A DNA stretch of 64,000 nucleotides. Origin: Alphaproteobacteria bacterium (GTDB lineage: Bacteria; Pseudomonadota; Alphaproteobacteria; GCA-2731375). Below are positions 1-64,000 of this stretch, piece by piece. Each line of letters opens with the position of its first letter. Position 1 is the first letter of the stretch. The stretch covers positions 2,272,001 to 2,336,000 of the forward strand of contig CBDDPY010000002.1 of the NCBI GenBank assembly GCA_965232515.1, written 5' to 3'. The position numbers and the translations under genes are program-made. The notes beneath the pieces are model-generated. The model was not told where the DNA came from and ran no database searches. It was given only the letters and a program-made list of their open reading frames with translations.

Positions 1-212
1 TTGATCTCCTGCCGGCCATGGCCGCAATTGACCGCCCACATGCCGGCCGCGCCGTCCAGTACCTGCCGGCCGTCATGGCTGGTGTAGTGCATGCCCTCGG
101 CCGCCACCAGCAGCCGCGGTGCGGACTTGAACTGCCGGTTCGCCGTGAACGGCATCCAGTAGTGTTCGAGGTTGTTCGGCTTGGCGTCCTTGGTCGTCAG
201 CGGCTGGTTCAT
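1..212 (-). CDS. Omega-amino acid:pyruvate (beta-alanine-pyruvate) aminotransferase, class III PLP enzyme; N-terminal part, continues off the window edge
   Basis: Not in the ORF track. Manual minus-strand translation from ATG at 212 gives MNQPLTTKDAKPNNLEHYWMPFTANRQFKSAPRLLVAAEGMHYTSHDGRQVLDGAAGMWAVNCGHGRQEI. WMPFTANRQF and LDG.AG.W.VN.GH are characteristic; GGAGG RBS upstream. Confidence 0.9.
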   Translation of the reverse strand, partial: MNQPLTTKDAKPNNLEHYWMPFTANRQFKSAPRLLVAAEGMHYTSHDGRQVLDGAAGMWAVNCGHGRQEI

Positions 213-288
213 TGCCGGGCCTCCCGCGTGAAAGTTCCCGCAACTGTATCAGGCGCAAGGGCACTGGCAAGTACCCGAAACACCGATG

Positions 289-1662
289 TCAGGCGGTCGC
301 CAGCGTATAGACCAGACCGAGGCCGGCGCAGGCGGCGAGCGTCGGCACCATGCCGACCTTGAAGCGCAGCATGGCCAGCATGGCGGCGGCCGCCAGCGCC
401 ACGGACGCCGCGTCGACGGTGGCCCAGACCGGCAGGTCGAGCGCCATGCCGAAACCCTGCCAGGGGCGCAGCTCGCCGAAGCTGACATGCAGGGCGAACC
501 AGACCGCGAGATTCAGAACCACGCCGACGATGGCCGCCGTGATCGCCGAGAGGGCCGATGTCAGCGCCCGGTTGCCGCGCAGCGATTCGACATACGGGCC
601 ACCGAGGAAGATCCAGATATAGCAGGGCACGAAGGTGACCCAGGTGGTGAGCAGCGCGCCCAGCGTGCCGGCGAGCATGGGGTCGAGCAGGCCCGGATTG
701 CGGTAGGCGCCGAGGAAACCGACGAACTGCACGACCATGATCAGCGGCCCCGGCGTGGTCTCGGCCAGGCCCAGGCCGTCCAGCATCTCGCCCGGTTGCA
801 GCCAGCCGTAGTTCTCGACCGCCTGCTGCGCCACATAGGCCAGCAAGGCATAGGCGCCGCCGAAGGTGACGACCGCCATCTTGCTGAAGAAGAAGCCTTC
901 CTGGGCATAGACGTGGGTCGGGCCGAGCAGGGCGAACAGGACGACCACGGGGCCGAGCCAGAGCAGAAGACCGATCGTCAGAACCCTGAGCGCACGGGCG
1001 GCCGACGGCCGCGTATGGTCCAGGCGGCCGGCGGCCAATGCCGCGTCGATGGCGCCCGCCTCGCCGCTCTCGCCGTCACTCTTGCCGCCATTGGCCGCGA
1101 ACAGCTTTGGGAACAGCCAGCCGGCGAGGAGGCCGATCAGACCGGCGCCGATGACGATCAACGGAAACGCCACGTCGAAGAAGAAGATGGCGACGAAGGC
1201 GGCGGCGGCGAGCGCCAGCATCAGTCCGTTTTTCAGCGCCCGCCGGCCGAGGCGCAGCACGGCCTCGACGACGACGGCGAGCACGGCGGCCTTGATGCCG
1301 AAAAACAGGCCCTGCACCAGCGTCAGGTCCTGGTAGCCGACATAGAGCAGACTCAAGGCCAGCATGACGACGACACCCGGCAGCACGAACAGCGTGCCGG
1401 CCACCAGGCCGCCGCGCAGGCGATGCAGCAGCCAGCCGATGTAGACGGTCAGCTGCTGCGCCTCGGGGCCGGGCAGCAACATGCAATAGTTCAGCGCGTG
1501 CAGGAACCGGCCCTCGCCGATCCAGCGCTTCTCCTCCACCAGGATGCGGTGCATCAGCGCGATCTGGGCGGCCGGCCCGCCGAAACTCAGCAGGCCGATG
1601 CGCGTCCAGACCTTCAGCGCCTCGCGGAACGGAACGACGTCGACGGGCCGCGTATCAGGCAT
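289..1662 (-). CDS. chrA: Chromate efflux transporter (long-chain CHR family)
   Basis: Two CHR repeats with SFGGPAAQIA, LPGPEAQQL, TFGGAYA and ETTPGP motifs; many hydrophobic segments. Confidence 0.95.
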   Translation of the reverse strand: MPDTRPVDVVPFREALKVWTRIGLLSFGGPAAQIALMHRILVEEKRWIGEGRFLHALNYCMLLPGPEAQQLTVYIGWLLHRLRGGLVAGTLFVLPGVVVMLALSLLYVGYQDLTLVQGLFFGIKAAVLAVVVEAVLRLGRRALKNGLMLALAAAAFVAIFFFDVAFPLIVIGAGLIGLLAGWLFPKLFAANGGKSDGESGEAGAIDAALAAGRLDHTRPSAARALRVLTIGLLLWLGPVVVLFALLGPTHVYAQEGFFFSKMAVVTFGGAYALLAYVAQQAVENYGWLQPGEMLDGLGLAETTPGPLIMVVQFVGFLGAYRNPGLLDPMLAGTLGALLTTWVTFVPCYIWIFLGGPYVESLRGNRALTSALSAITAAIVGVVLNLAVWFALHVSFGELRPWQGFGMALDLPVWATVDAASVALAAAAMLAMLRFKVGMVPTLAACAGLGLVYTLATA

Positions 1663-2012
1663 CAGCCCACCCGTGCAGCCGTCGATTTCGGCGCGGTCGC
1701 GCCGCCGGCATCCCGCCAGCCTTCGATGCCGCCCTCTAGAAAGCGTGCCCTAAATCCCCGGTCGCGCAACGCCTGTGCCGCGCCCTGAGAGACCTCGTGG
1801 CCGTGCACGCAGTAGACGACGATATCGGCATCGGCCGGCAGGTCAGTGGACCAATCGGCGAGCGCTTCCGGCCCGCCGCGCGCGGCACCGGGGATCACGG
1901 CGTCGTCGGCAGCGAAGGCCGGTTGCTTGCGCACATCGACAACCAGAGGCCGGTCGGCCGCCTCCAATCGCGACTTAAGTTGCTGTGGAGATATCGAGGT
2001 ATCCAAACACAT
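1662..2012 (-). CDS. Single-domain rhodanese/sulfurtransferase (ChrE-like)
   Basis: C-terminal part of ORF 1662..2996: VVDVR...IPGA...VVYCVHGHEVSQ...LEGGIEGW. Stop overlaps the chrA start. Start is ATG 2012 or TTG 2006 after a GGGAG RBS. Confidence 0.85.
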   Translation of the reverse strand: MCLDTSISPQQLKSRLEAADRPLVVDVRKQPAFAADDAVIPGAARGGPEALADWSTDLPADADIVVYCVHGHEVSQGAAQALRDRGFRARFLEGGIEGWRDAGGATAPKSTAARVG

Positions 2013-2186
2013 GCTCCCGCTCCTTCTCTCATGAAGCGTCGAGCAGGGCTTGGATGGCACGCCATCTTGGGAATGCCGGGAGCCTGCGTTACCCCGGCGA
2101 GCGGATGATAGTCCGGCGCATCGCGGGCGGCAATTCAATTGATCCGCTGGGCGCGACGATGCGTAGAACCGGTCGGGAGATCGGAT

Positions 2187-2990
2187 ATGCGGCGGCGGCA
2201 GGCAACACTTCTGATTGGCGGAACACTGCTGCTGACCGCGGCGCGCATGGGCGCCCCCGTCACGGCCCTCGCAACAGAGCGACCGCCAGATATGCAGACC
2301 TATCTCGGTCCACATGGTTTCATCGACTCCGACGCCCCTTCCATCCGCGACGCCGCGGCGGCGGCAATCGCCGGCGCGCGCGGCGACCGCGAACGGGCCA
2401 TTCGCATTCATGATTTCGTCCGCGATGACGTCAGGTTCGGCTGGGCACCGGCCTTCTACGAGATGTCGGCGTCGGACGTGCTGGCGGCCGGGGTTGGCTA
2501 TTGCAACACCAAGTCGACGCTGTTCGTGGCGCTGCTGCGCGCGGCCGGCATCCCGGCGCGGCAGGTGTTTGTCGACATCTCGGCGCGCATCCTCGGCGGG
2601 CTGATCGATCCCGGCACGGCTTATGTCGATCATTCCTACACCGAGGTCCGGCTCGACGGCCGCTGGATCAAGCTCGACAGCTATATCGTCGACCAGCCGC
2701 TGTTCGACCGCGCCTCGGAACGGCTGCGCCATGAGGACCGGATGCTGGGCTATGGCGTGCATGTCGATGGTCAATGCGATTGGGATGGCGATGGCGACAG
2801 CTTCGCGCAGTTCGTCGACAACGGCCGGGTGCCGGACCTGACGAGCCGCCGATACGGCAGGTATGCCGACGTCGCCGCGTTCTATGCATACGAGGACGGC
2901 TGGAACGAAAAGAGCCTCGTCTCCGATATCGCCTTCCGCCTGTTCGTGGGCGGCGCCAACAGGAACATCGCCCGCCTGCGGGAAAGCTGA
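2187..2990 (+). CDS. Transglutaminase-like domain protein, probably exported
   Basis: GYCNTKSTLFVALLRAAGIPAR (Cys), HSYTEV (His) and WIKLD (Asp) form the catalytic triad pattern. N-terminus MRRRQATLLIGGTLLL is signal-like. Confidence 0.85.
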   Translation: MRRRQATLLIGGTLLLTAARMGAPVTALATERPPDMQTYLGPHGFIDSDAPSIRDAAAAAIAGARGDRERAIRIHDFVRDDVRFGWAPAFYEMSASDVLAAGVGYCNTKSTLFVALLRAAGIPARQVFVDISARILGGLIDPGTAYVDHSYTEVRLDGRWIKLDSYIVDQPLFDRASERLRHEDRMLGYGVHVDGQCDWDGDGDSFAQFVDNGRVPDLTSRRYGRYADVAAFYAYEDGWNEKSLVSDIAFRLFVGGANRNIARLRES

Positions 2991-3063
2991 CTTCACGGTC
3001 GGCCCGACGGCGTTATCCGGCTAGACTTTCGCTGGCGCTTAACGGTGTGCGGGAGGAGCGGCG

Positions 3064-4500
3064 ATGGCGGGCTTTCAGGACTTCGAAAATTACGACGGAT
3101 TGGGTCTGGCAGACCTGGTGCGGCGCGGCGAGACGACGGCCGAAGAGCTGCTGGATGCGGCGATCGGGCTGTGCGAAGCGCGAAACGGCCAGGTCAACGC
3201 CGTCATCCGCGAGCTGTTCGACCTGGGCGCCCGGCAGATCGCGGACGGGCTGCCGGACGGGCCGTTCCGCGGCGTGCCGTATCTGCTGAAGGATCTGACG
3301 GCGTCGCTCGCCGGGGTGCCGATGACGCGCGGCAGCCGCTATTTCATGGACTCTGCGCCGCCGGCAGAAGACAGCGAATATGTGAAGCGCCTGAAAGGGG
3401 CAGGGCTGGTGATCTATGGCCGGACCAATTCCTGCGAGCTGGGCCTGAGCCTGACCTGCGAGCCAGTGGCCTATGGCGCCTCGCACAATCCCTGGGACCT
3501 GAGCCGGACGCCGGGCGGCTCCAGCGGCGGCTCGGCGGCGGCGGTCGGCGCGCGCATGCTGCCGATGGCGCACGCCACCGACGGTTTCGGCTCGATCCGC
3601 GCGCCCGCCGCCTGCTGCGGCCTGGTCGGCCTGAAGCCGACGCGGGCGCGCAACTCCTCGGCTCCGACGCTGGGCGAAGGCCTGGGCGGACTCGCGGCCG
3701 AGCACGCGGTGACGTTGTCGGTGCGTGACAGCGCGGCGCTGCTGGACGCGACCGCCGGCCCGGTGCCGGGCGATCCCTATCAGGCGCCGCCGCCGACGCC
3801 GTTCCTGGCCGCGGTCGGCGCGGACGGACCACCGCTGCGCATCGCCGTCACCAAGACCCCGCCGAACGGCGCGCCCGTGGCGGACGACAGCCTGCGGGTG
3901 CTGGACGAGACGGCGGCGCTCTGCGCCGAGCTGGGTCACACAATCGACAACGCCGATCCGGCGATCGAGCGCGAGGGGGTGATCCCGACCTTCCTGACCA
4001 TCATGGCCGCGAACACGGTGGTGAACCTGTCGACGCACCCCAACGCCACGCAGCCGGCGGGGCCCGAGGATGTCGAGAAGGTCACTTGGGCCTGCGCCGA
4101 GATGGGCGAGAAGGTCTCCGGCGCCGATTATGTGCGGGCGACGCAGACCGCGCACCGGCTCGGCCGACAGATGGCGGCGTTCCACCAGGATTGGGATGTG
4201 CTGCTGACGCCGGGCCTGGCGACACTGCCGCCCAAGCTCGGCCACCTCGACATGATGATGGACGATGTCGACGAATATTGGGCCCGCGTGTTCGACTTCT
4301 CGCCGTTCACGGTCTGGTTCAACATCACCGGCCAGCCGGCGATGATGCTGCCCATCGGCGCGACAACAGACGGCTTCCCGATCGCCGTGCAGCTGGTCGC
4401 CCGCTTCGGCGACGAGGCCACCCTCTTCCGCCTCGCCGGCCAGCTCGAAAAGGCCCGCCCCTGGTTCGACCGGCGTCCGATGATCTCTGCATCGACATAA
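3064..4500 (+). CDS. Amidase-signature family amidase
   Basis: [21 protein letters not shown] and [11 protein letters not shown] (Ser-cisSer-Lys signature). Confidence 0.95.
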
Positions 4501-4547
4501 GCGGTCTGAAATCAAGCGACGGATTGCCAATCCAATGAAACCGAAGC

Positions 4548-4576
4548 GGCTTGCCGGCTTCCGAAGCGGGCAAGCC
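4548..4576. terminator. GC-rich hairpin downstream of the amidase, possible intrinsic terminator
   Basis: GGCTTGCCGGCTT-CCG-AAGCGGGCAAGCC stem followed by an A-run. Confidence 0.4.
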
Positions 4577-4711
4577 TCAAAAAGACAAATCAGATCGGAA
4601 GCATCACACAATTAGGTTGCGATGGAGAGAAATTTTTAAATTTCAAGTCGTGAAACGCATCTAAAAGTTGAATATCCTTCGCAATCGTTTGATTCTTGCG
4701 GAGGGCACAAG

Positions 4712-5704
4712 ATGACCGCGACATTTGCCGAGGCCTACAACGACATACTGGATCGCTTTCAGACAACGTGGAACCCAACCGGGTTCCTCGCCGAACTTCA
4801 AAATACACCGCCGCCGACCCCGATTGTTGGCGAACCATGGGCTCGTCTGATCGTTGAGCATACTGGGAACCAAACATCAGTCATGGCGGGACAGTTTTGC
4901 GACCGCATTGGCACGATCACGGTTGAGATATTTGTCCCGAAGGACGAAGGTCTCACCCGCGGCTATGGGTTGGCCCGAACGATCATTCAAGCATTTCAGG
5001 GTATTCCAACACCGAAAAACGTCTGGTTCAGAAACGCCCGATTGAATGAAATCGGTCTCAGTACCAACTGGTTCCAAATCGATGTACTGATCGATTTCGA
5101 ATACTTTGCTGTTCCTGGTGCATCGGCGCCGGTTCTTCTTAACTTCACGCAGTGGAGTCAGACAGACCGAATTCCTGGAAACTGGGTGTTCAGCAATAAT
5201 GACCGGTCTTTTCAATCACCCGACGATGCTGCTGGTGGGCTTCGCGCCATCCATAGCAATGACGTCGGAAAATTTTACTGGGAAATGTTCTACGCTGGTG
5301 CCAATGCCTCGGGACAGAACTTCCCAGATGCACTGGGGATTGGTGTGGCGCGTTCTGACCAGCCACTAACAGGTTCGTCGAACATCAATCCACCGTTTGC
5401 CTTCATGAACACACCCAGCGGGTTTGTTCCTGGCGCGACGGTCGTGCGTTTCGCATTGGACCTTGATGTGGGAGCGCTTTGGACGTCCAAGGATGCTGTT
5501 TGGGACAATGGCGCTACGACGTTAGAGATCGAAGCCGGAAACACGACAAATGCAACAGGAACCGGCCTCACCGGGAGCTATTTTCCTTACTTCCAAGATG
5601 GTGGAACGGCAGAATCTTACTGGTGGGACGCTAATTTCGGTCAATCCGCCTTTGCTCATCCCGTGCCCAATGGATTTCTCCCAGGCTTCGGTTTGGTCGG
5701 ATAG
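4712..5704 (+). CDS. Putative phage tail terminator-like domain fused to a SPRY/B30.2-like domain
   Basis: The N-terminal ~130 aa (WARLIVEH...RIGTITVEIFVPKDEGL...LARTIIQAF...WFQIDVLIDFEY) resemble tail-terminator/tail-completion proteins. The C-terminus (FSNNDR, GKFYWEM, GIGVA, FALDLDVGALW, YFPYF, NFGQSAFAHPVPNGF) resembles SPRY. GGAGGG RBS; GC ~50% in sampled lines versus ~70% in neighbouring genes. Confidence 0.7.
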   Translation: MTATFAEAYNDILDRFQTTWNPTGFLAELQNTPPPTPIVGEPWARLIVEHTGNQTSVMAGQFCDRIGTITVEIFVPKDEGLTRGYGLARTIIQAFQGIPTPKNVWFRNARLNEIGLSTNWFQIDVLIDFEYFAVPGASAPVLLNFTQWSQTDRIPGNWVFSNNDRSFQSPDDAAGGLRAIHSNDVGKFYWEMFYAGANASGQNFPDALGIGVARSDQPLTGSSNINPPFAFMNTPSGFVPGATVVRFALDLDVGALWTSKDAVWDNGATTLEIEAGNTTNATGTGLTGSYFPYFQDGGTAESYWWDANFGQSAFAHPVPNGFLPGFGLVG

Positions 5705-5828
5705 AGAAACTTCGACGCCCCAAGCTAAGCCGTTTTAGAAACAGGCTTTCCGCTGCCTCACCAGCCCAAGTTTGGGCTGCCTAGCCGACGACAACAACGT
5801 TCAATCAACCACCTACGAGACCCGGACG

Positions 5829-6959
5829 CTAGAGCGCCATATACCGCCGGAGGTGGTGGTCCTTGTTGCCGAACATGATGTCGATCATGGTCAGGCGCTT
5901 GAAGTAGTGGCCGACGCGCAGTTCGTCGGTCATGCCCATGCCGCCGTGCAGCTGGACCGATTCCTGGCCGATGAAGCGGCCGCTGTTGCCGATCTGCACC
6001 TTGGCGGCCGAGACCGACTTCTTACGGGCGTTGGCGTCTTCGTCTTCGAGGTTCAGCGTCGCCATGTAGGCCATCGAGCGCGACTGCTCGTATTCCATGA
6101 ACATGTCGACCATGCGGTGCTGCAGCACCTGGAACTTCGACAGCGGCTGGCCGAACTGCTTGCGGGTCTTGAGATATTCGTTGGTGTCGTCGTGCAGCAC
6201 CTTCATGCAGCCAACGGCCTCGGCACAGAGTGCCGCCGTGGCATGGTCGGCGACGGTCTCCAGCAGGGTCAGGCCCTCGTCGACCGGGCCGATGACGGCA
6301 TCGTCGCCGACCGCGACGTTGTCGAAGGCGATCTCGGCCGCGCGCAGGCCGTCGACGGTGGGATAGTCGCGGCGCGTGATGCCGCCGGCCATGGCGTCGA
6401 CCAGGAACAGGGTAATGCCCGCCTTGTCGCGCCGCTCGCCCGAGGTGCGGGCCGAGACGACCAGCATGTCGGCGCAGCCGCCATGCAGCACGACGCCCTT
6501 CTGGCCGTTCAGCACATAGCCGCCGCCGTTTTTCGTAGCGGTCAGGGCGACATCGTGGAGGTCGTAGCGCGATTGCGGCTCGGCATAGGCCAGCGCCAGC
6601 ATGCACTGGCCCTCGGCCAGCTTCGGCAGCCACTCCCGTTTCTGCTCGTCGCGGCCGCCCAGCATCAGGGCGCCGCCGCCCATCACCACGCTGGCGAGAT
6701 AGGGCTCGAGCACCAGGCCGCCGCCGAGCGCTTCCATGATGATCATGGTCTCGACCGGGCCGCCGCCGATGCCGCCGAATTCCTCCGGCAGCGACACGGC
6801 AAGCCAGCCGAGCTCGGCCATCTGCTTCCAGTTGTCGCGGCTGAAACCGTCGGCCGATTGCGCCAGCGCGCGGCGTTTGTCGAACTCATAGGCCTCCCGC
6901 ACGAAACGGTCGACACTGTCCTTCAGGAGCTGCTGCTCCTCCGATAGCGAAAAATCCAT
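5829..6959 (-). CDS. pimD: Acyl-CoA dehydrogenase, PimD-like (small subunit)
   Basis: MDFSLSEEQQLLKDSV, ALAYAEPQSR, RKQFGQPLSKFQVLQHR and QLHGGMGMTDE; lies downstream of pimC-like genes. Confidence 0.8.
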   Translation of the reverse strand: MDFSLSEEQQLLKDSVDRFVREAYEFDKRRALAQSADGFSRDNWKQMAELGWLAVSLPEEFGGIGGGPVETMIIMEALGGGLVLEPYLASVVMGGGALMLGGRDEQKREWLPKLAEGQCMLALAYAEPQSRYDLHDVALTATKNGGGYVLNGQKGVVLHGGCADMLVVSARTSGERRDKAGITLFLVDAMAGGITRRDYPTVDGLRAAEIAFDNVAVGDDAVIGPVDEGLTLLETVADHATAALCAEAVGCMKVLHDDTNEYLKTRKQFGQPLSKFQVLQHRMVDMFMEYEQSRSMAYMATLNLEDEDANARKKSVSAAKVQIGNSGRFIGQESVQLHGGMGMTDELRVGHYFKRLTMIDIMFGNKDHHLRRYMAL

Positions 6960-7021
6960 GACGCTTCCCTAGTAACTCTTATTTCGCGGCCCTTCGGGCC
7001 CAGGCTCGATCGGCCGCTCGC

Positions 7022-8218
7022 TTAAAGGCCAAGCACCATCTTGGCCATGATGTTCTTCTGGATCTCGTTGGTGCCGCCGTAGATCGACGTCTTCCGCCAA
7101 TTGAAATAGGTCGGCGCCAACGGTGGCGCGTAAGCCGGCCCGATCGGCGCCTCGTTCCAACCGTAGTCGAGCGCCTCGCGCACGTAGGGCTGGGCGTAGT
7201 AGCCGACCGCCTCCATCAACAGCTCGCTGATGCCCTGCTGGATCTCGGTGCCCCGGATCTTCAACAGGCTGGTCTCGGCGCCGGGCGGCTTGCCGGCGTT
7301 CTCGCTGATGACGTAGCGCAGCTCGGTCATTTCGAGCGCGCTGAGATCGATCTCCAGCTTCGCCACCTTCTCGCGGAAATCGGTGTCCTCGATCAGCGGC
7401 GCGCCGGACATGGTCTCGTGGCCGGCGATGTCCTTGAGACGCTCGATCTGCGCCTTCGAGCGGCCGACGGCGGCGATGCCGGAGCGCTCGTGGCCAAGCA
7501 GGAACTTGGCGTAGGTCCAGCCCTTGTTCTCCTCGCCGACCAGGTTCTCGGCCGGCACGCGCACGTCGCTGAAGAACACGGTGTTGATCTCGGCGCTGCC
7601 GTCGATGGTGACAATGGGCTGCACCTCAACGCCGGGTGTGGTCATGTCGATCAGCAGGAAGGAAATGCCCTCCTGCGCCTTGGCGTCGGGATCGGTGCGC
7701 ACCAGGCAGAAGATCATGTTCGCGTGCTGGGCCAGCGTGGTCCAGGTTTTGGAGCCGTTGACGATGTAATGGTCGCCGTCGCGCACGGCCCGCGTGCCGA
7801 GCGAGGCGAGATCGGAGCCCGAGCCCGGCTCGGAATAGCCCTGGCACCACCAGTCCTCGCTGGTCAGGATGCGCGGCAGGTAATGCGCCTTCTGTTCATC
7901 GCTGCCGAACGTATAGATGACAGGCGCGACCATCTTGGTGCCGAACGGCACGACACGCGGCGAATGGCCGCGGGCCAGCTCTTCCTCGAAGATGTAGCGC
8001 TGCATCGGTGTCCAACCGGTGCCGCCATGCTCGACCGGCCAGTGCGGCGCCAGCCAGCCACGGTCGTTCAGAATACGCTGCCAGCGGACGAAATCGTCCT
8101 TCTCCAGCTTGCGTCCGTGCGCGACCTTTTCACGAATATCGGCCGGCAGGTTCTCTTCGATAAAGCCGCGCACCTCGCGCTGAAAAGCGAGATCGTCATC
8201 GGTCAGTTGCAGGTCCAT
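7022..8218 (-). CDS. pimC: Acyl-CoA dehydrogenase, PimC-like (large subunit)
   Basis: WCQGYSEPGSGSDLASL, NGSKTWTT, GWTYAKFLLGHER and SIYGGTNEIQKNI. Confidence 0.8.
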   Translation of the reverse strand: MDLQLTDDDLAFQREVRGFIEENLPADIREKVAHGRKLEKDDFVRWQRILNDRGWLAPHWPVEHGGTGWTPMQRYIFEEELARGHSPRVVPFGTKMVAPVIYTFGSDEQKAHYLPRILTSEDWWCQGYSEPGSGSDLASLGTRAVRDGDHYIVNGSKTWTTLAQHANMIFCLVRTDPDAKAQEGISFLLIDMTTPGVEVQPIVTIDGSAEINTVFFSDVRVPAENLVGEENKGWTYAKFLLGHERSGIAAVGRSKAQIERLKDIAGHETMSGAPLIEDTDFREKVAKLEIDLSALEMTELRYVISENAGKPPGAETSLLKIRGTEIQQGISELLMEAVGYYAQPYVREALDYGWNEAPIGPAYAPPLAPTYFNWRKTSIYGGTNEIQKNIMAKMVLGL

Positions 8219-8326
8219 GGCGCGCGCGCCTCCTCATGTCAGCTCGGCTGCTTTACCACCTGACGTAGCACGATCCGACGGCGCATCAAAGCCTGCCAGC
8301 GGTGACGTTTCGGAGTCGGTTCGATT

Positions 8327-9523
8327 TCAGAGCCCAAGCACCATTTTGGCGATGATGTTCCGCTGAATCTCGTTCGAACCGCCATAGATCGTCGCCGCCC
8401 GGCTGAACAGATAATCGGGCATCTGCGCCGCCGCGTGCGCCGGGCCGATCGGCTCCTCGTTCCAACCCTCGGCCAGGCGCGCCAGATCGTAGGGCGCGGC
8501 GTAATAGCCCAGCGCTTCGACACAGAGCTCGGTGATCTGTTGGCGAATTTCCGAGCCGCGGATCTTCAGCATCGAGGCCTCGGGCCCAATCGGCTTGCCG
8601 GCCGCCTCGTCGGCGAGCTGTCGCAGACTGGTATATTCCAGCGCCGTGAGCTGGATCTCCGTCGCGGCGATCTTTTCGAGAAAGCTGTTGTCCTCGATCA
8701 GCGCGCGGCCGTCCGCGGTCTCGCCGCGGGCCACTTCCTTCAACCGCCGCAGGCGCTGCTTCGAGGGGCCGACCTCGGCGATGTCGGTGCGTTCGAAACC
8801 GAGCAGGAACTTGGCATAGGTCCAGCCCTTGCCCGCCTCGCCGATCAGGGTCTCGACCGGCACGCGCACGTCGGTGAAGAACACCATGTTGACGTGATGG
8901 CTGCCGTCGATGGTGATGATCGGCTGGACCTCGATGCCGGGCGTCGTCATGTCGGCGAGCAGGAACGAGATGCCCTCCTGCTGTTTGCCCGAATTGTCGG
9001 TCCGCACCAGGCAGAAGATCCAGTCGGCCCAATGCGCCAGCGTGGTCCAGGTCTTGGTCCCGTTCAGCACGTAGTGATCGCCGTCGCGCACGGCCGAGAT
9101 CTGCAGCGAGGCCAGGTCCGAGCCGGAGTTGGGCTCGGAGTAGCCCTGGCACCACCAGTCGTCGCTCGCCAGGATGCGCGGCAGGAAGCGTTCCTTCTGT
9201 TCGGGCGTGCCGAAGGTGTAGATCACCGGCCCGACCATCTTCAGCCCGAAGGGCGAGATCGGCGGCGCGTCACCGGCCGCCAGTTCCTCCTCGAAGATGT
9301 AGCGCTGCGTCGCGCTCCAGCCCGTGCCGCCATGTTCGACCGGCCAATGCGGCGCGACCCAGCCCTTGTCATGGAGCGTCTTCTGCCAGTCGACGAAATC
9401 GTGCTTTTCCAGCGGCAGGCCGGCGCGCATTTTCGCGGCCGTGGCCGGCGCTACCGATTCGCGGATGAACCGCCTGACCTCGTCACGAAAGGCGAGATCG
9501 TCGGCGCTGAACGATAGATCCAT
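8327..9523 (-). CDS. Acyl-CoA dehydrogenase, second PimC-like paralog
   Basis: MDLSFSADDLAFRDEVR, WCQGYSEPNSGSDLASL and IYGGSNEIQRNII; visibly similar to 7022..8218. Confidence 0.9.
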   Translation of the reverse strand: MDLSFSADDLAFRDEVRRFIRESVAPATAAKMRAGLPLEKHDFVDWQKTLHDKGWVAPHWPVEHGGTGWSATQRYIFEEELAAGDAPPISPFGLKMVGPVIYTFGTPEQKERFLPRILASDDWWCQGYSEPNSGSDLASLQISAVRDGDHYVLNGTKTWTTLAHWADWIFCLVRTDNSGKQQEGISFLLADMTTPGIEVQPIITIDGSHHVNMVFFTDVRVPVETLIGEAGKGWTYAKFLLGFERTDIAEVGPSKQRLRRLKEVARGETADGRALIEDNSFLEKIAATEIQLTALEYTSLRQLADEAAGKPIGPEASMLKIRGSEIRQQITELCVEALGYYAAPYDLARLAEGWNEEPIGPAHAAAQMPDYLFSRAATIYGGSNEIQRNIIAKMVLGL

Positions 9524-9605
9524 GGCAGGAAATTCCCCGTAAAAAGCCAAAGAAGGCGATGGACACGGCCGGGACAAATATTGTCACACAAACCAACTAC
9601 CGTTG

Positions 9606-9646
9606 TTAACGCCCCGTTAACCGCCCGCCGCTTAATCAAGGTTAAC
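9606..9646 (+). promoter_or_regulatory. CtrA-like binding sites
   Basis: TTAA-CGCCCCG-TTAAC at 9606-9621 (exact TTAA-N7-TTAAC) plus TTAA-N6-TTAAC at 9632-9646. Confidence 0.6.
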
Positions 9647-9705
9647 GCGATATCCGGGACGTGAGCGGCCGGAAATTCTTTCGGCCCGCAACAGGAGGGA
9701 AGCTG

Positions 9706-9918
9706 ATGCTGAGCCCGTACCTGAAGCGTCCGCTGCGCAGCCTGCAGCAGGCGCTCGACGACCGGCGTCGCAACGAGAAGCCAGATAGTGGGGGGCTGGC
9801 CGTCGTCGACGCCGACCCTTTTGTAACCCTGGACGGACGGTTCCTGTCCGCCCGCGATTTCTTCGGCAAAAACGCCGAAGACTCGACCAGCGTAACCAAA
9901 CTGCGACGCCGCGGCTGA
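9706..9918 (+). CDS. Small hypothetical protein (70 aa)
   Basis: AGGAGG RBS before ATG 9706; MLSPYLKRPLRSLQQALDDRRRNEK...; fills the gap between genes on the opposite strand. Confidence 0.65.
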   Translation: MLSPYLKRPLRSLQQALDDRRRNEKPDSGGLAVVDADPFVTLDGRFLSARDFFGKNAEDSTSVTKLRRRG

Positions 9919-9960
9919 TGATCAGCCGCGGCCGCAGGCCCGTACCCAGACCTCTCCGAG

Positions 9961-11067
9961 CTAGCTGTCCGATTGAGCCCGTTCCGGGTAGAGCGACAGC
10001 AGGCCGTCTGCGCTCGCCGGACAGACGCCGCGCTCCGTCACCAGACCGGTGACCAGGCGTGCCGGCGTGACGTCAAAGGCATAATTCGCCGCCGGCGCCG
10101 CATCCGGCGTCACCGAGACCTCGACAACCTCGCCATCGGCCGTCCGGCCGCGCAACCGCGTGACCTCGGCGGCATCCCGTTGCTCGATCGGGATCTCGGT
10201 GCGGCCGTCGCGCACGGTCCAGTCGATGGTGCTGTGGGGCAGCGCGACATAGAACGGCACGCCGTTGTCGTGCGCCGCCAGCGCCTTCAGATAGGTGCCG
10301 ATCTTGTTGCAGACATCGCCGGTCGAGGTCGTGCGATCGGTGCCGATCATGCAGAGATCGACCTCGCCATGCTGCATCAGATGACCGCCGGCATTATCAA
10401 CGATCACCGTGTGCGGGACACCGTGGCTGCCGAGCTCCCAGGCGGTCAGCGCCGCGCCCTGGTTGCGCGGCCGGGTCTCGTCGACCCAGACATGCACCGG
10501 CACGCCGTCGTCGTGCGCCATGTAGATGGACGCCAGCGCCGTGCCCCAGTCGACCGTCGCCAGCCAGCCGGCATTGCAATGGGTCAGCACATTGACCGGC
10601 CGGTCGCGGCCGGCCCGCTCCCACGCCTCGCGGATCAGTGGCGCGCCGTGGGTGCCGATCGCGTGGCACGTGGCGACGTCGTCGTCGCAAATCTCGGCGG
10701 CCCGGGCATAGGCGGTGGCCAGCCGTTCGCCGTGCGGGCGGTTGCGCAGGGCGTCGCGCATCTCGTCCAACGCCCAGCGCAGATTGACCGCGGTCGGCCG
10801 GGTGGCCAGCAACTGCGCATGCGCACGGTCGACGGCCGTGTCGCTGGTGTCCGCCCGCAGCGCCAGACAGATCCCATAGGCCGCCGTCGCGCCGATCAGC
10901 GGCGCCCCGCGCACGACCATGTCGCGGATCGCCACAGCGGCGTCATCGACGGTGGTCAACTGCTTCACGCCGAACTCGAACGGCAACAGCGTCTGGTCGA
11001 TCACCGACACCGACCAGCCGTCCTCGTTCAGCCAGATGCTGCGGTAGTGGGTGCCGTCAATGTTCAT
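9961..11067 (-). CDS. mtnA: S-methyl-5-thioribose-1-phosphate isomerase
   Basis: [58 protein letters not shown] and NYAFDVTP. Confidence 0.95.
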
Positions 11068-11081
11068 GGGCGAACACCTTG

Positions 11082-11828
11082 CTAACCAACGTAGAGACCA
11101 CCGTTCACGTCCAGGATGGCGCCGGAGAAATAGCTGGCCCCCGGCGAGCACAGGAACGCGATCGGCCAGGCAATCTCGTCCGGCCGGCCCATGCGGCGCA
11201 AGGGGTACTTTTCGGCGTCGTAAGGCGTCGACTGGGTCATCTCCGTCGTCACCGGCCCCGGCGCGACCCCGTTCACCAGCACGCCCTTGGGCGCCGCCCG
11301 CTTGGCCAGCCAATAGACCAGCGCATGCACGCCGCCTTTGGACGCCACATAGTGCGGCTGCACGATCGGCGAAATGCCGCCCATGCGGCCACCGATCGAA
11401 CCGACGAGCACGATCCGGCCGTCGCCGGCCTCGGCCATGCGGGGCAGCCAGGCGCGGGCTACATTCAGACAGCCAAGCACGTTCACGTCCATCACCCGAT
11501 GGAATACGTCGTCCCAGTTATCGGTTTCGAGCCAGTCTTCCTCGAGCGGGCAGATTCCGGCGAGCGCGACGGCCGCATCAATCGGGCCGCAGCTTTCTGC
11601 CAGCGCTTCGACCGCGCGTCGGTCGGCGATGTCCATTTGGTGGCTCGACAGCTTGACGCCGTCTGCCTGCAGTTCCTTGGCGAGGTCGTCGAATTCAACG
11701 ACGTCGGTCAGCACGAGTTCGGCGCCCAGCGCCGCGCAAGCGTGCGCCGTGGCGCGGCCGATGCCGCCGCCGGCACCGGTGATGACGACGCGCTTACCGC
11801 TGAGATCGATGGCAGATGATATTGGCAT
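11082..11828 (-). CDS. SDR family oxidoreductase
   Basis: [13 protein letters not shown] (YxxxK) and VNGVAPG. Confidence 0.9.
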
Positions 11829-11884
11829 GGCTCCTCCCGTCGGCGGATGCTACCGCCTGACGGGGGAGGAAACCAAGCTCTGCG

Positions 11885-12391
11885 CTATGCGGCGAAGCTG
11901 GGCGCCTGTTCGAAGCGCCAGCCGAAGGTGCCGCAGGCATAGGCGCTGTCGGGATCGTTGTCGCCGCGCACCGGCAGGAAGACCGAGCGATAAAGAATGC
12001 CGACCCCGGGGCAGGTCTCGAAGCGGCCGTCGACCTCAACCGGCACGGCCTTGCGTTGAGCATCGGCCCAGGCATGGCAAAGCTTGCGGCTGACGGCTGT
12101 CGGCAGGGCCTGCAGCAGGGTCTTTCCCAGAAGATCGACGCTGCAAGCCGCCTGAACAGCCTCGCCACAGAGCACGATGATCGACTTCTCCAGGCGCTGC
12201 TCGGTCCGGACCAGGATGAACCTGTCGCGGAAATCATGATCGGCCGCGAGGTCCAGATCGCGCAGCACAGGGGTCTTGCCCTGCTGGCGGGACTGTTCCC
12301 AGTGGCTGAGGATTTGGCGGGTCGACCGGCGTTCGCCGCTGCTGCTGGCCGGCCTGATCGGATCGGCACCGAGTTCGGTGTGCTGGAACAT
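11885..12391 (-). CDS. Stand-alone PAS-domain protein (PAS_5/DUF1457-like)
   Basis: ERRSTRQILSHWEQ...P.LRDLD...YRSVFLP pattern typical of alphaproteobacterial PAS_5 proteins; AAGGAG RBS before ATG 12391. Confidence 0.65.
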   Translation of the reverse strand: MFQHTELGADPIRPASSSGERRSTRQILSHWEQSRQQGKTPVLRDLDLAADHDFRDRFILVRTEQRLEKSIIVLCGEAVQAACSVDLLGKTLLQALPTAVSRKLCHAWADAQRKAVPVEVDGRFETCPGVGILYRSVFLPVRGDNDPDSAYACGTFGWRFEQAPSFAA

Positions 12392-12468
12392 GGGATTGGT
12401 ACTCCTTAAGCGCAACTTGGTCTCGGCCGGCGACCTCGGCCTTGGGCGTTTTCCACCGGTGTACGCGT

Positions 12469-12485
12469 GGCAAACGCCATGCCAA
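12469..12485 (-). promoter_or_regulatory. Sigma-54 (-24/-12) promoter upstream of the PAS gene
   Basis: Minus strand reads TTGGCATGGCGTTTGCC, with exact GG-N10-GC spacing. Confidence 0.6.
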
Positions 12486-12661
12486 TCCGGACGGCGCGAA
12501 TTCTGTCGGGAAATCCCTGGATTTTTGGTAAACGAGAGCACCGATGGCGCACCGGTTCGGGCCGAGGCGGTCAAATTTGCCGCCCCGGCGGCAGTTCGCG
12601 CCGGTCTTGACCGGACCTGACGCCACGGCAGGGGTCGCGACAATCAGAGGCGGAGCTGGCC

Positions 12662-13741
12662 GTGACAGCGCCCGATGTGACGGTGATTGGTGCAGGCATC
12701 GTCGGTGCGGCGATCGCCCATTTTCTCAGCCGGACCGATGCCCGGGTGCGGTTGATCGATGCGCGGCCGACACCCGGGCGCGGTGTGACGGGCCAGTCAT
12801 TCGGCTGGGTCAACTACGTCACGGCCGAGCCCACGGCATCCGCCGAGATGTACCGGCACCGGCGGGCAGCCTTTGACCACTACGAGCGCCTCAACCAGAG
12901 CCTGAAAGCGCGCCTGTTCGGCCCGCGGCAGGGCTCCCTGGTATGGACGTCATCCGCTCAAGAAACAGAGCGCATGGTCGAGCGGCATACGGCCCAGGGC
13001 AGCCCGACCCGGCTCGTCGACCGAAACGAATTTGCCAAGCTGGCGCCCATGGTGGCGGCGTCCCCCGAACGGGCGGCCTATTCGCCGGACGACTTCGCTC
13101 TGGACCCGGATGAGGCCAGTGAACTGCTCGTGCGAAGCGCCAGGGAAAACGGAATTGAGGTCATCCTGGGCCAGGCGGTCGATGGCGTTCAAATTGAGGC
13201 AGGTTGTGTCGCTGGCGTTCGTCTTGCGGGCGATCTGCTTTCGACCGATATGGTCGTGGTCGCCGCGGGCACGGGCAGTCATCGGCTTCTGTCGGACGTC
13301 CAGCCATCGCTTGGGATCACAGACTCGCCCGCCGCCCTGATCACAATCGCGGCCGACACCGCGCCGTTGGGCAGAATCTTAAGCGGGCCGGAACTGGAGA
13401 TCCGATCGCGCGGCGACAATCAACTCCTGGTCGCCAGCGGCCCGCCCGACGACCCGAATGAGACGGGCAGAATCGCGCTGGGCGAGCGAACGCTTACCAG
13501 CGTCAACCGCATACTGCCAAGCGTCGCGAACGCCTCGGTTCGTTCGGTCGAGATCGGCCGGCGGCCAGCGACAACCGACGATCGACCGCTGGTCGGCCGG
13601 TTGGCCGCCGTTCCGAGCCTCTTCGTTGCCGTCGCGCATCCCGGCGTTATCCTGGCGCCCGCCATCGGCCGGACCATCGCCGAGCAGGTCTTCGACCGAC
13701 CCGTCTCGACGGAACTGGGCGACAACATTATCGGGCCGTGA
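12662..13741 (+). CDS. FAD-dependent oxidoreductase (DAO/glycine oxidase-like)
   Basis: VIGAGIVGAAIA Rossmann motif, VTGQSFGWVN, RRP...D.RPLVG and HPGVILAP. Confidence 0.85.
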   Translation: MTAPDVTVIGAGIVGAAIAHFLSRTDARVRLIDARPTPGRGVTGQSFGWVNYVTAEPTASAEMYRHRRAAFDHYERLNQSLKARLFGPRQGSLVWTSSAQETERMVERHTAQGSPTRLVDRNEFAKLAPMVAASPERAAYSPDDFALDPDEASELLVRSARENGIEVILGQAVDGVQIEAGCVAGVRLAGDLLSTDMVVVAAGTGSHRLLSDVQPSLGITDSPAALITIAADTAPLGRILSGPELEIRSRGDNQLLVASGPPDDPNETGRIALGERTLTSVNRILPSVANASVRSVEIGRRPATTDDRPLVGRLAAVPSLFVAVAHPGVILAPAIGRTIAEQVFDRPVSTELGDNIIGP

Positions 13742-13805
13742 TGCCTCCGACGGAGACGAAAACGGTCACGGTCGCAGCCGGCCCATCCGATCTAGGATTA
13801 GGAGC

Positions 13806-14987
13806 ATGACCAGCAAACGACGCATGATTCTGGCAATCGCCGTAATCGGGCCCTGCCTCCTCGGCATGGCGACGACCGGCGCCGCCGAACAGTCCGCCAA
13901 GGAAACCGAGCGGCGAATCCTGCAAGTCGGCCCGAACCGGGCGCTGACCTCGCCGGCGCAGGCCGCGATCAAGGCCCGCGACGGCGATATCATCGAGATC
14001 GACGCGGCGGAATATCTCGGCGACGTCGCGGTCTGGCGGGCCGACAACCTGACCATCCGGGGCGTCGGCGGCCGGCCGCTGCTGGACGCCCGCGGGCGTT
14101 CGGCCCAGGGCAAGGCGATCTGGGTCACGAACGGCGCCGACATCACCGTCGAGAATCTAGAATTCGCCAACGCCAAGGTGCCTGACCGCAACGGCGCCGG
14201 CATCCGCGCACAGGGCAAGAATCTGACCGTGCGCAATGTCGTCTTCCGCGACAACGAGGACGGCATTCTGGCGGTCGGGCGCGAGGACAGCACCATCGTC
14301 ATCGAGCATTCCGAGTTCGCCCGCAACGGCTTCGGCGACGGGGCATCGCACGGCCTCTACATCAACCGGATCAAGCGTCTGGTGTTCCGCTACAACTTCG
14401 CGCACCACGCCAAGGTCGGCCATCAGCTGAAGACCCGCGCGCGCGAGAACGTCATCGTCGGCAACCTGTTCATGGACGGCGAGAGCGGCAATTCCAGCTA
14501 TGCCATCGACATGCCGAACGCCCGCGTCGCCTACGTGCTCGGCAACGTGCTGCAGCAGAGCAACGCGGCGATGAACAACGCGCTGATTTACGTTGGCGGC
14601 AAGGCGGGTGGCCAAAACCCGCGCGTCTTTATCGCCAACAACACGGTGATCAACGACCGGGAGCGCGGCGGCGTGTTCGTCCTGAACAACAGTCCGATCA
14701 CGGTGGGCGTGCACAACAACCTGCTGATCGGCAAGCTGCGCATCGTCAGGGGCAAGGCCATCGAGTCGCATAACCTGAAGGGCGACCGGGAATTCTTTGT
14801 CGATGCCGGCAACCTGGACTTCCGGCTGCGCGCCGGCGCGGCGGCCATCGACGCCGGCCTCGATCTGGGCATGGACGGACGGATCGCGCTGGCGCCGGAC
14901 GGCGAGTACCGGCACCGGGCGGAACGCCGTGACCGGCCGAAGTCTGGACCGATCGATATCGGCGCCTACGAGTTCACCGCAAATTGA
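13806..14987 (+). CDS. Secreted right-handed parallel beta-helix (pectin-lyase-like) protein
   Basis: Signal peptide; NLTIRGVGGRP, GKAIWV, DRNGAGIR, FRDNEDGIL, HQLKTRA and C-terminal DIGAYEF. Confidence 0.8.
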   Translation: MTSKRRMILAIAVIGPCLLGMATTGAAEQSAKETERRILQVGPNRALTSPAQAAIKARDGDIIEIDAAEYLGDVAVWRADNLTIRGVGGRPLLDARGRSAQGKAIWVTNGADITVENLEFANAKVPDRNGAGIRAQGKNLTVRNVVFRDNEDGILAVGREDSTIVIEHSEFARNGFGDGASHGLYINRIKRLVFRYNFAHHAKVGHQLKTRARENVIVGNLFMDGESGNSSYAIDMPNARVAYVLGNVLQQSNAAMNNALIYVGGKAGGQNPRVFIANNTVINDRERGGVFVLNNSPITVGVHNNLLIGKLRIVRGKAIESHNLKGDREFFVDAGNLDFRLRAGAAAIDAGLDLGMDGRIALAPDGEYRHRAERRDRPKSGPIDIGAYEFTAN

Positions 14988-15087
14988 TCGGCGGATCCGG
15001 CGGAATTCAGCCGAATCCGACGCCCCGTTCGTTGTCAAGCATTCATTAATCTTGCTTATTGTATGCTAGACAACTAATTCTGGTGCC

Positions 15088-15594
15088 ATGCTGAAACCGC
15101 GAACAGACGAGCCCGAGCGCCGCGAAAGCGCGGAGCGCAACATCGGCTTTCTGCTGAATGACGCCGCGCGGCTGATGCGGGTGAACTACGATCGTCGCAT
15201 GGCCGAGCTCGGCCTGACCCGTTCGCAGTGGTGGGTGCTGACGCATCTTTATTTCAACGAGGGCATCACCCAGACCGAGCTGTCGAGCCTGCTGGATATC
15301 GAGCGCGCCTCGCTCGGCCGCCTGCTCGACCGTCTGGAGCAGAAAGGCTGGGTCGAACGCCGTCCCGACGACAGCGACCGGCGGATCAAGCGCGTGTTCC
15401 TGACCGGCGAGGTCGAGCCGCTGATGCAGACCATGCGCGCGGTCGCCGCCGAGACCCGGGCCGACTCGCTCTCGGGCCTGTCGCCGGCGGATCAGGAACA
15501 GATGATCGAGTTCCTGTTGAAGATCAAACACAACCTGTTGCGCATCAACGGCGAGAACGGCCGGCACCTGAAAATCGCGGGAGACGACGCATGA
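15088..15594 (+). CDS. MarR/SlyA family transcriptional regulator
   Basis: LGLTRSQWWVL, GITQTELS and LDRLEQKGWVERR...DRRIKRVFLT. Confidence 0.9.
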   Translation: MLKPRTDEPERRESAERNIGFLLNDAARLMRVNYDRRMAELGLTRSQWWVLTHLYFNEGITQTELSSLLDIERASLGRLLDRLEQKGWVERRPDDSDRRIKRVFLTGEVEPLMQTMRAVAAETRADSLSGLSPADQEQMIEFLLKIKHNLLRINGENGRHLKIAGDDA

Positions 15595-16829
15595 GCCAGC
15601 CGGCGCGACGCGAAAATCCCGACAACAGGCCGAAGATCGAGCCGGTCGAGGACACGCCGGTCGAGCAGACGCCGTCCGACCCGGTCGTCACCGAGCTGAC
15701 GCCGGCGCCGCGCCGGCGGGGCCGCGCCATCCTGCGCGGCGCGCTGCGCTTCAAGCTGATGATCCTGCTGCCGCTGGCGGCGCTGATCTACGGCGCGATC
15801 TACTGGGGCCAGAGCACGCGCTACATCACCACCGAGAACGCCTATGTGAAGAGCCACGTCGTCGCCATCAGCGCCGATGTCGATGGCCGGGTGATCGAGG
15901 TCAACGTGAGGGAGAACGACCGCGTCAATGCCGCCCAAGTGCTGTTCCGGCTGGACCCGCGGCCGTTCGAGATCGAGGTCCAGGGCGTGCGCGCCAGGCT
16001 GGACGCGGTCGTGTCCGAAATCAGCGCGATGCGCGCCGAATATCTGAGCGGCCGGCAGGAGACCGGCCAGATGCAGGAAATGGTGCGCTACATGCAGAAC
16101 GAGTTCGACCGGCAGGAGCGGTTGACGGCGCGCGGCGTATCGACGGCCGTGAAGCGCGACGAAGCCGAGCACGAACTGGAGATGGCCCGCCGCGAACTCG
16201 CCACCAAGCAGCAGGAAAACCAGACCGTACTGGCCAAGCTCGGCGGCAACGCCAACATCCCGGCCGAGCAGCATCCGAACTACTTGAGCGTGCTGGCCGA
16301 GCTCGACCGGGCGCAGCTCGATTTCGACCGCACGCAGATCGTGGCGCCGGCCGACGGCGTGGTCAGCAACATCAGCCTGCGGCTCGGCGAATATGTCGAG
16401 GAAGGCGAGCCGGTGTTCTCGCTGATCCAGAGCAGCGAAACCTGGATCGAGGCTAATCTGAAAGAGACCCAGCTGACGCACCTGCATGTGGGTCAGAAGG
16501 CGACGCTGGTGGCCGACGCCTATCCCGCCCTGACCTTCAACGCGACGGTCGAGAGCATCAGTCCGGCGACCGGCGCGGAGTTCGCCCTGCTGCCGCCGCA
16601 GAACGCCACCGGCAACTGGGTCAAGGTGGTGCAGCGCCTGCCGGTGCGGCTCGCCATCGAGGAGAACCCGGACCTGCCGCCGCTGCGCGCCGGCATGACG
16701 GTGACCGTCAGCATCGACAGCGAACGCGACCGCAGCGTGCGCACGCTGGTCGAGGAAGCGATTGCGCTGGTCGGCCTCGACGGCGTGGTGCCGGCAGGCT
16801 GGCTTGCCTACCTGCCCAACGGACACTGA
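15591..16829 (+). CDS. HlyD/EmrA family membrane fusion (periplasmic adaptor) protein
   Basis: TTENAYV, IVAPADGVV, WIEANLKETQL and SPATGAEFALLPPQNATGNWVKVVQRLPVR; ATGA overlap with the MarR gene. Confidence 0.9.
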   Translation: MSQPARRENPDNRPKIEPVEDTPVEQTPSDPVVTELTPAPRRRGRAILRGALRFKLMILLPLAALIYGAIYWGQSTRYITTENAYVKSHVVAISADVDGRVIEVNVRENDRVNAAQVLFRLDPRPFEIEVQGVRARLDAVVSEISAMRAEYLSGRQETGQMQEMVRYMQNEFDRQERLTARGVSTAVKRDEAEHELEMARRELATKQQENQTVLAKLGGNANIPAEQHPNYLSVLAELDRAQLDFDRTQIVAPADGVVSNISLRLGEYVEEGEPVFSLIQSSETWIEANLKETQLTHLHVGQKATLVADAYPALTFNATVESISPATGAEFALLPPQNATGNWVKVVQRLPVRLAIEENPDLPPLRAGMTVTVSIDSERDRSVRTLVEEAIALVGLDGVVPAGWLAYLPNGH

Positions 16830-16954
16830 ACGTCCCGTCGTTGTGATTGAAATCACCGCGCCAGCAACGGCCGGCTTGTAAAGTCGGCGGCGTTTCCGCA
16901 CCCTGTCATCGGGAGACACGGCGACGACAACGCCGGCACGCTGGGAGGATGTCG

Positions 16955-18007
16955 ATGATCTTTCGGCAATTGTTCGACAGTGTCTCCAGCACCTACACGT
17001 ATCTCATCGCCAGCCGCCGCGGCGGCGAGGCGCTGATCATCGATCCGGTGCTGGAGAAGGTGGATCGGTATCTCCGGCTGATGGACGAGCTCGACCTGAA
17101 GCTGGTGAAGGCGATCGACACGCACGTGCACGCCGACCACATCACCGGCCTTGGCGCGCTGCGCGACCGCACCAAGTGCATCACCGTGATGGGCGAGCAG
17201 AGCGGCGTCGACGTGGTCTCGATGCGCGTCGGCGATGGGGACCGGATCGAGATCGAGGGCGTCTGCCTGGACACGATCTATACGCCCGGCCACACGGACG
17301 ATTCCTATTCCTTCCTGATGGGCGACCGCGTGTTCACCGGCGACACGCTGCTGATCCGCGGCACCGGACGCACCGACTTCCAAAACGGCAGCGCCCGCGA
17401 CCAGTACGAGTCGATCTTCGGCAGACTGCTGACGCTGCCGGACGAGACGCTGGTCTATCCGGCGCACGACTATAAGGGCGACATGGTCAGCACCATCGCC
17501 GAGGAACGCGCCTGCAACCCGCGCCTGCAGGTGGACTCGGTCGATCAGTATGTTGAGATCATGGCCAGCCTGAACCTCGCCAACCCGAAGATGATGGACG
17601 TCGCCGTGCCGGCGAACCTGAAGGTTGGCCTGTCGCAGGACGAGATCGAGGCGCGCGGCTGGTCGCTCACCTGCGATGCCGCCAAGACGCTGGTCGGCGC
17701 CCAGGACGCCATCATCGTCGACCTGCGCGACCGGGCCGAGCGCGAGCGGCACGGCGAGATCCCGGGCTCCGTGCACGCCCCCTACCCCGACCTCGACGAG
17801 AACGTCGAGCCCGGCGGCCTGCTGCACGAACTGGCGACGGCGACCGGCAAACGCCTCGTGTTCTACTGCGCCTTCGGCGAGCGTTCGGCCATGGCCGTGG
17901 AGGCCGCCCAGACCGCCGGCCTGAGCAACGCCTGCCACATCAAGGGCGGCATCGACGCCTGGAAAAAGATCGGCGGGCCGTTGTCGGGGGAGACCGGAAC
18001 GGACTGA
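16955..18007 (+). CDS. Persulfide dioxygenase (ETHE1-like MBL fold) fused to C-terminal rhodanese
   Basis: MIFRQLFD..SSTYTYL, THVHADHITG, TPGHT, FTGDTL, GRTDFQ and YPAHDY, followed by the rhodanese motif FYCAFGERS...KGGIDAW. Confidence 0.9.
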   Translation: MIFRQLFDSVSSTYTYLIASRRGGEALIIDPVLEKVDRYLRLMDELDLKLVKAIDTHVHADHITGLGALRDRTKCITVMGEQSGVDVVSMRVGDGDRIEIEGVCLDTIYTPGHTDDSYSFLMGDRVFTGDTLLIRGTGRTDFQNGSARDQYESIFGRLLTLPDETLVYPAHDYKGDMVSTIAEERACNPRLQVDSVDQYVEIMASLNLANPKMMDVAVPANLKVGLSQDEIEARGWSLTCDAAKTLVGAQDAIIVDLRDRAERERHGEIPGSVHAPYPDLDENVEPGGLLHELATATGKRLVFYCAFGERSAMAVEAAQTAGLSNACHIKGGIDAWKKIGGPLSGETGTD

Positions 18008-18016
18008 CGGCGGCGG

Positions 18017-18481
18017 CTACCAGTAGCGGCCCATGACTTCCTTGGCCCAGGCGGGTTCGCGGACATCGCCGCGCGGGGCGAAGCCGGAGATGTAGGGTTT
18101 GATGTCGAGGACGGGCGTGTCGTCGATGGCATCCAACCCCTCGACCACGACCGACAGGCCGTCGATGGCGACCAGGTTGCAGACCGTGACGCCGAGGCGG
18201 TTCGGCCGGTTGCGGCCGCGCTGGGCATAGATGCCGACATCCGGCAGGTCGGCGCGGTCGCGCGGGTGCCGACTGCCCTCGACCACGGTGCCGAGCGGCA
18301 CGCGGTGGAACTGATAGATCACCTCGATATGGCTGAACTCCTCGAGCCCGACCAGCGCCCGGGGCCGGACCTTGGCGCGGTCCAGCTCGATCACGGCGCG
18401 GACGCTGCCCCAATTGTCCCGGATCGGCTCGCTGCGTCCCCCGCGCACGACGCCGATCACATCCAGTTCCAGTTTCGTCAT
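18017..18481 (-). CDS. TsaA/TrmO-like SAM-binding protein
   Basis: GLEEFSH, GIYAQR..NRPNRLG and GLDAIDDTPVLDIKPY. Confidence 0.85.
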   Translation of the reverse strand: MTKLELDVIGVVRGGRSEPIRDNWGSVRAVIELDRAKVRPRALVGLEEFSHIEVIYQFHRVPLGTVVEGSRHPRDRADLPDVGIYAQRGRNRPNRLGVTVCNLVAIDGLSVVVEGLDAIDDTPVLDIKPYISGFAPRGDVREPAWAKEVMGRYW

Positions 18482-18484
18482 ATG

Positions 18485-19690
18485 TCAGTCCAGATCGCTG
18501 CGCCGGATGTGACAGTCGGCGCGCTTCAGCACGTCGGGCTGTAGCTTGGTGCCGAGGCCTGGGCCATCCGGCGCCCGGATCATGCCGTTCTCGACCGGCG
18601 GCAGGGCCGTCACCAGTTCCTGGTACCAGCCATAATAAAATGAGCGCACCATCTCCTGGATCAAGGCGTTGGTGGCGTTCAGCGACAGGTGCACCGAGGC
18701 CGTGAGCAGGACCGGGCCGGTGCAGTCGTGCGGCGCCACCGGCAGGTGCCAGGCCTCGGCCATGGCGCCGATCTTGCGCGCTTCCGACAGGCCGCCGACC
18801 CAAGCCAGGTCCAGCATGACGACGCCGACGGCGTTGAGCTCCAAGAGCTGCCGGAACTGGCCGCGGCCGGCCAACGTCTCCGACGCCGTCACCGGCACCC
18901 GGGTCGAGGCCGCGTACTCGGCGAGGCTGCCGAGGCTGTCCATCTTGATCGGGTCCTCGAACCAGAAGGGATCATAGGGCTCGAGCGCCGCGGCGATGCG
19001 TTTCGCCGCCGTCAGGTTCCACATGGAGTGCAGCTCGACCATGATGTCCATTTTGTTGCCGACGGCATCGCGGATCTTGCCGAAGGGCTCGAGCGCCTTG
19101 TCGAGGTCGGGGCCGGAGATGTACATGCCGCCCGACGCCTCGGCGGCATAGTCGAACGGCCAGATCTTCATGCCGGTGATGCCCATCTCAAGCAGGCTGA
19201 GCGCCAGTTCATCGGCCCGGTTCAGAAACGCGTCGAGGTCCTCGTACGGCCCTTCCGGCTGGCCGTCCGGCAGGCCGAAATTGTCGGTGCCCTGGTCCTT
19301 GCGCGCCCGCACGTATTTGTAGCCGGCACAGGTGTTGTACACCCGGATCTGGTCCCGGCTGGCGCCGCCCAGGAGCTGGTAGATCGGCTGGTTCGTCGCC
19401 TGGCCCCAGATATCCCAAAGCGCGATATCGACGCCGGAGTTGCCGCGCGTCTCGGCGCCGGAGCTGGAAAAGCCGAGATAGCCGGTCAGGCCCTTGAAGT
19501 GCCGGTCGATCTGCAGCGGATCCTTGCCCAGCAAATAGGGCGCGATGAAGCTGTGGATATGGGCTTCGGCCGAGGCCGTGCCGTAGAAGATCTCGCCGAG
19601 GCCGACCAGGCCTTCGTCGGTGTGCACATGTACCCAGAGCAGATTCGGAAATTCGTCGAGACGGATGGTCTCGATGGCAGTGACTTTCAT
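18485..19690 (-). CDS. Mandelate racemase/muconate lactonizing enzyme family dehydratase
   Basis: TDEGLVGLGE, DIALWDIWG, KIWPF, MVELH, WFEDP, ASETL and APHDC. Confidence 0.9.
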   Translation of the reverse strand: MKVTAIETIRLDEFPNLLWVHVHTDEGLVGLGEIFYGTASAEAHIHSFIAPYLLGKDPLQIDRHFKGLTGYLGFSSSGAETRGNSGVDIALWDIWGQATNQPIYQLLGGASRDQIRVYNTCAGYKYVRARKDQGTDNFGLPDGQPEGPYEDLDAFLNRADELALSLLEMGITGMKIWPFDYAAEASGGMYISGPDLDKALEPFGKIRDAVGNKMDIMVELHSMWNLTAAKRIAAALEPYDPFWFEDPIKMDSLGSLAEYAASTRVPVTASETLAGRGQFRQLLELNAVGVVMLDLAWVGGLSEARKIGAMAEAWHLPVAPHDCTGPVLLTASVHLSLNATNALIQEMVRSFYYGWYQELVTALPPVENGMIRAPDGPGLGTKLQPDVLKRADCHIRRSDLD

Positions 19691-19806
19691 GCGCGGCCTC
19701 CCTGTGGCGTGCTTGCGACGCCTGGCCCTCCAAGTCTAACGGGTTTGAGGGCGGCATGCAGCGGGGCTAATATCACCGTTTCACCGACATCCTGGAGCGA
19801 CGAGCG

Positions 19807-20706
19807 ATGCGGGTTGACGATATCTTGGCGTGCGCGCCGCGGGTGCTGACCCAGGCGCAGCGGGAGTCCTATTTCGCGAACGGCTATCTGCTGCTGGAGA
19901 GCTTCATCCCGGCCGACTGGCTCGACCGCTTGCGGGCCCAGACGGCACGCTTCGTCGAGTTGAGCCGTGATGTCCCCGCCTCGGACGATTGCTTCGACCT
20001 GGCGCCGTCGCATGCGGCCGCGGCGCCGCGGATGCGGCGGCTGAAGAACCCGGACGACCGCGATCCGGAGTTCTGGGCCTTCGCCAACGACCGCATCGCC
20101 GACGCGGTCGCGGATCTCGTCGGACCGGACGTGCTGTTCCACCATTCCAAGCTGAACTTCAAATGGAACGACGGCGCGGACGACGTGAAGTGGCACCAGG
20201 ATGCCGGCTTCTATCCGCACACCAATTACAGCGCGCTGGCCGTCGGTACCTATCTGCAGGACACGGCCATGGCCGACGGGCCGCTGGCGGTGATTCCCGG
20301 CAGCCATAACGGCCCGCTCTACGAGCAGTACGACGACCAGGACCAGTGGACCGGCTGCCTGTCCGATGCCGACGTCGCCGGGCTCGATCAGAGCAAGACC
20401 GTTTATCTCGAGGGGCCGGCCGGTTCGATCACCGTTCACAACTGCCGCACCGTGCACGGCTCGCCGGCCAGCACGGCGGACGACGGCCGGCCGCTCTTGC
20501 TGAACGGCTATACCTCGGCCGACGCCTTTCCCTACATGCCGAACCCGTCGGGTTCCAGTCATGCCCGCACTGTCGTGCGCGGCAAGCCGTCGCGCTGGGC
20601 CGAGCACGACCCGCGGCCCGGCCTCATTCCGCCCGACTGGTCTGGCGGCTATACCTCGATCTTCGCCGCCCAGTCCGGCGAGGACGCCCAACAGGCCGCC
20701 GAATAG
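19807..20706 (+). CDS. Phytanoyl-CoA dioxygenase (PhyH) family Fe/2OG dioxygenase
   Basis: KLNFK, WHQD (HxD), IPGSH and VHGS. Confidence 0.85.
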   Translation: MRVDDILACAPRVLTQAQRESYFANGYLLLESFIPADWLDRLRAQTARFVELSRDVPASDDCFDLAPSHAAAAPRMRRLKNPDDRDPEFWAFANDRIADAVADLVGPDVLFHHSKLNFKWNDGADDVKWHQDAGFYPHTNYSALAVGTYLQDTAMADGPLAVIPGSHNGPLYEQYDDQDQWTGCLSDADVAGLDQSKTVYLEGPAGSITVHNCRTVHGSPASTADDGRPLLLNGYTSADAFPYMPNPSGSSHARTVVRGKPSRWAEHDPRPGLIPPDWSGGYTSIFAAQSGEDAQQAAE

Positions 20707-20746
20707 GCGCGCCCCGGTTTCACACTTCTACAGACGGTAGCTTGTT

Positions 20747-21898
20747 ATGACCCAGTCCGGCCCGCTCAGCGGGATCACCGTGATCGACCTGACCCGCGTG
20801 CTGGCGGGCCCCTATTGTACGCTGCAGCTGTCGGAGCTCGGCGCCCGCGTGATCAAGGTGGAGACGCCGGGCCGCGGTGACGACGCCCGGCACTACGGGC
20901 CGTTCGTCAACGGCAAGTCGGCCTACTTCATCTCGATCAATCGCGGCAAAGAGAGCATCGCGCTAAACCTCAAGGAAGACGGCGATCGCGCGGTGTTCGA
21001 GAAGCTGCTGGAGACGGCCGACGTCATCGTCGAGAACTTCCGGCCCGGCACCATGGAAAAGCTGGGCTATGGATGGGAGACGCTGCACGAACGCTATCCG
21101 CGGCTGATCTATGCCGCGGCGTCCGGCTACGGCCATACCGGGCCGCACGCGCAGCGGCCGTCCTACGACATGGTGGTGCAGGCCATGGGCGGCATCATGA
21201 GCATCACCGGCCAGCCCGACGCCCCGCCCACGCGGGTCGGCATGTCGATCGGCGATATCGCGGCCGGCCTGTTCACGGCGGTCGGCGTCAACGCGGCGCT
21301 CTACGACCGGGCCATGACCGGCGAAGCGCGCAAGATCGACATCGGCATGCTGGACTGCCAGATGAGCCTGGTGGAGAACGCGATCGTGCGTTATTCGGCC
21401 ACCGGCCAGATCCCCGGCCCACTCGGCGCCAAGCACCCGTCGATCACGCCGTTCCAGGTGTTCTCGACCCGCGACAGCTACCTGATCATCGCCGCCGGCA
21501 ACGACAATCTTTACCGGCAGATGTGCCAGGTGCTGGACCGCATGGACCTGGCGGAAGACCCGAAATACGCGACCAACGACCTGCGGAACCAGAACGCGGC
21601 CGAGTTGGAGGCGCAGATCGAGTCCGTCCTGAAGACCAGGGACACGGCCGATTGGCTGACCGTCTTTGACGATGCCGGCGTGCCGGCCAGCGCCATCAAC
21701 AACGTCGCCCAGGTCATGGCCCATCCGCAGGCCGGCCCCCGCAACATGATCGTGGACGTCGACGATCCGACGGCCGGCAAGCTGAAGGTCGCCGGCAACC
21801 CGATCAAGGTCTCGGGCTACGCCGATCCCAATACGCGCGACACGGCGCCGGACCTCGATGCCGACCGCGATAAGATCCTGAAGCAGCTGGAACGCTGA
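20747..21898 (+). CDS. CaiB/BaiF family III CoA-transferase
   Basis: DLTRVLAGPYC, NRGKESI, ENFRPG and SIGDIAAG. Confidence 0.92.
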   Translation: MTQSGPLSGITVIDLTRVLAGPYCTLQLSELGARVIKVETPGRGDDARHYGPFVNGKSAYFISINRGKESIALNLKEDGDRAVFEKLLETADVIVENFRPGTMEKLGYGWETLHERYPRLIYAAASGYGHTGPHAQRPSYDMVVQAMGGIMSITGQPDAPPTRVGMSIGDIAAGLFTAVGVNAALYDRAMTGEARKIDIGMLDCQMSLVENAIVRYSATGQIPGPLGAKHPSITPFQVFSTRDSYLIIAAGNDNLYRQMCQVLDRMDLAEDPKYATNDLRNQNAAELEAQIESVLKTRDTADWLTVFDDAGVPASAINNVAQVMAHPQAGPRNMIVDVDDPTAGKLKVAGNPIKVSGYADPNTRDTAPDLDADRDKILKQLER

Positions 21899-21921
21899 TC
21901 CGTAGCCGACCGCCGGCGGAA

Positions 21922-22797
21922 TCAGAATTGTTCGATTAAGTGCAAGGTCTTTTGCTTGACCGGGTTCTTGTAGAGGTTGGCTTCCTTGGAGCGCAGGAAC
22001 GTCGCGAGATAGAGAAGGAACAGGTTGCGGAAGGTCGCGACCTCAAGCTGATAAGCCTGACAAAAGCGTTCGACGACGTGGCGCACCGGCGAGCTTTCGC
22101 CGTCGTCGAAGAACCGCGCAACCCGCGCCGGCTCGAAGGCGAGCGACGAAGCGATCAGCATGCAGAGATCGAGGCCCGGCAGGCGTTCCTTGCCGAATTC
22201 CTCCCAATCGAAGATCACCAGCCCGTCAGCGCCCAGGCCGAGATTGTTGAGCGTAAAGTCGCCGTGTTGTTTGATCTGCGGCAGCCGGTTCAACGAGTCG
22301 AGATCGATCGACTCCCGCCAGTTCTGCAGCTTCCCGCCGACCCCGTTACGGGCAAATTCGCCCAGCACCTCATTGGCGCAATCGCCATGAGTCCGGCCCG
22401 TGTCGGGCAGCCGGAAAGCTTTGTCCGCCGTATCGAAATAGGCGTTCAGGTCATCGGCAACGCCCGGATGCGGTTGATGGAAAAGGTCCGTCGAGGCACG
22501 TCGATGTTGAATGCCGCCGGTCACCAGCAGATTGATCTCCTTGAGCTGCTTGTAGGCCAGCGGCTTGCCGAGGCGTTCCGGCAGTACGGCATAGGCTTCG
22601 ATCAGCGCATCATGTTCGTGCGCCAGTGACTTGTCATCGGCCTCGGCGAGCTTGACATGAAAAAAGTCGCCGCCGCCGACAAACACCTCGATGTTCGGCT
22701 TTCGCAGCAGATGGATATTGTACGGCGGATAGGGCGGTCCGGCCCCATTGGCGAGCAGTCCCAAATCGCTCAGCGTTTCGAAGACCGCACCGATCAT
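21922..22797 (-). CDS. Aminoglycoside-phosphotransferase/kinase-like protein
   Basis: Catalytic loop QHGDFTLNNL, IFDWE and PGLDL; ATG 22797 overlaps the stop of the upstream gene (ATGA). Confidence 0.75.
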   Translation of the reverse strand: MIGAVFETLSDLGLLANGAGPPYPPYNIHLLRKPNIEVFVGGGDFFHVKLAEADDKSLAHEHDALIEAYAVLPERLGKPLAYKQLKEINLLVTGGIQHRRASTDLFHQPHPGVADDLNAYFDTADKAFRLPDTGRTHGDCANEVLGEFARNGVGGKLQNWRESIDLDSLNRLPQIKQHGDFTLNNLGLGADGLVIFDWEEFGKERLPGLDLCMLIASSLAFEPARVARFFDDGESSPVRHVVERFCQAYQLEVATFRNLFLLYLATFLRSKEANLYKNPVKQKTLHLIEQF

Positions 22798-23558
22798 TTC
22801 TGCGCCACGATCAGGTAGCAGCGTTCGACATAGGGGAACGCGTTCAGATGCAGCAGCAGCAGCCGAAACAGATATCTCGGATAGGAGAGGTTTGCGCGCC
22901 TGACCTCGATGACGTTCCTGAAATAGGCCGCTGACGCTTCCCGCCGTGCCGAGACGACATGCTGTGGATGCAGGTAATCGGGGATCACGTTGAAAACCTG
23001 AACATTCCGATAGCCGGCCCGCCGCAGGCTTCGAACGTAACCCCAGTAGGTCAACGGGCTGCGAAGATCCGACGCCCGTTCCTCGGATGCGCCGGACGTC
23101 CGGAAGCAACGCGCCAACCAACGCGCGACCAATGCCCGCATGAAACGCGGATGCAAGAGGTTGAACCCGGAAACCGCGATCATGCCGCCAGGGCGAAGCG
23201 CGCGGTACGCGGTCGTCAACAACTCGCTCCGACCCAGGCCGGCCTCGACGGCCGCCGGGTTCGGCGCCCGATCGAGCGCGCCATGCAGGACGACAAGGTC
23301 GAATGCCGACGCCGGGATTTCCGGCGGCATCGGCGTGTCAGCGCCTTGGCCGGGGACCTCGGGCGTCGGCGGCGGCCCGGCCGACGTCGTACCGCACTGA
23401 TTTAGATCGCAAACGACAAGGGAGCCACAAGACTTCGCCGCCATTTCGGGTGCGCGCGCCCGACCGTAGCGCAGTTCCAGGATGTCGGCGTCCAGCGATA
23501 GTGGCGGAATGGCGTAAGTCAGCCACGCTAGATCGTGAGCGAAATGCATCTGGCCCAA
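22794..23558 (-). CDS. Class I SAM-dependent methyltransferase-like protein (degenerate motif I)
   Basis: FDLVVLHGALD and AYRALRPGGMIAV are post-motif-I features; motif I region ILELRYG is atypical. Confidence 0.6.
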   Translation of the reverse strand: MGQMHFAHDLAWLTYAIPPLSLDADILELRYGRARAPEMAAKSCGSLVVCDLNQCGTTSAGPPPTPEVPGQGADTPMPPEIPASAFDLVVLHGALDRAPNPAAVEAGLGRSELLTTAYRALRPGGMIAVSGFNLLHPRFMRALVARWLARCFRTSGASEERASDLRSPLTYWGYVRSLRRAGYRNVQVFNVIPDYLHPQHVVSARREASAAYFRNVIEVRRANLSYPRYLFRLLLLHLNAFPYVERCYLIVAQK

Positions 23559-23695
23559 TTGCGCCTGTCAGCATGAGTGGCAGCCGTCGATCGATCGCAT
23601 CGAGGCACACAAGGCGCACGAGGCGGCAATCCCCACGACACAATTCAGCAAAATAGGTGAAAAAAAAGTTTCAACAAGCCCGAGGTAGACTTGCG

Positions 23696-24424
23696 CTATG
23701 GGGTAGGAGTCTGGACTTTTCGGGCGACGAGCACGGCATCGGGACAAATCGGCGCCATCATTCCAAGCCGGGAGATCGGTTCGAGCAAGCGGCTGATGCC
23801 GGAATTCAATATCTCGTGGGAATTGAATCCGTATCGCAACAGCCACCAGCCGATGCCGTAGGCCCGCTCAAGCCGGAAGCCCGCCCGGTGAAGCAGGCGC
23901 CGCAGCTTCCAATAGGTCAGGTCCATCGAATCGCTGCCGCCCGTGAGGCGGTTCAGGACCGCCTGAATGGCTGCCGGATTCCTGTGATTGTTGATGACCA
24001 ACAGCCCGCCGGAAGCGAGATGGCGGTTTAGCGCGGCAAGCACATTCGCGCGCAATTCGTCCTGAGCATTACCGAAGAACCGAAATGCCGTAATCAGATC
24101 GACCGCCGGGATGTCCAGCCGCTCCTTTGTCAGGTCAGTCAGGAAAAAAGTCGTTTTCGCGCACTTGCCGCGAGCCTGCTCGACCATGTTTTCCGATACG
24201 TCGACGCCATAGGACAGGTCCGCCAGGTTTTCGAACCGACTGAGAATGCGGCCGGTTCCACAGGCGAAATCGAGATAGCGCGGCACCTTGCCTTGGAAGT
24301 AGGTCTGAAAAATGTTCTGCAGAATGTCACCCTCGAGCCGCGTCATATAGGCGCTGAACGGATCCGCCGCGAGGTTTTCGTCATAATCTGCCCCCTTCTG
24401 CAGATGGCTCTGTCGATAATCCAT
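23696..24424 (-). CDS. Class I SAM-dependent methyltransferase
   Basis: YLDFACGTGRI, GVDVSENM, DLITAFRFF and LASGGLLV. Confidence 0.85.
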   Translation of the reverse strand: MDYRQSHLQKGADYDENLAADPFSAYMTRLEGDILQNIFQTYFQGKVPRYLDFACGTGRILSRFENLADLSYGVDVSENMVEQARGKCAKTTFFLTDLTKERLDIPAVDLITAFRFFGNAQDELRANVLAALNRHLASGGLLVINNHRNPAAIQAVLNRLTGGSDSMDLTYWKLRRLLHRAGFRLERAYGIGWWLLRYGFNSHEILNSGISRLLEPISRLGMMAPICPDAVLVARKVQTPTP

Positions 24425-24661
24425 GGGATGCCCTACCATCGGTGAACTGCCTTTTGAGGCCGAGGGTCTGCCTCGACATTCGAATCGGTCGCGATCGCGA
24501 CACTCCCAATAGCCGCCTCGGGGGCCAAGGCGCAACACGGAGAACGTCACCATCAGATCGCCAGGGTCGGAGCCAGACCGCTTGGCCGTGCGAATTTCGG
24601 TCGGAAGGTCTTGCGGAAGCCTTAACGCGCCGGTCCGCCGGCGGCGGTGCGGCTATCGTCG

Positions 24662-25657
24662 TCAGGCGGCGTGTATCGAGAAGACGGCATTCATGCCGTA
24701 GGTTTCGAGATTAAGGTCCCAGCACAGCGCCTTCCGACTGGCATCGAAGCAGGAAATGCGCGTCGGCATGGTCAGGTAGCTCTCGCCGTAGCGGGCGATC
24801 GATTTCAAGCGATCCTTCACCCACTGTATGTTGTCGTGGAGTTTGGTCTGCCGGATTCGGGAGAAGCCGACGACGATCCGGTCGTCGTCGAGCGGCCGAA
24901 TCCCGCGACACCAACCCAGCGCCTGATCGGAACCGACGATATCGTTGGCGGCGAGCAGCATCTCTCGCGCGCCGGTGGCGGCATTGGCCTTGACCACGCA
25001 GCCCTCGATCGTCGTGAAGTAGACCGACTCGTCCACCACGAGGCCGTCATGGGGATTGCCGATCCCGACCTCGATCCGACGATCCGGTTTGGTAAGACAG
25101 ACGGCATCACGCTGCCAATGCCGGGTTACCCAAACATCGTCGCCGGTTCTGAAGACGAAATTCGGGTGTGACTTGTGAGGCTTCGTGGTCGCCACCTTTC
25201 GGTAGTCCACGCTTGGCGAAAACCGGGACCAGGTGTCCTCGCCCAGCACATCCCACTGTCGCAACAGCTCGCCGTCGGAACTGACTTCCGCGACCATATC
25301 GAGGCCGGTGACCGCGACCAGGTAGCCGCCTTCCGACGTCGGCAGGACATGATGAACGTCGTTGAAAAACGGCAGTGACAAATAGTTCACTAGTCTGAAG
25401 TCAGTTAAACGGTAGCTCAGAATTTCCGTTTGCGTGCAGACATGGAGCCGGCCGTCGGCCAGAGTGCCCGACTTGAACGTTATTGATGGCTCGTCATCCG
25501 GACAGGCGTCGGGCGGGGAAACATATTCAGCAACACATTCCGCCGATCCCGCATCGAGATCGACCCGGAGGACAAGCCCCCTTTCATAGCCGTGCCACTC
25601 ATCCAGCTCGCGCCGGTTCCTTTTGGCGCGCCCGCCAACCACATACAACTGTGTCAT
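24662..25657 (-). CDS. Hypothetical beta-propeller protein
   Basis: Repeating beta-strand pattern; NDVHHV, SHPNFV, PHDG and GWCRGI. His-rich motifs suggest possible metal binding. Confidence 0.6.
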   Translation of the reverse strand: MTQLYVVGGRAKRNRRELDEWHGYERGLVLRVDLDAGSAECVAEYVSPPDACPDDEPSITFKSGTLADGRLHVCTQTEILSYRLTDFRLVNYLSLPFFNDVHHVLPTSEGGYLVAVTGLDMVAEVSSDGELLRQWDVLGEDTWSRFSPSVDYRKVATTKPHKSHPNFVFRTGDDVWVTRHWQRDAVCLTKPDRRIEVGIGNPHDGLVVDESVYFTTIEGCVVKANAATGAREMLLAANDIVGSDQALGWCRGIRPLDDDRIVVGFSRIRQTKLHDNIQWVKDRLKSIARYGESYLTMPTRISCFDASRKALCWDLNLETYGMNAVFSIHAA

Positions 25658-26107
25658 CTCGCCGAATTCTGTAAGTCAGCTCGCCGCACTGAATGAGCGA
25701 CAACGACAATGCCCAACGCCCCGTCAAACCGGCGATCAACGTCACCCATTCGCACACACACCAAACCGCCGGGCCACCGTCGTGGCCACAAATACGCCCA
25801 GCCAACCGCAGACGACGAGCGCCAGGTTGCCAGGGTCCGACAATGCTAAGACGCGTTCCGTCTCAGTTTTATGACGGTACAAAGACAGAGCGATTACATG
25901 CCGCCGGCCGGTTCGAGGCCTACCGCGCTCGGCGCGAATCCTAAGCGGTCACCGGGCCAATCCCGGCGTGCTTCGGCACCCTTCCGCAGCGTGTGATGGC
26001 GGTCACTTGCGACCGATATAGGCATGGCTACCTAATGAGCACGCGACGCACCGCGGCGGAGAAGAAAACCCGAGAACAAAGGGCGTTGCACGGAGACCGC
26101 CAAACCA

Positions 26108-26569
26108 ATGCTGCCATTTTCATCCGACATCGGGCACGCCCACGTGGCCTGTCCGGAAATCGATGCTGCGGCGCTTTACGCCCGGGGCATGGCGTTGACG
26201 GCCGCCGGCGATGGGCCGGCCGCGATCCTCTGGTTGCGCCTGGCGGCCGAATTCAACCACGCCCCTGCCCAATTCGACCTGGGCCTGCACTATGCCAGCG
26301 GCGAGGAGCGCGACAACAGAACTGCGTTCATGTGGATCCGACGCGCCGCCGAACTCGGCCATGCACGGGCTCAATATTGGCTCGCGCGCTGCTATTTCCT
26401 CGGTATGGGTACGGAACGATCCTACGGCCTGGCCTATCGTTGGAGCGTCGCCGCGTGCGCACAGGGATTTCCCGACACCGGTCAAATCCGTGCAGCCGCC
26501 GCCGTACATCTGAGCGAAGCGGAACGCCGGCAGTATGATGCCGCCGTTATCGTTTTTTCCCGTGATTAA
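26108..26569 (+). CDS. Sel1-like repeat protein
   Basis: AAEFNHAPAQFDLGLHY, AAELGHARAQYWLARCY..G.G and AAQG-like repeats. Confidence 0.8.
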   Translation: MLPFSSDIGHAHVACPEIDAAALYARGMALTAAGDGPAAILWLRLAAEFNHAPAQFDLGLHYASGEERDNRTAFMWIRRAAELGHARAQYWLARCYFLGMGTERSYGLAYRWSVAACAQGFPDTGQIRAAAAVHLSEAERRQYDAAVIVFSRD

Positions 26570-26651
26570 TTTTCGTGGCTAAATTTCGGAAGAATTCCGT
26601 TTCTACCGAAACTAATTCTGATTTCTGATTAATTTCAGGTATTTTTCCGAA

Positions 26652-27350
26652 CTAAACGTTACCTGACAGGATTCGCTCAAGCTTGTCGATGACCGGCCGA
26701 CGCAGCGCCCGCTTGGTGTCGCGATAGGCCGCCCGATCGAACCCCGCCAGACGCCGCGCCGCCGCCATCGCCGCTGCCTCGATCTCGTCAGAAGACACGA
26801 CGGTATCCAGGAACCCCGCCGCCGATGCCGATGCCGGATCGAACATTTCGGCCGTCAGCGTCGCGCGCGCAAGATGGGTCGGCGCCAATCTCGGCCGCGC
26901 CAGTTCGATGGCGAGGTCGGGCAGCGCCATGCCGGCCGCAACCTCGTTGAAGCCGATCTTGAAGTCGCCGTCGACGCCCAGGCGCTGATCCGCTGCCAAC
27001 AGCAGCATCGCGCCCGCCGCGACGGCATGTCCCGTGCAGGCGACGACGACAGGCAGATCGGCCTTGCAGACCCGCAGCAGCAGACGTCCGGCAGCTTGCC
27101 GCATCTCCGCCGCCGGCGCGCCGCCGGCCTCCAGAACACGCAGATCGATGCCGCCGGTCAGGATTCCCGTCCGTCCCCGCAGCAGAATCGCCGCGACCGG
27201 GCCGGAGACGCTGCCGAACCGCGCCAGCAGATCGTCGAGCTCGCTCAGCACCGCCGTCGTCAGGACATTGGCCTTGCCGTCATCGAGCGAGATTTCGGCG
27301 ATCCCATCCCGTACCTCGACATGTACCGGCGGCGTTGCTGCATTGGTCAT
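26652..27350 (-). CDS. Enoyl-CoA hydratase/crotonase family protein
   Basis: LDDGKANVL, GGIDL, TGHAVAAGA and IGFNEV..GM.LP. Confidence 0.9.
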   Translation of the reverse strand: MTNAATPPVHVEVRDGIAEISLDDGKANVLTTAVLSELDDLLARFGSVSGPVAAILLRGRTGILTGGIDLRVLEAGGAPAAEMRQAAGRLLLRVCKADLPVVVACTGHAVAAGAMLLLAADQRLGVDGDFKIGFNEVAAGMALPDLAIELARPRLAPTHLARATLTAEMFDPASASAAGFLDTVVSSDEIEAAAMAAARRLAGFDRAAYRDTKRALRRPVIDKLERILSGNV

Positions 27351-27443
27351 ATCCGCCCCCTCAATCCAGCTCGAACTGACATCGCGCGCGGTCAGCTGGC
27401 GCCGCCAGCTAACATGTTGTGCCGCCGTCCGGCAATGCCAGGG

Positions 27444-29018
27444 TCAATCGGGGTCCCAGATGCCGATGTGGATGCCCCGCCGCCGGTGGGAGTTGGTCCG
27501 GGGCTCAACCGCCTCGTCTGGCATGGCCGGGCGGTGTTTGAGGCCCTGATGCCAATCCAGTAAGCGCAGCCGCATCTCGGTGCGAACGGCTTCGTGGCCG
27601 GGGTCGGAGCCGAGATCGTCGAACTCGCCGGGATCGTTTGCCAGGTCGAAGAGCTGTTCGGGAAAGCCGTCCCAGCGGATGTACTTCCAGCGTTCTGTGC
27701 GCAGCATCCAGGCGCGGCAGTCGCGCGGCCCGCGGCGGAGCCGGCGCCGGGCTTCGCGGAAGGAATAGTCGAGTTCGCAGACCACGGCGTCGCGCCAGCC
27801 TTCGTCGCCGGTCTCCCGCGTCGCGGCCAGCAGCGACCGGCCTTCGATCAGATGCGCCCGCGGCGGCGCGCCCACCGCGTCGAGGAATGTGGGCACCAGA
27901 TCGATGCTTTCGACCAGCCGCGGATCGTGCATCCCGCGCGTGCCGTCCGCGGCCGGATCGGGATCGTAGACGATCATCGGAATACGCACCGCTTCCTCGA
28001 ACATGATCTCCTTCTCGCCGAGCCAGTGGTCGCCCAGGAAATCACCGTGGTCCGAGGTGAAGGCGATCAGCGTGTCGTCCATGCGGCCGCTCTGTTCGAG
28101 GAAGTCGAACAGCCGGCCCAGATTGTCGTCGATCTCCCTGACCAGCCCCATATAGACCGGCCGCACCCGGTTCAGCACCTCGTCGCGGGCGAAGCTGCGG
28201 CATTCGTCGTGGTCGTAATAGGCGCGCAGGACGGGATGCGCCCTGCCCTTCTCGTCGTCGCGGCGATTGAGCGGCTGGCACTGGTTGGGCCCGTACATGT
28301 CGTTGTAGGGCGCCGGCGCGAGGTAGGGCCAGTGCGGTTTGATGAAGCTCAAATGCAGCAGCCATGGGGCCGCGCCCTGCGCGTCGATGAACTGCATGGC
28401 CCGATCGGTCATGTAGGCGGTTTCGGAGTGCGCCGCGGCGACGCGGGCCGGCAGGTGCGCGTTCCGCATCCACCAGCCGCTGACCTGACAGCTGTCGGCC
28501 TCCGCGGCGTTGGCGTAATCCTCCCACGGATTTTCGCCCTCGCCATAGCCGTGCGCGCGCAGATACCGGTTGTAGTGGCTGTCCGGCGGCGGCGCGACAT
28601 GACCCTCGTGCCGGTCGTAGGGTTCGAAGCCGGCATTGGCCAGCAAGCGACCGGTCTCGCCCGCCGGATCGATGCCGAGGCGCGCCATGCCGTCGACATC
28701 GGGCAGCGCGTGGGTCTTGCCCGCAAGCGCCACCCGCAAGCCGGCGGCGCGCAGGTATTCGCCCAGCGTCGGCTCGCCAACCGGCAACGGCACGGCGTTC
28801 CAGGTCGCGCCGTGGCTGGAGACGTAGCGGCCGGTATAGAACGACATACGCGAGGGGCCGCACACCGCCGACTGGCAGAAGGCGTTGGGGAAAACCACGC
28901 CCCTGGCGGCCAGCCGGTCGATGTTCGGCGTCTCGAGATGCGGATGGCCCATGCACGACAGATAGTCGAAGCGCAACTGGTCGCACATGATGAACAGAAC
29001 GTTGCGGACAGGGGCCAT
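27444..29018 (-). CDS. Sulfatase-like hydrolase, phosphonate monoester hydrolase (PMH/PehA)-like
   Basis: NVLFIMCDQLR, formylglycine motif CGPSR, GKTH, KPHWP and SDHGD.LGDHWLGEK. Confidence 0.85.
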   Translation of the reverse strand: MAPVRNVLFIMCDQLRFDYLSCMGHPHLETPNIDRLAARGVVFPNAFCQSAVCGPSRMSFYTGRYVSSHGATWNAVPLPVGEPTLGEYLRAAGLRVALAGKTHALPDVDGMARLGIDPAGETGRLLANAGFEPYDRHEGHVAPPPDSHYNRYLRAHGYGEGENPWEDYANAAEADSCQVSGWWMRNAHLPARVAAAHSETAYMTDRAMQFIDAQGAAPWLLHLSFIKPHWPYLAPAPYNDMYGPNQCQPLNRRDDEKGRAHPVLRAYYDHDECRSFARDEVLNRVRPVYMGLVREIDDNLGRLFDFLEQSGRMDDTLIAFTSDHGDFLGDHWLGEKEIMFEEAVRIPMIVYDPDPAADGTRGMHDPRLVESIDLVPTFLDAVGAPPRAHLIEGRSLLAATRETGDEGWRDAVVCELDYSFREARRRLRRGPRDCRAWMLRTERWKYIRWDGFPEQLFDLANDPGEFDDLGSDPGHEAVRTEMRLRLLDWHQGLKHRPAMPDEAVEPRTNSHRRRGIHIGIWDPD

Positions 29019-29051
29019 CGGCTTACTCCTCGGTACCGGGTGTCAAACCGC

Positions 29052-30080
29052 CTACTTCGCGACCAGCCGCTCGGGCACGGTCAGGCCGGCCTCGCGGTAA
29101 TAGCGCAGGGCGCCCGGATGCAGCGGGATATTGGCCTCGTCCAGCGCCTTCTCGAACGCGATCTCCCGCATCCACGGTGCGGTGTCCTGCATCTCCTCGG
29201 CCCCTTCCCAGAACGCCTTGGTCATGTTGTAGATCACGTCGTCGGGCATGTCGGCGCGGGTGGCGATGCCGACAATGGCGCCGATGGTGACGGCCGGGCG
29301 GTCGTTGACCTGGTTCTTGCCGTAGATACCGGCCGGAATTTCGCCGAGCAGGCCGCCGGGCCGCTTGATCAGCTTTTGCACCGGCTCGCTGGCGAGCGCG
29401 GCCTCCGACAGCGACAGAAAGCGGATCTTGTTGGTCAGCGCCACCTGCTGGATCACCGGGCTCGGCGGGTTGGTCGGGTTGATGTAGACGTCGATGCGCC
29501 GGTCCTGGAAGGCGGCGCCGGCCGCGTCCCAGCCGAGCTTGACCGACTCGAAGTCTTTGCCGGGCTCGTAGCCGGTCGCGCCCTTCACCAACTGCGTCGC
29601 CACGCGCAGGGCGGCGCCGCCGGGCGGGCCCAGGAAGACCTTCTTGCCCTTGATGTCTTCCAGCGTCTCGATGCCGGAATCGGCATAGACCGTGACGTGG
29701 TAGAGGCCGATCGGAAACATCATGATCGAGCGGAGCTTTGTGGCCAGCTCCGGCGCCGCGTCGACCTTCTTGAACATGGCCTGCTGCTTCTGCATGAAGA
29801 TCTGAATGATCGGCGCGGTCATGAACAGGTCGATCTCGCCGCGCGCGGTCTCCATGGCGTGCCGGGTGGCGACGCCGGTAGCATTCACCTGGATCTCGTA
29901 GTCCGGCAGCTTCTTGTTGATGATGTTGGCGAACGTCGTCATCACCAGGTAGGGCGAGCTGCCTGGCCCCAGCGTCGACATCTTGTAGAAATCCTTGGCC
30001 GACGCACCGGCGGCGAACACCGTCGCCGCGAGGGCGGCGGCCGCCAAGGCGGTCAGCGTCCGTTTGCAGGTTTCGATCAT
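29052..30080 (-). CDS. TAXI-family TRAP transporter solute-binding subunit
   Basis: C-terminal part of ORF 29052..32102; signal peptide from ATG 30080, LEDIKGKKVFLGPPGG and IPLHPGALRYYRE. Confidence 0.9.
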   Translation of the reverse strand: MIETCKRTLTALAAAALAATVFAAGASAKDFYKMSTLGPGSSPYLVMTTFANIINKKLPDYEIQVNATGVATRHAMETARGEIDLFMTAPIIQIFMQKQQAMFKKVDAAPELATKLRSIMMFPIGLYHVTVYADSGIETLEDIKGKKVFLGPPGGAALRVATQLVKGATGYEPGKDFESVKLGWDAAGAAFQDRRIDVYINPTNPPSPVIQQVALTNKIRFLSLSEAALASEPVQKLIKRPGGLLGEIPAGIYGKNQVNDRPAVTIGAIVGIATRADMPDDVIYNMTKAFWEGAEEMQDTAPWMREIAFEKALDEANIPLHPGALRYYREAGLTVPERLVAK

Positions 30081-30109
30081 CGGGGTTCCTCCCTTCGTTC
30101 GTTCAAGGT

Positions 30110-32011
30110 TCATTGCGGACTTGCCTGCGGCGCGGCACGCGCGTGCCGCAGACGCTCGAAGACGAGAATGGCGACGGCCAGCAGCAAGGCACCCGCCTCC
30201 ACCGCCGCGAACGGCAGCAGCACCAACAGGCCGAGCGCGATACGCAGACAGCGCGACCAGGCCGGCAGGGTGCCCCCGTCGTAGCCGGAGAGACCGGTTG
30301 TGAACAGCCAGATGGCGACGCCGAGACGGACCAGCACCCAGACGAAGGCGATGACATCGAAGCTTTCGACCAGCGACAGGGCCGGGTTGTAGACCAGCAC
30401 GAACGGGATGACGAAGCCGATCAACGCCACCCGCACGGCATCGACCGCCGTGCCCATGGGATGCGCGCCACTGATCGGCGCCGCGGCATAGGCCGCGAGC
30501 GCCACCGGCGGCGTGATCGACGACAGCACGCCGAAATAGAGCACGAAGAGATGCACGATCAGCGTCGGCACGCCGAGCTGCTCGATGGCCGGGCCCATGA
30601 CCAGCACGATGATCAGGTAGGCCGGCACTGTCGGCATGCCCATGCCCAGCACCAGGCAGCCCAACATCATCAGCAACAGCGACAGGAACAGGCTGTCGCC
30701 GGCGAGCGACAGGATCACCGTGGCGAAGCGCAAGCCCAGGCCGGTCATGTTCATGGCGCCGATGACGATACCGACGGCGGCGACGGCGACCATGATCTTG
30801 GCGCCGTTCTCGCCGGCCCGGGCCAGCGCGTCCAGCAGCCGTTTCGGCCGGCGGCGGACCTCCGGGTTCAGCACGAAGCCGGCGACAATAGCGGTGACCG
30901 TGGCCCAGAAGCCGGCGAGCGCCGGCGAGCGGCCGCTGACCAGCAGGCCGATAATGACGCAGAGCGGGATGATCAGCGCCAGCGACATCAACCAGTCCTG
31001 ACGCGTGATCCGCTCGCGCTGATCGGGCGGGATCGGCTCGATGCCGCGCTTCACCGCCTCGACGGAGACGGCGCAGAACAGGCTGCCGTAGTAAAGCAAG
31101 GCCGGCACCAGCGCGGCGACGCAGATCGTCAGATATGGGATGCCGGTGACGTCCGCCATGATAAAGGCGACGGCGCCCATGACCGGCGGCATGAACTGGC
31201 CGCCCGACGAGGCCGCGGCCTCGACGGCGCCGGCGAAACGTCCGGTGAAGCCCCGCTGCCGGATCATCGGGATGGTGAAGACGCCGGTGCCCACGACATT
31301 GGCGGCGACGCTGCCGGACATGGTGCCGAACATGGCGCTGGCGACGACGGCGGCATGGCCCGGACCGCCGCGCAGCCGGCCTGTGGCGGCAAAGGCGATG
31401 CGCAACAGCGAGCGGCCGGCGCCGATGCCGTCCAGAACGACGCCGAACACGACGAAGACCAGGATGAAGCTGGTGACCACGGCGACCGGCCGGCCGAAGA
31501 CGCCGTCGAAGCTGTACCAGATCGTGCGGATGGTCTGCTCGGCGCTGAACCCGGCATGCTGCAGGATCCAGGGCAGGTGCTCGCCGGCGAGGCAATAGGC
31601 CAGCGCCGTCAGGCAGACCAGGAACAGCGGCAGACCGAACAGCCGCCGGGTCATTTCCAGCAGAACGAAGACACCGAGCCAGCCGAAGAACTGATCCGTG
31701 ACCGTGAAGTCGTAGAGGCCGGTCTCCAGCTCTTCCGACAACGACACGGCCCAGTAGGCCGCGAGAACGCCGGCGACGGCGATGGCGACATCGATCAGAC
31801 GCGTTAAAGGCGCGCCGGCGGCCAGCACCGGGACGGCCAGCGCGACGATCACCAGCGCCAGGCCGACCGTGCCGACGCGGAGCAGCACTTCCTCGAAAAC
31901 GCCGAAACCGGCCGTGTAGACAGCCACGGCGCTCAGCACCAGGCCGAGCCCGTAGAGCATTGCCGTCGTCGCCTTGCCGACGGCCGTCCCAGACGTGCTG
32001 TCGTCGCTCAT
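30110..32011 (-). CDS. TRAP transporter fused 4TM/12TM permease (TAXI-associated)
   Basis: RGGPGHAAV, SGSVAANVVGTG, EAAASSGGQFMPPVMGA, LGMGMPT and ITPPVALAA. Confidence 0.92.
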   Translation of the reverse strand: MSDDSTSGTAVGKATTAMLYGLGLVLSAVAVYTAGFGVFEEVLLRVGTVGLALVIVALAVPVLAAGAPLTRLIDVAIAVAGVLAAYWAVSLSEELETGLYDFTVTDQFFGWLGVFVLLEMTRRLFGLPLFLVCLTALAYCLAGEHLPWILQHAGFSAEQTIRTIWYSFDGVFGRPVAVVTSFILVFVVFGVVLDGIGAGRSLLRIAFAATGRLRGGPGHAAVVASAMFGTMSGSVAANVVGTGVFTIPMIRQRGFTGRFAGAVEAAASSGGQFMPPVMGAVAFIMADVTGIPYLTICVAALVPALLYYGSLFCAVSVEAVKRGIEPIPPDQRERITRQDWLMSLALIIPLCVIIGLLVSGRSPALAGFWATVTAIVAGFVLNPEVRRRPKRLLDALARAGENGAKIMVAVAAVGIVIGAMNMTGLGLRFATVILSLAGDSLFLSLLLMMLGCLVLGMGMPTVPAYLIIVLVMGPAIEQLGVPTLIVHLFVLYFGVLSSITPPVALAAYAAAPISGAHPMGTAVDAVRVALIGFVIPFVLVYNPALSLVESFDVIAFVWVLVRLGVAIWLFTTGLSGYDGGTLPAWSRCLRIALGLLVLLPFAAVEAGALLLAVAILVFERLRHARAAPQASPQ

Positions 32012-32103
32012 CGCGCCTCTCCCGCGCCGCGACGATTGGCTGTCGCTTTGCGCGTGATTGGAGCTTGCGGAAGCCATTCCGACGCGACAACCTTAAAGCC
32101 ATT

Positions 32104-32124
32104 GCGTTTCGCTAGGTGGAACGC
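32104..32124. promoter_or_regulatory. Probable IclR-family operator between the TRAP operon and the IclR gene
   Basis: Imperfect palindrome GCGTTTCGC-TAG-GTGGAACGC, 5 nt before the IclR start codon. Confidence 0.45.
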
Positions 32125-32129
32125 CAGCG

Positions 32130-32951
32130 ATGGCCGACGACAAGACTGTCCGGGCGCTGACGCGCGGGCTTGCCGTGCTGGAGGTGCTCAACCATGAGCG
32201 GGCCTGCTCGCTCAAGCACCTGCATGCCGCGACCGGCATCGCCAAGCCGACGCTATTGCGTCTGCTGCGGACGCTGGCCGCGGCCGGTTATGTCCGCCGC
32301 GGCATGGTCGACAACCTCTATCGGCCGACCGTCAACATGCGACGTCTGGGCGGCGATATGGACGCCGACGCCCGTCTGGCCGAGGTTGCCGCGCCGATCC
32401 TCGACGACCTGCGCAACGAGCTCGGTTGGCCGTCGGACCTGGCGATCTATCACCGACTCGCCATGGAAATCGTCGAGAGCAGCCGCTTCCGCAAACCGTT
32501 CGATCTGCCGTTCGGCATCATGCCGGCGCGCAATCACGGCCCCCTCAGCTATCGCGTGCCGATGTTGTTGTCCGGGTTGGGCCGGGCGTATCTCGCGTTC
32601 TGCCCCGAACCGGAGCGGCAGGAGATCCTGGCCGCGTTGGCGGCATCCGCCGAACCGAATGACCGCCTGGCGCGGGATCAAAAGCGCGTCGAAACCATTC
32701 TGGATACCACGCGCGCGCAACGCCACGGCATTCGCGATCCCGCATATATGAACGAGCTGAATGCCTTTGCCGTGCCGATCCGCGGTGATGGCCGCCTTCT
32801 GGGCTGCATCAACCTGCTCTGGCCCAGCGGCGCCCACCGGTTGCCCGATATGCTTGACGCCCATTTGCCGCGTCTCTGGTCGGCGGCCGACCGGATCGCG
32901 ATTGTCGCCGCGAAACACGGACTTGCCGCTGCGCAATCGACAAAGCCGTAA
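32130..32951 (+). CDS. IclR family regulator (MhpR-like)
   Basis: VRALTRGLAVL, TGIAKPTLLRLL.TL...GYV, WPSDL and SGLGRAYLAFCP. Confidence 0.9.
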   Translation: MADDKTVRALTRGLAVLEVLNHERACSLKHLHAATGIAKPTLLRLLRTLAAAGYVRRGMVDNLYRPTVNMRRLGGDMDADARLAEVAAPILDDLRNELGWPSDLAIYHRLAMEIVESSRFRKPFDLPFGIMPARNHGPLSYRVPMLLSGLGRAYLAFCPEPERQEILAALAASAEPNDRLARDQKRVETILDTTRAQRHGIRDPAYMNELNAFAVPIRGDGRLLGCINLLWPSGAHRLPDMLDAHLPRLWSAADRIAIVAAKHGLAAAQSTKP

Positions 32952-33007
32952 GCCATCGCCATATCCAATTGATGCCTCACGGTTCGGGCCGCGCAGGGAG
33001 CGAGATA

Positions 33008-34396
33008 ATGCCGCATTCATTCGACCCCGAGGGACAACGTCTGCCGATCAAACTCGACACCACGTCCAACGGCGAGTTCGTGCCGGTGCCGCTCGACACC
33101 ACGAACCGACACGCCAACGCGCTGGCCCAGAGCTGGGCGAGCGAAAACGCCAAGCGCCGCGGCGTCGACCGCCGTGGCTTCATGGTCTCGGCCTGCGGCG
33201 CCGCCAGCACGCTGCTCGCCTTCAACGCCGCCAACGCGGCTGCCGGGCGGACCGGCGGCTATTTCGAACTCGACACGGTCGCGGCCGTCGACCCCGACGC
33301 GGCGGTCGAGCAGCTCGACGGCCGTGAGTTCGTGTTCGACGTGCAGGGACATTTCGTCGGCGAGAACGGCATCGGCCGAACCGGCCTTGGCGACTCGAAG
33401 CAGTTCATCAAGGACATCTTCCTCGACTCCGACACCGACATGATGGTGCTGTCGTTCATTCCCTCGCGCCGGGAGACCGAACTGCTGACCATCCAGGAGG
33501 CCGACGAGACGCGCCGCATCATCGACGAGATGGACGGCACGCGTCGACTGCTGATCCACGGCCGGGTCAATCCGAACCAGCCGGGCGATCTCGAGGACAT
33601 GGACGAGCTGGCCGAGACCTGGGGCGTGTCGGCCTGGAAGTGCTACACGCAATGGGGCCCGGACGGCCGCGGTTTCTTTTTACACGACGACATCGGCCTG
33701 CGCATGATCGAGAAGGCGCGCGCGCTCGGCGTGAAGAATATCTGCATACACAAAGGTCTGCCGTTCGGCCGGCGGTCCTACGAGCACAGCCTCTCGACCG
33801 ATATCGGCGTCGTCGCCAAGATGTTTCCAGATGTGAACTTTCTCGTCTATCACTCTGGATTCATTAGCGGACAGACGGAAGGCCCGTACGATCCAAATCG
33901 CCGCGAAGGCGTCGACGAACTGATCCGCTCGGTCGAGGAAAACGGTATCGGGCGCAACGCCAACGTCTATGCCGAGCTCGGCAGCACCTGGCGCTTCGCC
34001 ATGCGCGACCCGACCATGGCCGCCCATATCGTCGGCAAGCTGGTCAAGCATATCGGCGAGGAAAACGTCCTCTACGGCTCGGACTGCATCTGGTACGGCT
34101 CGCCGCAAGATCAGATCCAGGCGTTCCGGACCTTCCAGATCTCGGACGAACTGCAAGAGAAGTTCGGCTATCCGAAGCTGACACCGAAGCTCAAGGCGCA
34201 GATCTTCGGCCTGAACGCGGCCAAGCCCTATGACATCGATGTCGGTGAAGTGCTGCAGCGGGCGCGCAATGACCGGATCGGGAAACGGCGCGCCCAGTAC
34301 CGGGCGGCGCCCGACCCGCATTTCCTTACCTTCGGACCCAAGACCCGCCGCGAATTCCTGGCCAACCTGAAGGCCCGCGGCGGCGTACCGATTTAG
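33008..34396 (+). CDS. Amidohydrolase superfamily protein (Amidohydro_2-like)
   Basis: FDVQGHF, WKCYT, CIHKG, VYHSG, YAELGSTW and YGSDCIWYG. Confidence 0.8.
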   Translation: MPHSFDPEGQRLPIKLDTTSNGEFVPVPLDTTNRHANALAQSWASENAKRRGVDRRGFMVSACGAASTLLAFNAANAAAGRTGGYFELDTVAAVDPDAAVEQLDGREFVFDVQGHFVGENGIGRTGLGDSKQFIKDIFLDSDTDMMVLSFIPSRRETELLTIQEADETRRIIDEMDGTRRLLIHGRVNPNQPGDLEDMDELAETWGVSAWKCYTQWGPDGRGFFLHDDIGLRMIEKARALGVKNICIHKGLPFGRRSYEHSLSTDIGVVAKMFPDVNFLVYHSGFISGQTEGPYDPNRREGVDELIRSVEENGIGRNANVYAELGSTWRFAMRDPTMAAHIVGKLVKHIGEENVLYGSDCIWYGSPQDQIQAFRTFQISDELQEKFGYPKLTPKLKAQIFGLNAAKPYDIDVGEVLQRARNDRIGKRRAQYRAAPDPHFLTFGPKTRREFLANLKARGGVPI

Positions 34397-34504
34397 CGCC
34401 CGCCCCACGCACGCAAGATCGCCATCGCCCCGTATACCGACCGGGATAATGTCGATGTACCGCCTCAGCTCTATCCCCTAATTTATTGTTATTCATAAAA
34501 AAAT

Positions 34505-34545
34505 CCGATCTCAACAATAGGGACAGTCCCTATTGTTGAGATCGG
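34505..34545. repeat. Perfect 20-bp inverted repeat (REP-like palindrome or bidirectional terminator)
   Basis: CCGATCTCAACAATAGGGAC-A-GTCCCTATTGTTGAGATCGG between convergent genes. Confidence 0.85.
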
Positions 34546-34575
34546 CGGGGAAATGTTTGAGCGGTCGAATGCGGC

Positions 34576-35082
34576 CTATATCTTCTGGTTCAATCTGGGC
34601 TTCCAGAATGGCCGGAACAGCTCGATCTTCGGGCAGCGGTTCATCACCACCTTGAGGCCGGACGCTTCCGCCAGCCGGGCGGCAGCGTCGTCGCGGACGC
34701 CGATCTGCGCCCACAGCACCTTGGCGCCGATGTCGATGGCCTCCTCGGCAATGCCATAGAGCGCGTTGGAGCTGCGGAACACCTCGACCATGTCGACGGG
34801 CCGGTCGATCGCCGAGAGGCTTTCATAGACCTTCAGCCCCCGGATCTCGCCGCCGGCCTCGACGGGGTTCACCGGGACCATGTCGTAGCCGGTCTCGTGC
34901 AGCACGCGCAGCACGCCGTAGCTGAACTTGGTCGGATCGGGACTGGCGCCGACCATGGCGATGGTCTTCACCGATTTGAGGATGCCGGCGAGATATTCGG
35001 GCGGATAGTCGTCGTCGTGGTTCATGAAGACGGGCTGGGTGGCGTCCGCCCCGGCGGCGTCGACGTTGGTGGGCTCGGTCAT
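34576..35082 (-). CDS. CoA-binding protein (YccU-like)
   Basis: KTIAMVGAS, PVNP, VDMVEVFR, LWAQIGV and VVMNRCPKIE; ATGA coupling to the ferredoxin. Confidence 0.9.
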   Translation of the reverse strand: MTEPTNVDAAGADATQPVFMNHDDDYPPEYLAGILKSVKTIAMVGASPDPTKFSYGVLRVLHETGYDMVPVNPVEAGGEIRGLKVYESLSAIDRPVDMVEVFRSSNALYGIAEEAIDIGAKVLWAQIGVRDDAAARLAEASGLKVVMNRCPKIELFRPFWKPRLNQKI

Positions 35083-35453
35083 GGCGCATCCTCCCGTGGC
35101 GTCGCGATGTCGGGCTTCAGTTCGTGGGGCGCGAGCGGGCTGGCGAAGGGATTGCGGTAGAGCTTGTCGTGGCTGTCGACGCCGACGTCCAGCACGCAAT
35201 CGGTCAGCGGGCGCGCGACGCAGAGCAGGATATAGCCGTCGTTGAGCTGGCGGTTGTTGAGCGCGACCGCGGCGCGCTGATCGACCTCACCGGACAGCAG
35301 CTTCGCGGCGCAGGAAATGCAGCCGCCATACCTGCAGCCGTAGGGCAGCGACAGGCCCGCCGCCTCCAGCGTGTTGAGCAGGGGCGCGCGCCGGCTGACC
35401 TCGACGACGCGATCTTGCCGGTTCGCCACCGTGATGCGGACCCGGTCGCTCAC
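35079..35453 (-). CDS. Plant-type 2Fe-2S ferredoxin
   Basis: LPYGCRYGGCISCAAKL...GYILLCVARP; GTG start overlaps the SBP56 stop. Confidence 0.92.
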   Translation of the reverse strand: MSDRVRITVANRQDRVVEVSRRAPLLNTLEAAGLSLPYGCRYGGCISCAAKLLSGEVDQRAAVALNNRQLNDGYILLCVARPLTDCVLDVGVDSHDKLYRNPFASPLAPHELKPDIATPREDAP

Positions 35454-36808
35454 AGCCAGATATCCGACGTGCAATCGCCGCCGGGATAGCGGGTCTCGTG
35501 ACAGCGCGCCGGCCCGTTCGGCTCCTTGCCGAAATCGACGAAGAAGTCGGGATCGATCTCCATGCCGCCGTTTTCGGTGTCGCAGTTCACCATCACCATG
35601 CAGCCACCGTTCTCGCGAATGTCCGGATAGAACTGGTTGTCCCAGGTCGAAAACAGCGAGGTCGTGACGTACAGCCGCTTGCCGTCGAGGCTGAGCTGAA
35701 TCATCTGCGGCCCGCCGGTGATGCGCCGGCCGTTGACCAGCGGCGCGCGGTTCAACAGGCCGCCCATCCAGACTTGGCCGGTGAACTTCGGATTGTGCGG
35801 ATCCGAGATGTCGTACTGGCGGATATCACCGTGCAGCCAGTTGCAGAAATAGAGAAAACGGTCGTCCATCGAGATCAGGATGACGGAGATCACGCCGGGC
35901 ACCGGGATCGGCCATTCCGGATGTGGTTCGTTCCCGACGTCGATGATCTTTTCCCAGCGCCATTTGCCGGCGTCGTCCTTCCACCAGTGAATGATGTTGG
36001 CGCTCAACGCCGCGCCGACGAAACCGTGCGAGGAATCCGGATTGTGGTGAAAGCGGACCTCGAGCGGGATCAGCCCGTCCTCGCCGAGATAAAAGGTCTG
36101 TTCGACCCGCTTCTCTTCGAAATTCCAGAAATGCAGCTCGCGCCCGTATTTCAGGTGGCCGACTTCCTCGAGATCGAAACCGGGCATGAAGGTGTTGGGC
36201 GCGGCCCATTCGCTGGAGACCATCACGTTGTGGCGCGGCTGGTACCAGAAGTCGTAGTTGAACTTCATGCCGCCAAGATCGTTTTCCCAGCGCCCGACGA
36301 TTTCGAAGTTCTCGTTCAGGTGCAGAAAGCCGCCCGGCGCGTTCCCCTGCGCGTCGCCCAGCATCGAGATGATGATGTCGGCGCCGAGGCAATGCACCGT
36401 GTGCGGCGCCGAGAGATCGGTCTTGGCTTTGATCTCGGCACCCTCGATCACCTTGTGCAACGTCGGCCTTCGCGGATCGTCGCCGCAATCGACGATGTGC
36501 AGGTTGCTGCTGCGAACGCCGGGCACGATCAGATAGCGCCGCTCCTTGGTGGCGTCGTGGTGGCAGGAGGAGCAGGCGTTCCAGCCCATGTGATGCAGTT
36601 CGTCGCCAATGCCCGGCATCTCGAGGCGGCTGATGACCTGGCTGTAGGTCGGGCTGTCGGGATCGGCGTCGATCGTCGCCAGGTAGTCCGGCTTCTGGAT
36701 ACCGGTGCCGATATACAGCGCCACGGTGTAGAGAAGTTTTTCGCGTGGGGCCCGCATGGCCTCCGCCGGCGACGCGTATCCCGGCCCGCAGCACTCCATG
36801 GTGCTCAA
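35450..36808 (-). CDS. Selenium-binding protein 56 (SBP56/SELENBP1, methanethiol oxidase-like) family protein
   Basis: CCGPGYASP.EAM, DYLATID.DP.SPTY, DELHHMGWNACSSC, YDFWYQPRHNVMVSSEW, GGPQMIQLSLDGKRLYVT.SL...WDNQFYP and RYPGGDCTSDIW. Start TTG 36808 (GGAGG RBS) or ATG 36799. Confidence 0.93.
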   Translation of the reverse strand: MSTMECCGPGYASPAEAMRAPREKLLYTVALYIGTGIQKPDYLATIDADPDSPTYSQVISRLEMPGIGDELHHMGWNACSSCHHDATKERRYLIVPGVRSSNLHIVDCGDDPRRPTLHKVIEGAEIKAKTDLSAPHTVHCLGADIIISMLGDAQGNAPGGFLHLNENFEIVGRWENDLGGMKFNYDFWYQPRHNVMVSSEWAAPNTFMPGFDLEEVGHLKYGRELHFWNFEEKRVEQTFYLGEDGLIPLEVRFHHNPDSSHGFVGAALSANIIHWWKDDAGKWRWEKIIDVGNEPHPEWPIPVPGVISVILISMDDRFLYFCNWLHGDIRQYDISDPHNPKFTGQVWMGGLLNRAPLVNGRRITGGPQMIQLSLDGKRLYVTTSLFSTWDNQFYPDIRENGGCMVMVNCDTENGGMEIDPDFFVDFGKEPNGPARCHETRYPGGDCTSDIWL

Positions 36809-36853
36809 TGGCTTTCCTCCCCAGGGCTTTTGTCTTGTTGTCGGCCCTGATTG

Positions 36854-36889
36854 TCTCATAAAATGAATCAATTGTCTCGTAGATTGAGA
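36854..36889. promoter_or_regulatory. Tandem IclR-like operator boxes in the divergent SBP56/IclR promoter
   Basis: TCTCATAAAATGAAT (36854-36868) and TCTCGTAGATTGAGA (36875-36889), each preceded by ATTG, at a 21-bp period. Confidence 0.5.
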
Positions 36890-36897
36890 GCTTCCGT

Positions 36898-37665
36898 ATG
36901 AACCTCGAACGCCTGATTGCCGTTCTCGAAGCCGTCGCCGCGGCGGGCCGGCCCGTCTCGGCGTCCGAGGTGCAGGGCGTTACCGGCCTGCCGCGCCCGA
37001 CCTGCTATCGCCTGATCCAAACGCTCGCGGCACACCGGTTCCTGGACAACGTCGAGAACGACGGTCGCTGGCTTCTGGGAGACCGGTTCAAACGGATCGC
37101 CATGATGGGGCACTCCGACGCCGATATCCGCCTGGCGACGGCGCCGTTGATCAAAGAAGCCGCAATCGCCGATGGCGACGCCTATTTCCTGTCCCGGTTC
37201 CGCAACAACAGCGTCGAGATCATCCACGTCGAAACGCCGGACGATCCGAAAGCCTCGTTCATTCATCCGGGCCTGGGGCGGCGGCCGATGCACGCCTGCT
37301 CGTGTTCGAAGGCGATCGCGGCGTTTTCCGATAGCGCCCTTCAGCACCGGATTATCGACGGCGCGCTGAAGGCCTATACCGATCGCACCAAGATCGACGC
37401 CGCGGATCTTGCTGCCGAGTTCGCGGCGATCCGCGCGCGCGGCTTCGCGGAATGCGTCGAGGAAATCGAGGTCGGTGTCGCCAGCGTCGCCGCGCCGGTC
37501 CATATGGCGGATGCCAGTGTCCCGTTCTCGATCGGCGCCATCGGCACCATTCGGCGCTTCAGCGACGCCCGCCGATCTCAACTAGGCGTAAAACTGATCG
37601 AGCTCGCCGGCCAGGTCCGTAAGACCATTGCCACCGGATACCTTGATTCCGAGCGGGCGGGCTAA
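36898..37665 (+). CDS. IclR family transcriptional regulator
   Basis: TGLPRPTCYRLIQTL, PMHACSCSKAI and EEIEVGVASVAAPV. Confidence 0.9.
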   Translation: MNLERLIAVLEAVAAAGRPVSASEVQGVTGLPRPTCYRLIQTLAAHRFLDNVENDGRWLLGDRFKRIAMMGHSDADIRLATAPLIKEAAIADGDAYFLSRFRNNSVEIIHVETPDDPKASFIHPGLGRRPMHACSCSKAIAAFSDSALQHRIIDGALKAYTDRTKIDAADLAAEFAAIRARGFAECVEEIEVGVASVAAPVHMADASVPFSIGAIGTIRRFSDARRSQLGVKLIELAGQVRKTIATGYLDSERAG

Positions 37666-37747
37666 AGCGAGGCCCGGACATAGCGCCGGACCCCGCGCCA
37701 CTTCGATAACCTAACAATTCACTCTAACACCATCATTCATCTATTTG

Positions 37748-39001
37748 TTATTTCAAGCCCATGCAATTGGCATAGTACGTCACTGTAGCCGGCCAGTCGC
37801 TGAAGATGCCGCGGACTTTGACCTGTCGCGCCAGCACGTCGAGCTTGGTCAGCATGTCGCCGTCATTGTCGATCGCAGCCTTGGCAGTCTGGTAGTACCA
37901 GCCGCCGCCCTTGTTCAGGGGGCCGGAACGCTCGATGGTCCAGGTGATGATGTCGAGGCCGGCCTCGCGCGCGGCCTTGGCGTAGGTCGACGGCACGATG
38001 TCGTTCTTGTCGTTCAGCCCGACCAGCATCCACATCGGCGGCGCGATGATCTTGATGCCCTCGGCGGCGAGTTCCTGCATGTTGGGTGACCAGGTCGCCG
38101 GCCGCTCGTGATCGAAGCCCGATGACCGATAGCGGCCGTCGAGATAGACCGCCTGCGCGCCGAAGTCGGGCTCGTTCTTCACCCAATAGCGCACGTCCTC
38201 GATGTTGAAGGACTGCGCGAAGACATGGGCGGGATCGACGCCGGCGGCCTTGTACTCGTCGATCAGCTGCTGGGCGTAGTCGGCCTGGCTGTAGTCGCCA
38301 TCGAACGGCATGGCGACGCTGGGCGACTTCAGCTCCGGTGTGAACTTCGTCCCTAAAGCCTTAAAAAGCTCGATACTTTCGGCGTGCGTCATCAGCGTGC
38401 CGGTGGTGGCGTAGAGGTCGGTGCGCCACGCCGGCGTGCCGGCCATGTATTGCGCGACGGTGGTCGCCGTCCGGTCGGCGGCATCCATCTTACCGCTGAG
38501 CGTCTTGTACTGCGCGAGCGTGATGTCGGACGTGCAGCATTTGGCCGACGCCTTCTTACCGGTCGCCGGATCCGCGGGCGAGAATGGCTGGGTGCATTGG
38601 GCGGCGAGTTCCGGCACGGCCAGGATGTTGGTCGTCGTGTGCAGGTCGCACTGGGAATGGCGGCAGACGAGCTGCCGGTCCTTGGTGAACGTGACGTCGC
38701 ATTCGAGGATGCCGGCGCCCATGCGCGCCGCCGCCTCGTACGATTCCCTGGTGTGCTCCGGGAACTGCAGCGGCGCGCCGCGATGGCCGATCGAGAAGTC
38801 CGTCTTCTCGAACGGGCCGGCCGCGCATTGCTGCAGCGTCGTCTTCAGGGGCCCCTCATCCATATCGGCGACGAGATAGTAGGGACGCGGTCCGAGCTGC
38901 ACCGCGTCGCCGGCCGCGGCCGCCGTTGCTGCCCCGAGTGCCGGCAGCAAAAGCAACCCGATTGCCCACACCCCCCGCAGCGATCCGATACCCCTGTTCA
39001 T
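37748..39001 (-). CDS. glpQ: Periplasmic glycerophosphodiester phosphodiesterase (GlpQ family)
   Basis: Signal peptide, IGHRGA, PEHT, ECDV, CRH, PELK, QSF, WTIERS and GIFSDWP. Confidence 0.88.
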
Positions 39002-39062
39002 TCCCCACTCCTTGTGAACAACCCGCTCTAAGGCCCTGTTCGTAAATGGTTAACAGAACCTG

Positions 39063-39080
39063 ATGGCAACGGTGTGACAG
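39063..39080 (-). promoter_or_regulatory. Putative Pho box upstream of glpQ
   Basis: Minus strand CTGTCAC-ACCG-TTGCCAT matches the 7-4-7 Pho-box layout; fits a phosphate-scavenging enzyme. Confidence 0.55.
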
Positions 39081-39102
39081 ATTGCCTCTTGATATAATTT
39101 AG

Positions 39103-39121
39103 AATGATACTAATTCTCAAT
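39103..39121. promoter_or_regulatory. Putative Fur-family (Fur/Mur/Irr) box upstream of the metal transporter
   Basis: AATGATACT-A-ATTCTCAAT, an imperfect 9-1-9 palindrome in an AT-rich patch. Confidence 0.5.
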
Positions 39122-39170
39122 ATCATAAACCCGTTCCGTTCGAACGTGCGATTGTCGAAGGTTTACCGCC

Positions 39171-40334
39171 ATGTCCGCAATGGTCTCGTCGATCCGCCGG
39201 CAACTGCCGCTGACCGGTCAGTGGGTATTGCTGACGCCGTCCGGTCCTGTCCTGGCCATCGCGGCGCTGTTGGCGCTGATGGCCATCGATCCCGCGGCCC
39301 GCGAGATCACGCTTGCCGCCTTGAGCGACGCCTATCTCGCGGTCAGCGTCTTTGTTGCCGCCACGCTGGCGGCGGCTTTGTTTTTCGAGACCGTGTTCAA
39401 GGTCGACCTGTCCGACTGGCTGGCCCGGCGCACCGCCTGGCAGATCCCGATCGCCGCTTTCCTGGGCGCCCTGCCCGGCTGCGGCGGCGCCGTCATCGTC
39501 GTCACCCAGTATCTGCGTGGCTCCATCGGCTTTGGCAGCCTAATCGCCGTCCTGATCTCGACCATGGGCGATGCCGCCTTCCTGCTGTTGGCGCGGGAGC
39601 CGGGCACGGCCGCGCTGGTGTTCGGCCTGAGCCTGGTCGTCGGCATCGTCAGCGGCATCGTTGTCGAACGTCTGCACGGCCGGGACTTCCTGCGCGCCGA
39701 GGCCGGATCAACGATTCGCGCTGGCTGCCGCACCGCCAGCCTGCCGCCCCGTCGGGTAACCGGAATGTGGATGGCGCTCATGGCGCCGGGCCTGGTGCTG
39801 GGCATCCTGCTGGCCTTCCAGGTCGATACCGACGCGATGCTCGGCTTCCTGCCGGTCGCGGAACCGACCCTGTGGCTCGGCGTTGCCGGCGCCGGGCTGT
39901 CGCTGCTGGTCTGGGCCCGCGGCTGGGCGGCCGCCGACACCGCGAACGCCGACGGTCCCTTGTCGCCGCGCGTCGCCGCCACCACCAGCTTCGTCACGGT
40001 CTGGGTCATCGCCGGCTTTCTCGCCTATGAGCTTGGCAGCCACTATTCCGGCATCGACATCGGGATCGCGTTCAAGAACGCCGCCGTGCTGCTGCCGCTG
40101 ATCGGCGTGCTGGTCGGCCTTCTGCCGGGCTGCGGACCGGCGATCGTGGTGACGACGCTCTACCTGACCGGCGCGGCGCCGCTGTCGACCCAGCTCGGCA
40201 ACGCGATCGGCAATGACGGCGACGCCCTGTTCCCGGCCATGGCGATGGCGCCGAAAGCGGCCCTCGTCGCGACGCTCTATACGGCCATTCCTGCCCTTCT
40301 GGTGGCCTATGGCGCGTACGGGCTCGGCTACTGA
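39171..40334 (+). CDS. Putative manganese/heavy-metal transporter (DUF2899-like, ~10 TM)
   Basis: Duplicated LPGCG motifs, TMGDAAFLL and NAIGNDGDALFP. Confidence 0.75.
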   Translation: MSAMVSSIRRQLPLTGQWVLLTPSGPVLAIAALLALMAIDPAAREITLAALSDAYLAVSVFVAATLAAALFFETVFKVDLSDWLARRTAWQIPIAAFLGALPGCGGAVIVVTQYLRGSIGFGSLIAVLISTMGDAAFLLLAREPGTAALVFGLSLVVGIVSGIVVERLHGRDFLRAEAGSTIRAGCRTASLPPRRVTGMWMALMAPGLVLGILLAFQVDTDAMLGFLPVAEPTLWLGVAGAGLSLLVWARGWAAADTANADGPLSPRVAATTSFVTVWVIAGFLAYELGSHYSGIDIGIAFKNAAVLLPLIGVLVGLLPGCGPAIVVTTLYLTGAAPLSTQLGNAIGNDGDALFPAMAMAPKAALVATLYTAIPALLVAYGAYGLGY

Positions 40335-40480
40335 CATGCAATTCCTTCATGGCGGGCAGAACCGTTTGAGCGGCGGGGCGTTTGCGCCTATAGAGACCGT
40401 CAACGGCTTCGTCTCGCACCACGGAGGTTCCTGTCATCGCAGACGGCGGCGACCATATTGCCCGGCCGCAATGCGGCCCA

Positions 40481-41140
40481 TTGAGCGTCGTCACGCCGGC
40501 GCTGGTGATCTTCGATTGCGACGGCGTCTTGGTCGACAGCGATCCGATACAGAACCGCATGCTGACCGAGGCGATCGTCGAGGCGGGCCTGCCGATCACC
40601 TATGACGAGGTCTGCCGCGACTATACCGGTGGCTTCATGGGCGACATTGTCGCCAGCGTCGAGGCCCAGCTCGGCCGATCGCTGCCGGAGGACTGGGTAC
40701 CGGCGTTCCGGGCCCGGACGGCCGAGGCCTTCCGCCGGGAGTTGCAGCCCGTGCCCGGCGTTGAGCGGGTGCTGCAACAGTTAAGCGCGGCGAAGATCCC
40801 GTTCTGCGTCGGCTCGAACGGGCCGCTGGAAAAGTCGAATCTGACGCTGGGCATCACCGGGCTCGACAAGTATTTCGAGGACCGCATCTTCTCGGGTTGG
40901 CAGGTGCCGCGGGGCAAGCCGGCGCCCGACCTCTATCTGCACGCCGCCAGCGTCATGGGCCAGCCGCCGTCGGCAAGCGTTGTTATCGAGGACAGCGTCA
41001 CCGGCATCACCGCCGGAATCGCCGCCGAGATGACCACCTACGGCTATGTGCCGAACGGCGATGGCCGACCACAGCGATTTGCCGGCGCCCGCGTCTTCCG
41101 CGACATGGCCGAGCTGCCGGCGCTGCTGGGCCTCACATGA
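40481..41140 (+). CDS. HAD family hydrolase (phosphatase)
   Basis: IFDCDGVLVDS, GKPAPDLY and VIEDS. Confidence 0.9.
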   Translation: MSVVTPALVIFDCDGVLVDSDPIQNRMLTEAIVEAGLPITYDEVCRDYTGGFMGDIVASVEAQLGRSLPEDWVPAFRARTAEAFRRELQPVPGVERVLQQLSAAKIPFCVGSNGPLEKSNLTLGITGLDKYFEDRIFSGWQVPRGKPAPDLYLHAASVMGQPPSASVVIEDSVTGITAGIAAEMTTYGYVPNGDGRPQRFAGARVFRDMAELPALLGLT

Positions 41141-41811
41141 AGAATGTGACGGCGCGTATCATTCCCGCCGCCCTGGCGGTGTTGCTGGCGGGACCGGCCG
41201 CGGCCGAGTCCTGGTTCAAGGACAGTTACTATGTCGGTGTCGGCGTCAAGGGCGGGCTGGCGCTGCTCGACGACGCCAGCAACGACGGTGAATCGATCAC
41301 CTTCGACAGCGAATACGACGCCGGCCTCGGCGTCTCAGGCACTTTCGGCTACAGCTTCACCCGCAGCCTCCGCGCCGAGGCCGAGGTCGCCGGCCGCATC
41401 AACGACGCCGACAGCTTCGACTTCGAGCGCGACCAACTGACCGCCGCCAGCTTCAGCGGCGAGACCGAGGCCGAGGGTGACGTGCAATCGATCGCCTTCA
41501 TGCTGAACGGCTACTACGACCTCGACACCGGCACCCGCTGGATGCCCTATGTCGGCGTCGGGGTCGGCGCGGCCTATGTCGAGGCCGAACTGGCGACCGG
41601 CGGCCAGGGCATCGTCGATGACGACGACGTGGTCTTCGCCTATCAGGCTATGATCGGCGTCGCCTACCAGACCACGGCCTTCTCGGCGATCGGCCTCGGC
41701 TACCGCTACTTCGCCACCAGCGACCCCGACCTGGAAGCGCCGAACGGCACCACCTTCAGCTCTGAATACAGCAGCCACAACATCGAGCTGGAACTGCGGC
41801 TTAAGTTCTAG
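41137..41811 (+). CDS. Outer-membrane 8-stranded beta-barrel protein (OmpA-TM/opacity-like)
   Basis: Signal peptide, LRAEAE, MLNGYYD, PYVGVGVG, FAYQAMIGV and C-terminal Phe. Confidence 0.85.
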   Translation: MKNVTARIIPAALAVLLAGPAAAESWFKDSYYVGVGVKGGLALLDDASNDGESITFDSEYDAGLGVSGTFGYSFTRSLRAEAEVAGRINDADSFDFERDQLTAASFSGETEAEGDVQSIAFMLNGYYDLDTGTRWMPYVGVGVGAAYVEAELATGGQGIVDDDDVVFAYQAMIGVAYQTTAFSAIGLGYRYFATSDPDLEAPNGTTFSSEYSSHNIELELRLKF

Positions 41812-42077
41812 CCCGCATTTCTCACCACCCTCATGGTCTGCGCGGCGCTGTGCTGCCGACAGGGCAGGAGCGCTGCGCGGCGCGATGTGGGGCATCGGGC
41901 AAGCGGCGCGACGCCCCCTGTCGGCAGCACGGCGCCGCCCGAAGGGTCGCGCGCAGGCGCCCGCCCGCGGCGTCGCGGCCCTCAACCGTAGGCCCCGCTA
42001 CGCTTTTCGGCCCGCTCCTGGCGGAGCGGACGCCTGTGCGCGACGCAGACCGTGGTGGTGGTGAGAAATGTGGGCTA
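41809..42077. mobile_element. MITE-like non-autonomous element, 269 bp, TA-flanked, with internal hairpins
   Basis: TIRs TAGCCCGCATTTCTCACCACC (41809-41829) and GGTGGTGAGAAATGTGGGCTA (42057-42077), 20/21 complementary; two internal inverted-repeat pairs. Confidence 0.75.
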
Positions 42078-42115
42078 ATTTTCGGGTAGACTGCCGGCAA
42101 TCGGAAGGGCTGGGT

Positions 42116-42727
42116 ATGGGCATTGAGTTTCTGCTGACGTCTATCGTGGTTATCCTGCTGCCGGGCACGGGCGTTCTCTACACGCTTGCCGTCGGCCTGG
42201 GACAGGGCATGAGAGCCAGCATCGTCGCGGCGTTCGGCTGCACGTTGGGCATCGTGCCGCATGTCCTGGCGAGCATTGTCGGACTGGCGGCGGTTCTGCA
42301 CACCAGCGCCATGGCGTTCCAGGTCGTCAAGTATCTGGGCGTCGCCTACCTGTTCTACATGGCCTGGAGCATCCTGCGAGAGGGCGGCGCGCTTGAGGTC
42401 TCCGAAGAACGAACCGAGACGGCCGGAGGGCGCATTGTCCTGAGCGGCATCCTGCTGAACGTTCTGAATCCGAAGCTATCGCTGTTCTTCCTGGCGTTCC
42501 TGCCGCAGTTCGTACCCGCCGGCATTCAAAATCCGACGCCGATGCTTCTCGGCCTCGCGCTGACATTCATGCTTCTGACGTTCATCGTGTTCGTTGGCTA
42601 TGGCGCCTGCGCGTCGTTGGCGCGCGACTATGTCATCTCGCGTCCAACCGTGCTGGTTTGGTTGCGCCGCTCCTTTGCCGGCACGTTCGGTCTGCTGGGC
42701 GTACGGTTGGCACTGTCCGAACGATAA
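42116..42727 (+). CDS. LysE family translocator
   Basis: PGTGVLYT, KYLGVAYL and NVLNPKLSLFFLAFLPQF. Confidence 0.9.
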   Translation: MGIEFLLTSIVVILLPGTGVLYTLAVGLGQGMRASIVAAFGCTLGIVPHVLASIVGLAAVLHTSAMAFQVVKYLGVAYLFYMAWSILREGGALEVSEERTETAGGRIVLSGILLNVLNPKLSLFFLAFLPQFVPAGIQNPTPMLLGLALTFMLLTFIVFVGYGACASLARDYVISRPTVLVWLRRSFAGTFGLLGVRLALSER

Positions 42728-42757
42728 CGCCGCAAACGCACCTGAAGGGCTGCTGCC

Positions 42758-43792
42758 ATGACCCACACGCTGTTGCCGACGACGATCGTCGGGAGCTATC
42801 CGCAACCCGATTGGCTGGTCGATCGGGCGAACCTGTCGGGACGGTTTCCGCCGCGCGTGCGGGCGCGCGAGCTCTGGCGGGTGGCCGACGAATGGCTGGA
42901 GCAGGCCCAGGACGACGCGACATTGCTGGCGATCCGCGATCAGGAGCGCGCGGGCCTCGATATCGTCTCGGACGGCGAGATGCGGCGGGAGAGCTATTCC
43001 AACCGCTTCGCCACCGCCTTGGAGGGCGTCGACATCGACAATCCGGGCACGGCGCTCGACCGCACCGGTCATCCCAACCCGGTGCCGCGGGTCGCCGGGC
43101 CGATCAAGCGCAAGCACGCGGTCGAGCTGCGGGATCTGGAATTCCTGCGCGCCAACACCGACCGGCAGGTGAAGATGACGGTGCCAGGGCCCTTCACCAT
43201 GACGCAGCAGGCGCAGAACGACTATTACGACGACGACAAGGCCTGCGCGCTGGCCTATGCCGCGGCGGTGAACGAGGAGATCAAGGACCTGTTCGCCGCC
43301 GGGGCCGATGTGGTGCAGATCGACGAGCCCTATATGCAGGCCCGGCCCGAGAAGGCGCGCGACTACGGCGTCGAGGTGCTGAACCGGGCGCTCGACGGCG
43401 TCGAGGGCACGACCTGCGTGCACATCTGCTTCGGCTATGCCGCGATCGTCCATGAGCGCCCGTCAGGCTATTCCTTCCTGCCTGAGCTGGAGGGCGCCCA
43501 CTGCCACCAGGTCTCGATCGAGACCGCGCAATCCAATCTCGACTGCAGCGTGCTGGAAACGCTGCCAAGCAAGACCGTCCTGCTGGGCGTGCTCGACCTG
43601 TCGGATATGACCGTCGAGACACCGGAGACGGTGGCCGGCCGCATCCGTCGCGCGATCGAACACATTCCGGCCGAGCGCATCGTCGTGGCGCCGGATTGCG
43701 GCATGAAGTACCTGCCGCGCGACGTCGCCTCCGGCAAGCTTCAGGCCATGGTACAGGGCGCCGCCATCGTGCGCGCGGAACTGGACCGCTAA
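42758..43792 (+). CDS. Cobalamin-independent methionine synthase catalytic-domain family (Meth_synt_2) protein
   Basis: TTIVGSYPQP, DGEMRRESY, QIDEP, Zn ligands HIC.G and E, and APDCG. Confidence 0.88.
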   Translation: MTHTLLPTTIVGSYPQPDWLVDRANLSGRFPPRVRARELWRVADEWLEQAQDDATLLAIRDQERAGLDIVSDGEMRRESYSNRFATALEGVDIDNPGTALDRTGHPNPVPRVAGPIKRKHAVELRDLEFLRANTDRQVKMTVPGPFTMTQQAQNDYYDDDKACALAYAAAVNEEIKDLFAAGADVVQIDEPYMQARPEKARDYGVEVLNRALDGVEGTTCVHICFGYAAIVHERPSGYSFLPELEGAHCHQVSIETAQSNLDCSVLETLPSKTVLLGVLDLSDMTVETPETVAGRIRRAIEHIPAERIVVAPDCGMKYLPRDVASGKLQAMVQGAAIVRAELDR

Positions 43793-43812
43793 GCGGCGCT
43801 TCCCGGCGACAG

Positions 43813-44331
43813 ATGCAGATCGACACCGAACGTTTGCGGCTGCGGGCCTTTGTCGACGACGACCATGCGGCCATCGTCGCGGCCATGAACGACTGGGCGG
43901 TCGCGCAATGGCTCGGCTCCCCGCCCTACCCCTACAGCGACGAGAACGCTCGACAGTGGATTGCCCTTGTGCGGGATGATCACCAGGGCCCCGCGCCGGG
44001 ACGGTTCGCCGTCGCCGGCCGCGAGACGGATGCGCTCATCGGCTGCGTCTCGGTGGAAGACCGGGCCGACGGCGCGGAACTCGGATACTGGCTGTCGCCG
44101 GCGCATTGGGGCCATGGCTACGCCACCGAGGCGTCGCAAGCCCTGGTCACGCACGCCTTCGGCGCCATGGGCTGCCATCGGCTGATCGCGCACACCGATA
44201 CCGACAACACGGCGTCGAACGGGGTCCTGCAAAAATGCGGGTTCCGCCAGCTCGGGCTGGTCGCGCGGCCAGAGACTCGCCGCGGCAAGACCGAACTGCT
44301 GCGGCACGAGCTGTTCGCCGGCGACCTGTAG
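43813..44331 (+). CDS. GNAT acetyltransferase (RimJ/RimL-like)
   Basis: TERLRLR, ELGYWL, WGHGYATEA and N.AS..VLQKCGF. Confidence 0.88.
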   Translation: MQIDTERLRLRAFVDDDHAAIVAAMNDWAVAQWLGSPPYPYSDENARQWIALVRDDHQGPAPGRFAVAGRETDALIGCVSVEDRADGAELGYWLSPAHWGHGYATEASQALVTHAFGAMGCHRLIAHTDTDNTASNGVLQKCGFRQLGLVARPETRRGKTELLRHELFAGDL

Positions 44332-44337
44332 CCGGGA

Positions 44338-45120
44338 TTAGCTCCGGAAGCTGGCGTCCCGGCGTTCGACCAGGCGGACCAGAGCCTCGAAGTCGCGCTC
44401 GGCGCCGCGGCCCTCGGGATCGAAGGTCTTGTTGTCGCGGGTCGAGTTGGTCGCGGCCTCCTCGGTCACCGATCGTACCGGACGGCCCATGCCATAGGCC
44501 ATGACCTGCACGTCGCAGGCGCGCTGCAGCCGGAACAGGCGATTGAAAGCCTCGGGGATCGAGCGGCCGCAGGTGAGCAGGCCGTGGTTGCGCAGGATCA
44601 CGTAATCCTTGTCGCCGATAGCCTGCACCATGCGCGGCCCTTCGTCGTCGCGCGTGGTCAGGCCCTCGAAGTCGTGATAGGCGACCTCGTCCTGCAGCAT
44701 GGCCGAATAGAAATTGCACTGGATCAGGCCTTCCTCCAGGCAGGCGACGGCCATGCCGGTCGTGGTATGGGTGTGCATCACGCATTTCACGTCATGCCGG
44801 GCCTCGTGGATCGCCGAGTGGATCACGTAGCCGGCCGGATTGATCGGCCAGTCGCTGTCACCGATGATCGTGCCGTCGAGATCGACCTTGACCAGATTGG
44901 ACGCGGTGACCTCGCTGTAGTGCAGGCCGAACGGGTTGATCAGGAAATGCATCTCCGGCCCCGGCACCTTGACCGTGATGTGGTTGTAGATCAGCTCGGT
45001 CCAGCCCAGCATGTCGAAGACGCGATAGCAGGCGGCGAGCTGGACTCTCAGGTCCCATTCGCTCATGCCGGCGGGATCGGGGCGATGGGCGACAGCGGCT
45101 TCGGCGGGTGGCGTCATCAC
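44338..45120 (-). CDS. Class II aldolase/adducin family protein
   Basis: LIYNHIT, FLINPFG, IHSAIH, MHTHT and LRNHG. Confidence 0.9.
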   Translation of the reverse strand: MMTPPAEAAVAHRPDPAGMSEWDLRVQLAACYRVFDMLGWTELIYNHITVKVPGPEMHFLINPFGLHYSEVTASNLVKVDLDGTIIGDSDWPINPAGYVIHSAIHEARHDVKCVMHTHTTTGMAVACLEEGLIQCNFYSAMLQDEVAYHDFEGLTTRDDEGPRMVQAIGDKDYVILRNHGLLTCGRSIPEAFNRLFRLQRACDVQVMAYGMGRPVRSVTEEAATNSTRDNKTFDPEGRGAERDFEALVRLVERRDASFRS

Positions 45121-45170
45121 GCTCTCCTTCAGATCCAGTTCCCTATTCTACCGCGAGATGCCGGGCGGCG

Positions 45171-46001
45171 TCAGTAGACCATGCCGCCGCTGCAAAGCAG
45201 TACCTGGCCGCTAATGAAATCCGATTCAGGGATGCAGAGCAGATAGACGGCGCCGGCGGCATCGGTCGGCCGGCCGACGCGCGGCAACGGCGTGCGGGCG
45301 ACGACCTCGTCGTAGGCCTCGCGCGACAAACCGACCTTGTGGTCGCTGTCCTTCACCCGGATGGTGTCGGGCTGGTCGTCGTAGCGCTGCGTCAGCCGGG
45401 TCTCGATATGGCCGAAGGCGACACAATTGACGGTGACATTGTAGCGGCCCCATTCGCGGGCGAGCGTTCGGGTCATGCCGACGACGGCCGCCTTGCCGGC
45501 GGAGTAGGCAAGCTGGGTCGCCGCGCCGTACCACCCCGACGTCGAGGAAATGTTCACGACCTTGCGGCAGCGCGGCATGCCGTCTTCGGCCATCTCGCGC
45601 TTGGCCGTCGCGCGAAAGTAGGTCGAGGCCGCGCGCAGCAGGCGGAACGGCGCCGTCGCGTGCACATCGAGCATGGCCTGCCACTGGTCGTCCGAATGGT
45701 TCTGGATGGTCGAGTTCCAGATATAGCCGGCGTTGTTGACGATGATGTCGAGGCCGCCGAAACGGTCGAGCGTGGCCTCGACGATGCCCTCGCCGAAGTC
45801 GGACGCCGTCACGTCGCCGACGAAGGCCGTCGCCGCACCGCCGTCGCGTTCGATGGCGGCGACGGTGTCGGCAGCGGGCGCGTCGTCGAGATCGTTAACC
45901 ACGACCTGCGCGCCCTCGCCCGCCAGCTTCACGGCGATGGCGCGGCCGATGCCGCGGCCGGACCCGGTAACGATGGCGGTCCGACCGTCGAGTTTGCCCA
46001 T
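45171..46001 (-). CDS. SDR family oxidoreductase (FabG-like)
   Basis: TGSGRGIG, NNAG and YSAGK. Confidence 0.9.
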   Translation of the reverse strand: MGKLDGRTAIVTGSGRGIGRAIAVKLAGEGAQVVVNDLDDAPAADTVAAIERDGGAATAFVGDVTASDFGEGIVEATLDRFGGLDIIVNNAGYIWNSTIQNHSDDQWQAMLDVHATAPFRLLRAASTYFRATAKREMAEDGMPRCRKVVNISSTSGWYGAATQLAYSAGKAAVVGMTRTLAREWGRYNVTVNCVAFGHIETRLTQRYDDQPDTIRVKDSDHKVGLSREAYDEVVARTPLPRVGRPTDAAGAVYLLCIPESDFISGQVLLCSGGMVY

Positions 46002-46008
46002 AACAGGC

Positions 46009-47445
46009 CTAGGGCGCGACGTAGGACGTCTTCACGGTCGTGTAGAACTCGTGCGCGTAGCGGCCCTGCTCACGCGGACCGTAGCTCGAGCCCTTCCGGC
46101 CGCCGAACGGCACGTGATAGTCCACACCGGCCGTCGGCAGGTTGACCATCACCATGCCGGCCTCGGAATTGCGCTTGAAGTCGCTGGCATGCTTCAGCGA
46201 GGTCGTGCAGATGCCGGACGACAGGCCGAAGTCGGTGTCGTTCGCCACCGCCAGCGCCTCGTCGTAGTCGCCGGCCTTGATCACCGTCGCCACGGGGCCG
46301 AAGATCTCCTCACGATTGACGCGCATGTCGTTCGTGGTCCCGGCCAGCAGCGCCGGCGAGAGATAGAAGCCCTCGGTCTCGCGGTTCAGGCGTTCGCCGC
46401 CGCAAACCAGCTCGGCGCCTTCCGACTTGCCGATGTCGAGGTATTTCAGGTCCTGGTCGAGCTGGCTCTGATCGACCACCGGGCCGATGTCGGTGCCGGA
46501 CTTCAACGCGTCATCGACGGTGAGCGATTGCAGCTTGGCCGCGACCGCATCGACGAACTGGTCGTGGATGCCCGGCGTCACAATCAGCCGGCTGGAGGCG
46601 GTGCAGCGCTGACCGGTCGAGTAGAACGCGCCCTGCACGGCGCAGTTCACCGCGACATCGATGTCGGCATCGTCCAGCACCACCAGCGGGTTCTTACCGC
46701 CCATCTCGAGCTGCACCTTGGCGAGGCGCGCGACGGCCTTCTGCGCCACGTTCTGGCCGGTCTCGACCGACCCGGTAAAGGTGATGCCGGCGATCCGCTT
46801 GTCGGCCAGCATGGCCTCGCCGACGACCGAGCCGCGGCCCATGACCATGTTGAACACGCCCTCGGGCGCGCCGGCGCGGGCGATGATGTCGGCGAGCGCC
46901 CAGGCGCAGCCCGGGACCAGGTCGGCCGGCTTGAACACAACAGTGTTGCCGTAGCAGAGCGCCGGCGCGATCTTCCAGGCCGGGATCGCGATGGGGAAGT
47001 TCCAAGGCGTGATGATGCCGACCGTGCCGAGCGGCTCGCGCGTGATCTCGACGTCGAGGCCCGGCCGGGTGGACGGCAGCTTCTCGCCTGCTAGCCGCAG
47101 GGCCTCGCCGGCGAAGAACTTGAAGATTTGGCCGGCCCGCATGGCCTCGCCGATGCCCTCCGGCAGGGTCTTGCCCTCTTCGCGGCTGAGCAGGTTGCCG
47201 AGCTCTTCCTTGCGCGACAGGATCTCGTTGCCGATGGCGTCCAGCAGATCGTGCCGCTGCTGGATCGGGCTGCGGTTCCAGGCCGGCGCGGCGGCGGCGG
47301 CCGCGGCGATGGCGTCCTCGACCTGATCGGCGTTGGCGCGCGCGTATTCGCCGACGGTGTCGGCCAGGTTCGACGGATTGACGTTCTGGTTGACATCGCT
47401 GCTGTCGACCCAGTCGCCGGCGATGAAGTTCTTGTGTTCGGTCAT
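46009..47445 (-). CDS. Aldehyde dehydrogenase
   Basis: ITPWNFP, FTGS, LEMGGKN, GQRCTA and EEIFGPV. Confidence 0.93.
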   Translation of the reverse strand: MTEHKNFIAGDWVDSSDVNQNVNPSNLADTVGEYARANADQVEDAIAAAAAAAPAWNRSPIQQRHDLLDAIGNEILSRKEELGNLLSREEGKTLPEGIGEAMRAGQIFKFFAGEALRLAGEKLPSTRPGLDVEITREPLGTVGIITPWNFPIAIPAWKIAPALCYGNTVVFKPADLVPGCAWALADIIARAGAPEGVFNMVMGRGSVVGEAMLADKRIAGITFTGSVETGQNVAQKAVARLAKVQLEMGGKNPLVVLDDADIDVAVNCAVQGAFYSTGQRCTASSRLIVTPGIHDQFVDAVAAKLQSLTVDDALKSGTDIGPVVDQSQLDQDLKYLDIGKSEGAELVCGGERLNRETEGFYLSPALLAGTTNDMRVNREEIFGPVATVIKAGDYDEALAVANDTDFGLSSGICTTSLKHASDFKRNSEAGMVMVNLPTAGVDYHVPFGGRKGSSYGPREQGRYAHEFYTTVKTSYVAP

Positions 47446-47456
47446 GACGCTGTCCC

Positions 47457-49145
47457 TCAGGCTTGCTGTCGCTTCAACGCCGCCTCCTTGATGGCGGCGA
47501 GTGTGGTGCGGGTGGTGATGGCGTTCGGATCGGTGCGCAGGTCGAGCAGCGCGATCCGGTCGGCGGCCATGGCGCGGTCGAACGCGCCGGCGAACTCGTC
47601 ATCTTTTTCAACCGTTTCGCCGAAGGCGCCAAACGACTTTGCGAAGGCGGCGAAGTCCGGATTGGTCAGGTCGGTGGCGCTGCGCCGGCCGGGATATTCG
47701 CGCTCCTGATGCATGCGGATAGTGCCGTAGATGCCGTTGTTCACGACCAGGATAATCGGCTTGAAGCCGTGATGCACTGCCGTCGCGATCTCCTGCGCGC
47801 TCATCATGAAGCCGCCGTCGCCGACGAAGCAGATCACCCGGCGCTCGGGATGCACGGCGGCTGCGGCGACGGCGGCCGGCACGCCATAGCCCATGGCGCC
47901 GCTGGTCGGGCCGAGCTGGCTGGGATAGACCGAGAACTGCAGATAACGGTGGGCCCAGCCCGAGAAATTGCCGGCATCGTTGGTGATGATGGTGTCCGGC
48001 GGCAGCTTCTCGCGCAACACGGTCACGACATGGGCCATATCGAGATCGCCGACCGACGGCTCAATCTCGAGATTGCCGAGATAGTCTTCCCGCGCGGTTT
48101 TCGTCCAGTCGCGCCAGGCCGCCGGGTCGACCGGGTCAAGCGCGGCGGCCGCGGCGGCGAAGCCCGGCATGCCGGCATTGATCGCCAGCGTCGGCCGGTA
48201 GACACGGCCCAGTTCCTCGGCGCCGGGATGGACATGCACAATGGGCTGCTGCGGGTTCGGGATGTCGAACAGGGTGTAGCCCTGGCTGGTCATCTCGCCG
48301 AGCCGCGGCCCGACCGTCAGCAGCAGGTCCGTGTCCCGGAAGCGCTGCACCAGCGGCGGGTTCGAGCCGATGCCAAGCTCGCCGACATAGTTCTTGTGCC
48401 GGTTGTCCATGCGGTCCTGGCAGCGGAAGCCGCCGACGACAGGCAGGTCGTTCGCCTCGGCGAAGCGGGTGATGTCGGCAACCGCGTCCGGCGTCCAGGT
48501 GCCGCCGCCCAGCAGCAACAGCGGTCGTTCGGCCGCGGCCAGCATCTCGCGCAGTTGCGCCATGTCGTCGGGGCCGGGATGCGCCTGCACCGGCCGGTAG
48601 GACATGGCGTCGGCGATGCCGGCGCGCTCGACCAGCATGTCTTCCGGCAGCGCCAGCACCACCGGGCCCGGCCGGCCCGAGGTCGCGGTGTGGAAGGCGT
48701 GGCTAACCATCTCGGGGATGCGCGCCGGATCGTCGATCTGCGCCGCCCATTTCGAGCATTGGTCGAAGAACCGCCGGTAGTCCATCTCCTGGAAGGCCTC
48801 GCGCTCGGTCATTTCGCGGGCAACCTGGCCGACAAACAAAATCAGCGGCGTCGAGTCCTGGAAGGCCGTATGCAGGCCGACGGCGGCGTGCGCCGCGCCC
48901 GGCCCGCGGGTGACGAAGCAGATGCCGGGCCGGCCGGTCAGCTTGCCGTAGGCTTCCGCCATGTTGGCGGCGCCGGCTTCCTGACGGCAGGTCACGAGCT
49001 GGATGGCATCGCCGGCGTCGTGCAACGCGTCCAGCGCGGCCAGATAGCTCTCGCCCGGCACGCAGAACGCCGTGTCGGCGCCGTGCACCTTCAACTGGTC
49101 AATCAGGATCTGCCCGCCGGTGCGCAAATTGCTGCCGTCGTTCAT
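47457..49145 (-). CDS. Thiamine-diphosphate-dependent enzyme (acetolactate synthase-like/decarboxylase)
   Basis: VPGESY, CRQE, TRGPG, AFQE, GRPGPV and GDGGFMM...VNN. Confidence 0.9.
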   Translation of the reverse strand: MNDGSNLRTGGQILIDQLKVHGADTAFCVPGESYLAALDALHDAGDAIQLVTCRQEAGAANMAEAYGKLTGRPGICFVTRGPGAAHAAVGLHTAFQDSTPLILFVGQVAREMTEREAFQEMDYRRFFDQCSKWAAQIDDPARIPEMVSHAFHTATSGRPGPVVLALPEDMLVERAGIADAMSYRPVQAHPGPDDMAQLREMLAAAERPLLLLGGGTWTPDAVADITRFAEANDLPVVGGFRCQDRMDNRHKNYVGELGIGSNPPLVQRFRDTDLLLTVGPRLGEMTSQGYTLFDIPNPQQPIVHVHPGAEELGRVYRPTLAINAGMPGFAAAAAALDPVDPAAWRDWTKTAREDYLGNLEIEPSVGDLDMAHVVTVLREKLPPDTIITNDAGNFSGWAHRYLQFSVYPSQLGPTSGAMGYGVPAAVAAAAVHPERRVICFVGDGGFMMSAQEIATAVHHGFKPIILVVNNGIYGTIRMHQEREYPGRRSATDLTNPDFAAFAKSFGAFGETVEKDDEFAGAFDRAMAADRIALLDLRTDPNAITTRTTLAAIKEAALKRQQA

Positions 49146-49159
49146 GGCGTTCGACCTCC

Positions 49160-49813
49160 CTACAAATCGATCAGTTCTTCGCTCAGGACCGTAGCACGCT
49201 GGGTCTTCGGTTTGTCGGCGTCGCGCGCGTCCAGATACTTGATCGTGCGTTTGCCGCGCCATTCGCGCGGCAGCACCATGGCGCGGACGAAATGGCTGTC
49301 GCCCTTGTCCCAGGTCGTCGCCAGCACCGGCGCCGGCCCGATCTCGAACCAAGCCTCGCCGGGGCCGTATTCCGTCTGCTTGCCCTTGGTGTCGATGGTA
49401 ATGCGGCCCTGCATCTGACAACGGATGCCGGGGCCGGGATGGGTATGCTTGAAGGCGACGCCGCCCGGCGGGAAGTCGACCCGGTCGCAGCGCAGCATAT
49501 AGTCCTGCGACGCGTCGAGCTTGACATCGACCGAGAGCTTGAGCGCGGACTCGACGCCCTCGGCCTCGACCGTGCCGTCGTCCGACACCGGGGCCTTCAG
49601 CAACTCCCAACGCAGATATTCGGCGCCGGCAGATCCAGCGGTGATGCGGCAGGTCGCCGGGCGATAGAGCGCCTCGTCGGGCGCCACGGCGCTGTCGTCA
49701 ACCATCAGTTCGCCGTTGACGGCGTAGAACAACCGGTCGCAGGCACGCAGGTTGAGTGTGGCCGCATCGGCCGCCAGGCGGTCGTGCAGCAGGCGCAAGA
49801 CATAGGCAGCCAA
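49160..49813 (-). CDS. Cupin-domain protein
   Basis: RCDRVDFPPGGVAFKHTHPGPGIRC...GEAWFE. Confidence 0.7.
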   Translation of the reverse strand: MAAYVLRLLHDRLAADAATLNLRACDRLFYAVNGELMVDDSAVAPDEALYRPATCRITAGSAGAEYLRWELLKAPVSDDGTVEAEGVESALKLSVDVKLDASQDYMLRCDRVDFPPGGVAFKHTHPGPGIRCQMQGRITIDTKGKQTEYGPGEAWFEIGPAPVLATTWDKGDSHFVRAMVLPREWRGKRTIKYLDARDADKPKTQRATVLSEELIDL

Positions 49814-49848
49814 ATGTCACCTCTTGAGATTTGCAGGCGGAAAAGCGG

Positions 49849-50493
49849 TCAGCGCTCGATGACGCTGCCGCGCTCAATCACATACGTCCGGTCGAGCAGA
49901 CCTTGCAAGTGGGTATCGTTCGATTCCGCCACCAGGACGGATTGGCCGGCGGCTTTCAGATCGCTCAGGATCTGCCCCATGCGCTGGGCGAGCACGGGCG
50001 CGATGCCCTCGGTCGGCTCGTCCAGCAGCAGGAGATTGTCGCCGGCGATCAGCGCGCGGGCGAGCGCCACCATCTTCTGCTGGCCGCCCGACAGCGAGCT
50101 CGAGGGCCGCTGGCGGAACTCGGCCGCTTCCGGCATCAGGCCGTAAATCCAATCCAGCCGCTGGTGATAGTCGGCGCGGCCGGCCGACCAGACCGGCAGC
50201 AGAATGTTTTCCTCGGCCGTCAGCTCGGGCACCAGCCGACGGTCTTCCGGCATATAGCCGATGCCGAGCCCGACGCGGCCGTGGCTCTTGACCTTGACCA
50301 GGTCGGCCTGGTCGAAGCGGATCTGGCCGGCCGACGCCGCCAACAGGCCCATAATCGAGCGCATGAGCGTCGTCTTGCCGGCGCCGTTGCGGCCGATCAG
50401 GCCGCACATGGCCCCGGACGGGACCTGCAGCGAGACGCCGCGCAGGATCGGAATGGGGCCGATATCGACGTCGAGGCCGGCGACCTCAAGCAT
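49849..50493 (-). CDS. HAAT (Liv-type) ABC transporter ATP-binding protein, LivF-like
   Basis: GRNGAGKT, LSGGQQ and LLLDEP. Confidence 0.9.
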   Translation of the reverse strand: MLEVAGLDVDIGPIPILRGVSLQVPSGAMCGLIGRNGAGKTTLMRSIMGLLAASAGQIRFDQADLVKVKSHGRVGLGIGYMPEDRRLVPELTAEENILLPVWSAGRADYHQRLDWIYGLMPEAAEFRQRPSSSLSGGQQKMVALARALIAGDNLLLLDEPTEGIAPVLAQRMGQILSDLKAAGQSVLVAESNDTHLQGLLDRTYVIERGSVIER

Positions 50494-51274
50494 GGCCGCC
50501 CTCCGCCGGCGCATGCGTCTCGCGGTGATGCTCGGTGCCGATCACGTATTCCTGGACCTTGGGGTCGACGAGGGCTTCAGCCGGCGGCGCGTCGCAGATG
50601 ATCTCGCCCTGATAGAAGGCCAGCACCCGGCCGACATAGCGCTCGACGATCTCCATGTCGTGCTCGATGAACAGCACGGTGACGTCGTCCGCCTTCAGCG
50701 CCTCCATCACCAGGTCCATCAGCGGGAACTTCTCTTCGACGCTGATGCCACTGGTGGGTTCGTCCAGCAGCAGCAGCTTCGGCTTGGCGACGACCGCCAT
50801 GGCGATATCGAGCAGCTTGCGCACGCCCTGCGGCAGCTGGCTCGCCGGCTGGTCGCGGTACTCGCCGATGCCGTAGCGATCGAGGATCTGTTCGCAGCGG
50901 CGCAACAGTTCGGCCCGCCGCAACGGTCGCAACATGCCCAACCCATGGGACTCGGCAATGCCGAGCGCGGTCAGCAGATTGTCGAACACGCTCATGGTCA
51001 TGAAGACCTGGCTGACCTGGAACGAGCGGCAGATGCCGGCGCGCGTCACGTGCCGCGGCGCCAGTCCGGTGATGTCGCGATCGAGAAAACGGATGCGGCC
51101 GTCGGACGGTTTCAGGTAGCCGGTGACCATGTTGACGAACGTGGTCTTGCCGGCGCCGTTGGCGCCGATGATGCCGACGATCTCGCCGGCCGCGACGTCG
51201 ACGTTGATGTCCTTCGCGGCCGTCACCGCGCCGAAGGTTTTCTGCAGGTTCTCGACCTGGAGGATCGCGCTCAC
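50486..51274 (-). CDS. HAAT ABC transporter ATP-binding protein, LivG-like
   Basis: GANGAGKTT, LLLDEP and IEHDM; GTG start at 51274. Confidence 0.9.
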   Translation of the reverse strand: MSAILQVENLQKTFGAVTAAKDINVDVAAGEIVGIIGANGAGKTTFVNMVTGYLKPSDGRIRFLDRDITGLAPRHVTRAGICRSFQVSQVFMTMSVFDNLLTALGIAESHGLGMLRPLRRAELLRRCEQILDRYGIGEYRDQPASQLPQGVRKLLDIAMAVVAKPKLLLLDEPTSGISVEEKFPLMDLVMEALKADDVTVLFIEHDMEIVERYVGRVLAFYQGEIICDAPPAEALVDPKVQEYVIGTEHHRETHAPAEGGHA

Positions 51275-52224
51275 GGCTCCGTCCTCGCGCCGCGGAACCG
51301 GGACAGCAGCGACCAGACGCCGCCCGGCAGGAAGAAGATGATCAGCAGCAGCGTGCCGCCGACGATCATCTGCCAGGCATAGGGCACCAGCTCGAAGGCG
51401 TAGGTGCGCAGCAGCTCGAAGATCACCGAGCCGATAAAGGGCGCGGCGACGCTGCCGGGACCGCTGAGAATGGTGACGAACACCAGCTCGCCCGAGGCCG
51501 TCCAGTTGACCATGGAGTCGGGATCGACCTGGCCCAAGGCCATGGCCATGAAGGCGCCGGCGGCGCCCGTCAGCGCCGTCGACATGACGTATTTCACGTG
51601 GATCGCCTGCTCGACCGAATAGCCGAGATACTCGACCCGGATGTCGTTGTCGCGGATCGCCGTGGTCAGGCGCCCCAGCGTCGAGCCAAGATAGAGCTGC
51701 ACGGCGACCGCGGCGAGATAGCCGACGATACACAGCGCCACGAACAACGCCAGCTTGCCGGGCGTGCCTTCCAGCGCGATGCCAAGGAAAGTCGGTTGCG
51801 CGACCGCGAAACCGTCGGTGCTGCCCAACGGCTCGGACTTCACCAGGATGCCGTAGAGGATCATGGAGAAGGCCAGGTTCAGCATGGCGAAGAAGATGTC
51901 GCGGTAGCGCCGGATGATGAAGCCGAGCAGGAAACCGACCAGGCCCGCGACGAACACACCGGCGATCAGCAGCAGAAAGAAGTCGGTGACGCCCCAATTC
52001 TTCTGCAACAGCGCCACGGCATACGCGCCGAGGCCGAAATAGAGCGCGTGGCCGAACGAGACCAGGCCGGTGCGCCAGAGCACCATCAGGCCGAGCACGG
52101 CGAGCGCCCGCGAAAAGCCGAACAGGAGCTGGTTCAGCATCCATTCGGGAATGAAGAACGCGGCCGCGATCAAAACGACAAGCGCGACGGTCAAACCCTG
52201 GACGGTGCGGTCGCTCAGCAGCAT
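51271..52224 (-). CDS. HAAT ABC transporter permease, LivM-like
   Basis: GLVSFGHALYFG, FFAMLNLAF and AIRDN. Confidence 0.9.
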   Translation of the reverse strand: MLLSDRTVQGLTVALVVLIAAAFFIPEWMLNQLLFGFSRALAVLGLMVLWRTGLVSFGHALYFGLGAYAVALLQKNWGVTDFFLLLIAGVFVAGLVGFLLGFIIRRYRDIFFAMLNLAFSMILYGILVKSEPLGSTDGFAVAQPTFLGIALEGTPGKLALFVALCIVGYLAAVAVQLYLGSTLGRLTTAIRDNDIRVEYLGYSVEQAIHVKYVMSTALTGAAGAFMAMALGQVDPDSMVNWTASGELVFVTILSGPGSVAAPFIGSVIFELLRTYAFELVPYAWQMIVGGTLLLIIFFLPGGVWSLLSRFRGARTEP

Positions 52225-53120
52225 CAGATCTTCCTCGCCTTGGCCGGCGCGAACAGACCCTCGGGCCGGAAGACCAGCACCAGCGCCATCACGGCGTAGA
52301 TCACGAACAGCTCGACCTCGGGAAACTGATGCACCGCGAAGGCCCGTGCGACGCCAACGGCCACGGCGCCGATCAGCGCGCCCGGAATGCTGCCCATGCC
52401 GCCGATCACCACGACCGCGAAGGACAGCACGATGACGTCGATGCCGAAGCCCGGCGCGACGGAAACCGTGGGCGCGATGTAAGCGCCGCCCAGTGCGCCG
52501 AGGATGGCGCCGATCACGAAGGTGACGATGTAGACACGCGTGACGTCGATGCCCATGGCCTCGCTGATCTCGCGGTCGTAGATCACGGCGGTCAGCAGCT
52601 TGCCCCACTTGGTCCGGGTCAGGCCGGCCCAGCAGACCGCGGCGACGACGACCGCGAGGCCGATCAGGCTGAGACTGTAATTGTCGCGGAAGATGCCGGC
52701 GATCTCGACGCTGCCCAGCAGGCTCATCGGCTGATAGGCGAAGTAGGGATCGACGCCAAACAACAACAGGATCACGTCCTCCAGCACCAGGAAGGTGCCG
52801 AAGGTCGCCAACACGATCAGCACCTCGTCGCGGTGATACATGTGCTGCAGGATCACCCGCTCGAGGATCACGCCAAGCACCACGCCCACGCTAACTGCCG
52901 CGGCGAAGATGGCCAGGAAGCCGATCCAGTCGGGCCAGCCGGCCTCGGCCAGCGTGCTGATCAGGAACGCCGCGACATAGGCGCCCCAGGCATAGAAGCT
53001 GCCGTGCGTGACGTTCAGGATCTTCATCACGCCGAAAATGATCGTCAGGCCGACCGAGACGATGAACAGGTATGACGAAAACACCAGCCCGTCGAGCAGG
53101 ATGGTGAGGGCGAGATCCAT
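52224..53120 (-). CDS. HAAT ABC transporter permease, LivH-like
   Basis: GLTIIFGVMKILNVTHG and FAVVVIGGMGSI.GA. Confidence 0.9.
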   Translation of the reverse strand: MDLALTILLDGLVFSSYLFIVSVGLTIIFGVMKILNVTHGSFYAWGAYVAAFLISTLAEAGWPDWIGFLAIFAAAVSVGVVLGVILERVILQHMYHRDEVLIVLATFGTFLVLEDVILLLFGVDPYFAYQPMSLLGSVEIAGIFRDNYSLSLIGLAVVVAAVCWAGLTRTKWGKLLTAVIYDREISEAMGIDVTRVYIVTFVIGAILGALGGAYIAPTVSVAPGFGIDVIVLSFAVVVIGGMGSIPGALIGAVAVGVARAFAVHQFPEVELFVIYAVMALVLVFRPEGLFAPAKARKI

Positions 53121-53164
53121 GGAACCGCGTTATCCGGAGACGAAACGATATTGCGTGGCATGCA

Positions 53165-53194
53165 CGGCAGAGGCGGCACCAACCGCCCCTGCCG
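53165..53194. other. Intercistronic stem-loop after the binding-protein gene
   Basis: CGGCAGAGGCGG-CACCAA-CCGCCCCTGCCG; typical position for an mRNA-stabilising hairpin. Confidence 0.5.
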
Positions 53195-53206
53195 ATCGCA
53201 CGCCGT

Positions 53207-54505
53207 CTAGCACTTGGCGCCTTGCATGCCGCCTTCGATCCAGCTCACGCTGTCTACGCCGTCCGGCGGCATGACGCATTCCGCCGGATAGAACTTGACG
53301 TCCGTCACGCCTGGCACGCCGTTCTCGGAATCGTACTTGGTGATGCCATAGCCGTTCTCGGTGATCGCCTGGTGGCCGTTGGCGAGCGCCATCTTCACCG
53401 TGGTGCTGAAGGATTCGAACTCCAAGCCCTTGAACGCGGCGACGACCTCGTCCTTGCTCGGGAAGCCGCCCTTCGCCGCGCCGGCCTTGTCGTAGGCGAT
53501 CTTGGTGGCGAGCACGGCCTGCGCATACTGATAGGCCGGTCCGCTGGGGAAGGTGCCGTAGCGGTCCTTGTAGGCGTTGATGAACCACTGGTTCAGCTCG
53601 GTGTCCCGCTCGCGCACCAGCACGCCGTAGGGGCCGCGCGCGCCGAGAATCAGACCGTCCGGCATGCGCTTGCCCAGACGATAGGACGCCGTGCCGCCGA
53701 CCGTGTAGACCACCTTCTTCTTGGCGAACAAGCCGCGCGTCGCGCCCTGGAAGATCATCGCCTCCAGGTCGCCGCCCCAGAGGCTCGAATGCACCATCTC
53801 GGCGCGGTCGAGCGACAGGGCCGAAATCTCCGAGCCGTACTGGCCCTGGAACAGCTTCGGCCACTGCACCTTGTCCGAGGCGCTGGCTCCCGGCATCAGA
53901 ACCTTCACGGCGAGATCGAAGTCACGCCACGAATCCTGGCCCCAGGCATAGTTCTGATTGATGCCCGTGTAGCTCTTGGTTTCGGGGAACATCTCGTTGA
54001 CGTAGTGCGCGGCCGCGACGTTGTCGGCGGTGGCGTGCGCCATGGTGCGGAAGATGTAGTTGCGGGGCGCTTCCTCGAAGATGCGCGGCGTGCCGCAGGT
54101 CGCGAACACGGTCAGCGCCTTCAGCTCCTCGGCGACCGGCGCCAGCGCGGCGCAGGTGCCGCTGGAGACATAGCCCAGCGCCACGTCGACGCCGCGCTTC
54201 TGCACCAGGTTGCGGTATTCGGCGACCTGCTTGGTGTTGCCGCCGGATTCGTCGACGTAAACCGCTTCGACCGTCGCGCCCGCCATGCCCTTGGTGTTGT
54301 AGGGCGCCGGCAGGTTGCCGGCATTGATGGCGGCGATCACCAGTTCGGCGCCGTTGCGCGCCGGCACGCCGAACGGACCGGCGCCCGCGCCCGACAGGAA
54401 CGAGGTCACGCTCATCGAGATCGTGTCCTGCGCCTGCGCCGCACCGGTCAACAGGGCAAGCGCGCCAACGGCAGCAACGCCGGTCTTGAGAATTTTCTTA
54501 TTCAT
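53207..54505 (-). CDS. HAAT ABC transporter periplasmic substrate-binding protein
   Basis: Signal peptide MNKKILKTGVAAVGALALLTGAAQA; LSG..A.FG, SSG and NYAWG. Confidence 0.88.
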   Translation of the reverse strand: MNKKILKTGVAAVGALALLTGAAQAQDTISMSVTSFLSGAGAGPFGVPARNGAELVIAAINAGNLPAPYNTKGMAGATVEAVYVDESGGNTKQVAEYRNLVQKRGVDVALGYVSSGTCAALAPVAEELKALTVFATCGTPRIFEEAPRNYIFRTMAHATADNVAAAHYVNEMFPETKSYTGINQNYAWGQDSWRDFDLAVKVLMPGASASDKVQWPKLFQGQYGSEISALSLDRAEMVHSSLWGGDLEAMIFQGATRGLFAKKKVVYTVGGTASYRLGKRMPDGLILGARGPYGVLVRERDTELNQWFINAYKDRYGTFPSGPAYQYAQAVLATKIAYDKAGAAKGGFPSKDEVVAAFKGLEFESFSTTVKMALANGHQAITENGYGITKYDSENGVPGVTDVKFYPAECVMPPDGVDSVSWIEGGMQGAKC

Positions 54506-54600
54506 CCGTGCCTCCCATAAGGAGGGGCATTGTGCGGTGACTGGCATCCGCCTGTGCACAACCGAGGTGTCCCATGGCCCAACCACTGTCGGACCCTGTT

Positions 54601-56418
54601 TCAGGCACCACTCCCCTCTGTCCGCGCCGGATCGACCCCGGTTCCGGCAGTCGGGCTATTTTCCCGTTTCACGCCCAGAAGTCCAGTCGTTGCGCGGGCG
54701 GTATGATTAAACCGCGACCGCAGGGCCAACGTGGCCGCGTCATCGATTGTCAACGTCGCGCGATCGATCACGACGCCATGCTCGCGTTCGGCGAACGCGA
54801 TCGAGATCTTTTCGTTCCGGACGTCATCGAGAACCCGCGCCGGATCGCGCGCAAGCGGATCGCCGAACCCGCCACCGCCGGGTTGCTCATGCCGGACCAC
54901 ATCGCCCGCCCGTATGGTCCGAGTGATCTTGCTCGGCAGAACCTCCGGACTTTGGTCGGGGTTCAGCACATTGCGGGTGCCGCGCGCCGGGCCGCCGCCG
55001 TTCAGGCCATAGGGCCGATGCGTCTGCCGGTCGGCGCGCAGCTGCAGGCCGGCTTCGGCCGCCAGCAGTCGATATTCGCGCACGATCCCAAGGCCGCCGC
55101 GATACTCACCCGGACCGCAGCTGTCCGGGATCAGGCCATATTCCTCGATCCGGACGGGGTGCTGCGCCTCTAGCACCTCGACCGGCGTGTTCGACAGGTT
55201 CTGCGATGGGTTGGTCACGGCCTCGATGCCGTCCTTGTCGGGCCGGCCGCCCCAGGCGCCACAGATCATGTCGACAATGATGAACGGCCGGTTGTCGTCG
55301 CGGTAGCCGCCGAAGCAGACCACCGTGTTGCCGCCCTCGCCCGCCGCCGGCACGCGATCCGGCACGACCTGCGCCAGCGCGCCGAACATGGCGTCGACGA
55401 CGCGGTAGCCGGTCAACGCGCGGGCCGCGCAGGGCGCGGGCATTTGCGGATTGAGGATCGACCCTTCCGGCGCGGCGACGTCGATGCAGCGGAACACGCC
55501 GGCATTGTTCGGCACGTCCTTTTGCAGGACGCAACGGACACTGAGATAGGTGCAGGACTGCGTGTAGGAGAGCGTCGAGTTGAGCGCCGCCGGGATCTGC
55601 GGCGCGCTGCCGCTGTAATCCACGGTCAGATGGTCGCCCGCCACGGTAATCGACGCGGCGATTGGCAGTGGCGTGTCGTTGAAGCCGTCATCGTCGATGT
55701 AGTCGGTGAAACGGTAGGTGCCGTCCGGCCAGGCCGCGATCTCCTCGCGCGTCAGCCGTTCGGCATAATCCAGCAGCGCATCGAAATAGGCGCGCGCCGT
55801 GTCGACGCCATAGCGATCGAGCAGTTTGAGGTACTCACGCTCGCCGACGCGGCAGGCCGCGAACTGGGCATCGATGTCGCCCAGCACGATATCCGGCACC
55901 CGCACGTTGACGGCGATCAGGCGGAACAGCGTCTCGTTGCGGCCCCCCTTGTCGTAGAGCTTGGCGACGGGAATGCGCAGGCCTTCCTGATAGATTTCGG
56001 TCGAATCGCTGGCGTTCGAGCCCGGCACGCGCCCGCCCATGTCGCTGTGATGGCAGATGGCGACGGCGAAGCCCTGCAGAACGTCGTCCAGGAACAGCGG
56101 CTTGAACATGAACAGATCCGGCAGATGCATGCCGCCCTGATAGGGATCGTTCAAGACGATGACGTCGCCGGGGTGGAGATCATCGCCGAACCGCCGCAGC
56201 ACCTCGTCCATGGCAACCGGCACGGCGCCCAGGTGCAGCGCGATGGTCTTGGCCTGCGCCAGCATCAGCCCGCGCGCATCACAGAGGCAGGTGGAGAAGT
56301 CCATCACGTCCTTGACGATCTCGGACCGCGCCGTGCTGATCACGCTGAACGCCATCTCGTCGACGATGGCGTTCAGCGCGCTTTTGATCACGGCGAAGGT
56401 GATGGGATCGGTCTGCAT
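54601..56418 (-). CDS. Hydantoinase B/oxoprolinase family protein (N-methylhydantoinase B-like)
   Basis: DPITFAVI, TARS, NDPYQGGMHLPD, HHSDMGG.VPGS, QEGLRIP and GGGGFGDP. Confidence 0.92.
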   Translation of the reverse strand: MQTDPITFAVIKSALNAIVDEMAFSVISTARSEIVKDVMDFSTCLCDARGLMLAQAKTIALHLGAVPVAMDEVLRRFGDDLHPGDVIVLNDPYQGGMHLPDLFMFKPLFLDDVLQGFAVAICHHSDMGGRVPGSNASDSTEIYQEGLRIPVAKLYDKGGRNETLFRLIAVNVRVPDIVLGDIDAQFAACRVGEREYLKLLDRYGVDTARAYFDALLDYAERLTREEIAAWPDGTYRFTDYIDDDGFNDTPLPIAASITVAGDHLTVDYSGSAPQIPAALNSTLSYTQSCTYLSVRCVLQKDVPNNAGVFRCIDVAAPEGSILNPQMPAPCAARALTGYRVVDAMFGALAQVVPDRVPAAGEGGNTVVCFGGYRDDNRPFIIVDMICGAWGGRPDKDGIEAVTNPSQNLSNTPVEVLEAQHPVRIEEYGLIPDSCGPGEYRGGLGIVREYRLLAAEAGLQLRADRQTHRPYGLNGGGPARGTRNVLNPDQSPEVLPSKITRTIRAGDVVRHEQPGGGGFGDPLARDPARVLDDVRNEKISIAFAEREHGVVIDRATLTIDDAATLALRSRFNHTARATTGLLGVKRENSPTAGTGVDPARTEGSGA

Positions 56419-56428
56419 GCCGCGTCCT

Positions 56429-58525
56429 TCAGGTCAGCTCGATCACGATGTTGCCGATATCGTCGCGCCGGGCGCGGGCGTCGGGCGGGACAGGTATCGT
56501 GGACTCGTAGGTCTCGATGATGGCGGGTCCCGACATCGGGTTTGCCGTAATCTCGGTACGGTCGATGACGGGCGTCTCGACCGTGGCCGTGTCGCGCGCA
56601 AAGGACACGGGCCGCGATGCGCCGACACCCGGCGCCGGCGGCGCGGTCACCCGCAGATCGCCGAACTCGAGACGCGTCGGCCGGCACCCGATGGCGACAG
56701 CCCGCAGGTTGACCAGTTCGGGCGTCTCCGCGCTGGCATAGCCATAGGCGCGACGGTAGGCGGCGACGAAATCCGACGTCAGTTGCTCGATCACGATCGG
56801 GGTGACCCGCGATGCCGACAGCGGGACCGTGATCTCCGACGACTGCTTGACGTAGCGTAGGTCCGCCAGCAGACGGATTTCGGACGCATCTTCGTCGTAG
56901 CCCTCCTCGGCCAGCACCGCCATTGCCTGCCGCGAGATGTTCGCCAGCGCATGGTTCATCGCATCGATATCGAGGCCGTCGAGCGCCGCGGCATGGGCCT
57001 GGACGAAATGGTGCTCGACATCGCTCGCCAGCATGCCGACGGCCGTAAACACGCCCGGCAGCTCCGGCACCAGAACGCGGCGGATCTCCAGCGCCCGGGC
57101 GATATCGATAGCGTGCAGCGCGCCGGCGCCGCCGAAGCACATCAAGGCGAAGTCGCGGGGGTCGCGCCCGCGCTCGACCGTCACCGAACGGACGGCGCGG
57201 GCCATATTGGCGTTGGCGACGGCGCGGATGCCATGCGCCGCCGCCGCCAGGTCCAGTCCCAACGGTTCGGCGATGTGCCGCACAATCGCCCGCTCCGCCA
57301 GTGCGCGATCGATCCGCATGCTGCCGCCGGCCAGCGCTTCGGGGTTGAGGAAACCGAGTATGACATTGGCGTCGGCCACGGTCGGCCGGTCACCGCCGAG
57401 GCCATAGCAGGCGGGGCCGGGGTCGGCGCCAGCCGATTCCGGGCCGACCTGCAATAGGCCGCCGCTGTCGATGCTCGCGATCGAGCCGGCGCCGGCGCCG
57501 ACCTCGGCGATGTCGATCGCCGGCACCTTCAGCATGTAGCCGCCGGCCTTGATGAAGCGGCTGGGCGTCGAGATGCCCTCGCGGAACTCGTACTCGGTGG
57601 TCAATGACGCCCGGCCGGCCTCGACCAGCGAGGCCTTGGCCGTGGTGCCGCCCATGTCGAAGGCGATCAGGTCGGGACAACCGCTCCGGCTGCCGAGCCG
57701 GCCGGCGCCCGAGACCCCGGCGGCGGGACCGGATCCGACGGCGAAGACCGGCTTCTCCGCCGCGGCCGCGGCGCTGACGACACCGCCGTTCGACGCCACC
57801 ACCAGCAGCGGCGCCGAGATGCCGATCGCGCGCAGACCGTCTTGCAGCCTGTCGAGATAGGCCTGCATGACGGTCAGGATGTAGGCGTTCACCACCGTCG
57901 TGCTGGTCCGCTCGTACTCCTTCATCTCCGGCAGCACGCGGTAGGAGGCGCTGATCTTCAGGTGCGGATGCCGCGCCGCGATCAGGCGTTCGACGGCCTG
58001 CTCGTGCGCCGGGTTCGCATAGCTGTTGATCAGGCAGATCGCGACGCTGGAAACGCCATCGGCGGCCAAGCGGTCGGCGGCGACCTCGACGCTGGCGGTG
58101 TCCAGGTCGCGCACAATGGTGCCGTCGGCGGCGACACGCTCGTCGACCTCCAAACGGTAGCGGCGCTCAACCAGCGGCACCGGCTTGTCCCAGGTCAGGT
58201 CGAACATCTCCGGCGTGCGGATGCGCCCGATCTCCAGGACATCCCGGAATCCACGGGTCGTCAGCAGGCCGGTGCGGGCGCCTGTCTTCTGCAGGATCGT
58301 GTTCGACGCGACGGTGGTGCCGTGAACGATCTCAATTACCTGCCCGGGATCGACGCCGATGTCGGCCAGCAAGCCCCGCAGCCCGCGCACGACGGCCTCG
58401 CCCGGATCGCGCGGCGTGGACGACACCTTGGCGACATGCAGCGTGCCGTCGGCGCGGGCAAGCACGATATCGGTGAAGGTGCCGCCAATATCGACCCCGA
58501 TCCGTACGCCCGCACTGTCCGTCAT
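56429..58525 (-). CDS. Hydantoinase A/oxoprolinase family protein (ATP-binding subunit)
   Basis: GVDIGGTFTD, HGTTVA, EYER, SGPAAG, DMGGTT, SAGADPGPACY and FGGAG. Confidence 0.92.
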   Translation of the reverse strand: MTDSAGVRIGVDIGGTFTDIVLARADGTLHVAKVSSTPRDPGEAVVRGLRGLLADIGVDPGQVIEIVHGTTVASNTILQKTGARTGLLTTRGFRDVLEIGRIRTPEMFDLTWDKPVPLVERRYRLEVDERVAADGTIVRDLDTASVEVAADRLAADGVSSVAICLINSYANPAHEQAVERLIAARHPHLKISASYRVLPEMKEYERTSTTVVNAYILTVMQAYLDRLQDGLRAIGISAPLLVVASNGGVVSAAAAAEKPVFAVGSGPAAGVSGAGRLGSRSGCPDLIAFDMGGTTAKASLVEAGRASLTTEYEFREGISTPSRFIKAGGYMLKVPAIDIAEVGAGAGSIASIDSGGLLQVGPESAGADPGPACYGLGGDRPTVADANVILGFLNPEALAGGSMRIDRALAERAIVRHIAEPLGLDLAAAAHGIRAVANANMARAVRSVTVERGRDPRDFALMCFGGAGALHAIDIARALEIRRVLVPELPGVFTAVGMLASDVEHHFVQAHAAALDGLDIDAMNHALANISRQAMAVLAEEGYDEDASEIRLLADLRYVKQSSEITVPLSASRVTPIVIEQLTSDFVAAYRRAYGYASAETPELVNLRAVAIGCRPTRLEFGDLRVTAPPAPGVGASRPVSFARDTATVETPVIDRTEITANPMSGPAIIETYESTIPVPPDARARRDDIGNIVIELT

Positions 58526-58659
58526 TCCGGCCGCCCCTGGGTTGCGTGGGCCACAGTCTATCGGCGGTGGGGCGCATGGCAAACGTCGCGCGGACTTGAA
58601 CAAGCCGGCTTCATCTGCTCCGATCGCCGCTCCGGCCCGACCCCTCAGGAGATGCGCCC

Positions 58660-59658
58660 ATGAAACCGACCCTCGGCCTGCTGCTCGGCGACCGCAACGG
58701 CATCGGCCCCGAGATCGCCGTCCGCCTTGCCGACCGGGCGGAAACCCGCACGGCGGCCAATGTCGTGCTGATTGGCGATCCGCAGGTGCTCGAACATGGC
58801 CAGACCGTCGCCGGCATCGACCTGGGCGCGCGGCGGATCGACGATCCGGCCGAGATCGGCGGCGCTGAGGGCGGGCCGTTGTTTCTGCCCTTCACCGCCG
58901 GGGCGAACGAAATCACCGTCGGCGAGGTCAGCGCGGCGGCCGGCAAGGAATGCCTCGAGGGTCTTGTCTATGCGGCCGGCCTGGCGCAGGACGGCCGGAT
59001 CGACGGCTTCGTGTTCGCGCCGCTGAACAAGGCGGCCATGCATGCCGGCGGGCTGCGGCACGAGGACGAGATGCGCTACCTGCAGGAGGTTCTGGCCTAC
59101 GACGGCCTCGTCGGCGAGTTGAACGTGCTCGACAACCTCTGGACCAGCCGGGTCACCAGCCACGTGCCCATAAGCGGCGTCGCCGAACTGATCACCGAGC
59201 GGAACGTGCTCGACGGCATCGAGCTGGCGCACGCCGCGCTATCGACCGCCGGCTATACCCCGCCACGCCTGGCGGTCTGCGGCCTCAATCCGCATGCCGG
59301 CGACGGCGGCAACTTCGGGCGCGAGGAGATCGAGGTCATCGGGCCGGCAATCGAGAAGGCGCGCGGCAACGGCATCGAAGCCAGCGGCCCGTGGCCCAGC
59401 GACACGGTGTTCGTGAAGGCGCGCGACGGCGACTATGACGCCGTGGTGACGATGTATCACGACCAGGGCCAGATCGCGATGAAGCTGATGGGTTTCGGGC
59501 GCGGCGTCACCGTCCTGGGCGGTCTGCCGGTGCCGATCACCACGGCCGGCCACGGCACGGCCTACGATATCGCGGGCAAGGGCATCGCCGGAATCGATTC
59601 CATGGTGGCGGCCTGGGACCTGTGCAGTCGCATGGCCGCGTCGCGACGCGCGGCTTGA
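58660..59658 (+). CDS. PdxA-family dehydrogenase (4-hydroxythreonine-4-phosphate dehydrogenase-like)
   Basis: GD.NGIGPE, APLNK, TSHVP, GLNPHAGD, MYHDQG and HGTAYDIAG. Confidence 0.88.
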   Translation: MKPTLGLLLGDRNGIGPEIAVRLADRAETRTAANVVLIGDPQVLEHGQTVAGIDLGARRIDDPAEIGGAEGGPLFLPFTAGANEITVGEVSAAAGKECLEGLVYAAGLAQDGRIDGFVFAPLNKAAMHAGGLRHEDEMRYLQEVLAYDGLVGELNVLDNLWTSRVTSHVPISGVAELITERNVLDGIELAHAALSTAGYTPPRLAVCGLNPHAGDGGNFGREEIEVIGPAIEKARGNGIEASGPWPSDTVFVKARDGDYDAVVTMYHDQGQIAMKLMGFGRGVTVLGGLPVPITTAGHGTAYDIAGKGIAGIDSMVAAWDLCSRMAASRRAA

Positions 59659-59719
59659 TCTGGTTCAAAGACGGTTACACCAATAGTCGCCAACGTTCCA
59701 TCCTGCGTCTAACGGGAGG

Positions 59720-60049
59720 ATGGGGCACATGCCGCGATTGGCGGCTGCACTACTGATGGTGACGCTGCTCGCGGCGCCCGCCGCCATGGCCGCTGGCCAA
59801 GCCGATGCGGCGCGCGGGATCGTGTCGGAACACTGCGCCAAGTGCCACGCCGTGCCCGACTTCAGCGCCAAAAGCATCGTCGCCAACGCGCCGACCTTTA
59901 TCACGATCGCGCGGGAACGGGAGACCTACAGCGAAGCGCGTATCCGCAAATCGCTGCTGAAGCCGCACTTTCCGATGACGGGGATCACGCTGTCGCCGTC
60001 CGACATCGACAATCTGGTGGCCTATTTCGAGGAACTCGGCCGGTCCTGA
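59720..60049 (+). CDS. Small periplasmic c-type cytochrome
   Basis: Signal peptide, CAKCH heme motif, APTF and distal PHFPM. Confidence 0.85.
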   Translation: MGHMPRLAAALLMVTLLAAPAAMAAGQADAARGIVSEHCAKCHAVPDFSAKSIVANAPTFITIARERETYSEARIRKSLLKPHFPMTGITLSPSDIDNLVAYFEELGRS

Positions 60050-60651
60050 ACGCAGCCCTGCAGGATCAGGTCGGCGAAGCCGGCAATCATGCGGTCGAGC
60101 GACAGCTTCTCGCTGGGCCGGTAGCGCATGCCCGCCATATTGCAGGTGCCGATGAAGGCGAGCGTCGCCACACGGCCGTCGAGGTCGGGACGAAAGGCGC
60201 CGCTGGCCACACCGTCGCGGAACAACTGTTCCAACAGCGCCTCGTAGCGGCGCGACAGCGCGCCGACCTCGCGCCGCGCCTCGCGCGGCAGGGCGTGGCG
60301 GTCGAACAGGAAGGTGCGGACATAATCGGGCCGGTCCCCGAACGGCTCCAGGTGATTGGCGACGGCGGCGCGGATTTTCTGCTCGGCCGGTTCGGGTCCG
60401 GCGACGATACACTCCAGCCCCTCGACGAAATCGGCGACGCCGGCCCGGCAAACCTCTTCCAACGCCGCGTCCTTGGACGGAAAATAGTAATAGAGGCTGC
60501 CCTGCTGCATCTGCAGCCGTTCGGCAATGTCGCGGGTGCTGGCGCCGTGATAGCCCTTCTCGGCAAACACGGCGGCCGCCGCATCAATCACCTGCTGTCG
60601 CCGCCGCGCGCGTTTGCCTTCGACGTCGTTCCGCCTCGCCGGTTTCGCCAT
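60022..60651 (-). CDS. TetR/AcrR family regulator
   Basis: VIDAAAAVFAEKGYHGASTRDIA...GSLYYYFPSK. Confidence 0.9.
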   Translation of the reverse strand: MAKPARRNDVEGKRARRRQQVIDAAAAVFAEKGYHGASTRDIAERLQMQQGSLYYYFPSKDAALEEVCRAGVADFVEGLECIVAGPEPAEQKIRAAVANHLEPFGDRPDYVRTFLFDRHALPREARREVGALSRRYEALLEQLFRDGVASGAFRPDLDGRVATLAFIGTCNMAGMRYRPSEKLSLDRMIAGFADLILQGCVQDRPSSSK

Positions 60652-60671
60652 CAAGTCCGTTGTCGATTGCC

Positions 60672-61487
60672 TCAAGCCGCCCGGCGCCATACCACGGGAA
60701 ACAGCTCGCAGTCCATGGCGTCGCCCGGCTTCAGGCCGGGCTGACGGATCGGCTGCGACATGGCCGGACGTTCCACGAAGCGCGCGTCGTCACCGGTCCA
60801 ACGGGTCGACAAGGCCCGCCGGCGGCGGTCCGAGGTGGCATTGCCGGACGCGCCGTGCACGGTGCGAGCATGGAAGACAATGCAGTCGCCGGGCTCGGTG
60901 TCCCAGCACAGAAACTCGTAGTCGTCCCGGCGGGCGTCGATATCGGGGATCGCCTCCAGCGCGTCGTCGTGGAACAGCGTGCCGCCGCGGAAATCCTGGG
61001 CCCGGAACAGCTTGCCCCAGCGGTGCGAGCCGCGCACGAACTCGACGGCGCCGCTGTCGCGCCGCACCGGATCGAGCGCCAGCCAGAGCGAGCAGACCTG
61101 GTCGCCGTCGACGCACCAATAGGGCAGATCGTGGTGCCAGGGCGTCGGCGATTCGCTGCCCGGCTCCTTCACCAGCAGGTGGTCGTAGAAGAAGTTCACC
61201 TTGGTCGAACGCATGACCGCGCCGGCGATGGCGGCGGCCGGCGATTGGCGGGCGAAGGCCTCGAAGCCGGCATCGAAGGTCCAGACATACATGTCGCCGA
61301 AGAAGGTGCCGGCATCCTCACGCTTGCCATAGCGCATGCCCATGGGCCCGGGGTTGGCCATTACGCGTTCGGTCGCCGTCCGCAGCCGCTCGATCCAATC
61401 CGTATCAAACAAGCCGCGCAGACAGACCGCCCCGTCGCGCTCGTAGGCCGCGATGTCGGCTTCGCTGATGTCGATGTTGGACGCCAT
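60672..61487 (-). CDS. PhyH family Fe/2OG dioxygenase
   Basis: LVKEPG, TPWHHD, GSHRW, VHGA and RRRA. Confidence 0.88.
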   Translation of the reverse strand: MASNIDISEADIAAYERDGAVCLRGLFDTDWIERLRTATERVMANPGPMGMRYGKREDAGTFFGDMYVWTFDAGFEAFARQSPAAAIAGAVMRSTKVNFFYDHLLVKEPGSESPTPWHHDLPYWCVDGDQVCSLWLALDPVRRDSGAVEFVRGSHRWGKLFRAQDFRGGTLFHDDALEAIPDIDARRDDYEFLCWDTEPGDCIVFHARTVHGASGNATSDRRRRALSTRWTGDDARFVERPAMSQPIRQPGLKPGDAMDCELFPVVWRRAA

Positions 61488-61519
61488 AGGTCTTGCTCCC
61501 GTTTGAATTCGCTCATTTT

Positions 61520-61539
61520 TCTATCAATCGATTGATAGA
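61520..61539. promoter_or_regulatory. Perfect palindrome, probable TetR operator of the phyH-tetR operon
   Basis: TCTATCAATC-GATTGATAGA, 32 nt upstream of the phyH start. Confidence 0.65.
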
Positions 61540-61620
61540 TTTTCAAGATAAAATTGACGTCGGATCATTTCGTCATGCTGACGCAGGCCAGCATCCACGG
61601 CCGCGGCCGAAGATGGATCC

Positions 61621-62657
61621 CCTGAGTTCACAAACGAAGTGCAACACCTTGTGTTGGAGGTGTTGCGATGGGATCCGATTACGCCCAGTTGTCACTGGAA
61701 GAGCGGTGTGAGATTTCCCGCCTTCAAACCGCCGGCCGCTCGATCCGGCAAATCGCGGCAGCTCTGGATCGCGCGCCATCAACAGTCTCTCGCGAACTGA
61801 AACGCAACAGCGGCCGACAGGTCGGCTACAAGCCAGCCTATGCCCAGCAGCAGGCCCGCGCCCGGCGCTGGTCCGGGCCCCGCCTGCAACGCGATCCGAG
61901 CTTGCGCGACCGCGTCCTCGACGGCCTCAAACGCGGCTGGTCGCCGGAACAGGTCGCCGGCCGGCTCGCCCACACCGCCGGCCAACACGTCATCTCGCAT
62001 GAAAGCATCTACCGCTTCGTCTATGCCCAGCTCGCCCGCACCCAGGACTTCCGCTGGCGCCTGCTGCTGCCGCGCGGCAAAAGCAAACGCGGCTGGCGCG
62101 GCCGCAGGGGCGGCAGCCCGGCCAGCTTCATCGCCGGCCGCGTGCCCATCGCCGATCGCCCGGCCGACGTCGACGACCGCACAACCCCGGGACACTGGGA
62201 AGCCGACCTCATGCTGTTCGCGACCTACGGCCAGGCCATCCTCGTCTGCCATGAACGTCTCTCCCGCATCCTCCTCGCCACCCGGCCACCGGGTAAGGCC
62301 GCACAGCCCATCGCAGACCACCTGCACGCCCTGTTCGCCGACCTGCCGCCCGACCTGCGCCAGACCGTCACCTTCGACAACGGCACCGAATTCGCCCGCC
62401 ACACCGAACTCCAGCACATCGACATGCAAACCTACTTCTGCGACCCCCATGCCCCCTGGCAGAAGGGCGGCATCGAAAACGCCATCGGCCGCTTCCGACG
62501 CTTCATCCCCCGAAAGACAAACCTCGACGAGCTCAACCGCCGGCGCCTGCACCAATACCTGCGCGCCTACAACACCACGCCGCGGAAATGCCTTGACTAC
62601 AGAACCCCAGCCGAGGTCTTCATCGAACACCTGTTGCACTTCGAATGTGAATCCACC
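61621..62657 (+). mobile_element. IS30-family insertion sequence (~1037 bp)
   Basis: IRL CCTGAGTTCACAAACGAAGTGCAACA and IRR TGTTGCACTTCGAATGTGAATCCACC (20/26 match); TCC on both sides (61618-61620, 62658-62660) as apparent target duplication. Confidence 0.85.
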
Positions 62658-62678
62658 TCCTGGCCTTCGCCAGGATGA
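61668..62678 (+). CDS. IS30 family transposase
   Basis: HTH SIRQIAAALDRAPSTVSRELKRN, WSPEQV and ISHESIY; DDE motifs GHWEADL, TFDNGTEF and PWQKGGIEN. Confidence 0.95.
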   Translation: MGSDYAQLSLEERCEISRLQTAGRSIRQIAAALDRAPSTVSRELKRNSGRQVGYKPAYAQQQARARRWSGPRLQRDPSLRDRVLDGLKRGWSPEQVAGRLAHTAGQHVISHESIYRFVYAQLARTQDFRWRLLLPRGKSKRGWRGRRGGSPASFIAGRVPIADRPADVDDRTTPGHWEADLMLFATYGQAILVCHERLSRILLATRPPGKAAQPIADHLHALFADLPPDLRQTVTFDNGTEFARHTELQHIDMQTYFCDPHAPWQKGGIENAIGRFRRFIPRKTNLDELNRRRLHQYLRAYNTTPRKCLDYRTPAEVFIEHLLHFECESTSWPSPG

Positions 62679-62702
62679 CCTAGAGTGCCCGTGAAAGGCG
62701 GA

Positions 62703-63476
62703 TCAGGAGCCGAAGGCGGTGTAGATGGTGTGGGCGACCTGCTCCATGCGGTCGCGGCCGATCTCACCGATCACGGCGAAGGCGAGCGAGCCGTGCAGCC
62801 AGTAGTGCGCGGTCAGGCCGTCCTGCTCGACGATGCGGAACGCCGTCTCGCGGTTGTCCGGATTGATCCGGATGTAGAGCGTCAGGCGTTCGCCGCCGTC
62901 GGTCTCGTACATGAACTGGCAGGCAGGCAGGTTGTCGGCGTGCAGCAGGCGGCCGCCGACCAGCTTGAATCCATAAGCCGACAGATCGGGCGCCTGGATC
63001 TGCCGGCCCATGCGCTTCGACAGCCAGGTCACCAGATGCTGCTGCTGGCTGGCGTCGACCTCGACCGGATGCCGGACTTCGACGGTATAGACCTTGTGCG
63101 CCGACACACCTTCGCTGGCCAGCGCCCGCAAGGTCGGCATGCGCGGGAACACGGCCTCGTTGGCGAACCAGCCGCCGCCAAAGCCGACGCCGGTCAGCAC
63201 CAGCGCCGCCGCCGCCCGGCCCAGCCAGACCGTCGCGCCGCGCCGGCTCATACCAACGACATCCGGCGTCAAGCGCGGCGGCACCGGCTCGCCCAGCACC
63301 GGATCGAACAGCGCCGACAAGCCCTCCTTCTGTTGCCGGTAGGCCTCGACCCGCGCCGCATCGTCGGGGTTCGCCGCCAGCCACGCCTCGACCTCCGCCA
63401 GTCGCGCCGGCGTTAGAACGCCGTCGACGAAGGCGTGCAGATCGTCGTCCGTGATCCGCTGGGTCTCAGCCGTCAT
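62703..63476 (-). CDS. Transmembrane anti-sigma factor (PrtR-like)
   Basis: LHAFVDG.L, EPVP, one TM segment, HKVYTVEVRHPVEV, WLSKR and APDL...G..LVGGRLL; ATGA coupling to the sigma gene. Confidence 0.88.
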   Translation of the reverse strand: MTAETQRITDDDLHAFVDGVLTPARLAEVEAWLAANPDDAARVEAYRQQKEGLSALFDPVLGEPVPPRLTPDVVGMSRRGATVWLGRAAAALVLTGVGFGGGWFANEAVFPRMPTLRALASEGVSAHKVYTVEVRHPVEVDASQQQHLVTWLSKRMGRQIQAPDLSAYGFKLVGGRLLHADNLPACQFMYETDGGERLTLYIRINPDNRETAFRIVEQDGLTAHYWLHGSLAFAVIGEIGRDRMEQVAHTIYTAFGS

Positions 63477-63985
63477 TTCACTCTCCGCAACACCGGGCCC
63501 TCCTCGCCCGCCATCAGCCGTCGCAACCGTTCCCGCCCCCGCGCCAACCGCGAGGTCACCGTGCCCCGCGGCACACCGAGGATGCCGGCGGCCTCGTCGT
63601 AGCTGAAACCTTCGAGGCCGATCAGCAGCACCACCGCCCGCTGGTCGTCCGCCAATTCGGCCAGCGCGCCGGCCAGCTCTTGCAGCAGCAGGCCGCTGCC
63701 CTGGGTCGGCGCGGTCGCCGTATAGTCCGCGTCGTCCTGCAGCGCCACCGGCGTCGGTCGCCTTGCCGCCTTGCGCCGCTGGCTGATGAACTGGTTGTGC
63801 ATGATCGTGAACAGCCAGGGGCGCAGGTCCCGATCCGACCGCCAAAGATGCCAGCGGCTGAGCGCCCGCTCGATACAGTCATGCACCAGATCGTCGGCGT
63901 CGCCGCGCGCGCCCACTAGCGCCCGCGCGTAGCGCCGCAGGCTGGGGATCTGCTCCTCGATCAGGCGTGCGCGGTCGGACGTCAC
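63473..63985 (-). CDS. ECF RNA polymerase sigma factor (PrtI-like)
   Basis: LRRYARAL, DADDLVHD, WLFTIMHN and GVPRGTVTSRLARGR. Confidence 0.92.
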   Translation of the reverse strand: MTSDRARLIEEQIPSLRRYARALVGARGDADDLVHDCIERALSRWHLWRSDRDLRPWLFTIMHNQFISQRRKAARRPTPVALQDDADYTATAPTQGSGLLLQELAGALAELADDQRAVVLLIGLEGFSYDEAAGILGVPRGTVTSRLARGRERLRRLMAGEEGPVLRRVK

Positions 63986-64000
63986 GACGCGGCTATGTTT

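What the first reader, a model, noticed from the sequence alone, without database searches (positions are those of the whole stretch)
4712..5704. Solitary low-GC gene fusing a phage tail-terminator-like domain to a SPRY-like domain, with no prophage around it
Seen: an intact 330-aa ORF with its own RBS and an AT-rich upstream region, about 50% GC in sampled lines, wedged between an amidase and acyl-CoA dehydrogenases. No integrase, terminase, capsid or other tail gene is present in the 64 kb. Recognised by eye: the N-terminal ~130 aa resemble tail-terminator proteins and the remainder a SPRY/B30.2 beta-sandwich. Established: tail terminators cap the tail tube and join it to the head, normally as small single-domain proteins inside morphogenesis operons; SPRY domains are binding modules. 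Inference: a domesticated virion protein. It could be (a) a dominant-negative decoy that poisons tail completion or head-tail joining of infecting phages, i.e. an undescribed anti-phage mechanism, or (b) an unlinked accessory of a GTA/tailocin that displays a binding domain at the neck. This is the best candidate for a new system in the window.
Basis: partly seen in the sequence, partly recalled or inferred. Interest (0 to 1): 0.8.

Follow-up and report, generated by a model that had tools for sequence, protein, structure and literature searches.

The report
Stranded phage tail-terminator–SPRY fusion gene
A single intact phage gene, joining a tail-capping domain to a SPRY binding domain, sits alone in this bacterial chromosome; the fusion is very rare, but nothing yet shows that the bacterium uses it.

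Summary
ORF 4712-5704 (+) is 330 aa, has a GGAGG ribosome-binding site, and is 52.9% GC against 65.6% for the window.

- **N-terminal domain (residues 1-135).** It is a siphophage tail terminator: phrog_179, E 4e-19, about 40% identical to terminators that lie between the head-closure and tail-tube genes of phages.
- **C-terminal domain (residues ~140-330).** It is a SPRY domain (alignment-based model pLDDT 89.9; Foldseek probability 1.00 to solved SPRY domains). The subfamily is common in phage virion and fibre proteins.
- **Rarity.** In 1.84 billion representative proteins, only one cluster of four sequences carries both domains.
- **Insertion.** The gene lies in a 1,328-bp foreign insert between convergent amidase and acyl-CoA dehydrogenase genes. 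A relative has those two genes about 8 nt apart.
- **No partner machinery.** The 7.39-Mb genome gave no hit for tail tube, tape measure, portal, HK97 capsid or TerL. This argues against a gene transfer agent (GTA) or tailocin accessory.
- **Phage precedent.** One viral contig fuses two SPRY domains to the neighbouring neck protein Hc1.

My reading is a recently captured phage neck-decoration gene, probably a passenger. The anti-phage decoy idea is untested and not excluded. The fusion is a new variant of a known kind, of moderate interest.

The parts
3064..4500 (+). Left host flank: the amidase gene, 70.0% GC. Its stop codon marks the left edge of the insert.
   Evidence: PF01425, E 4.8e-83. 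GC. In relative G032 this gene ends about 8 nt from the dehydrogenase stop codon.
4501..4711 (+). Upstream part of the foreign insert, 46% GC. It holds a 14-bp-stem hairpin at 4548-4576 and the GGAGGG ribosome-binding site at 4700-4705.
   Evidence: Sequence. Hairpin is inverted repeat I4. GC. No sigma-70-like promoter was found by the consensus scan, and there was no Rfam match.
4712..5116 (+). Residues 1-135: the siphophage tail-terminator domain.
   Evidence: phrog_179, E 4.1e-19. The domain is 34-40% identical to terminators of PhiJL001, PaMx25 and NP1-type phages. All 7 nearly invariant family positions are kept.
5111..5131 (+). Short linker (about VPGASAP, residues 134-140) between the last terminator strand and the first SPRY strand.
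   Evidence: Stand-alone terminators end at the position matching residue 131-134. SPRY homologues begin to align at about residue 140.
5132..5701 (+). Residues ~141-330: a phage-type SPRY domain. It is about 15-19 residues shorter in its middle than its homologues.
   Evidence: AF2 with alignment A3 gave pLDDT 89.9 and pTM 0.88. Foldseek against PDB put SPRY domains on top at probability 1.00, and BFVD put phage SPRY and tail-fibre proteins on top. The A3 profile matches the RanBP10 SPRY at E 1e-22. The deletion is seen.
5705..5828 (+). Downstream part of the foreign insert. No ORF and no recognised element.
5829..6959 (-). Right host flank: an acyl-CoA dehydrogenase gene, convergent with the amidase.
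   Evidence: PF00441, PF02771 and PF02770. It is 76% identical at the DNA level to the G032 orthologue next to the amidase.

Best explanation
The ORF is an intact gene for a phage neck protein.

**Design (part shown, part inferred).** A siphophage tail-terminator domain is joined by a 6-8-residue linker to a SPRY beta-sandwich. By the established role of tail terminators (recalled), this ring caps the finished tail tube and docks the head-completion protein. The SPRY belongs to the subfamily that phages mount on virion and fibre proteins. I infer that in its phage of origin the protein built a terminator ring carrying a collar of SPRY binding modules at the head-tail junction.

**History (inferred).** In this bacterium the gene arrived recently as a 1.3-kb foreign fragment inserted between two convergent metabolic genes.

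**Present role.** The genome has no tail for it to terminate. Most probably it is a not-yet-decayed passenger with no selected host function. If it is expressed, the only activity its anatomy predicts is binding the tube or head-closure proteins of related infecting siphophages.
For: **Domain identity**
- N-terminal domain. C-terminal domain.

**Terminator position in phages**
- The homologue lies between head closure and tail tube in viral contig L071, RcSimone-Hastad and PhiJL001.
- In 13 of 14 bacterial-genome loci of the class it has neck, tube or chaperone neighbours within 1.5 kb.

**SPRY subfamily is a virion module**
- IMG/VR holds 176 relatives.
- Of 56 non-redundant SPRY ORFs, 45 match phrog_19943 'virion structural protein', 22 match phrog_24898 'tail fiber protein' and 1 matches Hc1.

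**Precedent**
- In L071 a 656-aa protein (SPRY-SPRY-Hc1) is encoded directly upstream of a phrog_179 terminator.

**Foreign and recent**
- GC is 0.52 against 0.66, and GC3 is 0.55.
- Relative G032 has an empty site.
- No match in 32 other genomes of the family or in 400 other genomes of the class.

**No partner machinery**
-.

**Small foreign islets are common here**
- The main contig has 66 windows-merged islets below 54% GC.
- Ten sampled islets carry unrelated or orphan genes.
Against: **Features that fit retention or use**
- The ORF is fully intact with a canonical ribosome-binding site.
- It is the only virion gene detected in the genome.
- The insert holds exactly one gene, which is tidy for junk.
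- Four sequence variants exist (87-88% identical to this one; P0002 and P0268 differ from each other at 9 sites). None has an indel or stop, and 27 of 41 changes are conservative. This points to purifying selection somewhere, though possibly in phages.
- A contig of another study's run bridges the amidase into the ORF (4324-4743, 11 differences), so the locus is stable within the species.

**Gaps in the phage-origin story**
- No phage carrying this exact fusion was found, so a phage origin of the fusion itself is inferred.
- The terminator fold was not confirmed structurally.
Confidence: 0.55

Rival explanations
1. Domesticated assembly poison. The host expresses the terminator-SPRY protein. 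It caps tail tubes, or occupies head-closure proteins, of infecting siphophages that use phrog_179-type terminators. The bulky SPRY collar, or mistimed capping, then blocks head-tail joining. This would be a single-gene anti-phage defence.
For: - The gene is intact, has a ribosome-binding site and stands alone in a genome without any tail machinery.
- All 7 nearly invariant terminator positions are kept.
- Variants carry no indels.
- Phages with this terminator family do reach this bacterial family: G002 has a neck module with one.
Against: - PADLOC gives no match.
- The neighbours are metabolic, not a defence island.
- Composition shows recent arrival.
- The gene was not found in 32 family genomes.
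- The closest terminator is only 46% identical, so no cognate phage is known.
- SPRY-bearing neck proteins occur in bona fide phage neck operons, so the fusion needs no defence explanation.
- No promoter or expression evidence was obtained.
Confidence: 0.15
2. Last surviving gene of a prophage that decayed in place. A whole prophage once lay between the amidase and the dehydrogenase, and deletions removed everything but this gene.
For: - Terminators of this family normally sit in neck modules of genomes of this class (13 of 14 loci).
- A same-family genome (G002) carries such a module.
Against: - The insert is only 1,328 bp and has no fragment of the flanking Hc1 or tube genes on either side.
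- There is no integrase, tRNA or attachment-like repeat.
- The site lies between two convergent stop codons about 8 nt apart in G032.
- Two exact deletions are less parsimonious than one short illegitimate insertion.
Confidence: 0.15
3. Host-adopted binding or scaffold protein unrelated to phages, for example a ring-forming display of SPRY modules used in surface or host-association biology.
For: - SPRY is a generic binding module.
- Runs holding parts of the stretch include host-associated and marine metagenomes.
- The gene is intact.
Against: - No signal peptide or secretion context was examined or seen.
- No relatives occur in other bacteria.
- Every relative of both domains with a known context is viral.
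Confidence: 0.1
4. Unlinked structural accessory of a GTA, a tailocin or a prophage elsewhere in the genome.
For: None beyond the domain identity.
Against: - The whole genome (96.25% complete) gave no match for HK97 capsid PF05065, portal PF04860, TerL PF03354, tape measure PF10145 or the tube family phrog_290 that partners this terminator.
- There is no second terminator or SPRY of this kind.
- Other capsid, terminase and sheath families were not searched.
Confidence: 0.03

Closest known systems
Stand-alone siphophage tail terminators of PHROG family phrog_179, for example PhiJL001 gp77, the PaMx25/NP1 'tail terminator' and RcSimone-Hastad gp76
   Same: Residues 1-135 align end to end at 34-40% identity. 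The family's 7 nearly invariant positions are kept.
   Different: Those proteins are 133-164 aa, have one domain and lie between the head-closure and tube genes. This one is 330 aa, carries a C-terminal SPRY and has no morphogenesis neighbours.
The SPRY-SPRY-Hc1 neck protein of viral contig L071/L070 (656 aa), encoded directly upstream of a phrog_179 terminator
   Same: A neck-ring protein of the same phage type is fused to SPRY domains of the same subfamily (phrog_37978 and phrog_10080 hits).
   Different: The SPRY domains are N-terminal and sit on the head-closure protein, not C-terminal on the terminator. That gene lies in an intact neck-tail operon. Its SPRY is only about 28% identical to this one.
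Phage SPRY/B30.2 virion proteins, for example the 'tail fiber protein' of Burkholderia phage AH2 and SPRY proteins of uncultured Caudovirales, RSL2 and ACP17
   Same: The fold matches at Foldseek probability 1.00 with TM 0.63-0.76 normalised to the query. The conserved ...EIEAG.TTNA... segment is shared with metagenomic homologues.
   Different: Those are stand-alone SPRY proteins of about 200 aa, or fibre-type multidomain proteins. None has a terminator domain.
Other extended terminators of the same family: P0145 (401 aa, N-terminal extension) and P0135/P0146 (about 50-aa internal insertion)
   Same: They show that this terminator family tolerates added domains.
   Different: The additions sit elsewhere in the protein and are not SPRY.
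Lambda gpU, the textbook tail terminator
   Same: Same gene position (directly upstream of the major tail protein) and, by annotation, the same role.
   Different: No detectable sequence relation: hhalign of the A4 profile against gpU gave probability 0.3%. A shared fold was not shown here.

Membership tests
Siphophage tail terminator (phrog_179; Pfam PF13554 Phage_tail_terminator_5) | Significant match to the family profile over the whole domain | tested here: met
   phrog_179 at E 4.1e-19, residues 1-135 against profile positions 14-152 of 162. Pfam PF13554 falls below its cut-off, 13.2 against 27 bits.
Siphophage tail terminator (phrog_179; Pfam PF13554 Phage_tail_terminator_5) | Conserved family residues retained | tested here: met
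   A8, G67, G80, F106, G115, F129 and Y131 are each at least 90% conserved in 83 aligned sequences, and all are present in this protein.
Siphophage tail terminator (phrog_179; Pfam PF13554 Phage_tail_terminator_5) | Gene lies between the head-closure/completion gene and the tail-tube gene | tested here: not met
   Here the flanks are an amidase and an acyl-CoA dehydrogenase. Homologues keep the canonical position, as do 13 of 14 bacterial-genome loci.
Siphophage tail terminator (phrog_179; Pfam PF13554 Phage_tail_terminator_5) | Small single-domain protein of about 130-165 aa | tested here: not met
   This protein is 330 aa with a second domain. Of the 150 best hits, 126 are terminators of 120-170 aa.
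Siphophage tail terminator (phrog_179; Pfam PF13554 Phage_tail_terminator_5) | Terminator fold like solved structures | tested here: inconclusive
   The single-sequence model has pLDDT 37.9 and found nothing at E <= 0.001. The A4 profile matches only PDB 2l25 'uncharacterized protein' at E 0.0085. hhalign against lambda gpU gave probability 0.3%. Fold jobs were exhausted.
Siphophage tail terminator (phrog_179; Pfam PF13554 Phage_tail_terminator_5) | Forms a hexameric ring on the tube end and docks the head-completion protein | not testable with these tools
   Needs particles or a hexamer-with-tube model.
SPRY / B30.2 domain (PF00622) | Profile match to the SPRY family | tested here: met
   The protein itself gets no PF00622 hit at E <= 10. 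Of 10 C-terminal homologues scanned, 9 match PF00622 at E <= 0.01 (8 above the 26.3-bit cut-off; P0023 scores 19.3 bits, and P0101 matches Gly_rich_2 only). The A3 family profile matches solved SPRY domains at down to E 1e-22.
SPRY / B30.2 domain (PF00622) | Bent beta-sandwich SPRY fold | tested here: met
   The model has pLDDT 89.9. The top PDB matches are all SPRY domains (Ash2L, TRIM67, TRIM9, RanBP9/10, SPSB2) at probability 1.00, with TM 0.51-0.64 normalised to the query.
Known anti-phage defence systems (PADLOC-DB 2.0.0) | Match to any defence-protein model | tested here: not met
   0 families at E <= 1. The neighbours are metabolic.
RcGTA-type gene transfer agent or resident tailed prophage | Capsid, portal, terminase, tube and tape-measure genes present in the genome | tested here: not met
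   PF05065, PF04860, PF03354, PF10145 and phrog_290 each gave 0 matches in G000. The controls gave hits in the reference genomes.

The most novel reading that the evidence does not exclude
A chromosomally fixed tail-terminator-SPRY fusion works as a single-gene assembly poison. It competes with the terminator of infecting siphophages for the tube end or for the head-closure ring, and its six-fold SPRY collar prevents productive head-tail joining. This would be defence by a captured virion part, acting at the very last step of morphogenesis.
Probability: 0.12. Interest if true: 0.8.

Novelty: new variant of a known kind. Interest (0 to 1): 0.4.

Why it matters
- **A rare design.** A terminator with a C-terminal SPRY module has not been described in the papers searched. 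No paper holds both 'tail terminator' and 'SPRY'. Among 1.84 billion representative proteins it occurs in a single cluster.
- **What it suggests about phages.** Together with the SPRY-SPRY-Hc1 protein of L071, it suggests that some marine-type siphophages wear a SPRY collar at the neck. That is a possible extra binding site on the virion.
- **A clean case to test.** The solitary, intact copy sits in a genome with no detectable tail machinery. It is a tidy case for asking whether captured virion parts can interfere with phage assembly.
- **Link to host immunity.** Tail terminators are among the structural proteins that bacterial Avs (STAND-type) sensors recognise (PMC13581612, passages read). 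A resident terminator gene is therefore not necessarily neutral.
- **If it is only a passenger.** It is then an ordinary product of illegitimate capture of phage DNA.

Tried and rejected
**Searches that did not reach far enough**
- Word-indexed homologue searches with the whole protein and with residues 138-330 found only P0002. The exhaustive phmmer search and the alignment-seeded search were needed.
- Single-protein scans found nothing in genome contigs, in viral contigs or by tblastn against plasmids. blastn of the insert against phages also found nothing.
- The metagenome scan gave two SPRY-only loci without a terminator.
- NCBIfam gave no family.

**Folds and alignments**
- The single-sequence AF2 model of the whole protein was poor (pLDDT 37.9). 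Its Foldseek search gave no match at E <= 0.001. Lambda gpU, the P74-26 neck and the A-1(L) terminator appear only at E of about 1.4 with probability <= 0.11, which I treat as meaningless.
- Alignment A2, with both homologue sets in one alignment, misaligned the SPRY proteins onto the terminator domain. I discarded it, so no full-length alignment-based model was made.
- hhalign of the terminator profile against lambda gpU showed no relation.
- Complex prediction with 4 copies of residues 1-136 returned 'no answer' (score 0.15 against a mark of 0.42). This is no evidence either way.

**Expression and sequence features**
- No RNA holder was listed for the locus. Reads were laid on four contig-type runs, so there is no expression evidence.
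- In run X5 the only 2 of 39 laid contigs at least 95% alike are ORF pieces (4967-5343). This might mean another genomic context, or just low coverage. I do not build on it.
- No sigma-70-like promoter and no Rfam family were found.
- The flanking repeats are short and of chance-like strength, so I do not read them as element ends. They are D14 (10 nt, at 4626 and 5703) and I3 (18 nt, 83% complementary).

**Spurious hits and off-target searches**
- The phmmer hits P0007, P0009, P0012 and P0066 (6-11 stretches on residues 64-107) are repeat proteins that the terminator HMM does not match. I rejected them as spurious.
- The paper search was badly targeted and gave nothing useful. Searches gave no report of a terminator decoy or of a SPRY neck protein. 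For these I saw listings only, except PMC13581612, where I read passages.
- The protein atlas gave only viral SPRY clusters at score 0.81, which is lead level.
Full report
**Observation.** The ORF at 4712-5704 (+) is real. It is 330 codons from the first start codon of its frame, and GGAGGG lies 7 nt upstream of the ATG. It sits in a sharp compositional trough. The ORF is 52.9% GC and its spacers are 46.0% and 55.6%, against 70.0% for the amidase, 65.9% for the first dehydrogenase and 65.6% for the window. Its GC3 is 0.55, while host-like ORFs of the window have 0.72-0.92. Pfam confirms the neighbours. On the left are a chromate transporter, a transglutaminase-like protein and the amidase. On the right are three acyl-CoA dehydrogenases, an IF-2B-family protein and a short-chain dehydrogenase. 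Further right, out to 20.7 kb, lie oxidoreductase, efflux and enolase-type genes.

**What the two halves are.** Residues 1-135 match PHROG family phrog_179, 'tail terminator', at E 4.1e-19. Pfam's PF13554 model scores below its cut-off. tblastn against 50,697 phage records gave 237 records. All of them cover only about residues 1-131, up to 173 in one case, and 0 of 237 reach 80% coverage. The best are PhiJL001 (39.7% identity, E 1e-22) and the PaMx25/NP1-type Pseudomonas phages, where the gene is annotated as tail terminator. In an alignment of 83 family members the seven positions conserved at 90% or more are all present in this protein.

Residues ~140-330 are a SPRY domain. Of 10 C-terminal homologues scanned, 9 match PF00622 at E <= 0.01, 8 of them above the cut-off. 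A 56-sequence profile matches solved SPRY domains at down to E 1e-22. The alignment-based AF2 model has pLDDT 89.9 and pTM 0.88. Its best PDB matches are all SPRY domains at probability 1.00. In the viral structure library the best matches are phage SPRY proteins and a phage 'tail fiber protein'. Compared with its homologues the domain lacks about 15-19 residues in its middle. The model dips to pLDDT 63-75 there but keeps the sandwich.

The terminator fold was not confirmed by structure. The only whole-protein model was made without an alignment and is poor. The family profile matches only PDB 2l25 weakly. No relation to lambda gpU is detectable by hhalign.

**How rare the fusion is.** An exhaustive phmmer search of 1.84 billion representatives gave 1,018 hits at E <= 0.001, and only one (P0002, 88% identical) spans both domains. 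Of the 150 best, 126 are stand-alone terminators of 120-170 aa. The rest are SPRY proteins of 201-5,719 aa, a few terminators with other additions (P0145, P0135, P0146) and four spurious repeat proteins. The 90% cluster holds four sequences: this one, P0002, P0268 and the 273-aa P0269. No fusion was found in any of these:
- the phage records;
- IMG/VR;
- the species-representative genomes;
- the metagenome scan;
- 32 genomes of the family;
- 400 genomes of the class.

**What phages do with these parts.** The terminator homologue occupies the canonical place directly upstream of the tail-tube gene and downstream of head closure. This holds in viral contig L071, RcSimone-Hastad and PhiJL001. In the class sample, phrog_179 occurs in 16 of 400 other genomes. 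In 13 of the 14 loci I could read, it has adaptor, head-closure, tube or chaperone neighbours within 1.5 kb. In the window's locus it has none.

The SPRY subfamily is abundant in viral contigs, with 176 relatives, of which the best 80 loci were kept. Of 56 non-redundant SPRY-bearing ORFs, 45 match phrog_19943 'virion structural protein' and 22 match phrog_24898 'tail fiber protein'. None of the SPRY ORFs in the 80 loci contains a terminator domain. In L070/L071, however, a 656-aa protein carries two SPRY domains followed by a head-closure Hc1 domain, and it is encoded immediately upstream of a phrog_179 terminator. A neck ring decorated with SPRY modules is therefore a natural design in this phage group. 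The window's protein puts the same module on the adjacent ring.

**How it lies in the chromosome.** In relative G032 the amidase and dehydrogenase orthologues are convergent, with their stop codons about 8 nt apart. Here they are 1,328 nt apart, and the whole interval is low in GC. The insert holds one gene. It shows no convincing terminal repeats, no tRNA, no integrase in the window and no Rfam element.

Genome-wide (7.39 Mb, 96.25% complete) there is no second terminator or SPRY of this kind. There is also no match to the HK97 capsid, portal, TerL ATPase or tape-measure families, or to the tube family that partners this terminator. Other capsid, terminase and sheath families were not searched.

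Small low-GC islets are common in this genome: 66 on the main contig at under 54% GC per kb. Ten sampled ones carry a radical-SAM protein, a glycosyltransferase, an AIR-synthase-like protein and orphans, but no virion genes. Being a solitary low-GC gene is therefore not unusual here. Being a virion gene is.

**Population data.** Contigs of four public runs were laid on 3000-7500.
- One run of the same organism label holds identical pieces.
- In a run of another study, a 420-nt contig bridges the amidase end into the ORF (4324-4743, 11 differences), so the junction is real and shared within the species.
- The divergent variants (P0002 group) differ from this protein at 40-41 of 330 positions, with no indel or stop, and 27 of the changes are conservative.

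This suggests purifying selection during that divergence. Their genomic context is unknown, so the selection may have acted in phages. No expression evidence could be obtained (see Tried and rejected).

**Most likely mechanism.**
- Shown: the domain identities, the uniqueness of the fusion, the insertion and the lack of partner genes.
- Inferred: in its source phage the protein formed the terminator ring with six outward SPRY modules, a neck collar for binding. A short fragment carrying the gene was captured by illegitimate recombination. In this host it has no morphogenetic job and is probably a recent passenger (confidence 0.55).
- Rivals: an assembly-poison defence (0.15), a relic of in-place prophage decay (0.15), another adopted binding role (0.10) and a GTA or tailocin accessory (0.03).

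The defence idea is attractive because the protein is intact, alone and keeps the family's conserved positions. Against it, there is no defence-island context, no PADLOC match, no deep conservation and no expression data. The SPRY-Hc1 precedent also removes the need for a special explanation of the fusion.

**Comparison and novelty.** The protein works like, and by sequence belongs to, the phrog_179 tail terminators, but it fails their size and gene-context features. Its C-terminal half is a member of the phage SPRY subfamily. No paper in the searched library mentions 'tail terminator' together with 'SPRY'. I rate it a new variant of a known kind. Interest is moderate (0.4): the architecture is unique and the decoy hypothesis is directly testable, but the ordinary reading is the more likely one.

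**Limits.** The gene order adaptor / head closure / tail completion / tube, and the capping role of terminators, are established knowledge that I recall rather than tested. The annotated orders agree with them.

Noticed in passing
L071:3215-5182 (same protein in L070:109-2085): A viral contig encodes a 656-aa neck protein with two N-terminal SPRY domains and a C-terminal head-closure Hc1 domain (phrog_161). It lies directly upstream of a phrog_179 terminator and a 593-aa tube protein. A SPRY-decorated phage neck seems undescribed in the papers searched.
   Followed up: partly
Proteins P0145, P0135 and P0146 (one search hits): Other extended terminators of the same family. P0145 (401 aa) has a 264-aa N-terminal extension of unknown kind. 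P0135 and P0146 have an insertion of about 50 aa inside the domain.
   Followed up: no
G000 contig C2, whole length: There are 66 small islets below 54% GC in a 65.5% GC chromosome. Ten sampled ones hold a radical-SAM protein, a glycosyltransferase, an AIR-synthase-like gene (phrog_1207) and five proteins with no Pfam match plus one (L106) with only weak, below-cut-off hits. This genome takes up short foreign fragments often.
   Followed up: partly
G000 contigs C3 (5,516 bp, 45.8% GC) and C4 (10,862 bp, 42.3% GC): C4 has no ORF of 120 aa or more, and C3 has only three short overlapping ones. These look like non-bacterial or non-coding contamination of the assembly rather than plasmids or phage.
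   Followed up: partly
L122 = G000:C2:2251301-2255450, about 17-20 kb upstream of the window start: A low-GC islet with four low-GC3 ORFs. One is an Xre/MbcA/ParS-type antitoxin-like protein (PF09722, E 6.6e-07), and the 291-, 433- and 235-aa neighbours have no Pfam match. It may be a toxin-antitoxin or defence cassette.
   Followed up: no
Protein P0003 (5,719 aa): A giant metagenomic protein with five SPRY domains of this subfamily between residues 2658 and 5424. It is the closest relative of the window's SPRY C-terminus (41% over residues 221-330).
   Followed up: no
window 4548-4576: A near-perfect 14-bp-stem hairpin (13 of 14 paired, 1-nt loop) lies inside the insert just after the amidase stop. 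It is GC-rich in an AT-rich spacer and has no T-run on the + strand. It may be a terminator for the amidase or a remnant of the inserted fragment.
   Followed up: no
G002:C1:3865919-3866299 (L111): A genome of the same bacterial family carries a phrog_179 terminator inside a recognisable adaptor / head-closure / terminator / tube / chaperone module. Phages of this neck type therefore do reach this family.
   Followed up: partly
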